Below the pieces are notes generated by a model. The model was not told where the DNA came from, made no database searches, and was given only the letters and a program-made list of their open reading frames with translations. From NCBI RefSeq assembly GCF_964204865.1, contig NC_135252.1, positions 2,790,001 to 2,854,000 of the forward strand: 64,000 nucleotides of DNA. Reading direction: 5' to 3'. A program made the position numbers and the translations under genes. Shown in pieces: positions 1-64,000 of the stretch. Numbering within the stretch: position 1 is the stretch's first letter; every line of letters starts with the position of its first letter. Origin of the DNA: Styela clava. Taxonomy: Eukaryota.

Positions 1-2263
1 GGCCCGCCTCTTTTGTTTGGGGAAGCTTGGGAGACAAGGACACAGGTATTATAAATAGGATCTACTTCAGGTGACATCTCGGTCAAAATGTTGAAATATC
101 GGCTTATTACCATATTTTTGTAATATTAACAGGTGAGCAGTCTGAGAAGGCATTGCGTTCGGCCGAAGATAAAGAGAGACTATGGCCCGCCTCTTTTGTT
201 TGGGGAAGCTTGGGAGACAAGGACACAGGTATTATAAATAGGATCTACTTCAGGTGACATCTCGGTCAAAATGTTGAAATATCGGCTTATTACCATATTT
301 TTGTAATATTAACAGGTGAGCAGTCTGAGAAGGCATTGCGTTCGGCCGAAGATAAAGAGAGACTATGGCCCGCCTCTTTTGTTTGGGGAAGCTTGGGAGA
401 CAAGGACACAGGTATTATAAATAGGATCTACTTCAGGTGACATCTCGGTCAAAATGTTGAAATATCGGCTTATTACCATATTTTTGTAATATTAACAGGT
501 GAGCAGTCTGAGAAGGCATTGCGTTCGGCCGAAGATAAAGAGAGACTATGGCCCGCCTCTTTTGTTTGGGGAAGCTTGGGAGACAAGGACACAGGTATTA
601 TAAATAGGATCTACTTCAGGTGACATCTCGGTCAAAATGTTGAAATATCGGCTTATTACCATATTTTTGTAATATTAACAGGTGAGCAGTCTGAGAAGGC
701 ATTGCGTTCGGCCGAAGATAAAGAGAGACTATGGCCCGCCTCTTTTGTTTGGGGAAGCTTGGGAGACAAGGACACAGGTATTATAAATAGGATCTACTTC
801 AGGTGACATCTCGGTCAAAATGTTGAAATATCGGCTTATTACCATATTTTTGTAATATTAACAGATGAGCAGTCTGAGAAGGCATTGCGTTCGGCCGAAG
901 ATAAAGAGAGACTATGGCCCGCCTCTTTTGTTTGGGGAAGCTTGGGAGACAAGGACACAGGTATTATAAATAGGATCTACTTCAGGTGACATCTCGGTCA
1001 AAATGTTGAAATATCGGCCTATTACCATATTTTTGTAATATTAACAGGTGAGCAGTCTGAGAAGGCATTGCGTTCGGCCGAAGATAAAGAGAGACTATGG
1101 CCCGCCTCTTTTGTTTGGGGAAGCTTGGGAGACAAGGACACAGGTATTATAAATAGGATCTACTTCAGGTGACATCTCGGTCAAAATGTTGAAATATCGG
1201 CTTATTACCATATTTTTGTAATATTAACAGGTGAGCAGTCTGAGAAGGCATTGCGTTCGGCCGAAGATAAAGAGAGACTATGGCCCGCCTCTTTTGTTTG
1301 GGGAAGCTTGGGAGACAAGGACACAGGTATTATAAATAGGATCTACTTCAGGTGACATCTCGGTCAAAATGTTGAAATATCGGCTTTTTACGATATTTTT
1401 GTAATATTAACAGGTGAGCAGTCTGAGAAGGCATTGCGTTCGGCCGAAGATAAAGAGAAACTATGGCCCGCCTCTTTTGTTTGGGGAAGCTTGGGAGACA
1501 AGGACACAGGTATTATAAATAGGATCTACTTCAGGTGACATCTCGGTCAAAATGTTGAAATATCGGCTTATTACCATATTTTTGTAATATTGCTAGGTGA
1601 CCAGTCCGAGAAGGCATTGCGTTCGGCAGAAGATAAAGAGAGAATATGGCCCGCCTTTTTTGCTTGGGGAATGTTGGGAGACAAGGACACAGGTAATTAT
1701 AAACAGGATCTACTTCAGGTGACATCTCGGTCAAAATGTTGAAATATCGGCTTATTACGATATTTTTGTAATATTACTAGGTGACCAGTCCGAGAAGGCA
1801 TTGCGTTCGGCCGAAGATAAAGAGAGAATATGGCCCGCCTTTTTTGCTTGGGGAACGTTGGGAGACAAGGACACAGGTAATTATAAACAGGATCTACTTC
1901 AGGTGACATCTCGGTCAAAATGTTGAAATATCGGCTTATTACGATATTTTTGTAATATTGCTAGGTGACCAGTCCGAGAAGGCATTACGTTCGGCCGAAG
2001 ATAAAGAGAGAATATGGCCCGCCTTTTTTGCTTGGGGAATGTTGGGAGACAAGGGCACAGGTAATTATAAACAGGATCTACTTCAGGTGACATCTCGGTC
2101 AAAATGTTGAAATATCGGCTTTTTACGATATTTTTGTAATATTACTAGGTGACCAGTCCGAGAAGGCATTTCGTTCGGCCGAAGATAAAGAGAGAATATG
2201 GCCCGCCTTTTTTGCTTGGGGAATGTTGGGAAACAAGGACACAGGTAATTATAAATAGGATCT
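1..2263 (+). repeat. Tandem array of about 12.3 units: 183-bp type A units followed by 184-bp type B units; runs off the left edge
   Basis: The GGCCCGCC motif recurs at 1, 184, 367, 550, 733, 916, 1099, 1282, 1465, 1648, 1832, 2016 and 2200. Identity stops after GGATCT at about 2263. Confidence 0.98.
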
Positions 2264-2470
2264 TAATTTTATTGGTTGAATAATTAGATTGCATTACTTA
2301 TGTATTCAGCAAATTTATTCTGTTACTTCGATACGCTTTGCAATTTCTGAATAAATTTAAGACAACAGATGAGAATTATTTTGAATTTCAAGCTTTGTAA
2401 CAATTGTTGTAATTGTACAGGTGACAAATCTGAAGAAGCATCTCAATCATTTGATGACAACGATCACTAA
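1..2470 (+). CDS. 3' part of a putative repeat-protein gene: tandem 96-nt exons (133-228, 316-411 ... 1597-1692, 1781-1876, 1965-2060, 2149-2244) plus a diverged exon starting at 2421
   Basis: Each unit is T-rich tract + (C/T)AG | 96 nt stop-free in two phases | GTATTA or GTAATT. Phase-1 reading is GEQSEKALRSAEDKERLWPASFVWGSLGDKDT. The unique downstream exon (tacag|GTGACAAATCTGAAG) begins with homologous GDKSEEASQSFDDNDH* (TAA 2468-2470). A further acceptor lies at 2827 and AATAAA at 2931. Confidence 0.6.
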
Positions 2471-3148
2471 AGGGTACATATTGGACCTGGTAGATGCGTT
2501 GGAATCGTTGATCCTGTAGGACGTAGGTATATAAAATTATGATTTTCATGATATTGCACTGCATTCACTAAATCCAGGCCAAATCTAACTAAATTCATAC
2601 TGCCGCAAAAATCAATTAAAACATTTCAATAATTACTCAATTTACGTACAAGAATAGATAAAGTATATTTGTTTGCGAATTTCATTTGTTTCAATATTTA
2701 AACATGCATCAGCTTTCGTATCATTCCGACATTTAATATATATATATATAAATTAACTTATCATGCTTTGCTACCTCGATACTTCCTAATGTATAAAAAA
2801 ATATTTATTATTTTTTTTTGTTTCCAGGTTCGCTCTTCTTCCTGACAATACAGATGACGGCTCGATAATGACGGATTCAGACAACGAATTTTGATTTGAT
2901 TATTTTTTCTTGTTAAACCTTATTATTCAGAATAAAAGACCTTAATGCATTGACCTTTTATTTAAATTTCGTTCACGTATAAAAAGAAAGAGGGAATAAA
3001 ACTGATTAAAACACGCGAGAGATTTTTTTAATAATTGGATCAGTGGAGTCTCACCTTTTGACAGATATTTATATTTTTGCTTGTCCGATTACCCTAACTA
3101 ACACCAGACGGCGTCGCCATAGCTACCATTTATTTCTTTCCTTTAGTA

Positions 3149-3600
3149 CATAGTTGACAAACCTGCGGCCCGCGGGCCGCATGTGACCTGCCAATAAAAT
3201 TTCGTGCGGCCCGCGAAGCATTCAGGCGATTCAGTTTATTCGGTGTATATCGGAAGAACTCCGTGAATTTCTATGAAACTGTCGCAGCAAATAGGCAGGC
3301 CACTAGTAAAAAAGCACACTTTTTCCAAGGATAATGTTTTTTCTGTTATGTATTTTTTGTCGGATGATGATTTTGCAGTTGCGTAAAGTATACAATCGAC
3401 GACTAATCCGAGTCTATTTATAATGTCTTGCTTTATTAATTTAATTGTGTGTTCAATGTAACCTACTACCCCGACAAAATAAGAACATTACTACAAAATA
3501 TCACGGCCATAAAAGGTGTTTCAAACAACCCGATTACATTTAGTTTTGATTCGTATTTTTGCGATGTTACGAATTTGAATACAAATTTGATGTGTTCTTG
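3149..3600 (+). mobile_element. Degenerate left end of a hAT-type non-autonomous transposon
   Basis: ACAAACCTGCGGCCCGCGGGCCGCATG is a typical hAT/Charlie-type subterminal motif. The internal segment near 3530-3570 resembles 17765-17810 and 18037-18075. Confidence 0.55.
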
Positions 3601-5016
3601 CAACACCTATTCCACATTATCACAATGATACCACCCAAATGTTAATCAACGTTAGAAAAATCCCTAGATAAAAAAAAATATCACATAATACGATTTAGTA
3701 GTACAATATAAATTGATTGTACAGTGATACTTCGGAAGTCGACTAAAACATTCCAGTCAAAAATGTTGCGGTATTCGAATCTAGAACACCCGAGCCGAGC
3801 GGATCTCGGGGCCGAGTGAGATGACGCCCCCCGATCGATTCAGCTCGAGACTGCCAACGAAAATCTTGATATGCAGTTTAGAGTTTCCAAATCGTCAATT
3901 TGTTCCGCCTACTCAGTGGTGACTAACAAAATGCCCCACGATGGCCAGATATCTGATATTTTAGTCCCTTCCCCTGTGTGATACATGTATTTGCCAGGAT
4001 ACATCGAAAAGGACAAAGTTACACTGATGATGTTATGTTCGTTTGCAAGTCGTTAATCATTGATGAAAATGAGATGGTACTAATCACACTACCTGGCAAG
4101 TTGCATTATTCCATTTCGTGTTAAAATGTTCAGGATAAAGTCGGTCCGATGCGACCCTGAAAAGTTATTTTTCGGAGTATTGAATTTATGCACATACGTC
4201 CTCGAATTCTGAGTGATTGTAATTTCGAGATTCCAGCACGTTATACCATATAGTGAGCGCGTTAGATATATCTGAGAGAACGGCTATGATATGCCTATTG
4301 ACTATTGTTATTGATTGCTTTATGCACTTCATCGTGCAAACATAACATGTCAATTGTAACCGGCTAAGCCCACGGGTCTATAAGAATTAGACTACGTAGC
4401 CAGTTATTGAATTTGAGTATTAGCATTATAGTAGAAGGCAGCCAATGACTTGGAATAAGGGACAAAAGTTTTATTTTAGAAATATCCGGAAAACGTTGGA
4501 TTATATATCGTACCATATTCCATCTTTACCAGGAGTCGTATTCATTTTTGATGACATAGTCAACTTTAACTATTTCATAGAAAAGTTACCTTTGATTGGA
4601 ATAGAATTGAATGTGTTTTCCTTTCGAAGTTTAACTTGCACATAATAAATTCCTGGCAGTAGTTATCACAAACAACCATGTTGAATACCGACCTCAAAAA
4701 AATTGACTCGTATAAATTTCATCTGCGTCATTCCTGGCTACGCCCCTGCAAACTTTTGATAGACTACTTTGCTTGTTCAAAGAATTACAATATTCTATCT
4801 ATTTTTATTGGCTCTTAGGATTGTCTCTTTACAGTTTACATTTTACTCTGCACATCGCAAATTCGATTAAATTGTTGCAATTCCATGTTGTTTTCATTAC
4901 TAAGTATATTGCTCTTATTATCCTAACTTAGCTTTATCGCACTCCGCCGAGCACCAAGAAACTAGCGATTTGTTTTTGGTATAAACTTTGCTCCGCTGTT
5001 CGTTTATAATATAAAG

Positions 5017-6892
5017 CAGTGGTTCTCAATCTTTTTTAATCCCAGAGCCGCATTTCAAACCTCAAAGTTATGAAGAGCCGCGCACAAACAACGCAAGGTA
5101 AAATAGCAACAAACCTTAAGTGCGTATTTAAAATACCAAGACATCGTAACAACAGCACACGTAACAACTAGGGCTGGGCAGAATATTCAAACAATAAAAT
5201 ATTCGAATGGCATTTTACTATTCGAATATCCGGTACCACATGACCTGCGTCGTTCTGCTTGGACACCGAACTCACGCGTCTCCAACTCAATCGTGAATTG
5301 TGCGAGATTTCCCAATGGCGGTCGCTATCAGGAAAAAAACGACAAATTTGAAAAGCCGTTGTCTCTGGGTTATGGTGCTATATGCTATCTTTACACTTAA
5401 CGTGTCGTTTCAATTCCATATTTTGCAAAGAAAAACTTACCGTCCGTTCCGTAAATTTAAAAACGTCAAACCAGATTAGGTATTTAAAATAAATTAACCA
5501 GATTTTAAACTCCGCATGCTTGGTGACATGTCATTTGCCATTTCTTACATTACCGAACATAAAGTTGATTAAAAGTAAATGTTAAAATGACTTTTCGGCG
5601 TTTCATTGTGAAAAAGGCGATTTTAGGTCGTTAAAAAACTCTAGTTATTTATGCATGGATTTAAAAATGACCAAAAGTTTTTCCAAAAGCTGGTATGAGT
5701 TACTTGTATGAAAAACGCTCATTAAGTTGTGACCATATAAGAAATGTCATGTCCTACTCCATTTAAATCACTTTGTATCAGCTCTTTAGTGATCCCTCCC
5801 ATCCTTGGCCAAGTAAGGTTTCGAATATGTAAACATTTCACTAGACCATGCATGGCCGTTGAGCCAAGAGTAGAATGTAAAATCAATCGTGAATTTCGTT
5901 GTAACAATGCACACTGACTCATTCACAGAATTGTTGCGGTATTATCATCGAAAATAATTACAATTGTTAAATTTTGAAGCATTTGGGCAGTAATAATTAA
6001 GCCTTAAGGCATGACATAATCAAACACATCAAAGTGAAGTGCTGAATTTGCAAATTACGTAAAAAAAATTAAGCATTACTCAGTAAGTATTTTAGCTATA
6101 ATAACCATCGGGGCGTTGTTTTGTTGAAACAAAAACGTTAAAACTTGAAGAAATTAGTAGTAATTAGCGTCTGACCCTCTATTAGGGAGAAAGCCCTAGG
6201 AATGCCTTTATTGCCAAATTATTCAATCGCTATTTTAAATCAACATTCAGGATTCACGCAATCGTAAATTTGCCAGGTTTATCTATCTAATACTAAAATA
6301 ACACGAACACCATAGACAAGCACCAGAAACCTAATTATCATTTTAATAAATATCTGCATCTCGGTTACCGTTCACTTTAAACAGGTACGGTTAATTTACA
6401 TGCGGTGATAGGGAAGATCAAATCGAAGGCAGAGGATAAAACTCAGAATAAAATTAATTTGGTTTTGGAATCAGCCCTTAATGTATTCAACAGCTGTCGC
6501 TGATGTAAACGCAAGAGTATACTAAATACTAAAACAGTCATTGAGTTATTTGATTTATACATAACATTCGGGAATGCGACAAAAACTGAAAATCCACAAA
6601 AGGAAGCCAATGATTACAGCCATGTCTAAAATCTTTCCAAGTGAAAAGTGTCCGAGTAGCCGCGAAAACACTTACTGTTGCATCTTGTAGTTCAGTCAAC
6701 GCTACGCAAATAAACACGGGGAATCCCATTCGACTGACTGATAGACTTCCGCATTTTAATTTCAAGTCAATGATTAAATTTCAATGAAAAATTTTCTTTG
6801 AAAGTAATTAATTTTTAAAGCATTAACAAGAGCCGGAGCAAAGGTTGTTGAGAGCCGCATGCGGCTCTCAAACCCTAGTTTGAGAACCACTG
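5017..6892. mobile_element. Non-autonomous hAT (Charlie-like) DNA transposon, about 1.9 kb
   Basis: TIRs CAGTGGTTCTCAA / TTGAGAACCACTG; 8-bp TSD ATATAAAG / CTATAAAG; subterminal AGAGCCGC repeats at both ends; no transposase ORF. Confidence 0.9.
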
Positions 6893-8137
6893 CTATAAAG
6901 GATAGAATGTTGAGCGGCTGCGATCAAGAAGATAGATCAAGAATCATTGATTGGGTCGATGTATTTCGATTGAAACTTATTTCAATCAGTATTTTTCGGA
7001 GACCATGTTGAAAATTGGATTGAAGGAGAGAATTTTAATCTAATATATATAGGTAAAATGACGCAGTGGTTCCTCCCAATGAACTTGCTTTGCGGCATGG
7101 CATGTTGAGGCAATATCAGGCGTAGCAAAAGAATATTCCAATAGAGACTATTTGTTTATAGCTCCCAGAGATAGTTTCATCGTTGGTTGTGAAGTCTTCA
7201 GCAAAACTAAAATATTTTAGTTCTATGGCATCTCGTGAATTTGTCATGGAACTCATAAGTCTTGAATGAAGTTGAAATGATTTTTATTCAAAATATCAAC
7301 GAATCTAAGTTTACGAATTTCTATTCATTGCATTTCAACAGGTGATGGTGCATGCATTTGTGAATATCTTTTTGTAAGTCAGGGATTATTACCTATAATG
7401 ACAGAAGCCACCTCCTGCTATATACATAGCATACAAGACAGTGCTTACCGTATATGGAAATGACGTCCTGTGATCGGTAAAAGGAGAATGAATGGTCTTG
7501 TGCAGACTGGACCAAGCCGGTGAGATGAGCTCGCGTCAAGTAACTCTTTATTTGAAGAGACTGTTTGTGCCTTTATTTTAACCAAAACACTCTTCTATTT
7601 TCAAGTCGTGGTCGTGTGACAGCAGTGACGAACCGCAGAGCTGACTTAGCGCCGGCCGCGCGATCCAGTTTTTTTTTTTATTTGGGTGTGAGTTCCCAAC
7701 TTAGACGGACTTGGCTGTGGTTTTTTGACGGTAGCGCTAGGCCTGCTCACGCTACAAGTAATAATTTTTTCAATATAACAATGCATCATACAATGAGTGT
7801 TGAGAGAAGGTGATCGAAGTAAACAGCGAGGTATTGACCGAAGTAAACGTATTTCCTTGCCCACAAAAACATTAAACCACGGTGTCTGGTGTGTTTTCAA
7901 GTACTATCCGCCATGAAAAAAATATAACTATGAGCGACATTACGAAACCAAACACGATAAAATATACCGAAAATACCACGACATTTCTTGGGAAGCAATT
8001 TTGAAATACCGTAACTAAAGTCTTCATATAGTTTTCTTGGAAAACTCACTCATTCAAATGATGGACTCTCATTCTTAAATATATATATTCAAAGTGAGTG
8101 AACTCGCGATGTTTTGATCACTCCTGGGTTTTCACCG

Positions 8138-8205
8138 ACTGCGGCCCGCGAGACCTCCTCAAAAGTTTTTGCGGCCCTTCAACCCCGCAACTTTGGACCA
8201 ACCTG
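8138..8205. mobile_element. Right end of a hAT-type element
   Basis: GCGGCCCGCG...GCGGCCC...CTTTGGACCAACCTG. A similar end is at 16908-16972 (…CTTGGACCACCCTG). Confidence 0.5.
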
Positions 8206-10086
8206 TCCTAACATATATATCCTTAAATGTGTTTCCACGGAGGACAAACTGAAATATTTTATTATCAATTCCCTGAAAATCGTAAGCGGTAAGTCATCAG
8301 GAACCAGTATGTCGGTAAATCTTGCTAGCGGCAATTTGAGTTCTTTTGATTCCACACCACAAGCATGCCAAAGTGGTCTGAGTAAATCCCTTCAGGGGTG
8401 ATTATTTTTTTTAAATTAGAAATTGAACGAGTTAAAGAGTAATTTTGGTTCAAATCTTTTTGTTCAAAGTCCTCGCCACTAATGAGAGATTCAAGACCCC
8501 CTCCCCCCTCCACGTTTTAAAATAATGAAAAATTGAAAATTGGGATTTTCAGCGCAATCTTCATTCCTAACCCTAACGGGATAAACCCTACTTATTTTTA
8601 TTGTGCGCAGTGGCGGTTTTGCTTTGTTTTTGGCGGAGGCTTGGTACAAAAGATTTCAAATCACTAACTTTTCTCTAAAATATATATATATATTATCGAA
8701 GCTTTTCATACAATCTTGTTCAGAATAAAAACAATGTGGTTAGGACGTAAACACAACTGCGATCGAGATCGGTGTGTTGAGTTGTCAAACAAGTTTTTCG
8801 AGCGAGCGAATACGCATTCAATCGTGAATGTGTGCGTTGAAGGAATTCGAGAAGTCTTTTGACAAGTCATCGCAGTGAACTAAAAAGCATTATTTCAGAC
8901 AAAATAAATGGGTATACAACAGAATAGAAGAATATGTCCCTCCAGAATAGTGTAGAAAACTAAGAGTGTTGCCAAACTTCAGGATTCCGGTAGGCGTTAG
9001 AATTCTTACATGGGTAAACTACGGCACTCAGGCCGGCACGTTGGGTAATCCAATCTGGCCCGCCTGATACTGGCACAATCAAACTAAAACCAAGTTTTGA
9101 TGTTTTAGCTCAAAATACATCAAGGAATTTGTTGAGATTGCGATTTAAATTAGTTTGGGCGCGAGGCTTATTGTTTTCCACCTTTTCTTTTGTACCACTG
9201 TGAATATTGTTCATAAAATGTAACTTTTTACGTCAGACTTACATGGCCCGCCAGTCTAGGTGGGCGAAATCTTTAGCCCTTGATCCAAAAACATAGCCCC
9301 CTCCCTTTAAATCATATAATAAATTTCTGTACCCAACTTTACGCAACTTGAATATAAACTGCAATTGGCCGCCCGTATAAATATGCCGCTTAAATTCAAT
9401 CTTTTCCCAATATAACAATTCAAGCTTCTCTTTCAAGTCCTTTAATTTCTTGTTTTGGGTTCAGAAATTTGTAGTGTTTGACTCCCCGAGCGTTAAGTCA
9501 ATTATTTTGTTGATATTTACCTGGAAATGCACTTTCCTGAAAAAATGGATCTCATCGGAAATATTACAAAAGATTGATCAGATTAGTAATATTTTATTAG
9601 TTGACTGTCGAATACAAAAATTTGCATTTTCTATTACATTTACAAGTCACGCCATACTTTTATATACAAATGGTCATTTGCGCATATAAAATCTATTTTT
9701 ATAAATTTGCGATTTTGTTAATCTAATATTAGTAGTGGTAGCACAACTCGGAAGATTTATTGAAGTTGTGTTGTAAATCACTCAGGAACCGCATAACATT
9801 TGACCGGTAGTCTCGACTGTAGCGAATGTGAATTCAGTGAAAAGGTCATTTACCCTATATCCTGATTATGATTTATCGCAACAAGCGACAAGTCTTAGCA
9901 ATGTTTCTTTGTATCGACCAAACTTTTACGTGTTCCCGTTCGAGAGATGAAAATATATTATTAATGAGATGGTTAGTGTAGAATTGCAAAATTGACCGAT
10001 AGTAAGTAACGCGAAGATCGATTTCGATTTTGAAAAAAAATGTGGTCTGTTTTTTCCCCTACAGATTGCAATGACACCAAACCCTA

Positions 10087-10391
10087 TGTGATAACTTGGA
10101 AATGCAACTCAATGTATCTATTTGTTTATACAGCTGCAGTCAAGCGATGATTGCTGTGGCGTTTTGAATCAGACACCAATCATTGCTCTAGTTGTAGTGT
10201 GTTAATTCTTTTAACTTTATTCATTTAACTATTGAGCCGCTTACTGTTAGCATCTGCAATTCGATACGTATTTGTTTTCTTGTTTAATAACATTTGCTTG
10301 TGTTATATTATTTTAGATTCATTCTAAGAGTGCTTTAAATTTAAGTTGAATAAAGCCTTATATCAAGGTACTATATTTCTCATTCATTACA
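10087..10391 (+). repeat. 5' LTR (305 bp)
   Basis: TGTGATAAC...CATTACA; near-identical to 14061-14370; TATA-like TATATTAT near 10304 and AATAAA at 10349. Confidence 0.96.
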
Positions 10392-10392
10392 A

Positions 10393-10408
10393 TTTATTCA
10401 ACTTAAAT
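10393..10408 (+). promoter_or_regulatory. Primer-binding site complementary to the element's own LTR (putative self-priming PBS)
   Basis: TTTATTCAACTTAAAT is the exact reverse complement of ATTTAAGTTGAATAAA at 10339-10354. No TGG follows the LTR. Confidence 0.75.
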
Positions 10409-10436
10409 CATTTCACAAGAGTATTCTGGTACAAGC

Positions 10437-13400
10437 ATGGACAAGGTTCTGAGACCAGAGAGACTGGAGGTAGATCCTAACTCTAGGGAAGCATCCTGTG
10501 AGTGGCTACACTGGAAGAAGACTTTCGATAATTTTCTAAACGCCTTGCCGTCTGAAGGCCTTGATAAACTTGGTGTACTGGTGAATTTCATATCTCCTCG
10601 TATATTCCAAACATTGAGGAGGCAGAATCGTACGATACTGCGATTGAGATTCTGAAAACAATGTTTGTCAAACCTTTCAATGAAGTTTATTCTCGGCATG
10701 TTCTGGCAACCAGGAACCAACAAGCATCTGAAAATGTAGACGAATACATGCAAGCATTGAAATCGTTAAGCAAACATTGTAATTTCAAAGCTGTATCTGC
10801 TGTTCAAAACCGAGATGCATATGTCCGAGACGCTTTTATCCGGGGTTTAAACTCCACATGGATACGACAGCGTTTGTTGGAAAACAAACACCTTGATCTT
10901 AATACGACATACGATCAAGCCAGAAGCTTAGAAGTAGCAATTAAGAATGCTGAAGCTTATCGAGTATCCGACCCTTCTACTGTGTCTGCGGCTGCTCAAA
11001 ACAGTGAAACTCAAAACGATGAGACATCGTGTGATATCGAGAAAATATATGCTACTGCAAATTCCGCGTGCTTTTTCTGTGGCGGAAAGAAACATCCTCG
11101 TTCAAAATGTCCAGCCCGAAATGTGTTTTGTTTCAAGTGTCATAAAAAGGGACATTTCATAAAAGTCTACAGAGGAACCGTTTTCAACCCAAAAAATCCT
11201 GACGAAGTCACTGCATGTTCTAACTCGTATATATTAGGAATGGCTTTTGACAATACCCCAAAATCATTGAGAGGGTCGTCGTCTGTGATTCATATTGAAG
11301 GACACAAAGTACGCGCACTTTTTGATAGTTGCAGTAGTCAGAGTTTCATACACCCTCGTCTCATAGAAAGGTGTAACCTCCCAATCAAAAGAGACACAGT
11401 TATGGACAAGGTAGCAATGGCTTCTCTGGCGTGTTCCATGCCTATAAAAGGTTGCACAGCAGCTGATATTGAATATCAGGGCCGACACTATCAAAAATTC
11501 ATATTGAGAGTAATGGATGATCTATGTTGTGACATTTTACTTGGAATAGACTTTCAAGGACAACATCAAAGTGTAACTTATAATTACGGCGGCGATCGAC
11601 CTCCAATGTCTGTATGTGGCTTTTCAACTTTCAAAAGTTTGCCACCAGAACCATTAAAAAATCTGACTGCTGACTGCCATCCTATTGCTACAAAGTCTCG
11701 TTGGTATTCCAAAGATGATAGAAAGTTTATTGAAATGGAGGTCAACCGTTTGTTACAGGAAGGAATTGTAACGCCTAGCAGATCTCCGTGGAGAGCTCAA
11801 GTTGTCGTCGTAAAGGGTGAAAATCGGAAACGAAGGTTTGTAATCGATTATTAACAGACCATCAATAAATTTACTCAGTTAGACGCGTTTCCTTTACCTA
11901 ATATGAGCGATATAATCAACGAAATTGCTCATTATCGTGTGTATAGCACAGTGGATTTAAAAAGTGCATACCATCAGGTTCCACTTGAAAAGGAAGACCA
12001 GAAATATACTGCTTTCGAAGCTGCGGGTGCTCTGTTCCAGTTCACTCGTTTACCGTTTGGAGTCACAAATGGTGTGGCCTGCTTCCAGAGGGCAATGATG
12101 AACCTGGTAAAGGAAGAAAACCTGACCGGTGTTTTCGCGTATCTCGATAACATTACCATTTGTGGGCATACTCAACAAGACCATGATATCAACTTGCAGA
12201 AGTTTCTATAAGCCGCTAAACGACGAAATCTAAAATTGAACGAAAACAAAAGCATATTTTCGACCAGAAAACTTCAGATGTTAGGTTACGAGATTGAGGA
12301 AGGCCAAATACGTCCGGATCCTGGGAGACTAGAACCTTTGCGGCGTTTGCCGATTCTACCTCAGTTTCCGCTTTAAAGCGTTGTCTTGGGTTTTTCTCGT
12401 ACTACTCAAAGTGAATACCAAAGTTTTCTGATACTATCAGACCACTAGCATCTTCGAAAAACTTTCCCTCTCGACGACCAGGCAATTCATGCGTTTCACG
12501 AATTGAAGCGACTCGTAGAATCTGCTGTCGTTATAGCTGTGGATGAAACTTTACCTTTTGAGGTAGAAACAGATGCCTCTGATGTAGCATTGGCTGCAAC
12601 CCTAAACCAAGGTGGGAGACCAGTGGCTTTTTTCTCTCGCATGCTACAAGGTCCAGAACTCAAACACCCTTCAATAGAGAAGGAAGCAAAGGCCATCATT
12701 GAGGCTGTTCGTCATTGGCGTCACTATCTCACTTGTAAACATTTCACTCTTATAACAGATCAGAGATCCGTATCATTTATGTTCAATCGAAATCACAGAA
12801 CAAAGATTAAAAATGATAAAATCATGCGATGGCGACTCGAACTCTGCTGCTATAGTTTTGACATTCGTTATCGTCCTGGGCAAGAAAATATTCCCTCTGA
12901 TGCACTTTCAAGAATATCGTGCGCAACTGTACAAGATCCCGATAATCATCTTTTGTATAAACTTCATGACGCTCTGTGTCACCCAGGAATTACGAGAATG
13001 TCTCACTTTATTCGAGTCAGGAATTTGCCATATTCGATGGATGACATTCGAAAAGTTATTTCAACATGTCCTGTTTGTTGTGAATGCAAGCCGCGATTTC
13101 ATAAACCTGACACCGGGCACCTTATCAAAGCTACACAGGCATTTGAACGTCTCAATATAGACTTTAAAGGACCTCTACCGTCAAACAATAATAATCGATA
13201 CTTTCTGTGCGTAGTCGATGAATTTTCGAGATTTCCGTTTGCATTCCCATGTCCAGATGTTTCCTTAGCAAGTGTCATTAAATGTCTCACGCAACTATTC
13301 ACTACATTTGGAATGCCTGCTTTTATACATTCAGACAGAGGTTCTGCTTTCATGAGTCGAGAACTTCGCTCTTTTCTCAATGACAAAGGTATTGCAACAA

Positions 13401-14048
13401 GTCGCACTACACCATATAATCCTGCAGGAAATGGACAGGTTGAACGTTTTAATGGCACGATATGGAATGGGGTGAAGTTGGCGCTGAAATCGAAACGTCT
13501 TCCTGTTCAATTGTGGCATGAGGTTTTGCCTGATGTTTTGCATTCCATACGGTCGTTATTGTGTACAGCCACCAATGAGACTCCTCATGAGCGAGTTTTC
13601 AAATTCTCCAGAAGATCTACGTCTGGATGTTCTATTCCATCCTGGATGTCAACGCCGGGACCAGTGCTTTTGAAAAGATATGTCAGGAAGTCGAAAACCG
13701 AACCTTTAGTAGATGAAGTCGAGCTTCTGGAAGCAAATCCACAATATGCTCATGTTCGATTTCCAGATGGCAGAGAAACAACTGTGGCCTCAAAACATCT
13801 GGCCCCTGTCGGTTACGAAATTTCGATGAATAGGCAAGGGACAGACAATATCAACCATGAAACACCATTGCACGTTAGAGACGGAGTCTTCGATTCAACC
13901 TATGTCTCCATCTATCAATCAAGGAAACAATAAAACTCAAACGCAAGAAGATATTGTTGAAAATAATATTGTCTCTAGATCTCCATCGCCTCCAGTTCTA
14001 AGGAGATCAACCAGGGAACGCCGAACCGTAGACAGACTAAATCTCTAA
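10437..14048 (+). pseudogene. Disrupted gag-pol polyprotein of the gypsy element
   Basis: Gag start MDKVLRPERL; zinc knuckles CFFC..H...C and CFKC..GH...Y; protease ALFDSCS; RT DLKSAYHQ, LPFG and YLDN; RNase H ETDASD; integrase HHCC plus DFKGP, SDRG and GQVERFN. Stops at 11852, 12209 and 12412; frameshifts near 10610, 12355, 12460 and 13870. Confidence 0.95.
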
Positions 14049-14060
14049 AGTGGCGGTGAA
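14047..14060 (+). promoter_or_regulatory. Polypurine tract
   Basis: Purine-rich AAAGTGGCGGTGAA immediately 5' of the 3' LTR. Confidence 0.75.
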
Positions 14061-14370
14061 TGTGATAACTTGGAAATGCAACTCAATGTATCTATTTGTT
14101 TATACAGCTGCAGTCAAGCGATGATTGCTGTGGCGTTTTGAATCGGACACCAATCATTGCTGTGCTCTAGTTGTAGTGTGTTAATTCTTTTAACTTTATT
14201 CATTTAACTATTGAGCCGCTTACTGTTAGCATCTGCAATTCGATACGTATTTGTTTTCTTGTTTAATAACATTTGCTTGTGTTATATTATTTTAGATTCA
14301 TTCTAAGAGTGCTTTAAATTTAAGTTGAATAAAGCCTTATATCAAGGTACTATATTTCTCATTCATTACA
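14061..14370 (+). repeat. 3' LTR (310 bp)
   Basis: By eye it differs from the 5' LTR by one A/G substitution and one 5-bp indel. Confidence 0.96.
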
Positions 14371-14974
14371 CCCTATTCACGAATGAAAAATCGAAGATAT
14401 TCCGGAAGATTTTCAATTGTTCGTTAAACGAGACGATTTGACGGGATGTTTACTTAGTGGAAACAAGATGTTGCCATTCGCTGTTCAACAATGACATATA
14501 TAATTGACAATCTGTATTAACTTCCACTATTATCTAGGCTATAAAATTAGAATTTCTGTTAACTGATGCCAAAGCAAATGGTTGTACGAGCGTGGTTACA
14601 AATGGATTTACGCAATCAAACCACGCAAGAAGTGAGCTGCCAAACAAGTCGGGATGAATTGTCACTTGATACTGAGGGATATGGATGAGGTTCGACTTAA
14701 TTTCATGAGATTAAGAGTGTTTATATAGTTTAAAAGCGCCCTAATTCAGCAAATATATATATATATCACATACAGTACCTATTTTCTGCCATTATTTTAG
14801 TATTAAATTTGATATACGATTTTGGTCTTGCTTCCAACAAAGATAGATTTGGTAAAATAACTTGCATTTGAATGCTTCAATATCTATCGATATTCGATTT
14901 CAAATTTGATGCAAAGGTCTTCTTATTTGCAAAATTGCCACGTTGAAAGATTGTTCGCAGGTACATCCCACTGT

Positions 14975-15322
14975 TTTATTGGACACGTAGTGGACACAGC
15001 GATCGTTTCAATATTATGTTGTTGTTGTTGTTCTTTGACACTTTTTGGACACCTAGTAGAAAATCTAAAAAGTCGCTTTTCTCTTTCATTACTGGACCAA
15101 TTGCTCTAAAAATTTCAGTGGTTACAGATAAAATTCAAAACGTTCTGCGGAAATCGGACGCTATTTTGAGTCCGACTGCCCTGCATCTCGGACGCCATTT
15201 GGTGTCCGACTGTACTGCTTCGCTTGGTGTGAATATATTAGTAGACTGTGATCTGACGGTACGGTAAACCGTACTGTACCGCGAACAGACGTGTCCATAT
15301 ATTTGGGCGTAGCTTTCTTGTT
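14975..15322. mobile_element. Helentron-associated (DINE-1/HINE-like) non-autonomous element, family 1 copy A
   Basis: Homologous to 36690-37082. Subterminal inverted repeat TGGACACGT / ACGTGTCCA, hairpin GTACGGTAAACCGTAC, (GTT)n tract, ends CTTGTT, T-rich flanks and no TSD. Confidence 0.7.
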
Positions 15323-16650
15323 TAATTAGTGCATTCGTTTCACCATTACTGCATCATTTCACCAAACCTTGCAAATCATTGTAGAACTGCACAACAACAG
15401 TTCCAAGTGGCAACTTTCTGGTAATGGAATTTGCCAGCCCGAATAGGTATATATCTTTTGTCATGGACATCTTTCAAAGACGTACAAGTTTCTGAGAAAC
15501 AAAATATACTTATAAATCATATTCGGCAAGTATTATTTTTTAATTTAAAATGGCATCATCATTTTTGATTTTAAGCCATGTAACATTTTTTATCAGAAAA
15601 ACGACCGGCAAAGAAACATGTTGTATACCACCTGGTGGCGACAACGAGCTAGGCGTATTCGGGTATATACGAGCGTGGGAAGAAATGATGGAGCAAAACA
15701 TTGACAAAAATTCCACAAAAGAAGAAATTGGTTTGTTCCAAGGTTGGTTTACAAAATGAAATATTAGGCGATGTGGCTTTTTTTAGCCTACTATCTGAAA
15801 ATTGCCAAAACAACGGGTATATATAGTGACCCTGTAAATGTTGGAAAAGCAATTAAAGGTCTAATAGACGAATTAAAGAACACTCCGAAACGATTCAATG
15901 GGAAGCGGATTCTTTTTATTCACACTGGTAAGCTTAAAATGTTATTGGCACATGCAAACTTTGTTTTATTCATTCAGAATAAATTACCTTTCGTCTTTTA
16001 TCCATTCTATCAGCCTAAAATTCCTTTCTCTCAAGAATGATAGCCTTTTTTCAGGAGGCGTATTTGCAATGATGGATACTAACAGCGCCCAATTTATTCG
16101 AGAGCAGAAAAAATCAAGTCGGACCAAACAATGGATCGAAGCATATGCCGAAGACGTTTAAAGAATCTTTTTCATTACACCTAGAAATTTAAGATTACAA
16201 AATTGGTAGATGTCTAAAAATAAATGATTTCAATATGTGATTGCGGTAAAGTTTGTAATTATTTGATGCCTCCAAAAATGCACGGACATTTGGATTTTGC
16301 GATTACAAGCGTGTAGAAACTGATAATATATTTGTACGAATTTAAAAAAAATATTGTCATAACAAGCGAACGTGGGACGTTATATTTTAAAAAAAGTTCC
16401 TGCTGAAGTTAGTTCTACAACAAAAAATATTTGCAAAAAATATTTATCAAGATTGTATCGGTCCTAAACCGAATCACCAAAAGCTCAATTACATCTTTTA
16501 TAAAAAAACAGTAGTCATATCGTTATAACTTTTTTTTTGACAAAAAATGGCGGAAAATACTGACAACTATTGCATCTTCGGAACCGACTTTAAGATACTA
16601 AACTTCCGCTAGCTCAGCATTGCAGCCAACATTCTGTAAGTCGAAGTATT

Positions 16651-16865
16651 GTTACTTATCGATCTTAAGTATGTTGCTATTAGTTTGTTTGTCTGTTAGA
16701 TACACGCGATATCTCACGTAAGCGAGGATGAATCCGCTCCAAATTTTGCATATGCATTCATCATAGCTCGGATCAGAAGCCTATTGATTTTGGATGGATT
16801 ATGTCGTATAAATAGCGAGTTATTAATTAATTAGTGATGGGACACACGGTGTCACTGTGGAGTAA
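16651..16865. mobile_element. Truncated HINE-like element, family 2
   Basis: Homologous to 40756-41026 (ACTTATCGATC ... GTCTGTTAGAT ... TAGTGATGGGACAC). Confidence 0.7.
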
Positions 16866-17405
16866 AAGTGTTTGTTTGTATACTGTTTACCTATTCATGG
16901 CACTATTGTGGCCCGCGAACAATACAAAATTAATAGTGTGGCCCGCAAGGCCGACAACCTTGGACCACCCTGACCTAATATATATATTAGAGAATTTTTT
17001 TTCAATCAAATACTTATTTTTTTACATAGTGGTTACATAGGTTACACTTAAAGGATACTTAGAGGTTTGTCACTCATTTATATTTACTTATTTCCCAAAT
17101 TTATGTTCGCAAACAATACCGGATGTATAGTGATCGTTTCTACTAAAATTGGCCTCCAAAATTCATCCAAATGATAGACGCCGGTGAAATATGCGTTAGT
17201 ACCACTTGCGCCGTGATTTTAAGAAAAAAAATGATACCGAGGGAAGAATCGCAGACCTATGTTTTAAATGAGGAATAATGTTGTTATTATATTGAAATTA
17301 CATAGGTAATTGAAAGAAACGTTTTTATAATGTCATATTTGTGAAACTTCTTAGCATCTTAAATAGTCTAAAAAAAATTGAAAGAAACCATTGGTTCCTC
17401 TAAAA

Positions 17406-18737
17406 AAGTGTGACCCAACCTTTTTTGGTCGCGGACTAATTTCTCACCGGCGAAAACCTTTGCGGACTCAAGGTGCGTTTATTGCAACAGTACTCTGTGT
17501 GAAAAAGCTATAAAACCAAACACAACGTAATTTGAACGAATTTCAAAATCGGAATTTTCGCCGCAATTACGCGTCCGTTAAAAGAGTCGATTTTTTTAGT
17601 GTATAATGGCCTTTTCTGTCGAACTATATTCAATCCATGACAACGACGAGAACTTAAATTGTCTTTCTATTTTAATTGTGTTCATGGTAACTCGCGGTTG
17701 CGTCGACTTACGACAAGATGATAGCATTACTTCTTTGAAATGCCACAGCAATCTACTAACATATTGCCCGATTATATTTAGTTTTGATACATATTTTTAG
17801 AGATCTTGCAAATTTGTTATCGTCGTTAGAAAAATCCTACTATTCTGCTATAAAGTACAACTTGATTTAGTACTTATTAAAAATATATTTAAAGTATATT
17901 TGAAAATCAAAAATACCGTCATGCTTTATTATTAATTTAATGGTGATCATTTTATTCTGCTTTTGTGTTGAAGAAATAAAAGCAATACTAATCAGAAAAT
18001 ATCATGACAATCCGTGGACACAAAAATGCGTGATGTGCCCGATTATATTTTGTTTTGATTCGTATTTTTGTGAATTCAACAAATCTGAGCTGTTCGTACA
18101 ACACTTACGGCGCTCCAGTACTGTACGTACCAATGTGGAGGCCTAAGGGAATATGCCCTGGCACATATACTACAGTATCACCCGAAATTTTGCCATTTGC
18201 AATGTCTAAAGAAACGTTTTTAATCGGTCGCGTACAATCATAAAACAAAAGTTATGGTGTTCTACGTTTTATTTTCAGTTTTTTTGTATTGCCGCTTCTT
18301 AATTTAGAAAATTTGGGTTGCCACCATTGGGACCAACTAAAAAAAAATTATTTCTCGTTCGAACTCGCGAGAAACACCACGCATGTGCTCGGGTTTCCGT
18401 CGGAAATTCGCAAGTGAGTTGTGAAACCCAATCGTTTTGACCTGTCGCGTCACTTGTTACCAAATTTTCGAATATAGTGAATTGCTATTCTAATAGTTGA
18501 ATATTCGAATATATGCCCAGCCATACGCAGTAACAAGTAATGATTGACTTGATTTATGATATGTGAATAAACTTGCTTTTTATGTTTTATGTGAATTTTA
18601 ACGTAAATCGTAACTTGGCCGATAATTAACTTTCGCAAAGACGTTTGCGGCCCGCAGTGAATTTCTGGCTCGTTGTGGACTCATTCAAACGCTTCGCGGG
18701 CTCATTTGAGACCGCGGACTCGGGTTGGGAAACACTG
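17406..18737. mobile_element. Non-autonomous hAT-type transposon, about 1.3 kb
   Basis: Imperfect TIRs AAGTGTGACCCAACC / GGTTGGGAAACACTG; TSD CTCTAAAA / CTCTAAAG; GCGGAC subterminal repeats. Confidence 0.8.
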
Positions 18738-18965
18738 CTCTAAAGTGTGATCCATATGAAATATCCGGTGTGTTACGACTGGGAAACGCTGTAATCGTAG
18801 GGAAACACACATTTGAGGTCGAAACTCGTTTGATGAAACACATTTGATGAAACTCGTCGCTACATCGTGCAATTGTCGCGTGTTATCTAAATTTTCATCT
18901 TTTTAAAAATAGAATCAAGCCGTTTTTTTTAATTGCTTCGATTCGAAATTCTGATGCGGCTAAAA

Positions 18966-19499
18966 TAGTGTTACCATATCTGGAAAGACAAAGTCCCTGA
19001 CAAAATTTTAATGAGCCACTTTGGCCAATTTTGCAACCAATACTTGTATACTGCACAGTATTATAGTATAAATTTACGATGTATGCAAGGCACAGGCTGT
19101 CGTCGCTTTATCGTGATAATAGAATAAAAAATTGTTGCGTAATCTTTAGCACTAGTGACTAAACCCTAGCATGAAATAAAGTTCAGGTAAAGTGCAACCA
19201 AAATACCGATTACAGAATGCTGACAATTCAGATCATATATATATATATATATATATGTGACATCACAATTATCTGAATGCGACGCAATCCGTGACGCAAA
19301 ATGCTAGAATGTGGCATATCTCTGAAAAAATAGGAATTCGTGAACGAGCAATATCTGAAAACTTGAGGATTTGTAGCAGGAATTCACTGTATTCGAAAAT
19401 CCCTGATATTTAAGCACTTTTCAACATTTCTCCCTGACGAAAATTTGACCACTAAAATCCCGGACATGTCAGGGAAAAATATGGCACATGGCAACCCTA
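18966..19499. mobile_element. Old hAT-type MITE (TAGGGTTGCCA-type ends)
   Basis: TAGTGTTACCATAT / ATGGCAACCCTA; degenerate 8-bp flanks GGCTAAAA / ACCTAGAA. Confidence 0.5.
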
Positions 19500-22263
19500 A
19501 CCTAGAATGAATGTGATCTGCTGTGATTTAAGGATTTCTTTCAAAATGTTTTCATTCTATCGAGAAGCTCTGGGTTTGGCTGACAAAATTTAGATAAAGA
19601 ATGGCGAATATCTTATTGCCGTTGTTGGTCAGATATTCCTGAATGCTGAGCACTGGCTCCTGATGCACACTATTAGGTTCTAAATTTCCCTATACAGATA
19701 TAGCTTGGTCCTTTCTCTGTGCCAGACTAATGAATGTTGTGGAACAGTAGTTTCCAAACAGTTCGCAATTCAGACATTCATTGATTTGTCAATTTTTTTT
19801 TGTAATTCCCGTACTTTTCACTAGTCTGCGGAAAAGCTGGGCGTGTAGTGTTCGCAACTGTCGCGCGGTTAGTAGGGACATAATAATAATCCTTCGCTGT
19901 ATTTAAGTTATTGTTGATATAAATTTGATAATTTGTTCGCTGGAAATATTATTTTTATGAAAGGGGTAATTGAGCTTTTGGTACAATTTAGAGATAACAA
20001 TATTAAAAAGATTGGGAACCACTCGCATAGAAGCTTCAATGTCCTGTCTTTTCTTTGTTTTCAACGATGGGAAGTTATTGTGAGCGCTTATTTATTTCCA
20101 ATCAACAGTTACATCGTAATGAAAGCACAACGCGTAGTTTTTACTATATGCTATTTCTTTATTTTTGTTAAAATCAATACTGTAGCCTACACACAACAAC
20201 TTTGAGCCCAACGTCTGTGTACTCATGAGTTCTGGCAGAGATGGGTTCGTTTCTCATGTGCATATGACATCGAGTTTACAAGATACATACCTACTAAATG
20301 AAGTTATTAATTAAAAGTCTATAATCCGAAGTAGGAATATTATATCAATAATTTTTGAACTACATATAATCTTTGTAAACGCCTGACACATTTTGAACCG
20401 GGACTCTCTCGAATATCTCGATCATATTAATAATAATAATAATAACTATGGTTGGTAGAAGGTAGGTGGTTTTAATATTGAGACTAAGTCTAATTTCATG
20501 CCCGTTTTTTTAATTAATTGGTATCGGGATATCCAACACGATTTTATTTACTTCAACTCAACTATAGAATCAGCGAGGCGTACCCAGTGGGACCATTAAT
20601 GATATTGGCTCTGTTTTATTAAAGTCCGATATTTTCAATATCAATAAACTAAAGACTAAAATATTTTTGCGAGTAGCTATCCATCGAGGTCTGTCACGAG
20701 CCGAGAATTGTCGTTGGCAGTAGTACTGTATCGCGAGTAATGGGATTACTCAATAATACAATTTTGTTCTAATAGCGCAGTCCAAAAACGCTAGGTAGGC
20801 TAAATGATATAAAGTGGAAGCCATTCCCAATTAAGAACAACAGTGTATAGTTCAGATGGTATAAATGAGGTTATTTCGAAAATATATATATATGAACAGT
20901 TGCATCTTATATGGTAAGATTGTAATTTGTACATATTCAAGTGGACTCAATTCATATTTATGTTTAAGTTAATCGAACAGTGAAATTTTAATTGTAGATC
21001 ATGACTCGATACTAAAATCTAGACGAATTGAGTAGATGACAAAAAGCTTTCATAACTTTATTTAAAAACCTGAATAGTTTTAAATACGAGTATAAAACTA
21101 TTTACGTACCGTTAGTGTCACCGCTTTCTTTGAGTCAGATTAAATATGAGTTTATCAAAATATTGTTTGCAATTTAGTTCATGGGCTGTCGAACATGATT
21201 GTAACACGAATACACTTTCTGTCTCGTGAACTGAGTTGTTTGAGATATATCGCGTTAAATCATCTCGCATTCAGTTTTACTGAAATCATAAAAGTACAGT
21301 ATGCACGTGATACCAGATAACAGTATGCCGGATGACAACTGAAACAATGTTTGATGACACTAGTTTTGATAAATCCTGGCCGGAATGTAGTGCAGGATAT
21401 AGGGAAATTCTTTCACCTGTAATATTTATGCCTATCGATCTTTCGAACAGTATCATACACAGGCAGTAGTTTACACACAGGTGATATCCCTGGTGTACAA
21501 TCGTACCACCAGTGAAGCAACACCAAGGTGTTTTTCAAAATCGAGATTAAATGAGGAAGCTTAATATTTTACGAAATACCGTATACATATGCTTGACATT
21601 AGTTGTACAAAATTTATTGGTTTATATATTTTCGGACGCAATCACATTTCCCTTAAAGTAATAAAACTTATGAATTATCTGTACAGTACTATGAGAAGCA
21701 TAGTGCCTTAATTTAGTATACATATTTGCTGTGTGGATTGCGATCGCATAAATTGAATGGACACTTTATAAAAATTGAAGACTTTATTTGAGGTATTGTG
21801 CTGACGTGTATTAAACGCAGTGTTTAGAATACTCAACATTCAGTCTACAAGAGTGATATTAAAGCGCGATCGAATGCAAGCAAGGCTATCCCTATAAGAC
21901 AATCAGTATAGCCAGAGAAAAAATATGCGATGGGCGGATAACATACTTGATTTAGTAGTCTTCCACCAGAACCAGAACTTTGTTTTTTAAAGAATACTAT
22001 ATCATGTTCAACACAGAGGACATATTTGTTTTTTTAGAATCAAATTTGTATAAGTAATATTTTGTACAATGTCATATATGTCTGTCATATTTTATTCTAA
22101 CTTGCAAGCCTCGCGGATAAATATCGAACCATCGCACTCATTTCCCTCTCTGCTTCAGTGCGCAAAAAAAGAGAAAAGCAGATAAACTGCGAGGCGTGTA
22201 TAGTACTTTGTCGTTATAACACTGACAAATATCTGCTTCATTTATTCTGTTGGATTTGTAAGT

Positions 22264-25200
22264 ATGGATCTTAAAAGGCTCCAAGAAGAACTGAAGAGCG
22301 ATATTATACACCATCAGGTAGTATCATATTTACTCATATCAAAAATAATAACTAATAAATTTATTTTGACCACGGGCACAGCTACGTCGTAGTCTATTTT
22401 AGTGACGGCAGCATTGGGTAAATATTGATCTGGTTGAATAGTTCATAGCGATAAAGTACGGGTGTATTACTTATAGTTTTTTGGAATTTTAATTGGTAAT
22501 TTTTACCTACCTGTGTAAAAATTTGAATCACATATAACCTACCTCGGAATTGTTTTCAATTAACGTTAATTCACCACATTTAGATGCGCAATTTGACGCC
22601 AGTAGACTTTGGGCAATGTGCTTAACTCTTTTTGCTTGTCGCTTTTCTTTTCTCGACCCTTGACCCCATACCACTTTATAAAAAATAGTGATTTTAATCG
22701 GAGGATAAGCGGGCGAATAATAGGCAATTAATTATGAATATCCTCCATCGCCAAAATAAAATTTACGCATCAATTAGGAATCAGTTGAAGGTTAGTTAAC
22801 TCGCGTATTACTACCAAAAGTCCAATATGACTCTTTTGCTCGTCATGAACGTTAATTTAAGTATATGACATTGCTGATGTTCAATTGCATTTATCATTGC
22901 TTTTATCGTTCTATCTGTTAACCAAAAAGTAATTTTCAACTATCACTATGCCCTACTGCGATCATCGGCGTCTAGGTCTTGCGCACGTAATGCGTAAACT
23001 TTGCTTTGGGGGTTCCCCTGTTCTCAAGCACAGCGTGCGGTATCTCAATACTGCAATAGCTTGAAGGAAAAGTTTCTTCTGCATTGCAAACAGATGATTT
23101 AAATAATAAAATATGATATTGTCTGATACTTTATGTTTGATGGATCTTAACTGGGGTGTGTATATTTGATATTTAATTGTTAGACATCATTAATAAGACA
23201 TATTGTTGTAATGCAGTAATGGGTGAAGTGAACCATTACTGCAATATGTCATTATGATAGCATCTCTCTTCACTGACAGACTAGGGAGGATAAATTATAA
23301 AATGATTCATTTTTTAGAGTTTTATCATTTTGCCAACTTGAAATGCAAAAGCTTATTTAATAATAGCTAAATATAGAGGTATATAAAGGACACAGTAGTA
23401 AGCCTACAAACAATAGCCAGGTAATTAAAAACCATTGATTAGTTAAATTTTAATAAACATGTCAAAACACAGAAACAAACATATATATTGTTGGGTCGTC
23501 AGTGTGAAACCAAGTGTATGCAAGATTGCTTAAAGCTGCAAAGACTCATTCTTTTAGTATTGGCAAAAGTGGTCAAAGTAAGAGACATAAATAGGATAGG
23601 ACATGATTCAAATAATTATTCCAGGGGAGAGGAACTTAGCTGTATGTCATCTGAATATGCTATTATTGTAATATTCTTTTTTGCAGGCTCTGATGCAAAT
23701 GCTGAAGAAGAATCCAGCGGTATGTTTATATATTTCCAGCAGTTTTAATATTCTTCGACTTGGGGAATTTGATTTTGATTCAATGAAATATTAATTTTGT
23801 TATTTTGTCAGCAATACGCATGCTGATTTATGTGATAAGGGGTAAAAAATTGTTATGATGTAGACCTACGTTTATTAATGCACATAACATGCACTAAATT
23901 GAAATAATAACCTCTGTTTTCCATTTACAGGATCAAGCTATAAGATTGAAGCTTAAAGCAGTGCAGAAGCATATTGCTGAACTTGGTTCCCAGCAGAAAA
24001 AAATTGCCTCAGCTTCAAGATCATCACCATCTACTAGTGGTATGAGGAAGTGATATAAAGCTGTTTGTAATATTTACATACCTACCTTTATATGCAAAGT
24101 TAACTTACAACTGTGTTTCTCCATTCATATCATTGGTATATATTAATATCTTTTATCCGTTCTTCCGAAAACAAATAACTGGCTAACTAATCCCATTCCC
24201 GACATGGACTGGTAACCAGACGAGAGGCCATGGTGCGCCATATGATTGAACCGTCTTATCGGTTTTCCTCTCCCCTGGGATAAATCTGTAAATTCTATCC
24301 TATCATTTTGATAAAGGAATTGGTTCTGAACTTCTGGCCATCAGAATCACTTTTAGATCCCATGTTCAGAAATAATTTTCAATGCCTCCAAGTTCTGACT
24401 GTTGATTCTTTCATTTTAGAAACGGAAGCTTCTTCTTCACACACGTCTCCACTCAAAACAGAGAATGCATCAAATATCAAGTCAAAGCAATCATATACTT
24501 TAATTACAATTAAGAATGGTTCTCAGCCAGTGTACACATCAAACAATCAAACAATTTCTGGTCCATCCTATATTGGAAATAGTAATAGGCCAGTAAATCT
24601 CAGCAAATTGCCAGGAAAATCATTGAATGCAGGTATTGTATTATCAACTTATGTCTTCTCAATTCATTTCAAAATCTTGAGGTTACTTTATTAATTGAGA
24701 TATTTGGTCAAACTTTTGAGCAAATCTTGTAAGAAAATAATGTAAACTGACAATAATTGTGACCTTTTTTTGTGCAAAGCATAAATTGTCTTTGGTCAGC
24801 TTTGTTACTCACAACTCACAAGTATTATTTTTATACTAATTTCCCTTTTTTGAATTGTATCATAGATACAGAATTAGGATTAATTGTTTATATAGTCAAA
24901 AATTGTGCATATATTTTCAAAGGAATTTTTTTTGCTTACCTTACTTGGACCCAAATTAGTTTTTGTGAACTCTCAACTTATCTTATTTAAACATAGATGG
25001 TTCATTAATTTAAAAAACTTTGACTATGACTAATATTATGTCCCAAGGGCAATAAGTTTTGACTTTTTATTAATGGCTGAAGCTATTAGTTTGATTTCTG
25101 ATATTTCGGATTAAAATATTCAACAAAACTTTCAATTTGCTCTTATTGCATTTTCAAATAGCTTGTCATTCAATATTGTGATGAAAATATTACTGAATAT

Positions 25201-28200
25201 CTATATTTCAAGAATTTTATTGTTGCATCAGAAATTGCCAATTATCTATACATGTTTCAGAATACTTCCATATCATTATCATACCTAGTTAATTTAGTTG
25301 TATGATTTATGATAATATGAAGATTTCCTTCATTCTTTTTCATTTTTTCAGTTGACAAACCATTTGTTCCTCAGTCAGCTGTATTGGTTGTTACAACACC
25401 AAGCCAAATTTCAGTGAACAAACCAGCAATCAAAGCCACTGTTCCTGCTCCAATTCCTATATCACTGTCATCTCTTGTATCTTCTGGAGGCGTTGTCACG
25501 CTTCCTGGTAGTTGGAAAAGTTCTGGAACGCAGGCAGCCACTGTGAAAAATACTAAAGTAATGGCGGATGCAATCGGGAGATTGGTGCCTACAAAGCAAG
25601 TGCAAATAAAAGTACGGTATTTCAGTATTAATAACATTTTTGTATGAAATAATGCCTCATATTGTTGAATTGTAATATTTTCATACAGGATTACCCCAAA
25701 AACAGAACCAATAAATTTCTTAATTACTTTTACCAAATGAAGAATATTTAATCAACACTTAAACTTCTGTTTGTGTGTGGTTCACTGGTTGTATCCAAAT
25801 ATTTCAGTAATCTAGGACGCTTTGCGCAAAAGTGATGTTCTATCTACAATATTTTTCAATGACCAGAGGTCTTTTCCTTGGGGCCCTGTATGTTAATATG
25901 ATTCTCGATTTTTTGTATGTGCCTTTTATTTCAGGTGCCTGTTGTTCAAAGCCCTGGATCAAATCCGGTCATTATTATGCCACAGAAGACTCCTATGAAT
26001 AACCAGCCAAAATCATTGTTCAGGTAGAATTGGGAATTTTTAGGTGTTTTTGTCTGATAATGTTGCATTGTCAGTACACGGTGACTCCTTTCCACTTTTG
26101 TCATTAGTAAGTTTATCTGATATAATAGTTTGTATGTTGTCATGTACCTATTTCCTCATTGTTGAATGAGGATAGTTATATGTTTTATGCCTCGGGCTCG
26201 CAATTCAAAGTGGTAAGAGTGCTCATAGAGGAGTTTATTTAACCACATGTCTATTCATCCTCGTGGCCGAGATATCAGTATACAGTAGTTTCCCCAAAAC
26301 TGAGATAAACATTTTGCTTGCTTGGATACTCCAGTGGGATAATCAAGGTTTTTGGAAACATTGTGGTGCCAAATTGTTGGGAAATAATCGTATTTCTCTA
26401 CAACTAATGAACGAGCAGATTTCAAATTTTCAATACTTGAAGATGGAAGAAGTTAGCTATTATCTCTATTTATTTTAATTTTCCCCAAATCCCACATGGC
26501 CTGATTGTTATAAATAAGTTTCTGTTGAGCAAAAATCGATTTTAATTTTCAGGTTGCTGCCTAAAGGTTGCCATCCTATACCAGTTAATCCGCAAGGAAC
26601 AGTAATTACTCGAGGTCCACAATTGATGGTGCCAACAAACCAAGGCAACATAGCTGCTAAAGTACCGGTAACTCAGAAAGCGGGATTTCCAACGATCATC
26701 ATGCCCAGTGATAGTATGATTAACAAGACAGGAGCTCCATTACAACAAGTTCTTGTACAAAGAGTAGGGCATCGTTCAACTGTGCCTACACCTACCTCGG
26801 GTATGTCCAGTTTTACTTCCCCGTGGACAACTCTTCTATCAAACTGTACTGTAGTTTTATCAATGGCATTATTAAAACTGGTTTTATTGCATCCAAAGAA
26901 TTACGATAACTTGAACAAAATATAAAATTATCTGATTAGAAGCAAATTTTTTTAATTTATCAGATATTATAATTTAAATTTTTCAATTGTGAAGTGTAAT
27001 CTCAATTTATACATTTCTCTCCAATTAGCAATTATTCTAAATATGTTTTCTGAATCTTTGTTTTGTACTGTTTATCTACATATAATTATAAATTCACTTT
27101 TTCAACCCTATTTTTGCAGTCACTTGGCAAGATTTATCAAGTAGAACTCCTGCCATTCACAAACCAAGTTATGTTCCAAGAAAAAGTTATCCAAACATAA
27201 ATAACGGTGTTGGATCATTTCAAAAGTTCAGGATTTTAGATGGAAAAGCACAGATTTTGTCAAAAACTCACCAAGAATCTACTCAAGGACACCCATCTGC
27301 ACAAGGTTTACATTTGATAAAAAAGGAACAAGAAATTATCTTCGCTAAACAAAACGTATTTGACGTATTTGAAATCAATCCAGTCATTTTATTTTTGCTT
27401 TGCTTTTTCTGCGCTTGTCTTCTGGTTACAAGTTGGATCTGGATTTCACAACATATATGGAAATTTTGAAATATTATATTCGATCAAGAAAAACAATTCA
27501 ATTCGATTCCGTATTCAGGATGTATTTTAAATCTCAGCTAGTCTTGTTAGTTTATGTGAGGATATTCTCTGCAGAAAATGAGTCTTCACCAATATCGAAA
27601 ATGAACACTGATACTAATACTAGTTTTGAAATTTTGGATTCAATTTGAATGTGTGAATTTCAAGTTCATTGGCACCAGCTAAATATTAATATCGGTAGTT
27701 AAATGTAGTTTTTTTATTTTAATTGTTGTTCCTTCATGTTTCAGTCGGGCATCAAGATAAACCAAGAAATAGTGCTTTAAAAGCAGTGTTGACATCAAAA
27801 CCAGTTGCAACCACAAGTGGAATGGTTACTTTAGCTAGACTTGTACCACCTGTACCTGGAAACAGTTTTTTCCCGATCAAAACACAAGATACTGTAACTG
27901 GTACACAAGGCTCAGTCATGGAAAAACGGTCGATAAAATTGGCAACGAACGATAGTCCTTTTATACCTGTGCCTGTCACCAAGATTTCTTCTATTTCAAA
28001 TATAAGGCAATCAAGCTTGGATGAAAGCACAGATTCTATTAAACGTAGTGATACACCTGTGGATGAAGAGGTGAATGTTGTTGTTCAAAATTAGGCCACA
28101 TTGTGAGCTTTTAGCAAGTCACTAAACAAGTATTCAGAATGACTGATTCTTTCTAGTGATTTGGCACAAACTATCTATGTTTCACATGTCAAGTGAGATA

Positions 28201-31200
28201 TCATAATACAGTATTAACCAAAAAAGGCAGAATCCACAAATTTAACACTGAAACATCAGATGTTCTGTTTGTGTAGGATTGTACCCAAAAGTTTCGGGTA
28301 TTTAAGACGCATTGCACCAAAGTTATGTTCATTCTAGTATTCCAATTGACCTGGGTTAGGTCACCCTATATATTAAAACTGTTTTTTTTTTTTTGCGACA
28401 TTATAAAATAGAAAATACCTTCGTTGAAATTCCTGTTATTATAAAGACATTCAGCCAAATTTAAATATGTGATTAGCTGCTTATATAAACGTTTTATAGA
28501 TTATTTAAAAACATAGTTTAAAATGGCATTAGGTCTAATATACTGTTTCATAAATATTTTTGGGCATCAGTTCAATGGGTATGAGATGCACATTTTTATC
28601 GAATTCATTCACCTTAGGTGTGAAAATATTTTTATTGAGATCAATTAACATGTATGGAATGTACTACATTGTGTTTTTTTTTATTGCAGGCTAAAGAAAA
28701 GTTACAGTATCTTCGTAATATTGATTTAATTCCAAAATCACAAGCGAATCAAGTAAGACGTCGCAGATTCCGAAAACGAAGGGTTGCTGCGAATCCAATT
28801 TATAGTGGTGGAATGTATATAAGTAATGATCATGAACCAAAAAGACATTGTCCCGATGTTATGGCGAGTGCTTTGGAATGCATAACTGCACCTGATGTGA
28901 TCGTCAAACGGCCGAGAGGTAGAATATGTTTTTTTCTGTGCTATTTTGTTTGTTCTAATGAGTTAATTTTTGCCAAAGGTGACTCATAGCATAGGAATCC
29001 CAAGTCATAATATTATGTTGCTAAGATTATTTAGGTTTTGGAGTAAGATTCAGTAAATATTATTTTTCTATTCATTTTCGGTATCTCATTGATATATTAC
29101 ATTATCCTGCTGCAAAACAGATTAAAAACGAGTCAAAATTGGTAGGCTAATTTCTAGACTAAATTATCATTTGGATATTAATATACTTGATATAGAATAC
29201 TTAATTTTATACGCAAAATGGATGCAGAGCTCGGGGTCATAATATCTCACCTGAATAAGTTCTGTTTCATAGTTACTAACATTGAATATATCTGGGGATG
29301 GGCAATATAGAATACCGAATCCGGAGGATTCGAATCCACAAGGATCCGATAACAGGCTTCGGTTTCCGCCTCTTCGGCGCCATGCGTCAATTTTGTATTT
29401 CCTGTTTCTGATTTATTAATTAAATTCGAGCGTTTTCTCTCGCGTGGAAATCTCTCTCGTTTAATTATACTTGCGTTTTCTCGCAAAATAGGTTGCAACG
29501 GCCAGACGCTGGTCGTGCATCTAATTAATTCTCAGCGGGTCAGTTCTAGTATGCTCGGCAGACTAACATTAATAATAATAAAAATGATTCAACGCCGTTC
29601 ATATCTATTTTTGTATTTAACCGCTTACAATTTAAGTGTGTGAAGCGTGTCTTAATTCAGCAATCAGTATTTAGGGATTACATACATTTGGAACAATTGA
29701 AGGCAAAATATATTGTAATATTCCTAAATTTTATTGCCCTGGGATATGCCTGTTTAGTATCAAATAAAATCCAATGTCCAGGACATTTCCAAATAAATAA
29801 TACATTTATAGTACCGGTAATACATTTACAATCCAGCAATGTGGAAATTCCCAATATTTGAATGAGTATAAAAATAGAATAGGATTCGGTATTCTGGAAT
29901 TGATTTAACTATTCTAGAATATTTTAGAATAGTGAATTATTCTATATTGCCCATCCCTAAATATATCTCAATCTGATGGAAGAATTATCCAATACTATAT
30001 GAGTTCAACCCTTTCATGGAGTCTCTGTATGTTCTTAACGGTCCATATTACTAAGTCCTTTTGAGGAAAATCTTTTCCTTATTAAGCATATTCATCGCTA
30101 TAGGTCGACCACGAGGCTCCAAAAACACGTCAACCTTAGCAGCACAAAAAGCATCTACTTCAACTAGAAATATCAGATCAAACTCGTCCACCTCACCTCT
30201 GATGCCTACTCATGTTGAGGAGATAAAGCAATTGAGAGGAATCTTAGATGTTGTGGCATCTGCCTCAGAAGCTGTGACTTCTGCTGGAATATCTAGTGCA
30301 GACATGGAAGTGTAGGTTTTTCATAACAATATATAGGTATTAATGTATGAAGAGCTAATAATACTAATCTGTATCATAGAACTATCATAGATGATCCAGG
30401 ATTGAGAACTATTTGTCAAGTCAAAATCCAAGGTCCATTAACTTCAATGTAGATATGATGAAAACCTCTCATTCAAGATTATTTGAGGATATAATTTGAT
30501 TATAATATGGATTCTTGGTGAGACAAAGACTTAATCGAAGGCAGAAAATGGAATCAAATTGAGGTGTCTCCAAAATGTCGTGTCCCACTTGTACCACGTA
30601 TCCCACTTGTCCCGGAGAAGAGGGACACGGTACAAGTGGGACACATGGACAAGTGGGACACAACATTTTGGAGACACTGAAATTAAGGTTTAGGAATAGT
30701 TTCATTTATCGTTCTAACAGCGAAGACCCAAAATTCTATTTTGTGTAATCATTACCACAGGATTTGAATAGGTGACCTTTGTAATGTCATGGGGCGGTGT
30801 AATAGTGAGAATTTTCCTAATGTCAAATACAGACCATTGCTGTAAGAAATCGCCAATTATATTGAATTTTATGCAAAAGATCTATATTGTTAATAAGGAT
30901 CTTTTCTGTACATCTTTTACAAATGTGCTATATTCACATTCCCGGCATTCTATTTTTAGACAAGATTTATCTCGCCATTCATCTCGTCCACTACCTAATT
31001 CATCCCCATTTGTTGGACCACAGTCAACGTCTGGAGTAAGGTCTAAATCTACAGAACTAGAAAGACCAGAAAGTCGTGTATGTTTTATATTTGAATTTTT
31101 TTGTTTGAAATATTACATCTTACATGGCAATCTACACCTACTGCGGGAAATTTAATGTAAAAGTTCATTGATGGTTCCGCTGGATAGGAAATCTCTTGAT

Positions 31201-32929
31201 AGGAAAATATTTTTTTATTCAATTTGATTTTCCTATAATATTCTGATTGAGGACACTTAATGTCATGTTTTATCTTCGGACAAGGCATCTTGCAAGGCCG
31301 ACTTATCTTAATTTAAGTATCTTTATGAACTTGAAGTATATTGTGCTAAAAGTATACTTGAGTTTTGAAGCTCATGATCTATACGGTAAGAAATAATATT
31401 CTATTTCTGGATTGCTAAAAATGCATAAAAAAAATTTATATTACAGGGTGATGAACATGAAGACCAATGTGCAATTTGTGGGAAAACAGGGGAAGTACTT
31501 ATGTGTGATACTTGTTCTAGAGTTTATCATTTATCATGTGCGACACCGCCATTATCCACTGTACCGCAAGGAATGTGGATTTGTTCGAAATGCAAAAATA
31601 ACGTATGTGTATTTTTTATTAAATTTGTTTAAAGAACAGTCGCAAGCAGAAACTGAAAGACAAAATAGACCAATAGAAAAATCCTAACCATAAGCTTTGT
31701 ATAGATTTATATGTGTAGTGGAGGTGCCCGTGAATACTAAGCAAGACTTGAAACAGCTTTTTAATTAATACTACTAAAAATTTGCTAGGAGGAGTCTTTT
31801 AATCTTCTGTGGAATGATAAGGGATGGAGGACTGTTTACTTACTGCATGCTAGGAGGGTTAAACGATGCATATATATGTATAAGAGAAATGTGCATTCCT
31901 CATATTTTTAAACCTGGGTTTGATGATAGGTTGATCCATGGTTCCCCGATAGATTAATCTGTTTAATTAGTTTACTCATCTAGACAATATGCAAATTTTA
32001 TTCCGATTTCAGCGTCCTCGCCATTATGGTTTACTGTACATATGAATACCATGTATTAAAATCAATAGTTACTTGCGATACAGAATATGTGATTTCGTTC
32101 CACAGTTTAAGTACAACAAATCAAAAACTGCATGGTCTGGCATAGTTACTGCTGTTCATTCTTATTGGGAACATGATGAGCAAAGGGATTCAGATATTGC
32201 AAAACATCAAGATAAATTAGATGGCGTCAAAAAAGTTGTTGCTGCTCTGCAAATGCAGACAAAAAGTTTAACAAATGCAGTTATGGTATGTGAATTGATA
32301 TTTTTTTTATGTGGATTTTTCATCTATTTTTGTGCTAAGAAATATTAGCATGCGTAAACAAAATTTTAGATTCTTATATACAGAAGCTCCGATATTTGTG
32401 AGGTTTTCACTGGTTTTATAAAGGATGTCAAGCTAACCAACGCACGAAGGATATAATAGAAGGGGCACTGTGGGTGTTCTACAAGTAAAACTTCACAGTT
32501 ACTATTTACAGCCTTACTATCTTAAACTGATCCTTGTTTATTCTTTTGAGAATTTTTTTTCGACATTGATCCCGTTTGGTATTAGAAGCTATTTGCTGAC
32601 ATCCTTTTTCAACAATTTCAAGTAAACCTCGCTCATAGACCTTCATCCAGAGTGTAAAAAAATGCGTAAGCTATGCAGAAGACGAAAGAGTCCAACATTT
32701 CCAAACGCATAGATCAGCAGCTGCTTGTATTGAGCCTTGTTTGCCATAAAATTTGTTTCCTAAAAATTGGTGTAGTTTTATCCTATACAATGTGCTATTG
32801 TCACAGGGTAAAGTCAACCTGCGAAGTAAAGCTATGAGAGAAAAACATAGTTTGGAAAAGGAAATAGTCGACTTCAGTACAATTTTTCAAAATGTGTGGA
32901 AATTGCAAGCACAAGGCCACACTGGATGA
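22264..32929 (+). CDS. PHF21A: PHD finger protein 21 (PHF21A/B, BHC80)-like, about 15 exons: 22264-22317, 23687-23719, 23931-24039, 24420-24632, 25352-25611, ~25935-26023, ~26553-26800, ~27120-27305, ~27745-28070, ~28690-28918, ~30104-30311, 30960-31077, 31447-31602, 32106-32285, 32807-32929
   Basis: N-terminus [28 protein letters not shown] matches recalled PHF21A MELQTLQEALKVEIQVHQ. Also RKRR..NPIYSG, AT-hook KRPRG|RPRG, PHD finger [56 protein letters not shown] and a C-terminal coiled coil. GT-AG introns; AATAAA at 33001. Likely co-ortholog of A and B. Confidence 0.9.
24150..24305 (+). repeat. Dispersed SINE-like repeat, 3' fragment
   Basis: AATAACTGG.TAACT...ACATGGA...ACGAGAG.CC...CTCTC.CCTGGGATAAAT is shared with 58620-58755. 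Confidence 0.5.
29293..29959. mobile_element. hAT-type MITE (667 bp) in a PHF21 intron
   Basis: TIR GGGATGGGCAATATAGAATA / TATTCTATATTGCCCATCCC; perfect 8-bp TSD AATATATC. Related orphan ends near 5169 and 18523. Confidence 0.92.
30564..30679. mobile_element. Short foldback MITE (almost entirely palindromic)
   Basis: GTGTCTCCAAAATGT.GTGTCCCACTTGT ... ACAAGTGGGACAC.ACATTTTGGAGACAC; flanks AAATTGAG / AAATTAAG. Confidence 0.75.
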
Positions 32930-34057
32930 GACACGAATTTCATTTATTTTTATTTTACATAACCTCTTTCACTCAAGAATATGAATGCCTGGAAATTCGG
33001 AATAAAATATGCCATGTATTTGCATCAATTCAGCAATTGGAAATTAGTGGAATCAATAATGATAATTTTGTCACTAACGCTTCATTCAGTTAATTTTAAA
33101 ATTAAATATGTCTATTCTGAATGGTGATTGATGTTCGTATCTTGTCATAAATTTTTTTAATTAAATTTAAAATAGCATCTATTCTAAACTGATCTAGTTT
33201 AGTTCGACCTATCCCAGAAACGATAAATAACAGCATCTGCAGTTGCCAGTTATGGTGGTATCGCAATTTTCATAATTACTGCAATTTGGTTTTCAAAGTT
33301 TTTCTTTTTATTTTGTTCAACAATTACATGTTTTCTTGTAAAATTATGATTTTTCTTTTAAATTCCCTCCCTTTATTATTGAGCCTATTTTGAAAGTAAG
33401 CAGACAATGGTGGTTTCTGTTTTATTTATTTATTTTCAGGCAGGTTAACTGGAGTTTATCATCTCCCAATGATAAAAGACTGGGCGTTTTCATTGGTCAT
33501 TCGTTTGAGCACTCCGTTTGCGTTATTACTAAAACAGTCAATTGTCGCTACGTTTATTTAATCTTTTTTGGATATTCAACCATCGAATCCCATAGACTTG
33601 TATAAAAATACTTTGGTTGTTAATGTGTGTTGTGTATAACGGCTGAAGAAGGGCTTAAGGTTTATGGGTCGTTGAGGTGCCAGTTATGTGAACTTTTGCT
33701 AAGAGTGGTTTTTCCTAATTACAGCTGTGCATGGGAGACCGACGCGAACCTTTGGTAAAATACGACGTGCGCTTCTTGTGGTAAGACTAGGCCAGAAAGG
33801 CCACCTAATGGTGCCTCCGTGTTTAATGGAACAATTCGACTTCGTCAGACGATACCAACTTCAATATTGGCCCAGTCGAAATAAAGTTGTTAAGTATCAT
33901 ATAAACCTCTCTATCAATGTGTTTGTAATACTAAATAGTATATAAGAACATTTTCCGTAAACAAACAAAAAAAATCCTGCAAATTGTACGTAACTTGGCC
34001 CTCAATTAGCAATGAATACTGAAACCAGCTACTCGTTCAATTTCAGATAGCATAGAA

Positions 34058-34474
34058 CAGGGTTTCCCAAACTGGGGTAAGTGGACCCCTGGGGGTCCGT
34101 GATGACTGCACATGGGGTCCGCGACGATATTAAGAGTCTGATCAATCTTTAATGACTGATCCAAAGCCATTGCATATTTTTGTTGGAACGTTGCTGTCAG
34201 AAAGGGCAATTAGAAAATCCTACATGTTTGAGGGAGCGTTTCATCTTTTACCAATTCGATGACAAAATACAGGTCGAGACTTGCCGTCGAGTCGGACTTA
34301 CGAGTTTGCTTATCACAAATTGCTACGACAATATCGTTCGTGTTATTGTGATGTAAATGAAACATTACCATTCCTCGTTGGTTAGGCAGGAATTTTTACG
34401 GCATAGAATGGAGTTCCGTCAGAAATTAGATTCTAAAACCGGTGTCCGCGGCTCAAAAAGTTTGGGAAACACTG
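34058..34474. mobile_element. hAT-type MITE (about 417 bp)
   Basis: TIRs CAGGGTTTCCCAAACT / AGTTTGGGAAACACTG; GGGGTCCG subterminal motifs; TSD degenerate. Confidence 0.75.
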
Positions 34475-35038
34475 GCACAGTTTCCACCAGTTTCATTATT
34501 ATTTCTTTTATAGAACACCAAAATCTTAAGTGCTTAAAGCCTCTGAGAGGCATGATTCGGTCCTGGCCACCTTGTTTAAAAACAGGTCAGGGCGGTGTAA
34601 GTAAAACGTGCAATAGCAATATCCTGCAAGGATTTTCGATTGTTTTCTTGGCTGCTATTTGCTAAAAGCTAAATGGGTATTTTAGGCAGTGTTGGCCAAT
34701 GGTGTGTGAAGCTTGCTTGCTGTATTTATGGCGTCCATGGAGGTTTCCGAAATATGTAGCATGGGAATTTCGCTGAATAACGGTGGAGAATACTATGACG
34801 TCATAATCAAAACATGAATATTTGCCTCCAAATACTAGAATTTATCCAATTCTTGAATAGCATTATTTTTTGAAGAGAAGGGCAGAGATGTCATGATCGC
34901 CTTGAACAGTTTCGTTTTTAGTTTGTTAGGGTAAAAGATTCTAGTTAGTCACCCGAGTATAGTTGTCGGGTTTTAGGTTAGATAAATGTCTTTGTTTCAG
35001 AGACCTAAATTATTTTCAAAATATAACCTGGTCACGTT

Positions 35039-37823
35039 ATGGGAGAAGTATGGGAACGGCGCCTTCGAGAACGGGGTTACAAAATCATGAGTACCCTAGG
35101 AGAAGGAGCGTATTCGAAAGTGAAACTTGCTTATTCAACTCGATTGGGCAATGATGTCGCCATCAAGTGCATAAATAAACAAGTGGCTCCCAAAGACTTT
35201 GTAGAAAAGTTTCTGCCCCGTGAATTACAAGCACTTCCACATTTACGACATGAAAATATCGTCAAAATATACGAGATTCTAGAAGCGAGCGATGGCTTCG
35301 TGTATATAGTCATGGAAGCTGCACGCAACGGTGATATGTTACGGTATGTTCAGCGCCGGGGAGCACTACCGGAAGAGGAAATCAAAAAATATTTCTGGCA
35401 ACTGGTACAAGCGATTAAATACTGCCACTCCATGAATATATGCCACAGGTTTGTAAACAATGTGAAAGGACTTTGTTTATTCATTTCATTTGATTCGCAT
35501 TGACTAGTTACAATTTATCTTTGCATGAAGAGATTTAAAATGCGAAAATTTGCTGCTGGATAAAGAAAACAAACTCTTGCTGACTGATTTTGGATTCTCA
35601 AAGTCAATGATATTCAACGCTGGTAATGTAGTTCTCAGCTCTACATTCTGTGGATCGGCAGCCTACGCTGCACCAGAGATTATCCGAGGTATTTAGGATA
35701 TCGAATGAATATGTGAATATAAACTTCATTATTAATTTGTGTATTCAAAAACGCCGAATATAACATCAGGCTCCGACGAATTTATCGTAAAGCATATTTA
35801 TCTCAAGCTTTGCATTTATATTGACTTAACTAGTGTTGGAACTATATTAGAAGTTGTTAGTTTCTCATTTTCAATAAATACATATATAGGACATCCATAT
35901 GATCCACGAATGCATGATATTTGGAGTATGGGAGTTATACTTTACATCATGGCATGTGGTCATATGCCTTTTGATGACTCAAATGTAAGGAAAATGTTGA
36001 AAGTTCAGTTAAAAAATCAAATAAGATTTCCACCGCGAGTTGCTGACATTTTGTCAGATGAGTTGAAGGTAAGAAAACAACTAATAATATATATATATAT
36101 ACTATGTTGACATACATACTATCTAAGTATCTTGTAGGGCTAGGCTATATTGTAATTTGTGTCCGATTGTCCAAACAAATTATGTGAGAGAGTTATGATT
36201 GAATTTCATTTGGTATTCTTGACTGCAATTATATATACAAAGCCGCCGCGCGAAAATTTGTCCTGAATATATCAACATACGCAAAATGGCGCCAAGTTCA
36301 TAGTCTCGTTGTTTCTAATATCTCAGAACTTTTCAGTGATGCTTAGAATCTCAAATTTTTCTACCGCATATCACCTAAATATGATCTTTTCCCAGCTCAT
36401 TTCAATCTCATAATGTTTTTTTTCGTTAAACACTAGGTTGAAATATTGAGTTGTGATATTATATATATATATATATATATGTGCAATACGAGATTAGGAA
36501 TTTTTTGTTTGTATATTCACGAATCCCAATATTTATTACATATAACTTACATATAAATTTAAATTACATTCTAGCATCTCATTAAAAGAATGATTCAGCC
36601 GGATATAACAAAAAGAGCAAACATGGACGATGTTCTTGCTCATCCGTTTTTTGGTCCATTGAACGGATCCAGGTTATATTTTTTATTATTTTTGGACACG
36701 TAGTGGACATAACGATCGTTTCAATATTATGTTGTTCTTGTTGTTTGACAAAGAATAACACACCTAGTGGAAATATTAAAAAAACGCTTTTCTTTTCGAA
36801 TACTGGACCAATTGCTTTGAAATTTTCAGTGGTTGAAGATAAAATTTTTCCCCAGAAAGCTATTACTTTTATTCATTTTAAATATTTCTGTTAGCTCTGT
36901 GAGATTTGTTTTTGTTTGCTATGACGTCATTAAACGTTCTGCGGCTATCGGACGCCATTTTGTGTCCTACTGTACTGCTTCGCTTGGTGTGAATATATTT
37001 GTAGACTGTGATCTGACGGTACGGTAAACCGTACAGTACTGCGAACAGACGTGTCCATATGTTTGGGCGTAGCTCTCTTGTTCCTCTATTGATTGTTTAC
37101 AAGCAACTAATCTTGACCAATGTGTGCCTTCCAGCACTGGCGGGCTGGCAGTAGCACGGTTCAATGTTTTAATGTGCCGCTAAGCAGGAAAAGAAATATT
37201 TAACATATATATCTATATATATATATTAAATATTGTGCAGTGCCCCGTAAAAATATTACGAATTGTCAAAGTTCATAATTGAAACTGTTTACCAAAATCA
37301 GAATTCGTTAGAAATGCTAACGTAGCCGTCATACTTACTGATTCCACTTGTAATTGTAACTTGCAACTCAATTGTAATACCACGTTCGAGATAAGTTTGT
37401 CAGAGGGCGCCAGAGAGTTGACAGATCTTCTCGGCTTCTGAGCTTATGAGTGCATACTCCACATCTCGTTTTCTCCTGGTTAACTATTTCAAAGTATTTT
37501 TGTTTTTCCGACTATTCGATAAATCTAGCTATTTCGCAACCTTTTTCAGGCCAACAACAAGTAGCAACGTTGCTCAGCATATCTACGACTTCTTCGCTGG
37601 CCGTCCTACGACTTCATACGCCACTACCAGACCACACGGCATTCGGGCAGAATGCGGTTGCGACAAAGGTCGTCGTCCATCAACCGGATCGAAGATATCC
37701 GAAAAACGCTGCTGCAAGAATACACATGGACACGGAACTGGCCCATCAAGTCCAAAACAACACAATCGTACTTATTCCCCAACAAAGGAAAGGCACAAAC
37801 GACATAAGAAAAATGATGAATGA
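35039..37823 (+). CDS. TSSK: Testis-specific serine/threonine kinase (TSSK family, CAMK group), exons 35039-35448, 35531-35688, 35890-36068, 36575-36672, 37550-37823
   Basis: [27 protein letters not shown], the TSSK-typical [30 protein letters not shown] and MPFDDSN. All junctions are GT-AG and phase-consistent. Confidence 0.93.
36690..37082. mobile_element. HINE/DINE-1-like element, family 1 copy B, in TSSK intron 4
   Basis: Homologous to 14975-15322 with the same subterminal IR and hairpin; the minus strand begins AACAAGAGAGCTACG. Confidence 0.7.
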
Positions 37824-38692
37824 AGATACCTTTTTTTAATTTTATAATGCATCACCATATCGTACGCTTTTTTTGTATATTATATTATATCAGTTTTTAA
37901 ATGAGATTACTTGTATAAACGTACTGAGGGGCCACACAATGTCGCTACGCGAAATGAAGTAACTTTTCCGGCCCACATTTACAATTATTTAACAAGTAAC
38001 ACTATTTACAATGTTTACCTTGGTAGAAATGACAATACAAGCATGAATTTTACCCACACAAATGTGTTTGCAGCTAACACAGAACAGAACAACGCATGGG
38101 AGATAATAACAAGGACAAATTATTATGCTCTACAATCCATATAACAGGTATCTCACGTAAAACAGTTGGTAATTCCAAATACCGTGAAAATTTAATCTAT
38201 ACTTCCTCCAATGAAAGCGCAGCTTAACATATATTGTGTGCTTTAAATTTGAAACCAAAAATTCAAGTACACTAGATGTTTGTTATCAAAATTAGAACAG
38301 AATCAAGATGTCATATCGAAAATTTCGTCAAACATAACAACAATTAAAGTTTCTTTTATTATGTGTTATATCTTCGTCACCGTGGGAAAGATTCTCACCC
38401 CCAGACGACCCGACGCAAGTAATTGTTTGTCTCGCGTAATTTGTTTGTCTTATTCTAATTATGCATATTCCTAATTTTATCGCTTGGTTAAATTCCGATC
38501 TTTTAACTAATGACCTCGGATCGCGTTATGCAATTTAGTTCATTAATTGAGTTTTATGATCACCCCCTGAGGATGACAGACTATTTAACCTAAGAAATAT
38601 CGTAGAAAGCCCATATTGCTTGAAATTAAATGCGTGGTAGATTGCAAAATTTGCTGACTCTAATTTTGTGTGTTGGAAGGTGATTCTGCAAG

Positions 38693-41600
38693 ATGCAAAG
38701 AGTTTTGTTAGCTGTCGTATTGCTGATATATTTTCAGCAGACGAGGTGAGATGATATTTGTTTCTAATTCATCTTTTACTCGTACGGCGAACCACCATTT
38801 CTAGAGTTGTCATCTTTAAAATGATGAAAAATTTAGTATAATATGGACAGTTTTGAACCATTTCTAAATTCAAAACTTCATTTACGCAACAATTTTTGCA
38901 GAAGTTTTTTTCGGGCCAATAGCCTCTTGTACGCATTATATACAGTTCTAATAAAATCAGAGCCAGATTCATAACTGTTTGTTAAATGAACGCTGCGATG
39001 ATCTGTCTTTTATTTGATAAATATTATATTCAATATTACGAAGCAATCTACTTAAGCAATCAAAGCATCTTCAATATTACGAAGCAATCTACTTAAGCAA
39101 TCAAAGCATCTAGTTAATATATATTTTTCAAATTCGTTTAAAACGAATATTCAAAAACCAAATGTCTAATTTTGTTTATAAATTAACCGTATATCTGTCG
39201 TGCCTTGTGCCTTTGTGAAATAATTTGCTTGGCAGTTTAGACAACGCTTAGACTTGGCTGAAATGTTTTTTGTAACTCAGGCTAGCCTCTGTTCTGACAA
39301 ACAGTTTAGGTGTTAGGCAGTCATGCGGAAGGCCTTGAGCAACAAGTAGTTACCCCGCCATAATACATAGGCGATACATTTTTATGTATTATTATTCTTA
39401 TTAATATTATTTGACACATTATTATTCTCCAAAATTAGAATATGGGAATACAGTGGAAGAAGAGCTGCCACTGTGGCGTTTTAGTGATTAGTGACAGGAG
39501 CTAGTCATTTATTATGCAAAAAATATTTCTTGAAGACATAATATCATTACGCAAAATTTCATTATACAACACGTCATTTTTCTCCAGCTCACGATGGTGC
39601 TCAAGGAATGTTACGAAACAAATTCAAACCATGATCGGAAAAAGAGAAGAAAACTCAGTTCCCTGTTTGGATTTGTACAAATATGTTCACGATAAATGGA
39701 AATATGATGAACAGAAAATGAAGGTGAAGTATTTTTAAATTCAAATCTGTATATTATGTTGAATAAATTTGAATTGTATTGTGAGAATATGTCTTATGAA
39801 CTGCATTGTTATCATTTATGAATAAAATACATTTTTAAAATATTAAAAATTTGATACTTTTTAAGTTTCCACTACATGTTCAAAATAGTCGAGAATATAT
39901 TGCATCATGTCGCGATGTAACCATTTTTCGTCCATTGACGCACTTCACTAACTTGAATTTAAATTTTCATTTTTTTACTCAGAACGTGTATGGAGGTTCG
40001 GATGGAGTGGCTTCGTATTTCTATACCAATACCAGCGAAGCACATTGTTTCATTTATAAAACTCCCATCAAGATCGTTAAAAATGTAACAGAACGTCATA
40101 TTGAATGTTGTACCGGATGGACAGGACCGTCCTGTGAACACAGTTAGTTTTACTATTTTTCATTGATTTTTATTTATTGAGTATTTTCATAGTTTTATTA
40201 ATTCACTCTACTCAACTTCATTTACTTCTATTATTTATGTTTCTCGTGTATAACAATATACAAGTTTTTTGAGGTTTACTAGTCAGCCTTACGCAACAAA
40301 ACGTACGTTGAAATAAAGTATTTAAAACCAAGTAAATTTTGCCGGTAAGGCTTATATTTTCTCTAAAATTGTAAGCTTGGTTTTACAGGACATATGGGCA
40401 TTGGGATTTGCTATGAGGATATAAACTGCCAAATAATATCCCAAAGGACTCTTTCAGTTGAACAAAAGTTTGTAACTGTAGGGGATTGCTGCACAATTAT
40501 TGGTGGAAAAAGTTGGAGAACAGTTCCAGAAATTTCCAACGTTTCTGTCTGTCATACATGTAATGATGTACAACTTGTTGATATGACATCCGTCGACGTC
40601 GACGAAAGTCAAAATATAAAAGGTATTTTATGGAATAAATTTAGTAAATTTTATTTGCGAATAAATATTGCATTTTTAGAGCATGACATAAATTTCACCT
40701 TTTTTTATAAAAGGGCAAATATGTTTCCATTAAAATAATTCATCGATTCCCATGCTTATTACTTATCGATCTATCGGTATGTATGTTGATAGATATTTGT
40801 CTGTCTGTCTGTCTGTCTTTCTGTTTGTTTGTCTGTTAGATGAACGCGATATCTCAAATCTGCTTCAAATTTTGCATGTGCATTCATCATATCTCGGACT
40901 AGAAGCCTATGAATTTTGGATGAATTATGTTGTATAATTAGCGAGTTATTAATTAATTAGTGATGGGACACGCGGTGTCACCATAGAGTCACGAATCGAA
41001 ACCGCAGTTTCGATCGATAAGTCTTGCAATGTGATTTGATGAAAAAACCTGAAACAAATAATTGATACAGATTATCTAATTTTGTTTGCAAATATTACGA
41101 CAGCTTCATGTGGAGTATTTGGAGGGAGGCATTTGGGTTTATTCAGTGGGAAGGTGTTACAAATTCCGACCAATTGTGCATATCAGATTGCAGTATCAGA
41201 AGATGGAAGTTGGTAAGATTTATCACAACCAATATATTTTAATTTGAAAAAGATCGATATGATTAAAAATAGAAAGTACCAGAAAGTTGGAAAGCATGAG
41301 AATATAAATATATCAAAGAACTATAGTAATCCAAGATATCTCTGGTTCACTAGCTTTGTCAGAAACTTTTGATTGTTCCAGAAAAACAGTCTCTTTTAGT
41401 TGTATACCTAATATTCTAACTTTTCATCTTTTGATTCACCAGATCCCTTGTAGCAAAATAATTTGTTTTGAAAAGCGCGAGCGATTTAAATTAGGAAAAC
41501 GTTTACCTACGCACATTTTTTTGTTTTGACTATTGGCCTTTCTAAACAATCACCGATGGTGTTCCCTTAACTATGACAATTGATAGCCTAGGCCCTAGGA

Positions 41601-44600
41601 AATTAATCTTAGAACTGGCACACTAATAGTAGTAGTTTGGTCTGTATTTCTTACTGTAATTTTTTAGTATTTTATCATGGAAAAATGAAGCCTGATGACT
41701 CAAGGTTTGAATATCTAATTACACATGAATGAATTTTTTTTTGTTTTTTTAATTTTTAAAGGTCGCTCGAAGTCCAAAGTCATGACTGTGATTTATCATC
41801 CATAAACTGTTCTTTGGCGTTCCGGATGACCATTGAACATGAGGTCATCGTTGCATATCGTGACGTAATATTCAATCGAGTCATCATCGAGATCAATGAA
41901 AAAACCTTGAACTTGAATGCACCCATTGTTCATAATGGTGGGTACCGCTTCCATGCATCAGTTTTTTCTGTGAGGTGTTTCTGTATTTAATGTTTTATTA
42001 AATTTTTCTACCTTTGATTATTCTTTTTTATTCGGTTTAATTTTCTGATAAAGTGTATTGAATGATGATGATATTGTGTCTCTTAAATTTTAACATGTCT
42101 TTTGCCAGGTGTCATTATTAAACGGATCGGTCAGAGTATTCTTTTTGAAAGTTCGTTGGGTTTTTCTGTCAGATGGGATGCAAAGAACTCACTTTTTATT
42201 TACTTGGATATACCTGATAAAAATACTCCGGATACAACGGGCTTATGCGGATCGTGGAAATTTGCCGAACCATTAGGTCGTGACACTAGAAACCATTTTC
42301 ACAGCTCAACATTGATGGAATGGAGAAGTAGTGGTGAGGAAAATAAGTCTGCTAATATATATAGTAGATTAATCGTTTACAGATTCTACAGAAAAACACC
42401 ATGATAAAACTTCACCTCATAGATGAATATTTTTAGGCATTCGTAACGTGGATGAGATGAAAAATTTACGATGTACTTCGATTGCTTCCGGTAATTGCGA
42501 TGCAGATCCTCTTCTTATGGAAAATGCGCAAAGGAGATGCGACATTTCCAGGAACGGTCCATTCGCAGATTGTATTGGCAAATCGGACCCCACTGAGTAT
42601 ATACAGGTATTTTAGAAGTTAGGTAATACGTAACCTCGCCATTGATTGAGACCCGTTTGATTTATCCTGATAACTTTCTTATTTCGAAATTAAAAAATCA
42701 AAAAAGAATTGGATTTTGTGATATACATATATGTAAATATGCGGAGACTATATAAGCAAGGTTTTATTTTTGTTGTTAAGTTGTTACCGCTTATTGCATT
42801 TCAAAGGCTTGCACCTCATCAGTTTGCCTCGTTCAACATACAGAGTTAGACAATGAAATGAAAAAACAAATTACATGTTCCTCAATGTCCGCTTACGCAC
42901 TTAAGTGTCATTTCACTGGGATCAATGTTGGACAATGGATGAAAGAATACAATTGTGAGGACAGTTGCCCTGATGGTAATTTCATCTATGTTTTTGTTCA
43001 CTTATCGGTCTATTTTCTATAGGGCAATTGTTTATTTCTACATAACCATTTACTTTTTCTAAATTATTCAATGTCCACCCTTTCACCCCACGTATTAACC
43101 ACGTTGGACATACGGCTGTTTTAAATTGAACATAATCTGTCTTAGTTTGGGATATATATGATAGATTATACGGAATGTGTCAGTTCCTTTATTCGATGAA
43201 ATAAAACCAAAAAAATCTTCTACGAGTAGTTTGAAATTGGATTAGAGAAATCTATAAATTCAGTCTGATATATATACTGAAAATCTTAGAAAATCATGTT
43301 TTTTTATTTTTTTTATCAGTTAATTTATATAATTTATTGTGCACTCAAGTAATACGGAATATGGCAGTTCAAATATAGTGTTACTATTTCTGATGCGTTT
43401 CATTACCAATTTTGTTTATATCAATATTCAGGGATGATTTACAAGCAATGTGTCTCTGCGTGTCCGTTGACTTGTGAAAATTTTAGTGACAAACAGAAAA
43501 AATCTCAATGTACTGACTCGGCATGTTTTCCTGGCTGCGAGGTTTGCATTTTACTTTAATTAATAATAATTTTAAGTGTGATGTTAAACGCTCAATATCA
43601 TTTTATTTATGCTATAATGGCTGCAATTTTAACGAGTCTTGAAATCGTGATTTTAGATCTGCAAAACAATAAATGCTTTTTATAGCAGTTATAACAAAAA
43701 TACTGCAATAATGAAGTTCGTCTTTAACAGTTTCGAATTCTGGAAATGGTGGTAAACTATTGTATATATATAGAATTCTGTGGAATAAAGTGACTCCCCT
43801 TTGCAAACAAATAATTTGGTAATTTTCGAAGCCCAGTCGTATAAAGGTCGATTTCAACTCAAAATTTGCGAGTAGATAATTCACTTATATAAATTTCTAA
43901 ATCAGTACTGAAACCAACACATGTTTACAGTGCGAAAATGGAAGAGTTTTGCGAATTCTTTCAAACGGTGAAACAGAATGTGTAGATCCGAATACTTGTC
44001 CCTGCAAACACAGGGGTAAAGAATATCAAATCGGACAATCTTTCACCAAACAATGTAACCTCTGTAAATGTGAATCAAGAGGAAGATGGAATTGTTCTGA
44101 AGATCGTTGTGAGGGGACTTGTAACATCATAAGCGCTAGTCACGTAGTTACATTCGACGGAACAAGGTAAAAGAATTGAGCATTTTTGTAATATCGTTAA
44201 CTGTATAAAAACCATGACCCTATTTGATGTTTTACTATCATGATATATCTAAAATGACACCGTATTGGCTAAGAATTATCCATCATTATGCTGCATGTGG
44301 TATGAATATTTGACAATAATTGTGGGTAGTTTTGTGATGGCATGACTGGTTATATGTGGCAATCTGTAATGCATTTTGTATATCACCGTCAACTATCATA
44401 CGAATCTCAATAACAAGTAGTTTTTAACGGTTTGTCCGCTTCGTATCTTTAACATTGGTGTATATTTTATGTTCAGGTTGTCTCTTCTCAGAGGGCCTTG
44501 CAAACGACAGATTTTATTGCGCGATCGTTTTCGACCCGGACAGCTTACTGTTAGCGTCGACATTCTTCCAGCTTCAAATGCGCATCAGAATCTTTTCAGT

Positions 44601-47600
44601 ATATCATCACTGCTTATAGACATGAGGGGCACACAACTTAACATCAAAAATAATTTGCAAATCACAGTAAATGGGACCGAGTCAAGGATGCCGTATAGGT
44701 AGGTATATATATATCATACTAGAGCTATCTTTTTTGTATTGACTGCATCTGGTTATTTATTCAAGACTTGTATGTATTGAAATACGTTTGAATTGTAATG
44801 TAAGTATATATTGTTTTTTGTTGAATCACTGACAAAACAAATAAGTCAATAAGTTCATGATCCTGCTTATTTTGTAGTTAAAACAGGATTGAATATGTTA
44901 CTACATGGATGTTCATTGCAATAAATGTCACAGATATATTTAATATTTTCTCTTCATTTTGTTTGTAGAGATTCCCAATTTTCTGTGCGTATGGCAACAT
45001 CATTGGCCTTGTTGATAAGAACACACGGTGTTAGTATCATTTGGATACCAAGCACAGAGGAATTGGAACTTGTTTTGGATCCAATGTTTTCAAACAAGGT
45101 AAGTTTGTATTGCATATACCGATGACAACCCAGATTGGCAAAGTACGATTGGTGAGATAAGACGCATTTTGTTTTGTTTTTACATTCAGGTTATAGGATT
45201 GTGTGGAACATATAATTGGAATTCCAAAGATGATTTGTTGACACCACAGGGTGACATTGAACCGAATATTGTGGAATTTACAAGATCTTATCAAGAAGAA
45301 GGTATTGTTAATATTTGTTTATTATTTAGCTATTTTGCATATCCGATCAGGGCAGTTATTGACGCATGAAACCATTTGCAGAGACACTTGTGCACTTTGC
45401 ACAGCCTATACTAGCTCTGAAAAATTCACAAAATAGTGGATATTAACCTTCCTTCCTGCGTAGATACATAGAGTAAAGGGATTTAGAGTTTACTAAATTT
45501 ATTACAATTTGGGAATTGTGGTACAATTACAATATTATTCTCCTCTGCTTTAGATGGGTCGCGATGCCTGGAAAGAATGCTTGACAGTTCCGTTTCTACA
45601 TCAACTGGTATTGTCAATATGAAATCATTTATTGATGATAAACTGCCAAATGCATGTACTATTTATGCCCAACGCCGGAATCAAGCTCAGCAGTTGTGTG
45701 CTCTTCTTTCTTCTGAAATATTCGATGTGAGTAAATAAGTATCGCATTGAAAAATTTTCTTTAGTTTTAATATTTCTTACGCGGCTTATGCATATTTAAT
45801 AATTACATTTTGAAAAAAAAATAACAATTTAAATGAAATTATTTCAATTTATTTAATCTTCACAGAATTGCCTGCAATATGTGACCACGTCTCCGTACAT
45901 CGAAATGTGTATGCATGATATATGTACCAGTGATGCAACTATTAACGTCTGTCGTGTCTTCAGTGCTTATGCCCGCGCTTGTGCGAATGCCCGAGAGTCC
46001 AATAACACCACAAATCAACAAATAGATTGGAGGCAGCATGAAGATCTCGTTCAATATTGCAGTAAGTAGATATTGAAAATTTTGTTGCGCCAACATTAGG
46101 GACGAGTAACGAAAGCAACAATAAGCTCCTTTTGTGTCTTTCGTCTCAAATTTAGCATAAGACGCAATAGATTAATAAAAGATCTTCAGAAATATAATAT
46201 TTCGATGAAATATTCTTGTACAATAAAAACTAGATTTTTAGCAATAGCCAGGCTGTATGCATTTTATCATACCTTTTTAATTACGTTCTTCTCTTTATAT
46301 TTCATTTTAGACCCAACTTGTCCGCTGGGAATGGTTTTCAATGAATGTCAGCCACTTTGTTCGTCTTCATGTGACGATGTCCGACATCCCTGTCCAACGT
46401 ATAGCTTTTCGAGAGCATGGAAATTCCAAACATCTGCGTATTCCCAGCCATGTCTACCGGGATGTGTTTGTCCTGATGGAATGTATTCTGAATCACTGCA
46501 ATCCGCTCCGGTAATTTCAGGTGAATAGCGATTGCTTTAAACAAATTTCGCCCTATTATATTATAAATTGTTTTGTTTATACTCGGCAAATAAAATTGTA
46601 TTTATGTTAATAGTTACCGACCTGTCTATACTCGAAGTTGTTTTCTTGTATTGAAACGAGCAATACTGGAAATATCTGATCGCTTAAACTTATTCATACG
46701 CCAAATGTTGTTAGTATATATGTAAGGGCGGTGGAATACGTCAAAGTTGTTTCTTCGAATAAGGCTATTCTTTATTATGCTTGTGGCTAAGTTCAGTCCT
46801 AAATTTTCTTGTTGTCAAAACCTGCAACGCATACATGACATTTTGGGATGTTTACGAATATTTGTTGGCAACACAACATATTTTCATCTTTGATCAGCAA
46901 CTGCATAATATTTTTTTATGAATGTTTGTTTGTTATATTATTTGAAATATGTGGTTAGCTTTATCCAGTGGTGGGATTCAAATTTTTCGTCAGCCGGTTC
47001 CCTCACAAAAGTTATATTTTTCAGCCGGTTCCGTTACAAACAGAACATTGTTAGTAACCAGTAATGCGGGTAACCAGTAACGGGTTCGCTGATCTCATAA
47101 AATTCCGTGATATGGTTCTATAGAACTGAACCAGCTGAATCCCACCACTGGCTTTATCTGATGACAAGTATAATATATATTAATTTGGTAGTATTTGAAG
47201 TGTTGAACTTTGATTGTTAAATTTTTTTGACATGTAATTGACAATTCATTTTAGGAGAACAAGTTTTGGGCTTTAAGTTTCAAAACTGCGTAAAAAAGTC
47301 ACAATGTTCATGCAGTGACGGAGGGTTGGTATATACAATTGGAAAACGTTTAAAAAGTGGATGCTCGGAATGGTTTGTGATTTTATTTGAAATCCATTAC
47401 ATCTCTATTGATTTGCATGAACAAGAAGGCATATATATTCAAGCATGAAGATGCAGGGTTCAAAATGACCATCGACGTTTCATAGTCAAATTATAGCCTA
47501 CGGAGTTTTTCGGATTCTGGCTTGTAGCTTACTAGAATATAATTTTTTCTAATCGCATAGACTATAGAGTACGGCATTACATTGGTCTGTCAAATATCAG

Positions 47601-50600
47601 ATGAAATCAACCTCTCACTGTATTTGGATAACTCAGGATAGGTTGTTTTCATCACTTATTAGTCAGACACTTTGGTCATTTTTCATATAAATGCTGGTTC
47701 ATCTTAGTCGCGATACCTTTATTTAGAAGTGAATTTTTGTTAGCATCCTGTTGCGCAGAAATATTTAGTATGTAATTTACATAATTTTTAAATTGATGCC
47801 ATGAATGAATAGATATTATTTTATATTTTACGAGCCTTATTATTCAGTATCTGCAATGCCGGGAGATGGAATTGTACTTCTGAATCTTGTGACGCCACAA
47901 TGAAGTGTCCGAATAACATGATATTCAGTCGACAGATGTCACTTTGCAATCAAGATACATGTGACAATGTCGTTAGAGGCGCTATTGTACTGCGATCAGA
48001 ACGAAATATGGAATGTGCCAGTGAAGTCTCCTTCCAGGGTTGCACGTGTCCAAACGGGATGGTTTTAGAGGTGAACATTTTTAATTATAGCTTAAAATAT
48101 TAAATTGGGAAAACATTTTATATATATATATATATATCAAGTTTTAATCTTGTTCATAAAAACAGCAATGAAAACGGGAAATTTTTATTTGGGAGGGTTG
48201 AAGTTCGAAAAATTGGGATATATTTTACATTTCGTTCTTGCAACAGGGAGGGCGGGGAATTATGAGGAGCATCAACTAAAATGAATTCCTCTCTATCGAT
48301 ATGCGACATTGGCCATTTCGTGTACACACACACGTCGTTGCATTTACAACGTTCCGATGCACGATTAACAAAGTTTTTTTGATCTCGCAGTGATCATAAT
48401 CGAGGGTGATACTTAAATCCCAGGAATTAAGCCTTTCCTTGAGTTCGAGTAAGGTATACTATCAATTCGGAAACTTGTGTTTTGCAGTAATATAGAAGTG
48501 TTGTATATAGCCTATATCTATAGTATTGTATATATGATATCTAGCACAGTTAACAATAACTGTATCTAGAACCTAGATGGTAGAAACATTTAAATATGTT
48601 GGAAGAATAAAATTCTGTGCCTACAAACATGAATAGATCACATGGGTTCCATGGTATTACGTGGCGCAGATTGCATTGAAAAAGATGAGCAGTGAAGTAT
48701 CCATATTCGGTATAAAAAATACATTGTTTTTGATGATAAAGTTTTGTATTAGTGTTTGAACGAATGAATATATAAAACGTTTCAACTGTACATTCATGTT
48801 AAATTTCATTACTTAACCGTCAATGAGAATAAAAAATTCACGTATCTCGCGAAGAATCATTCGAAGAATCAAACGAGATACTATGGAAAATCTAAATTTA
48901 ATCTAAAATTTTGATTTCTAAATTTTGGGCCAAAATATCAATAAGTTCGAATAAGTACGGAGAAAGATTTAATATTGCTTTGATATTAATATGTTTGAAA
49001 AGCAATATATTTTATCCCTACTTCTTCGTTGTGAAAATACTGATAGATAGTGCTTTATAGCATATACAAAGTAAAACAAATAACTAAAAATGTTGGCATC
49101 TGCTACCATTTATCATACAATTAAAACAGTCGATAAAGCTTCTATAATCCAAATATTTAGAAAAAAAATGCAATGTCAAAGGGCAAGCTTGAAAAGGACG
49201 GCAGTAAGGATTGACATATTGTGAATTACTTCAACAGATATGGCTTGACACGATAGATTGCTGTCATCGAATGTAAAAATATAACTCAATAGAAACTCTG
49301 TGTATCACTATTTCAGATTTGATTAAGGACAATATAAAATCTTATTTATGGATGCATGAGCTCCATGTATATAACGTCAACCTTTTTACCCATAATATCG
49401 AGTCCCTTCCTCGGAGCCATCTAGACTTGAATCGACTAGAAAACACTCTTATATGTTATTTTGAAAAAAATCGTTCATGTTTGGTCATTCAAAATAAACT
49501 TTCACATTTTAAGTGAGGCTTCTTCTTTCAAGTCTGGTTGTTTTGTTTCGACTGTCTCTTCTTTTTGTTCAGATTGAGCTTCTGCTGGCTGAGAAGCAGA
49601 TTCCTCTGTTTGACTGGAGTCCTTTTCTTGTGTGTCATCCGCTTGGCTCTTTTCTTTATCTTGTGATTCTGTTGCTTCTTCTGATACACTTTCAACTTCC
49701 GTTTCTTTTGCTGTCTCCTCTGCCGATTCCGTTTCTTGTGTGACTTGGTCTTCTTTGTCTTCATCAGAAGATTTTGTTTCGCTCTGAGTAGCGTCTGCTT
49801 GTGATTGTTCATTAGCGATATCTTCTAGTTCTTTTGTTACCTGACTGTCAGAAGTATCTGTATGATCGCTTTCTGCGACACTAGCCACTTCTTTTTCTTG
49901 TTTGTCTTGTGGTGGGGGAGGGGCATCGGGTAGTTTTTCCTCTGTTTCTACTTCCTCTTTAATATCTTCTTTTTGTTCGTCTTCTTTTTCACTCGTAACA
50001 GTTTCTTCCGTTTTCACTTCTTCCTGTACATTTTCAAGTGTTTCTTTCGTTTCTGGTACCTTTTCAGGCTCCGGTTGTTCGGAAACCTGCTCTGCCGCCG
50101 GTTCTTCTTGCTTTGGAACCTCAGCTGCGGCGGCCGCAGCACCTGCAACTACTGGAGCAGCTGGTGCTTGTGCTTTCTTTTTTTTAGCATTGCCGTTTTT
50201 GTGTTGACTTTCATCGTCTCTGTTTACTTGATACCTTTCTGTTTCTGAAATAGCGACAACTCCTTCCGTCTTTTTCTTGTCTTTTTTAGCTTTGCTTTTA
50301 CTCTTTCCATTGCCGGCCAAGGAGTATTTTTTAGTTTTGAAAAAATTCATTATGATACTAATCTGTAGAATAAAATCGATTGCTTATTAAGAAATGAGTT
50401 GACCACTTTGACGCAGAATTGTAGACCAACTTCCAATATGTGGCACTCTACACGGATACCTTGGGCGGGGCTCACATTCACTATATACTTTAAGCTACGG
50501 TACTAGTATTAGCCATCGTAGTTTTATACAACGACATGTAATGAGACAGTCAAAACATTGTTCAATTCACGTGACACGACGTGAGTTGTTTTAAATAAAT

Positions 50601-53600
50601 TCTTGTTTAGTTCATCGATGCCGGTACCGCACGTACGAATGTTAATAGGGTCACCTTTAAAGCCGGCTTGGTATTAAAAAATTTCAACTTGTAACCTTCC
50701 AAATGAAATAAATAGATATGATTAAATTAGTACTTTATAAACCGAGTCAACGTGAATATTAACAGAAATAAAAAGTTGTCGAAATATCTCATTGTAATGA
50801 AATATTACGTTCCACCCCTTGTACATTAGGAATATGATATGCCTGTGCTTAGAGACAAATTTGAAACATTCTAGAAGTAGGCTACTTCAAACTTGATCGA
50901 TAGGGACTTTGCATTGATATAGATAGATAATCCTCTCCGAATTTTAAACGCGTAGTTAGACCAGTTTATGCGATAGGTCGCCAAAATGACAAACAGAATA
51001 TAGATAGTGAGAAGCCTAAAAAATATTGTTCTTCCACACCTCGCTTTAAAAATTATCTGATGATATATGTTGTTATGTCGCCCGCAATGCTCTATATATA
51101 TGAAATGTTTTTCGAAAAGATCTGTCTTCGTATCCCTTTCCTTTAAGCGCTCTTTGGATATTTGTACCCACTGCCCGTAACTGCCTTTCTCCTAAGACAA
51201 CACCGATTACATATTCAGTACCGGTACCAAATGCGAAGTTTTATCTAGACACGAACCATCTTTTCTATGATACGTTGCCAATATCAACATAACTGAATAG
51301 CTTATTCTGCACGATATATCTCTACTATATTCATCCTTCCCTCCGGCAATTGTATTTGATTCATCTCCCGCGATTTAGATAAATTACAATAACGTTGAAG
51401 ACGTCGTATGATTTGGTTTCAATTTTGTGGTATAAAGTTACCATTTTTATTTAAAAATCAAATTGCAAGGAAAAACATTTCTTTTACTATCATTCTAGCG
51501 TACAAAGCATGCTATGAACATTACATACGTTTGCCAACACCTTTCTAAAAAACTAAACAGAGGCTCTGTCTTTGCCAGTTTCTAACAACTCTTAAATTTT
51601 TCAATCCTAATTAAGTTAACTCGCTTAAAACTGCAGTATATTTCAAAGTTAAATACGAGCAATTATAATCTTGTTACAGTTTGATTAGAAATGTTTATTA
51701 TTAAACTGTTCCCTGTAGTTCAACAAGTAGCAAAATGAAGGTCATATTCGCACCCTCAACTATACTTTTACCATACCTAATAGTTCCCACGGAAAAACAT
51801 TGTAAGCCTACATCCCTAATCCTCTTGTTTATGGGGTAAACCGGATAAACTTAGAAATGTTGAACATTCTTAGTGATTAATTATAAATATTACCATAATT
51901 AATATTTTCATCAGATTACATTTCTATAACTTCCAGCTTATAACTAATTAGTGTAACTGTTGTTCCTGGAGAAAGTAGTTGTTTGATATCACTGATCACG
52001 GCAAATAGGCCAATCAGCGAACGCGCTGCAAAAACGGGTTGATTTGTGTGGCAGATACTATTTAGGATACACCATTACTCCAAGGAAAGTTACTTGAGCT
52101 CGTAGCATTTATTTGGATACACATCAATAAAATTTCTGACTTTGTAGTTGTTAGACAACTTCTCAAACATCCCGATCGTTTTGCTGCTGAAAATGCAATA
52201 CTTTATACAAAAGCTTGTTTATATCTAATCAACATCCGCGCTGCACCGACCCTCTCAAATCCACCCCAAATCGAAACGACGCTGAACTGAAACGAAAATC
52301 GTAACATTCGTATAACGTAACGGAACAAATCTTATTCCTATCTGAAATAGGTTATCAAATTTGAACTACTGGCATCAGTAATTTAGATGCTTTATAAATG
52401 TGACAATCTGTTTTTATACAATTGAAATATTATGGGAGTAAAGCAATTTTTGTCGAGACCGATTGAACAAACATTCCACAGCGATTTCGTTCAATGTTGT
52501 GACTACTAAAAATAACATTTACGTCCACTCTATTGTGATTGACAAAAAATTTAAACCACAATGAAATGGTTTGGAATAGAGTGGTATTGTTTTGCCGAAT
52601 TCGTAGACTTAATTTTATCAATAAACAAATGGAAAAGCCTGTTAGGTGGTGACAGTATTCTTACCGGAAAATTGTGTACCTATCACTGACTAGAAAAGTA
52701 TTTTTGGGTCAAAATGACATTTGACCAAACTGACAATAAATAAACATTCAGATAGCGGATGTCTTTACTCAATATTACTGATGTCAAACGTTGTTTAAGC
52801 CGCGTTTGGTACAGCAATCCTTCACCAAGTGTGTAAAAACTGTAAGCTGTTTCTGTAAGTCCGACAAAATATAGGCAGGATTTACAAATTTATTGGGCAA
52901 TAGTTTGATGTTCAGCCCGAGGGTTATTTTATGTCATATATAGCAGCTCTTTAATTAAATCTGACAAAATGATTGAACCATGATACATTTCCGTAATTAA
53001 ATACCACAATACGGTTGAGTAGGCAGATGGGTTTATGATCATAAAATTTACGCTATCGGTCATGCTGTTTTTATTGCCGGGCACGATGCGTTGACAATTT
53101 AATCAATGTCTAGTGGCCCGTATTTTACGATCGTAAAACTTTATTTTATCCCTTGACTGCTATTATTTATGTATTCTATCTGAAAACTTTACCTGATTTT
53201 TTCAACCATTTCATATTTCAAGTTGGAAGCCAATATATCGTGTTTTTCATGCATGGGATAGCTATAGGCATACTTCCCTGTAATATTCCCAAATATCGAC
53301 TCTTACTATCATTACCAGGCTTTAATCCATTATCGTTAGATAATGTAATTCTGCAACTATATTTTTGTCGCGTTCAAAGACAACATCTTTCTGTTTGGCT
53401 AAATTCTAACACTTTAAATCTAAAAAATTGAGGCTAGGCTTGAGTGCTTATACTAATCACCTTGCTGACACGCTTCGAGTTAGGCCAAACCATGTCCCGT
53501 AGTCAGAAACAAATAAGAAGGGTATCTATGAATATTGAGTATTAATCTCATCTAAATTTGATAAGTTGTTGAGATTAGGATCAAAATGGATAAACCCTTA

Positions 53601-56600
53601 TCTTATTTACAATAAAAAAGGCAAGATTAATTTTCAAAAATAGTTCACGAATCTTACTGACACTTATATATATAAATATTGTTCTGAACGTTTCACATGC
53701 TCAGTCAGTCGATCAGATATTGTCAAACAAGTAGTTAGTCGTTAAACAGACGGATATTCTCAACCGAAAGAGACGTGATTCTTGTTCAGGTTTTCGAAAA
53801 CAATAATTCGCAATAATAAGTTCCGCGTTAACATTGTGCGTGAACTTGGCACTCCCTCTAATTTGATGTATGCCTTAGTTAAACAATTGTTGAAGTTCAA
53901 GGGTATAATAATGTTCGTGGGCATATATGTCAAGTCAAGCGGAATAATGACGACATAGGAATTGTTCTGGTTTCTTCTGTACCAGCGCTGATTTGAGTGT
54001 GGGTGGCAATTCAGTCAATTGTACATGTTGGAAATTGACGATATTTGTACAGGAATTCAAATATTGTTCAACTAGACGAGAAGGATCTCAACATTGATTT
54101 TCTCCAATCTAACTCTTGGGCATACTCGATAAATTACCCCATTGTATGAACACTAACATTAGCATAGTTGGACCATTAAACCACACCCTTGAACATTATC
54201 AGTCACCTCCCACGTACAAGTTATGTCATCGGATAACGCCGTCATTTGATTACTCGTTCTTTGGGCATTTTCATCTAAAAATGTCACGATTCATTTTTAA
54301 TAAAAATCAAGATATGAATGGAGCATTTGGAGCAAATATTTTTCTTAAAAAGGTTCGAAATTCAACATGGAAACTTTTTTGCTCTACTATAAATACATGT
54401 AATATATGTAGCATATTATTAGTTTAGTGTGTTGCTCTTTTTACTCCCTCTTGAGCTCGTAAAATAGCTATCTCCTTGAGCAAGTATGGAAATATTTACA
54501 TTAGCTATGTTATTAGCAAAACCGTAGTAGACACTCCCAATAATTAAAAGCCTCAATCATTTAAATCGGACTAGACAAATAAATTATGTCTAAATCATAT
54601 TTGAACTGTCTTACAATCCAATAAATCTTTCGCTTTTTTGTTTGATTTATTTTATAGTATACAAAACTTATCTTTGACGATAATACATAATACTTAATGA
54701 GTATAATTAAACTGCAACAAGCCTTAATAAAGTCCATAAATTATACACTACAACATCACCGGAATAATTATAAATGATGTTTGTAATACTTAACTTTTCG
54801 CATTCAGGACAACTAAGTTTTAGATATATATGCAATATGAATATTAAATCACTACACCTAACCCGCAGCCATCAATATTTCATGTCGAACCCGGGCAGAT
54901 TGACGATCACATAAACGATTATTTCCTTTCGCATAGATATTTAAGCGTATCGGATGCCCTGAAATCAAGCCCTCAAGTGTCTTTCTAAGTTTCTTTTCCT
55001 GCTTGTCCTGAAAACTTTTGACCAGAGTCATATACAATCAAGTTATCTGTTTCATGAAGTTACCAAAAAGCGGTTACTACAAACTAACGATATGTGCTAA
55101 TTTTTGGGCGGTTCAGCAAGTAATCATTATCAAGCCGTAGGCTATGCGAGGTTTTGTTTTTTCCTTTTATTGGCATCGACTTCACGACGAACGTCATGAT
55201 CTACGTAATGCGTCGTTTCATTTTATTGCTGAGAAATTTAATGCTCGTCGGTCCCACAGCTGAAGTAGTAACTTGCGATAAATCACAACTATTACGGGGC
55301 AAACCAGTTCACGTCGACCTACTTTGTACGTGTTCTAAAGCTGTTATTTAATACTACCTTCATTACCTCTATCACCATGTTTTGGGGAATTACCATAGAA
55401 TATTATCTTTATTACACACACCTATCTTCAATACTGGAAACGTTATCATTTATACTTCGTCCTATAGTGTTTCAAGGTGTGCAATGAACTGGCGATATCA
55501 CATCACCCCAATGAAATATCTAAACAAAAACTCAAGCAGCGAATGAGATCTTTTAATACGGAAATTCCACACAAAGATTGCGCGTTCACTTTTGTTTCGC
55601 TGGTTAATTAAACGATCAAGTTAATCACTGACCACGCATACTTTTCGCGCTTTAGATTCCCGATTCACGCGCGGCTACTATTTGAGTGGGTAGGATAGTA
55701 TGTCTTCAGTGCATGGGAAACTCAAACCAAAGAAATTTTCTATTTGCCCAAAGGGTGGCAAATAAACATATGATATTTATGTTGTCCATTCGGCAATGAT
55801 TTATCTCAGCGGGAGCGTGTTTGCGATTTCGAATAATGCAAACGAATTCTTTCCGGTAACCATGGAGCCGATGGGAGATGAGAACACAAGTGAATGAATA
55901 TTTTGCCTTCTTGTGGTAATTTTCGCCAGACTGACCACAGAAAAAATTGAAAATAAATATTAATGTCTTGAAGATAAAGTTTGCTGCACCCAAATCAAAA
56001 TCTACGCATTTTGCGAGTGTTCAAACCCAAATACTATATTTTGAAAATTCTAACTTTCAACGTACCAGACGACTTTGCCATAGCAAACATTAGTTTGCCC
56101 TTTCGGCCTCCGAGTAATCTGATAATTACTAGATTATATCTTGCGTTTGGTTCAGCTTTATCTCGTATTGACTGTATGATTGTCAGATTCGTATTTGGGC
56201 CTGAGAATTTCTAAATTCCAAATAAGTCCCTCTCCTGCCTTAAAATTAACCGCATTCCGAAACCTGTGTATTCCTATTTTTGCACCAGTTCTGAAAGGTA
56301 CACGACAAGATTCAAGATCCCTAAATTCGATACGGCTTTAAATAGTATAACATAAATATACGACAAATTCCCAGACGACTTGGAAATGACTGCAATGGAG
56401 TTCTTTCGAACCAATATCTGAAATCTCACCTTGAGAAGAATTAACGTCGGTTGTAAAATCGACAAAAGCAATAAACTACAATCGAAAACTACTAAAGAGA
56501 CTTACCAAGCACATTCCTCACGTTAAACGAATGGTTTTAATCACTCTCCGACTACACAGCTGTCATTAAAGCAATCCGATAACTGCCTACTCTGTCAAGC

Positions 56601-59600
56601 GTGGCTCGTGGGTAAATAAACTTTCAGTAAATGGGCATATTTCATGGCTGAGTATATTCTTATTGCGTGAATATGGTAAAACTGCTTTCTGCAATTTTAT
56701 CACGCGTTTTACCCAACTATCGTTTTTTACCCATATACTCCTATTGTGTAAATGGGTGTGGATATATGGTCTCAATCAGCATTTGAATTTTGGGCTCCAC
56801 ATTAGTACACACAAGACTGTCGTATACTGTACTGTCGCATTTTACATCCCCTTTATATTATTAAATTTACAAGGTATCTCAATCCCCAAATAGCTCATTT
56901 GCATCGATCGCTTTGACATCTGGTTATTACTACATCTGGTTAAATCAACCCTTTTAACATGATTCAATACAATACCAAGTAAATGCACGACGGATGAGAA
57001 AAAAGATCTGTGAATTCTGTCGGTTTCTATTCAATTATTATAAAGGATTTGGGTTCCAACTACTATCTAAAATTCAAATCATTCGCAAATTTCCTAAACA
57101 ACTCATTCACCAGAACGCTCAATTTTTGAAAAAAAAAAATATGTTTATTCTGAGATCGTTGATCCACATATTCTCGAGGAGATTATTTGTGCACAATAGA
57201 CTGACTATGTGATATACTGAATGACGTATATTCTGTATTTGTTAAAAAGCTTTTGATCTTTTGTCCCTGATTTTCCAGCCGTGTAGAGTTTGAAACGGGC
57301 CTTATTTGTAACACCTTTTTCAACCGTGGCCAGGCACTGAGTCGGGCATGTAAAAAGTTTTTGATTTGGGTTAAACGGTACGTTTTGTTTGCGGAAATTC
57401 AATAAGGAAATCTGAACTATACTATTCATGTGAACTTGAATATATTTGTATTTTCAAAAAATTCGTTCAATTTCACTTTAATTACTTAGCCTTCCGTAAG
57501 ACAGTAATTCCGTAATGTGTCTTCACTCTGATATCACAATATTTATCAACTTGGATAATATGAGACAAAATTCTGGTTTCGACATAGACAAAACATTTTT
57601 GCGAAATATTTTAATCACCATGTCAAATATATGTGTAGGGCAAGATAAGCACATTCTAAATTTAAATGGTCCATTACTTTATGTCGCTTCATGTAAGAGC
57701 AGTTGCTATCAAATAAGTACAAGTAAATCTGTTGAATTCTGGTATCTTTTTTCGTCAATCTTTCAATTATATCTTTTATTTGAACCAGGGTGAACACTGC
57801 ATAGATCCCACTGAATGTCCGTGCAAACATAACGGTCAGACTTATCAACGTAATTCGACTATCAAACGCGATTGCAATACATGGTAAGCAAAATTCAGAA
57901 CTTTTTATTTGTATTAAATGTAGAATGAAACGAATTTTTATGTTCATTTCAACGGAAGAGAAAATTTCTTAAAACGTCGCAATAAGGAACAACGACCTAT
58001 CATCTGTTTACTAATCCCAACTACACATAATCTTTTCTACTACCAAAACCATGCTAAAACACCAAGCTGATCACATCGAACTTGTGGGTAGATCATCAAG
58101 ATGTTTGTTAAATTTCCCACGTCACAGCTTTAAAAATTATACCCAACTAATTGGAAAGAATCGTGGATCATAATCACTATAGTAACTAGTAAAGCCATAT
58201 ATTTGAACACCAGTTGCTAATTACCTTCTCCTTATGAATTGTATTCACAATCTTTCTATTCTTTTTCTTATTGTTTATTAACTCAATCTGACAATGTTCT
58301 ACAAACCAATATATATTTCAAAACAATTGTTCCCTCTCCGCTATCCAACCTACAATTTCGATCATTCAAACTTGTTTTGACTTTTCTTTCACTGTCACGG
58401 TTGAACAATTATTACTTTATGCAATATTTATGACTAAATTCTCAATTTAATCTTCAATCTAACACGACCAAACGCGATCATCTCTGCGAAAGCTATTCAA
58501 GGAGCTTCACGTCAATTTTTAAGCGAAGTGTCGCTTGTTAGATGCTGTATTTACATGAAATTATTTCCGTATCGTTAGCTGGATTTTGCGCCAAACTAAT
58601 GGGGTCCACGTATCTGGAACGAATAACTGGTTAACTTTTCCCCTCACCCAACATGGAGTGAAAACCGAACGAGAGACCGTAGTGCTCTATAATCTATAGG
58701 ATTAAGACACCTTACCTACTGCTCTCTCACCTGGGATAAATACGAAAATTCCTATGCTCTGTGTGTTCTTTTTCACGCCATTTCACACCAACAAAACTGT
58801 CACACACAACTCTGTTTATAAACTGTTGGAAAAATGTCATACTAAATTTCAAACAAGCAAAAGACACCTTACCTACTGCTCTCTCACCTGGGATAAATAC
58901 GAAAATTCCTATGCTCTGTGTGTTCTTTTTCACGCCATTTCACACCAACAAAACTGTCACACACAACTCTGTTTATAAACTGTTGGAAAAATGTCATACT
59001 AAATTTCAAACAAGCAAAAAATTTAACACATAACGTAATATAATTTACTAACTGGTAATTCATGACAGCACTTGTGATGGGAAACATTGGATTTGCACCG
59101 AAAAGGTTTGCGCAGGTATTTGCGTTGCAACTGGAGACCCTCATTACGTTACATTCGATGGAGCAACTTACTCATTTGAGGTGAGACGATCTAACTCCTA
59201 TATACCTTGACTATATGAAATTAGGCGAAATTTACCTTTAGCTATGACAAATATTAATACCCTCCATATCCATACTAACTAGATTATATTAAAAAAAATT
59301 TAGATGCTATTTTTATAGTGATCGCAAAGTCCCCAATTTCTGTCCATCGCGAAAGCTTATCTGCCAAAGTTTTACTTTCTGTATTATGGGTTGCCGGTAC
59401 TTTTCTCTATAAACACGCACCGACAAATTGTTTTTCTACTTGATATCGATTTTAAATCCCTTCATTCAATTACAAATTCGTTTTCTCGCTAATTACTTGT
59501 TGTAATTGCCTGGTCAAAGCAAATGAAACAAAAGGAGAAAAATCCAATGAAAACAATCAATAGCCCATAATGAACGTTCTATCTTACTGTGACGTCACAA

Positions 59601-62600
59601 AAATCAAATTGGTTTAAGCCAATCACATGCTTCAAATAACACACTTGAAGAAGCCATGCTTGATTAGACAATCCAATTGCTTCTTACCCAAAACTGTTTA
59701 CTGGTAACTGAGTGATCTTGTCCCCAGAGAACAGACCTTCATATCATACAAAAATAGTTCATTCTGTTACAATTATATTACGAAATTAACCACTCACTTC
59801 GAAGAGTTTCTCATTCGTGACCCTAGAGAATTGATGAACGTTGGTTAACGTACTCATATCACCTTCTGAATAAGGTCTGCTCTAAATATAAATCTTACCA
59901 TAAAGACTAATTAAAATGGTAGTGGAGATTAAAGTGTATTAAAATACCATAAACATAACAGAATTAGAAAATTAGTTTTCACCAAAATAGAATCTTGTCG
60001 ATAAGATACAATATTTTGAATATAACCTTGATAAAATGATCTAATTTTAGTATCTTTTGCCAGTCATGTATCAAGACAAATCGTAAAAGAGAAAATAACA
60101 TCGTGAGTGAACTAATTCAGTACAATACTATTCCACAAGACGGTATCGTTTTTTTTTTCAAAGTATTATGCAGTGCTTCCCGAATTACAAACTCATATAG
60201 ACACGTTTAAAATATTGCAATGCTTAAATTCCCTCAAATCAGGTGATTTAAAATACTATATATGTTCCCATATATAGGATAGTTTTCCAATCATCATTAC
60301 AGAGCATACCGACCACCGCGTTACTCGATTTAAACTGAAGTTAAGCATTTGGATACGGTATGCATATAGGCTGGACAGGGCCCAGAAATTGCTTGTGATG
60401 TCGCATTGTCAAATAAGAGTGGCAAGCTATTATTTTGGCATTTTTGAAGACTTGACGTGCTAGTACGATTAATCGATTCGATTTTACCAATAGTATCGAA
60501 ATTCAAAATTGATTCCGGTAAGCATCATTAACATTTATCCACGATTACCTTGACATCCCTGGTAACCATGTTTGCCTGAGCTTCCAAGATGAAGCTTTGG
60601 TCAAAAATGACTTCAATTACTGTATACTGAATTATTTCAATATATTTTTTAAATACTGTCAAAATCCTATATATACCCACGTTTTAGTTGAATATTCAAA
60701 TTCCAACCTAATACTGTCAATTTATGTCCAGCACGGGAGTCCAGTTTCAATCAATATCTATACTCGAACGCCCATAAATCAATAGTTTTTCTAATTATGA
60801 GCTTTACGCTATTTTATTGACATTCCTGGAAAAGGATCTAAACGCCTTACTAACTTTCAAGTACGTTACTTCTTAAATGTCCGGTCCACGTGCTTTGGAG
60901 TCGTGTCACAAACCGGAGTAAAATGATGAAACTATTTCAAATGTATGTGAATCAGTTTTGGCAAAATTTAACTAAATGGCATAAGCCCCCAATACATGGT
61001 ACAGGATTAACATTACTAACTCACATGAAATGACCTTAATATAAAGTCAAGAGGCTGTTGGTCATGTGACCGTAATAGTTATTTTTCTTCCTGCTCTAGC
61101 TGACTGATGCCTTGACGTGAACTATGGGTATATTTTGCAGTGTATAAAGGGGACATGGAATTTATTCATGTTCTATGTTTACCAGTTTTATTCCCTCTGG
61201 AATTTGGAAGGAAATGTTCACTCAAACATTAGAATTATAAGTTAACATGTTGTACTGATATTAAAAAAAGTAAACCCACTTGAAATGAAGAGTAATTTTC
61301 GTCCAATAATTACGCACAGCAGTTGTCCACTAACAATTGTATTTTATTAGTGAATGCGTCATTATAACATTATGACTTGTTTAAACTAGAGGTAGAACTG
61401 TGAAGGTTTTTTTAAATCCGCGTATTTTAATCATCGTGCAAAAGATTGATAAAATTTAACTACGCTAAAATGCTGCTAAGCTTTACTTATTCTTGTGATC
61501 TGCACTTGTTTCGAATATTGGAATTCTGTATTTGCTAACCTCATTAGGCTGTTTATACTTGTTTTAAGTAGGTTTTCGATATATAAACATATCTAATGAC
61601 AATTTTGTGATGACAGCATTTTTTCCTAGAGTTGGACATATTTCATATAATTATTCATATAAGCATGTCCTCAAGTTCACAAGTTGGCCAACAAAATAAA
61701 CCTCGAAAAGAATTCGCAAAATAAAAGTCAATTTTGTTCTGCCCATGGTTGTCATTTATAAGTTTGCAAATTAATCTGGCTACACCGACTATAAGCAAAC
61801 ATCAGTTGAGAAAGGGCGAATTTCTAGACAACAGCGCGATGACAATAGCCAAAATATACCGTGTTATATACTTTAATACTCAACTAGTAATCCATGAATT
61901 GGGAAGTTCATTACAAAGTTCTGTTATAAAAAAATTTGGCTCTTTGTGGCTGAAGCAGATATGAAAAATATCTGGCCGATTGGTGTTTACCTAAATATTC
62001 ATTGTAGTAAATAATCCGTCGGCAAATAAATCCAACTGCCAGACATTGTGAATTTGCGTAGTATGTCTAACTGATAGTGCCAATCACAAAACTTAAATTT
62101 TATATTGAATACAACAGTTGTAATCATCAATATTATAAATTCCAGGGAGCATGTAGTTACATTCTTGCTCAAGATTCAGATGGTTTGTTCAGCGTTGAAG
62201 CAGAAAATATACCATGCGGATCAACAGGAGTTACTTGTACTAAATCAGTTTATATCAGCATTGGTAAGTTAATTGTTCTCGTAATGGGTAATGACGTGTG
62301 TTCGTAGAAGAGTTGCTAGAAGAGTCGAAACCACTTTCTGGGACCCGATTCGAAAACATGTTCATTTTGAGCTCTGGAGCGAATCGGACTAGATTTGAAA
62401 TACCTTAATCGATAGTCTTTTGCGTTCGATAAGATTTGAAATGGATATTTATAAAATCCTAATGCCCACCTCAAACCTGACCCCAAAACTCTATTTCTGT
62501 TGAAACTTTTGCACATTATGAAGTTTTAACCCATACTCGATGCACGTTATTTATAAGAAAAAACATCTCCCGCGGCAGTTCAATTGTGGTGTCATAGGAA

Positions 62601-63993
62601 ATTAATATATCAAAGATTTCTGTTACAAAAATGTTATAAAACCATTCAGGAAACATGGTTGTTCACTTATTGCGTGGGAAAGATATCACTGTGAATGGAG
62701 CCAGAGTTCGTCGTTTTCCTCGTAGATATGGTGCCTCGGATAAACCGATGTCAAAACTTCAGAAGTCGACAACGTCGGTTCTTATCATAGATAAAGCTGG
62801 GTTGTTCGTTGTCGTCAGTGCACCTGTTCTTGGATTGTCAGTGTTGTGGGATGGAGGTACATTAAATGCATATAGTTAATACCGAAATCCCTAAAATATA
62901 AATTCGAAATTGCAAAGACTACTTCAGTTTGGGTCTGCATTCAGGAAAACATAGTTCATTGAATATTTTAATATGTTATAGCAATGACAATCACGTTTAG
63001 TCATAACAAGTGATTGGTATTCAAGATTCCCAAATTATTCATAATTACTCGCATAATTGCCACTTTACCAGCGTATGAGCAAGTATACCATATTATATCA
63101 CTGACGAGAAGTTCGTGTATGTTCCTCGAATATATTCTCCATATAAATATTTGTTTTGTAATACAAATGACATGTATCGTACTTCTCAATTAAAGGAACC
63201 AGAGTATATGTTCAAGTATATCCTGAATACCGTGGAAAAACCTCAGGGTTATGTGGAAATTATAACTTAAGAACTGACGATGATTATACAACAAGACACG
63301 GATCTGTCGAGGCGTCCGTTTCGTTGTTTGCTGACACCTGGAGACTCGCTCAATCATGTCCAGAGACGCGGGATGCGACTGACCAAGATTTGATTGATCC
63401 ATGCAAGGTATTCAAATAAATAATAAGCTTGAACAATTACGGATATAAAGTGTATTTTCTAACTGCTTTGGCGTTTTTAAATAAGTTCACCCTTGTTTAT
63501 TAGTTACCGAGGAAACTAATTGTATTCAGAAACAGGTAATCATGTTATTATCAGTGTAATAATATAAATAATGATGTATTGGGGTACGAATTAAAATCGA
63601 TATCATCCTATGTAAAAACTGGAAGATTTTTGAGCAATGCCACACGTTTGATGGTGAAAATACACTGCCCGTTGGCAGTTTGACTTCCTGAATTTTGCTT
63701 CAATAACGCCTATGTTATGATTGAATACTTGCATTGTGTCTATTCTAGCATGTATGGAATGCCGCAAAATTGTTGAATGCGCGAATAGCTTTCATAACCA
63801 TTTTTTTAAACATACAATACAGGCCAATCCCCACAGAGAAGGTTGGGCTCGTCGGACCTGCAGTATTATAACAACAGGCTCCTTATTCGCAGCATGTCGC
63901 ATAGTGGTGGGTCATTCAACATATTACGACTGGTGCGTCAGAGATTCTTGTGCTTGTGATTCGGGTGGAGATTGCGAATGCTTATGCACTGCG
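38693..63993 (+). CDS. SSPO: SCO-spondin-like, 5' part (signal peptide, EMI domain, three VWD-C8-TIL assemblies), about 25 exons; continues beyond the window
   Basis: Exon 38693-38745 encodes signal peptide MQRVLLAVVLLIYFQQT. Exons 39588-39723 and 39983-40142 encode EMI-like RWC...REENSVPC...CFIYK...CCTGWTGPSC, like the recalled SSPO N-terminus. VWD motifs include HVVTFDG, GLCGTYN, ATGDPHYVTFDG, ENIPCGSTGVTCTKSV and GLCGNYN, with TIL and C8 cysteine patterns. Late exons: 47848-48070, 57789-57883, 59069-59180, 62146-62263, ~62650-62856, ~63196-63407, 63823-63993. Confidence 0.88.
39029..39111. repeat. Perfect 41-bp tandem duplication in SSPO intron 1
   Basis: TTCAATATTACGAAGCAATCTACTTAAGCAATCAAAGCATC occurs twice in tandem. 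Confidence 0.9.
40756..41026. mobile_element. HINE/DINE-1-like element, family 2, apparently complete
   Basis: Subterminal IR ACTTATCGATC / GATCGATAAGT, (GTCT)n microsatellite, 3' hairpin TCGAAAC...GTTTCGA, ends CTTG. Confidence 0.75.
46966..47150. mobile_element. Young 185-bp hAT MITE in an SSPO intron
   Basis: Perfect TIR CAGTGGTGGGATTCA / TGAATCCCACCACTG and perfect 8-bp TSD GCTTTATC. Confidence 0.95.
49502..50362 (-). CDS. Nested antisense gene, main coding exon: Lys-rich N-terminus followed by a Glu/Ala/Thr/Ser-rich disordered region (282 aa or more)
   Basis: 849-nt ORF in AT-rich intronic DNA with a non-repetitive but strongly biased protein. Acceptor TTTTATTCTACAG ends at 50363, 12 nt in frame upstream of the ATG at 50350. 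Candidate AATAAA on the minus strand near 48184-48189. Confidence 0.85.
   Translation of the reverse strand: MSIIMNFFKTKKYSLAGNGKSKSKAKKDKKKTEGVVAISETERYQVNRDDESQHKNGNAKKKKAQAPAAPVVAGAAAAAAEVPKQEEPAAEQVSEQPEPEKVPETKETLENVQEEVKTEETVTSEKEDEQKEDIKEEVETEEKLPDAPPPPQDKQEKEVASVAESDHTDTSDSQVTKELEDIANEQSQADATQSETKSSDEDKEDQVTQETESAEETAKETEVESVSEEATESQDKEKSQADDTQEKDSSQTEESASQPAEAQSEQKEETVETKQPDLKEEASLKM
56506..56514 (-). CDS. Candidate first coding exon (Met-Cys-Leu) of the nested gene
   Basis: The minus strand reads GAGGA ATG TGC TTG | GTAAGT, a consensus donor. Phase 0 joins in frame to ISIIMNFFK at 50362. Confidence 0.45.
58704..59017. repeat. Perfect 157-bp tandem duplication (2 copies) starting in a SINE-like tail
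   Basis: AAGACACCTTACC... at 58704 and 58861; the copies appear identical. Confidence 0.93.
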
Positions 63994-64000
63994 GTAAGTA

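What the first reader, a model, noticed from the sequence alone, without database searches (positions are those of the whole stretch)
1..2526. An apparent satellite is a tandem exon-intron array encoding a 32-aa repeat
Seen: every 183/184-bp unit divides into an 87/88-nt GT...AG segment containing stops and a 96-nt segment (a multiple of 3) without stops in phase 1 or phase 0. The only indel between unit types falls in the intron part. Three variants (TCT>TCC, GCC>GCA, TTG>TTA) are synonymous in phase 1 but not in phase 0. The last unit's intron runs into unique sequence, and the next unique exon (2421) starts with a diverged homologue (GDKSEEA versus GDQSEKA). Inference: a gene expanding by unequal crossover of symmetric exon cassettes. 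Repeat maskers and ORF finders would miss it. The frame is not fully settled, because phase 0 also stays open and would stop at 2517.
Basis: partly seen in the sequence, partly recalled or inferred. Interest (0 to 1): 0.8.

Follow-up and report, generated by a model that had tools for sequence, protein, structure and literature searches.

The report
Satellite-like array is a peptide-precursor gene
What looks like a 183-base satellite in the sea squirt Styela clava is a transcribed, spliced gene in which each repeat unit is one exon plus one intron, giving a secreted protein of 14 near-identical 32-residue modules that is probably cut into many copies of a short tryptophan-rich peptide.

Summary

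**Structure.** The array has 14 units, each a 96-nt exon plus an 87/88-nt GT..AG intron. It starts 284 bp left of the window and ends at 2263. Upstream lie a TATA box, an ATG/signal-peptide exon and a 20-nt exon.

**Transcript evidence.** Contigs of RNA-like public runs join exon 1 to exon 2, exon 2 to a repeat exon, repeat exon to repeat exon, and repeat exon to the exon at 2421. Introns carry about 30-fold less depth than exons, while a DNA run covers them. This fixes phase 1: 491 codons, stop at 2468-2470.

**Genome distribution.** The unit is not dispersed. Relatives are a family of about a dozen genes at four or five loci, all built the same way: a conserved acidic spacer ending Glu-Arg/Lys, a hypervariable Trp-containing core, then Gly.

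**Known relatives.** Three paralogues are in RefSeq as "uncharacterized protein" of Styela clava. Nothing related was found outside this species, and no paper mentions them.

**Interpretation.** The closest known analogue is the tandem peptide-encoding exons of the Xenopus laevis magainin and caerulein genes. Processing into peptides and a defence role are inferred, not shown.

The scan had already noted this same stretch in an overlapping window.

The parts
1..45 (+). 3' part of module exon R2 (type A). The exon begins 51 bases left of the window.
   Evidence: RNA-like contigs join exon 2 to this exon's start
46..132 (+). 87-nt GT..AG repeat intron, type A. The same intron lies at 229-315, 412-498, 595-681, 778-864, 961-1047, 1144-1230, 1327-1413 and 1510-1596. 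The 88-nt type B intron lies at 1693-1780, 1877-1964 and 2061-2148.
   Evidence: It is a chimera of the last intron's 5' end and intron 2's 3' end. The equivalent intron left of the window is skipped in run X1 and covered in DNA run X7.
133..228 (+). module exon R3, type A, phase 1-1: EQSEKALRSAEDKER + LWPASFVWGSL + GDKDT
316..411 (+). module exon R4, type A
499..594 (+). module exon R5, type A
682..777 (+). module exon R6, type A
865..960 (+). module exon R7, type A. The first base is A instead of G, so the split codon reads Asp instead of Gly.
1048..1143 (+). module exon R8, type A
1231..1326 (+). module exon R9, type A
1414..1509 (+). module exon R10, type A, with Arg>Lys at the residue just before the core
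1597..1692 (+). module exon R11, type B: DQSEKALRSAEDKER + IWPAFFAWGML + GDKDT
1781..1876 (+). module exon R12, type B (core IWPAFFAWGTL), identical to the first module R1 left of the window
1965..2060 (+). module exon R13, type B
2149..2244 (+). module exon R14, type B, the last module
2245..2420 (+). last coding intron. Only its first 19 bases belong to the repeat.
   Evidence: A contig of run X5 joins a module exon's end directly to 2421 (loose end GACAAATCTGAAGAAGCATC...).
2421..2526 (+). terminal coding exon. It holds a degenerate spacer (DKSEEASQSFDDNDH), the stop at 2468-2470, then 3'UTR. The exon end at 2526 is inferred.
   Evidence: Paralogue C2-a keeps an extra Trp-rich core here, which this gene has lost to the stop.
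2828..2955 (+). putative last 3'UTR exon with AATAAA at 2931-2936. The putative UTR intron 2527-2827 is not tested.
   Evidence: read from the sequence; the segment is conserved in paralogues C2-a and C2-b

Best explanation
**Shown.**
- This is a protein-coding gene of Styela clava on the + strand.
- Left of the window lie a TATA-type promoter, exon 1 and a 20-nt exon 2. Exon 1 carries the ATG and a 20-residue hydrophobic signal sequence.
- Then come 14 tandem 96-nt phase 1-1 exons separated by 87/88-nt introns, and a short terminal exon with the stop at 2468-2470. That is 491 codons.
- The gene is transcribed and spliced at exactly these borders.
- The array arose by tandem duplication of a cassette made of the 3' end of intron 2, the exon and the 5' end of the last intron. 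It was then amplified very recently: nine type A units are 99-100% identical, introns included. Symmetric exons keep the frame whatever the copy number or exon skipping.

**Inferred.**
- The product is a secreted polyprotein. Each module is an acidic spacer ending in an invariant Glu-Arg (once Glu-Lys), followed by an uncharged Trp-rich core and then Gly-Asp/Asn.
- The cores are LWPASFVWGSL (9 copies) and IWPAFFAWG(M/T)L (5 copies).
- The likeliest fate is cleavage after the Arg/Lys and trimming to the Gly, possibly giving a C-terminal amide. One transcript would then release 14 copies of an 11-residue peptide, so the array acts as a dose amplifier.
- The likeliest role is host defence or chemical defence. 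This rests on the family pattern (conserved signal and spacer, hypervariable core) and on the amphipathic Lys-containing cores of sister genes.
For: **Gene and splicing.**
- Structure of the array.
- 5' exons and signal peptide.
- Splice junctions with GT..AG in RNA-like contigs from two studies, with an exon-to-intron depth ratio of about 30:1 and the introns present in a DNA run.
- X1 held 0.34 of the sampled words of window 1-3000, which matches my estimate of about 0.33 for exon-only 31-mers.

**Family and its architecture.**
- Same architecture in paralogues.
- Three paralogous genes have RefSeq models with this splicing and with isoforms that differ by module exons.
- The unit is confined to the family's loci.
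- Chimeric repeat intron.

**Polyprotein reading.**
- S, K, R, S, E, R and W are invariant in the module alignment.
- The core diverges faster than the flanking intron. Within one gene the values are intron 0.94, spacer 0.96 and core 0.52.
- Module length varies from 30 to 35 residues between paralogues.
- AlphaFold gives no confident fold for a two-module paralogue (pLDDT 49, modules below 50).
- The nearest language-model clusters are bombinin, temporin/FSAP and apidaecin precursors, at 0.77-0.80, which is a lead only.
- Tandem peptide-encoding exons with quasi-zero divergence are described for the X. laevis magainin and caerulein genes, and read as a way to boost peptide output: PMC3731216.
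Against: - No peptide or protein data exist. Processing, amidation and function are inference.
- The cleavage context is not a canonical dibasic or furin site. It is Glu-Arg before the core and Gly-Asp/Asn after it.
- This gene's cores carry no charge, unlike classical cationic antimicrobial peptides.
- Variants within the array show no purifying selection (4 synonymous, 12 non-synonymous).
- The runs are labelled RNA only by a guess, and they are contigs, so strand, ends and module number per transcript are not shown.
Only the 5' 1.1 kb was.
- In X1, exon 2 is joined to a type A exon although the reference has a type B exon first. This means either exon skipping or a different array in that animal.
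- No Pfam family matches.
Confidence: 0.6

Rival explanations
1. A secreted repeat protein that stays intact and works as a 14-module protein, for example a tunic, adhesive, clotting or lipid-binding component. It would not be a precursor of small peptides.
For: - There are no canonical dibasic sites.
- The uncharged hydrophobic Trp-rich stretches alternate with charged stretches, as in some amphipathic repeat proteins.
- The depth on the module exons is very high, which would suit an abundant structural product, although depth is a poor measure.
Against: - The hydrophilic spacer is conserved and the hydrophobic part is hypervariable. This is the reverse of folded repeats.
- Module length varies from 30 to 35 residues, and module number varies from 1 to 14 between genes, isoforms and assemblies.
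- No confident fold is predicted for a natural two-module paralogue (a single-sequence model and so weak evidence).
Confidence: 0.2
2. The same polyprotein mechanism, but the peptides are signals (neuropeptide, hormone or pheromone-like amidated peptides) rather than defence molecules.
For: - Many copies of one short peptide ending before Gly is the classic neuropeptide-precursor layout.
- The cores are uncharged, which is untypical of antimicrobial peptides.
Against: - No dibasic sites flank the Gly.
- The cores are hypervariable between recent paralogues, whereas receptor ligands are usually conserved.
- Sister genes encode amphipathic Lys-rich 16-mers.
- The family is not found outside the species.
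Confidence: 0.15
3. A non-coding satellite or transcriptional noise. The open frame and the GT..AG borders would then be chance.
For: - Four of the six frames are open in the 96-nt segment.
- The substitution pattern within the array is neutral-like.
Against: - Spliced junctions lie exactly at the predicted borders in two studies.
- An in-frame ATG and signal peptide lie upstream.
- Paralogous genes have the same exon logic but different unit lengths of 183, 190, 242-296 and 447 bp.
- RefSeq holds protein models of paralogues.
- The unit is absent elsewhere in the genome.
Confidence: 0.02

Closest known systems
Xenopus laevis magainin and caerulein genes (pipid skin defence-peptide genes with tandem-repeated peptide-encoding exons; Roelants et al. 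2013, PMC3731216)
   Same: - A secreted precursor with a signal exon followed by tandem exons.
- Each of those exons encodes one spacer plus one peptide.
- The duplicated exons have near-zero divergence, ascribed to recent duplication, unequal crossing-over or gene conversion.
- This is read as a way to raise peptide yield per transcript.
   Different: - No sequence relation: Pfam FSAP_sig_propep and Bombinin do not match.
- The host is a tunicate, so the likeness is convergent.
- Sites are monobasic Glu-Arg/Lys instead of the usual Lys-Arg.
- This gene's cores are uncharged 11-mers.
- The introns are so short (87 nt) that the array passes for a 183-bp satellite.
Insect polyprotein antimicrobial genes (apidaecin; Drosophila Baramicin A, PMC8423362)
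   Same: Tandem repeats of peptide plus spacer are cut from one secreted precursor. Copy number varies. An apidaecin cluster is among the nearest language-model neighbours, at 0.77, a lead only.
   Different: From my own knowledge, those repeats lie inside one exon and are cut at furin-type or dipeptidyl sites. Here each repeat is its own phase 1-1 exon, and there is no furin motif.
Styela clava clavanins and styelins (haemocyte antimicrobial peptides)
   Same: Same species. These are small secreted prepropeptides whose products are C-terminally amidated (table of PMC10608444). From memory only, the clavanin precursor also has a short propiece after the signal, and a Gly followed by an acidic extension.
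   Different: - One cationic His/Phe-rich peptide per precursor.
- The word search with a family member did not bring them up.
Tandem duplication of symmetric (phase 1-1) exons in general (exon-shuffling rule; Kondrashov and Koonin 2001, as cited in PMC3731216)
   Same: Symmetric exons can be duplicated, deleted or skipped without breaking the frame. RefSeq isoforms of a paralogue differ by whole module exons.
   Different: The usual examples are folded domains (Ig, EGF, kringle). Here the cassette is a 32-residue spacer-plus-core module.

Membership tests
Tandem peptide-exon polyprotein precursors (kind: X. laevis magainin/caerulein type) | N-terminal signal peptide on its own exon | tested here: met
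   Exon 1 encodes MAAKIAVFILAMMVCSLGLI. It is spliced to exon 2 in RNA-like contigs. The signal peptide was judged by eye; no predictor was run.
Tandem peptide-exon polyprotein precursors (kind: X. laevis magainin/caerulein type) | Tandem, near-identical exons, each encoding one spacer plus one peptide, frame-preserving | tested here: met
   14 exons of 96 nt, phase 1-1, 93-100% identical. Exon-exon junctions are seen.
Tandem peptide-exon polyprotein precursors (kind: X. laevis magainin/caerulein type) | Proteolytic release of the repeated peptides | not testable with these tools
   Only an invariant Glu-Arg/Lys before the core and a Gly after it. No peptidomic data are available.
Frog skin active peptide family (Pfam PF03032) / bombinin (PF05298) | Sequence match to the family profile | tested here: not met
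   No Pfam hit for the modules or for four RefSeq paralogues, at E up to 10 and 0.01 respectively. Atlas similarity is 0.77-0.80, below the level that counts.
Styela clava clavanin/styelin precursors | Detectable sequence similarity of the precursor | tested here: inconclusive
   The word search with P0001 returned only this family's own members. The profile search returned only P0001. No direct comparison was made, because no tool supplied the clavanin precursor.
Classical neuropeptide precursors | Peptide copies flanked by dibasic sites, with Gly-Lys/Arg for amidation | tested here: not met
   The cores are followed by Gly-Asp/Asn and preceded by Glu-Arg/Lys. No Lys-Arg or Arg-Arg pair flanks them, except one Lys-Arg in a paralogue module.
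Non-coding satellite DNA | Long arrays, often at several genomic sites, without splicing or a reading frame | tested here: not met
   There are 14 units at one site. The only related units lie in paralogous genes. The array is transcribed and spliced.
RiPP-type multi-core precursors (conserved recognition flanks, variable cores) | Cassette layout of conserved flanks and variable cores | tested here: met
   Spacer identity is 0.77-0.96 against core identity of 0.49-0.79. This is a likeness of layout only.
RiPP-type multi-core precursors (conserved recognition flanks, variable cores) | Dedicated modifying enzymes and modified products | not tested
   Neighbouring genes were not examined for enzymes, and there are no chemical data.

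The most novel reading that the evidence does not exclude
The family would be an animal-encoded cassette system for small modified peptides. Conserved acidic flanks would guide processing, and possibly modification, of hypervariable Trp-rich cores. Candidate modifications are Trp bromination, as in styelin D of the same animal, amidation, or cross-linking. Satellite-like exon arrays, whose copy number differs between individuals, would set the dose. This gene's uncharged W-P-A-x-F-x-W-G peptides would then be a new class of ascidian defence or signalling compound, with no counterpart among known antimicrobial or neuropeptide families.
Probability: 0.12. Interest if true: 0.8.

Novelty: new member of a known kind. 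Interest (0 to 1): 0.5.

Why it matters
1. It is a clean, RNA-supported case in which a tandem array that repeat finders would call a satellite is in fact the coding body of a gene.
   - Older annotation of a paralogue shows only 1-2 of the six modules seen in this assembly.
   - Such genes are therefore easily truncated, collapsed or masked.
2. It uncovers an uncharacterised family of about a dozen secreted multi-peptide precursors, apparently restricted to Styela clava.
   - This animal is already known for unusual haemocyte peptides.
   - The predicted products can be synthesised and assayed directly.
3. It parallels the tandem peptide exons of Xenopus defence genes in a distant chordate. 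The founding duplication junction is still readable in the intron.

Tried and rejected
**Readings rejected**
- **Phase 0.** Rejected. The ATG/signal exon and the 20-nt exon put the repeat exons in phase 1.
- **Dispersed satellite.** Rejected.
- **Selection signal from within-array variants.** Too few variants and a neutral-like pattern. It was not used as evidence.

**Searches that found nothing**
- Pfam on single modules and on RefSeq paralogues gave nothing.
- A profile of eight modules against 1.84 billion representative proteins gave only one true hit, a Styela clava paralogue. The second hit, P0002, is a low-complexity chance match.
- Paper searches for the LOC identifiers and for three core motifs gave nothing.
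- Reviews on clavanins and styelins gave no precursor sequence to compare.

**Weak results**
- AlphaFold on a natural two-module paralogue gave low confidence and no fold. No fold search was run on it.

- The 491-residue product was not searched, folded or printed. Single exons and natural RefSeq paralogues were used instead.
- For the same reason, and because of the length limit of the word search, I could not tell whether this gene itself has a RefSeq model.
I dropped that step and judged charges by eye.
- I spent it on the 5' 1.1 kb, to fix the frame and to avoid the long repeat.
Full report
**1. The observation**

- Tandem Repeats Finder reports a 183-bp period, 12.3 copies and 98% matches at window 1-2263.
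- Each unit splits into a 96-nt segment and an 87- or 88-nt segment. The shorter segment begins GT, ends AG and carries stops in all three frames.
It is also open in two reverse frames, so openness alone proves little.
- The only indel between the two unit types lies in the intron part.
Over the whole array there are 4 synonymous and 12 non-synonymous variants in phase 1, against 1 and 15 in phase 0. That is a hint, not a proof.

**2. Place in the genome and extent**

- The window is C3:2790001-2854000 of a 377-Mb assembly.
- The array begins at C3:2789717, 284 bp left of the window, and holds 14 exons. One is type B, then nine are type A (99-100% identical, introns included), then four are type B.
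- Upstream (locus L014) lie:
  - a TATAAAA box;
  - an exon with an ATG that encodes MAAKIAVFILAMMVCSLGLI and ends CAG|GT;
  - a 20-nt exon.
- By arithmetic, exon 1 leaves two bases and exon 2 leaves one. The repeat exons are therefore read in phase 1.

**3. Transcript evidence**

- *Junctions in run X1, which is labelled RNA only by a guess.*
  - 9155>9329 and 9348>9950, both GT..AG.
  - A joint that 'goes back 96', which is an exon-exon junction between two module exons.
  - Loose ends carrying the last bases of a preceding module exon in front of ACAG|GTGA.
- *Depth.* X1 depth is about 21 in introns, against 640-960 on exons 1 and 2 and far more on the module exons. The DNA run X7 covers the introns. 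X1 therefore behaves as RNA.
- *Word share.* X1 held 0.34 of the sampled words of window 1-3000. My estimate for exon-only 31-mers is about 0.33.
- *Second study.* Run X5 has a contig that passes from the end of a module exon straight into GACAAATCTGAAGAAGCATC..., the exon at window 2421.
- *Resulting reading frame.* In phase 1 that exon reads DKSEEASQSFDDNDH and stops at 2468-2470. The phase 0 stop at 2517-2519 is irrelevant. The reading frame has 491 codons.
- *One oddity.* In X1, exon 2 is joined to a type A exon, whereas the reference has a type B exon first. This is either exon skipping or a different array in that animal.

**4. Not a dispersed satellite, but a gene family**

- The unit, a profile of eight modules, and the promoter-plus-exon-1 segment find relatives only at a few loci:

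| Locus | Content |
|---|---|
| C2:12.02-12.05 Mb | at least four genes |
| C3:10.64 Mb | a head-to-head pair |
| C3:17.6 Mb | six promoter hits |
| C2:16.55 Mb | one gene |

- All members have the same plan: signal exon, 20-nt exon, phase-1 module exons, terminal exon.
- Unit lengths differ between genes: 183/184 bp here, 190 bp, 447 bp, and about 242-296 bp.
- The repeat intron here is a chimera. Its first 19 nt match the last intron and its last 49 nt or so match intron 2. This is the scar of the founding cassette duplication.
- The 447-bp unit of a paralogue keeps much longer pieces of both introns. It was therefore amplified independently.

**5. The module**

- Each module is an acidic spacer with invariant S, K, R, S and a final Glu-Arg, then a core that begins x-Trp, then Gly followed by Asp or Asn.
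- The cores in this gene are LWPASFVWGSL (9 copies) and IWPAFFAWG(M/T)L (5 copies), each followed by GDKDT. By eye they carry no charged residue.
- Sister genes carry amphipathic, Lys-containing cores such as FWGLFVPLVKKAIEEI, FWWIPLVAKIVNAVER and FPLQWIVPIVKAIKGL.
- Identity between paralogous modules:

| Segment | Between paralogues | Within one gene, two module types |
|---|---|---|
| 80 nt of intron before the exon | 0.67-0.82 | 0.94 |
| Spacer | 0.77-0.92 | 0.96 |
| Core | 0.49-0.79 | 0.52 |

- The core thus changes faster than the neighbouring intron. This is the pattern of defence-peptide and toxin genes, and the reverse of folded repeats.

**6. Identity and relatives**

- The module profile, run against 1.84 billion representative proteins, gave one true hit, P0001. 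P0001 is XP_039260439.1, 'uncharacterized protein LOC120336745 isoform X4 [Styela clava]'. It is the C2-b paralogue.
- The word search added LOC120342639 and LOC120342297.
- The four isoforms of LOC120336745 have one or two modules and differ by whole module exons. This assembly has six modules there. The older assembly therefore either collapsed the array, or copy number differs between animals.
- Pfam finds nothing.
- No paper holds the LOC identifiers or the core motifs.
- The ESM Atlas places two paralogues nearest to bombinin, temporin/FSAP and apidaecin precursor clusters, at only 0.77-0.82. By the tool's own figures that is a lead and no more.
- AlphaFold gives no confident fold for a natural two-module paralogue.

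**7. Mechanism**

- *Shown:* a spliced gene for a secreted, 14-module protein, built by tandem duplication of a symmetric exon cassette.
- *Inferred:* the protein is a polyprotein cut after the invariant Arg/Lys and trimmed to the Gly, possibly with amidation. The known peptidylglycine amidating route needs a C-terminal Gly. Clavanins and styelins of this species are amidated (table of PMC10608444).
- One mRNA would then yield 14 copies of an 11-residue Trp-rich peptide.
- The closest described parallel is in Xenopus laevis. [quoted passage not shown]
- There is no sequence kinship with the frog genes, so this is convergence in a tunicate.
- A defence role is my best guess at about 0.35-0.4. 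A signalling role, or an intact structural repeat protein, remain open.

**8. Limits**

- The runs are contigs with a guessed RNA label.
- No protein or peptide data exist.
- Other tunicate genomes could not be searched.
- Whether this very gene has a RefSeq model could not be settled.
- The idea that clavanin precursors share the 'Gly then acidic tail' logic comes from my memory and was not tested.
- Earlier notes of this scan on the same stretch (s1-825746, s1-825878, s1-810910) have titles that agree with the reading reached here. Their follow-up is withheld, and I did not rely on them.

Noticed in passing
window 10661-13933 (+): Ty3/gypsy-type retrotransposon. One ORF carries a gag-aspartyl protease domain. 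Another carries RT-RNase H plus integrase domains.
   Followed up: partly
window 3242-3600: Dispersed repeat. More than 40 copies at 73-84% identity lie on many contigs of the genome (query positions 979-1337). It starts next to a GC-rich palindrome at about 3166-3200. Possibly a SINE or MITE.
   Followed up: no
window 58704-59019: Perfect tandem duplication of a 157-bp unit, 2.0 copies, 100% identical.
   Followed up: no
window 49502-50350 (-): 282-codon ORF with no Pfam match.
   Followed up: partly
L015 3800-6470 (C2:12023800-12026470, +): Paralogue C2-a has five 102-nt exons with core FWGLFVPLVKKAIEEI and one exon with core MWPAGMFSWGVL. Its terminal exon still encodes a last Trp-rich core (GTYWTWWMR then stop), which the window's gene has lost to the stop at 2468. 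The first copy of its array is a 5'-truncated exon at C2:12024658-12024732.
   Followed up: partly
L016 6048-8398 (C2:12036048-12038398, -): Paralogue C2-b (= RefSeq LOC120336745) has a 447-bp unit made of a 90-nt exon and a 357-nt intron built from long pieces of the last intron and of intron 2. This is an independent amplification. One module exon ends in a stop (FLRAV*) and is used as an alternative 3' end in RefSeq isoforms X1 and X3.
   Followed up: partly
L019 (C3:17604001-17612000): More distant branch of the family, with genes in head-to-head pairs. The modules are on 102/105-nt exons with cores such as FWWIPLVAKIVNAVER. Six promoter hits lie between C3:17607421 and 17647502.
   Followed up: partly
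L014 9153-9768 (left of the window): A low-depth X1 contig retains introns 1 and 2, so it is probably pre-mRNA. It differs from the reference by four bases and an 8-nt deletion at 9184, so the sequenced animal is not the reference animal.
   Followed up: no
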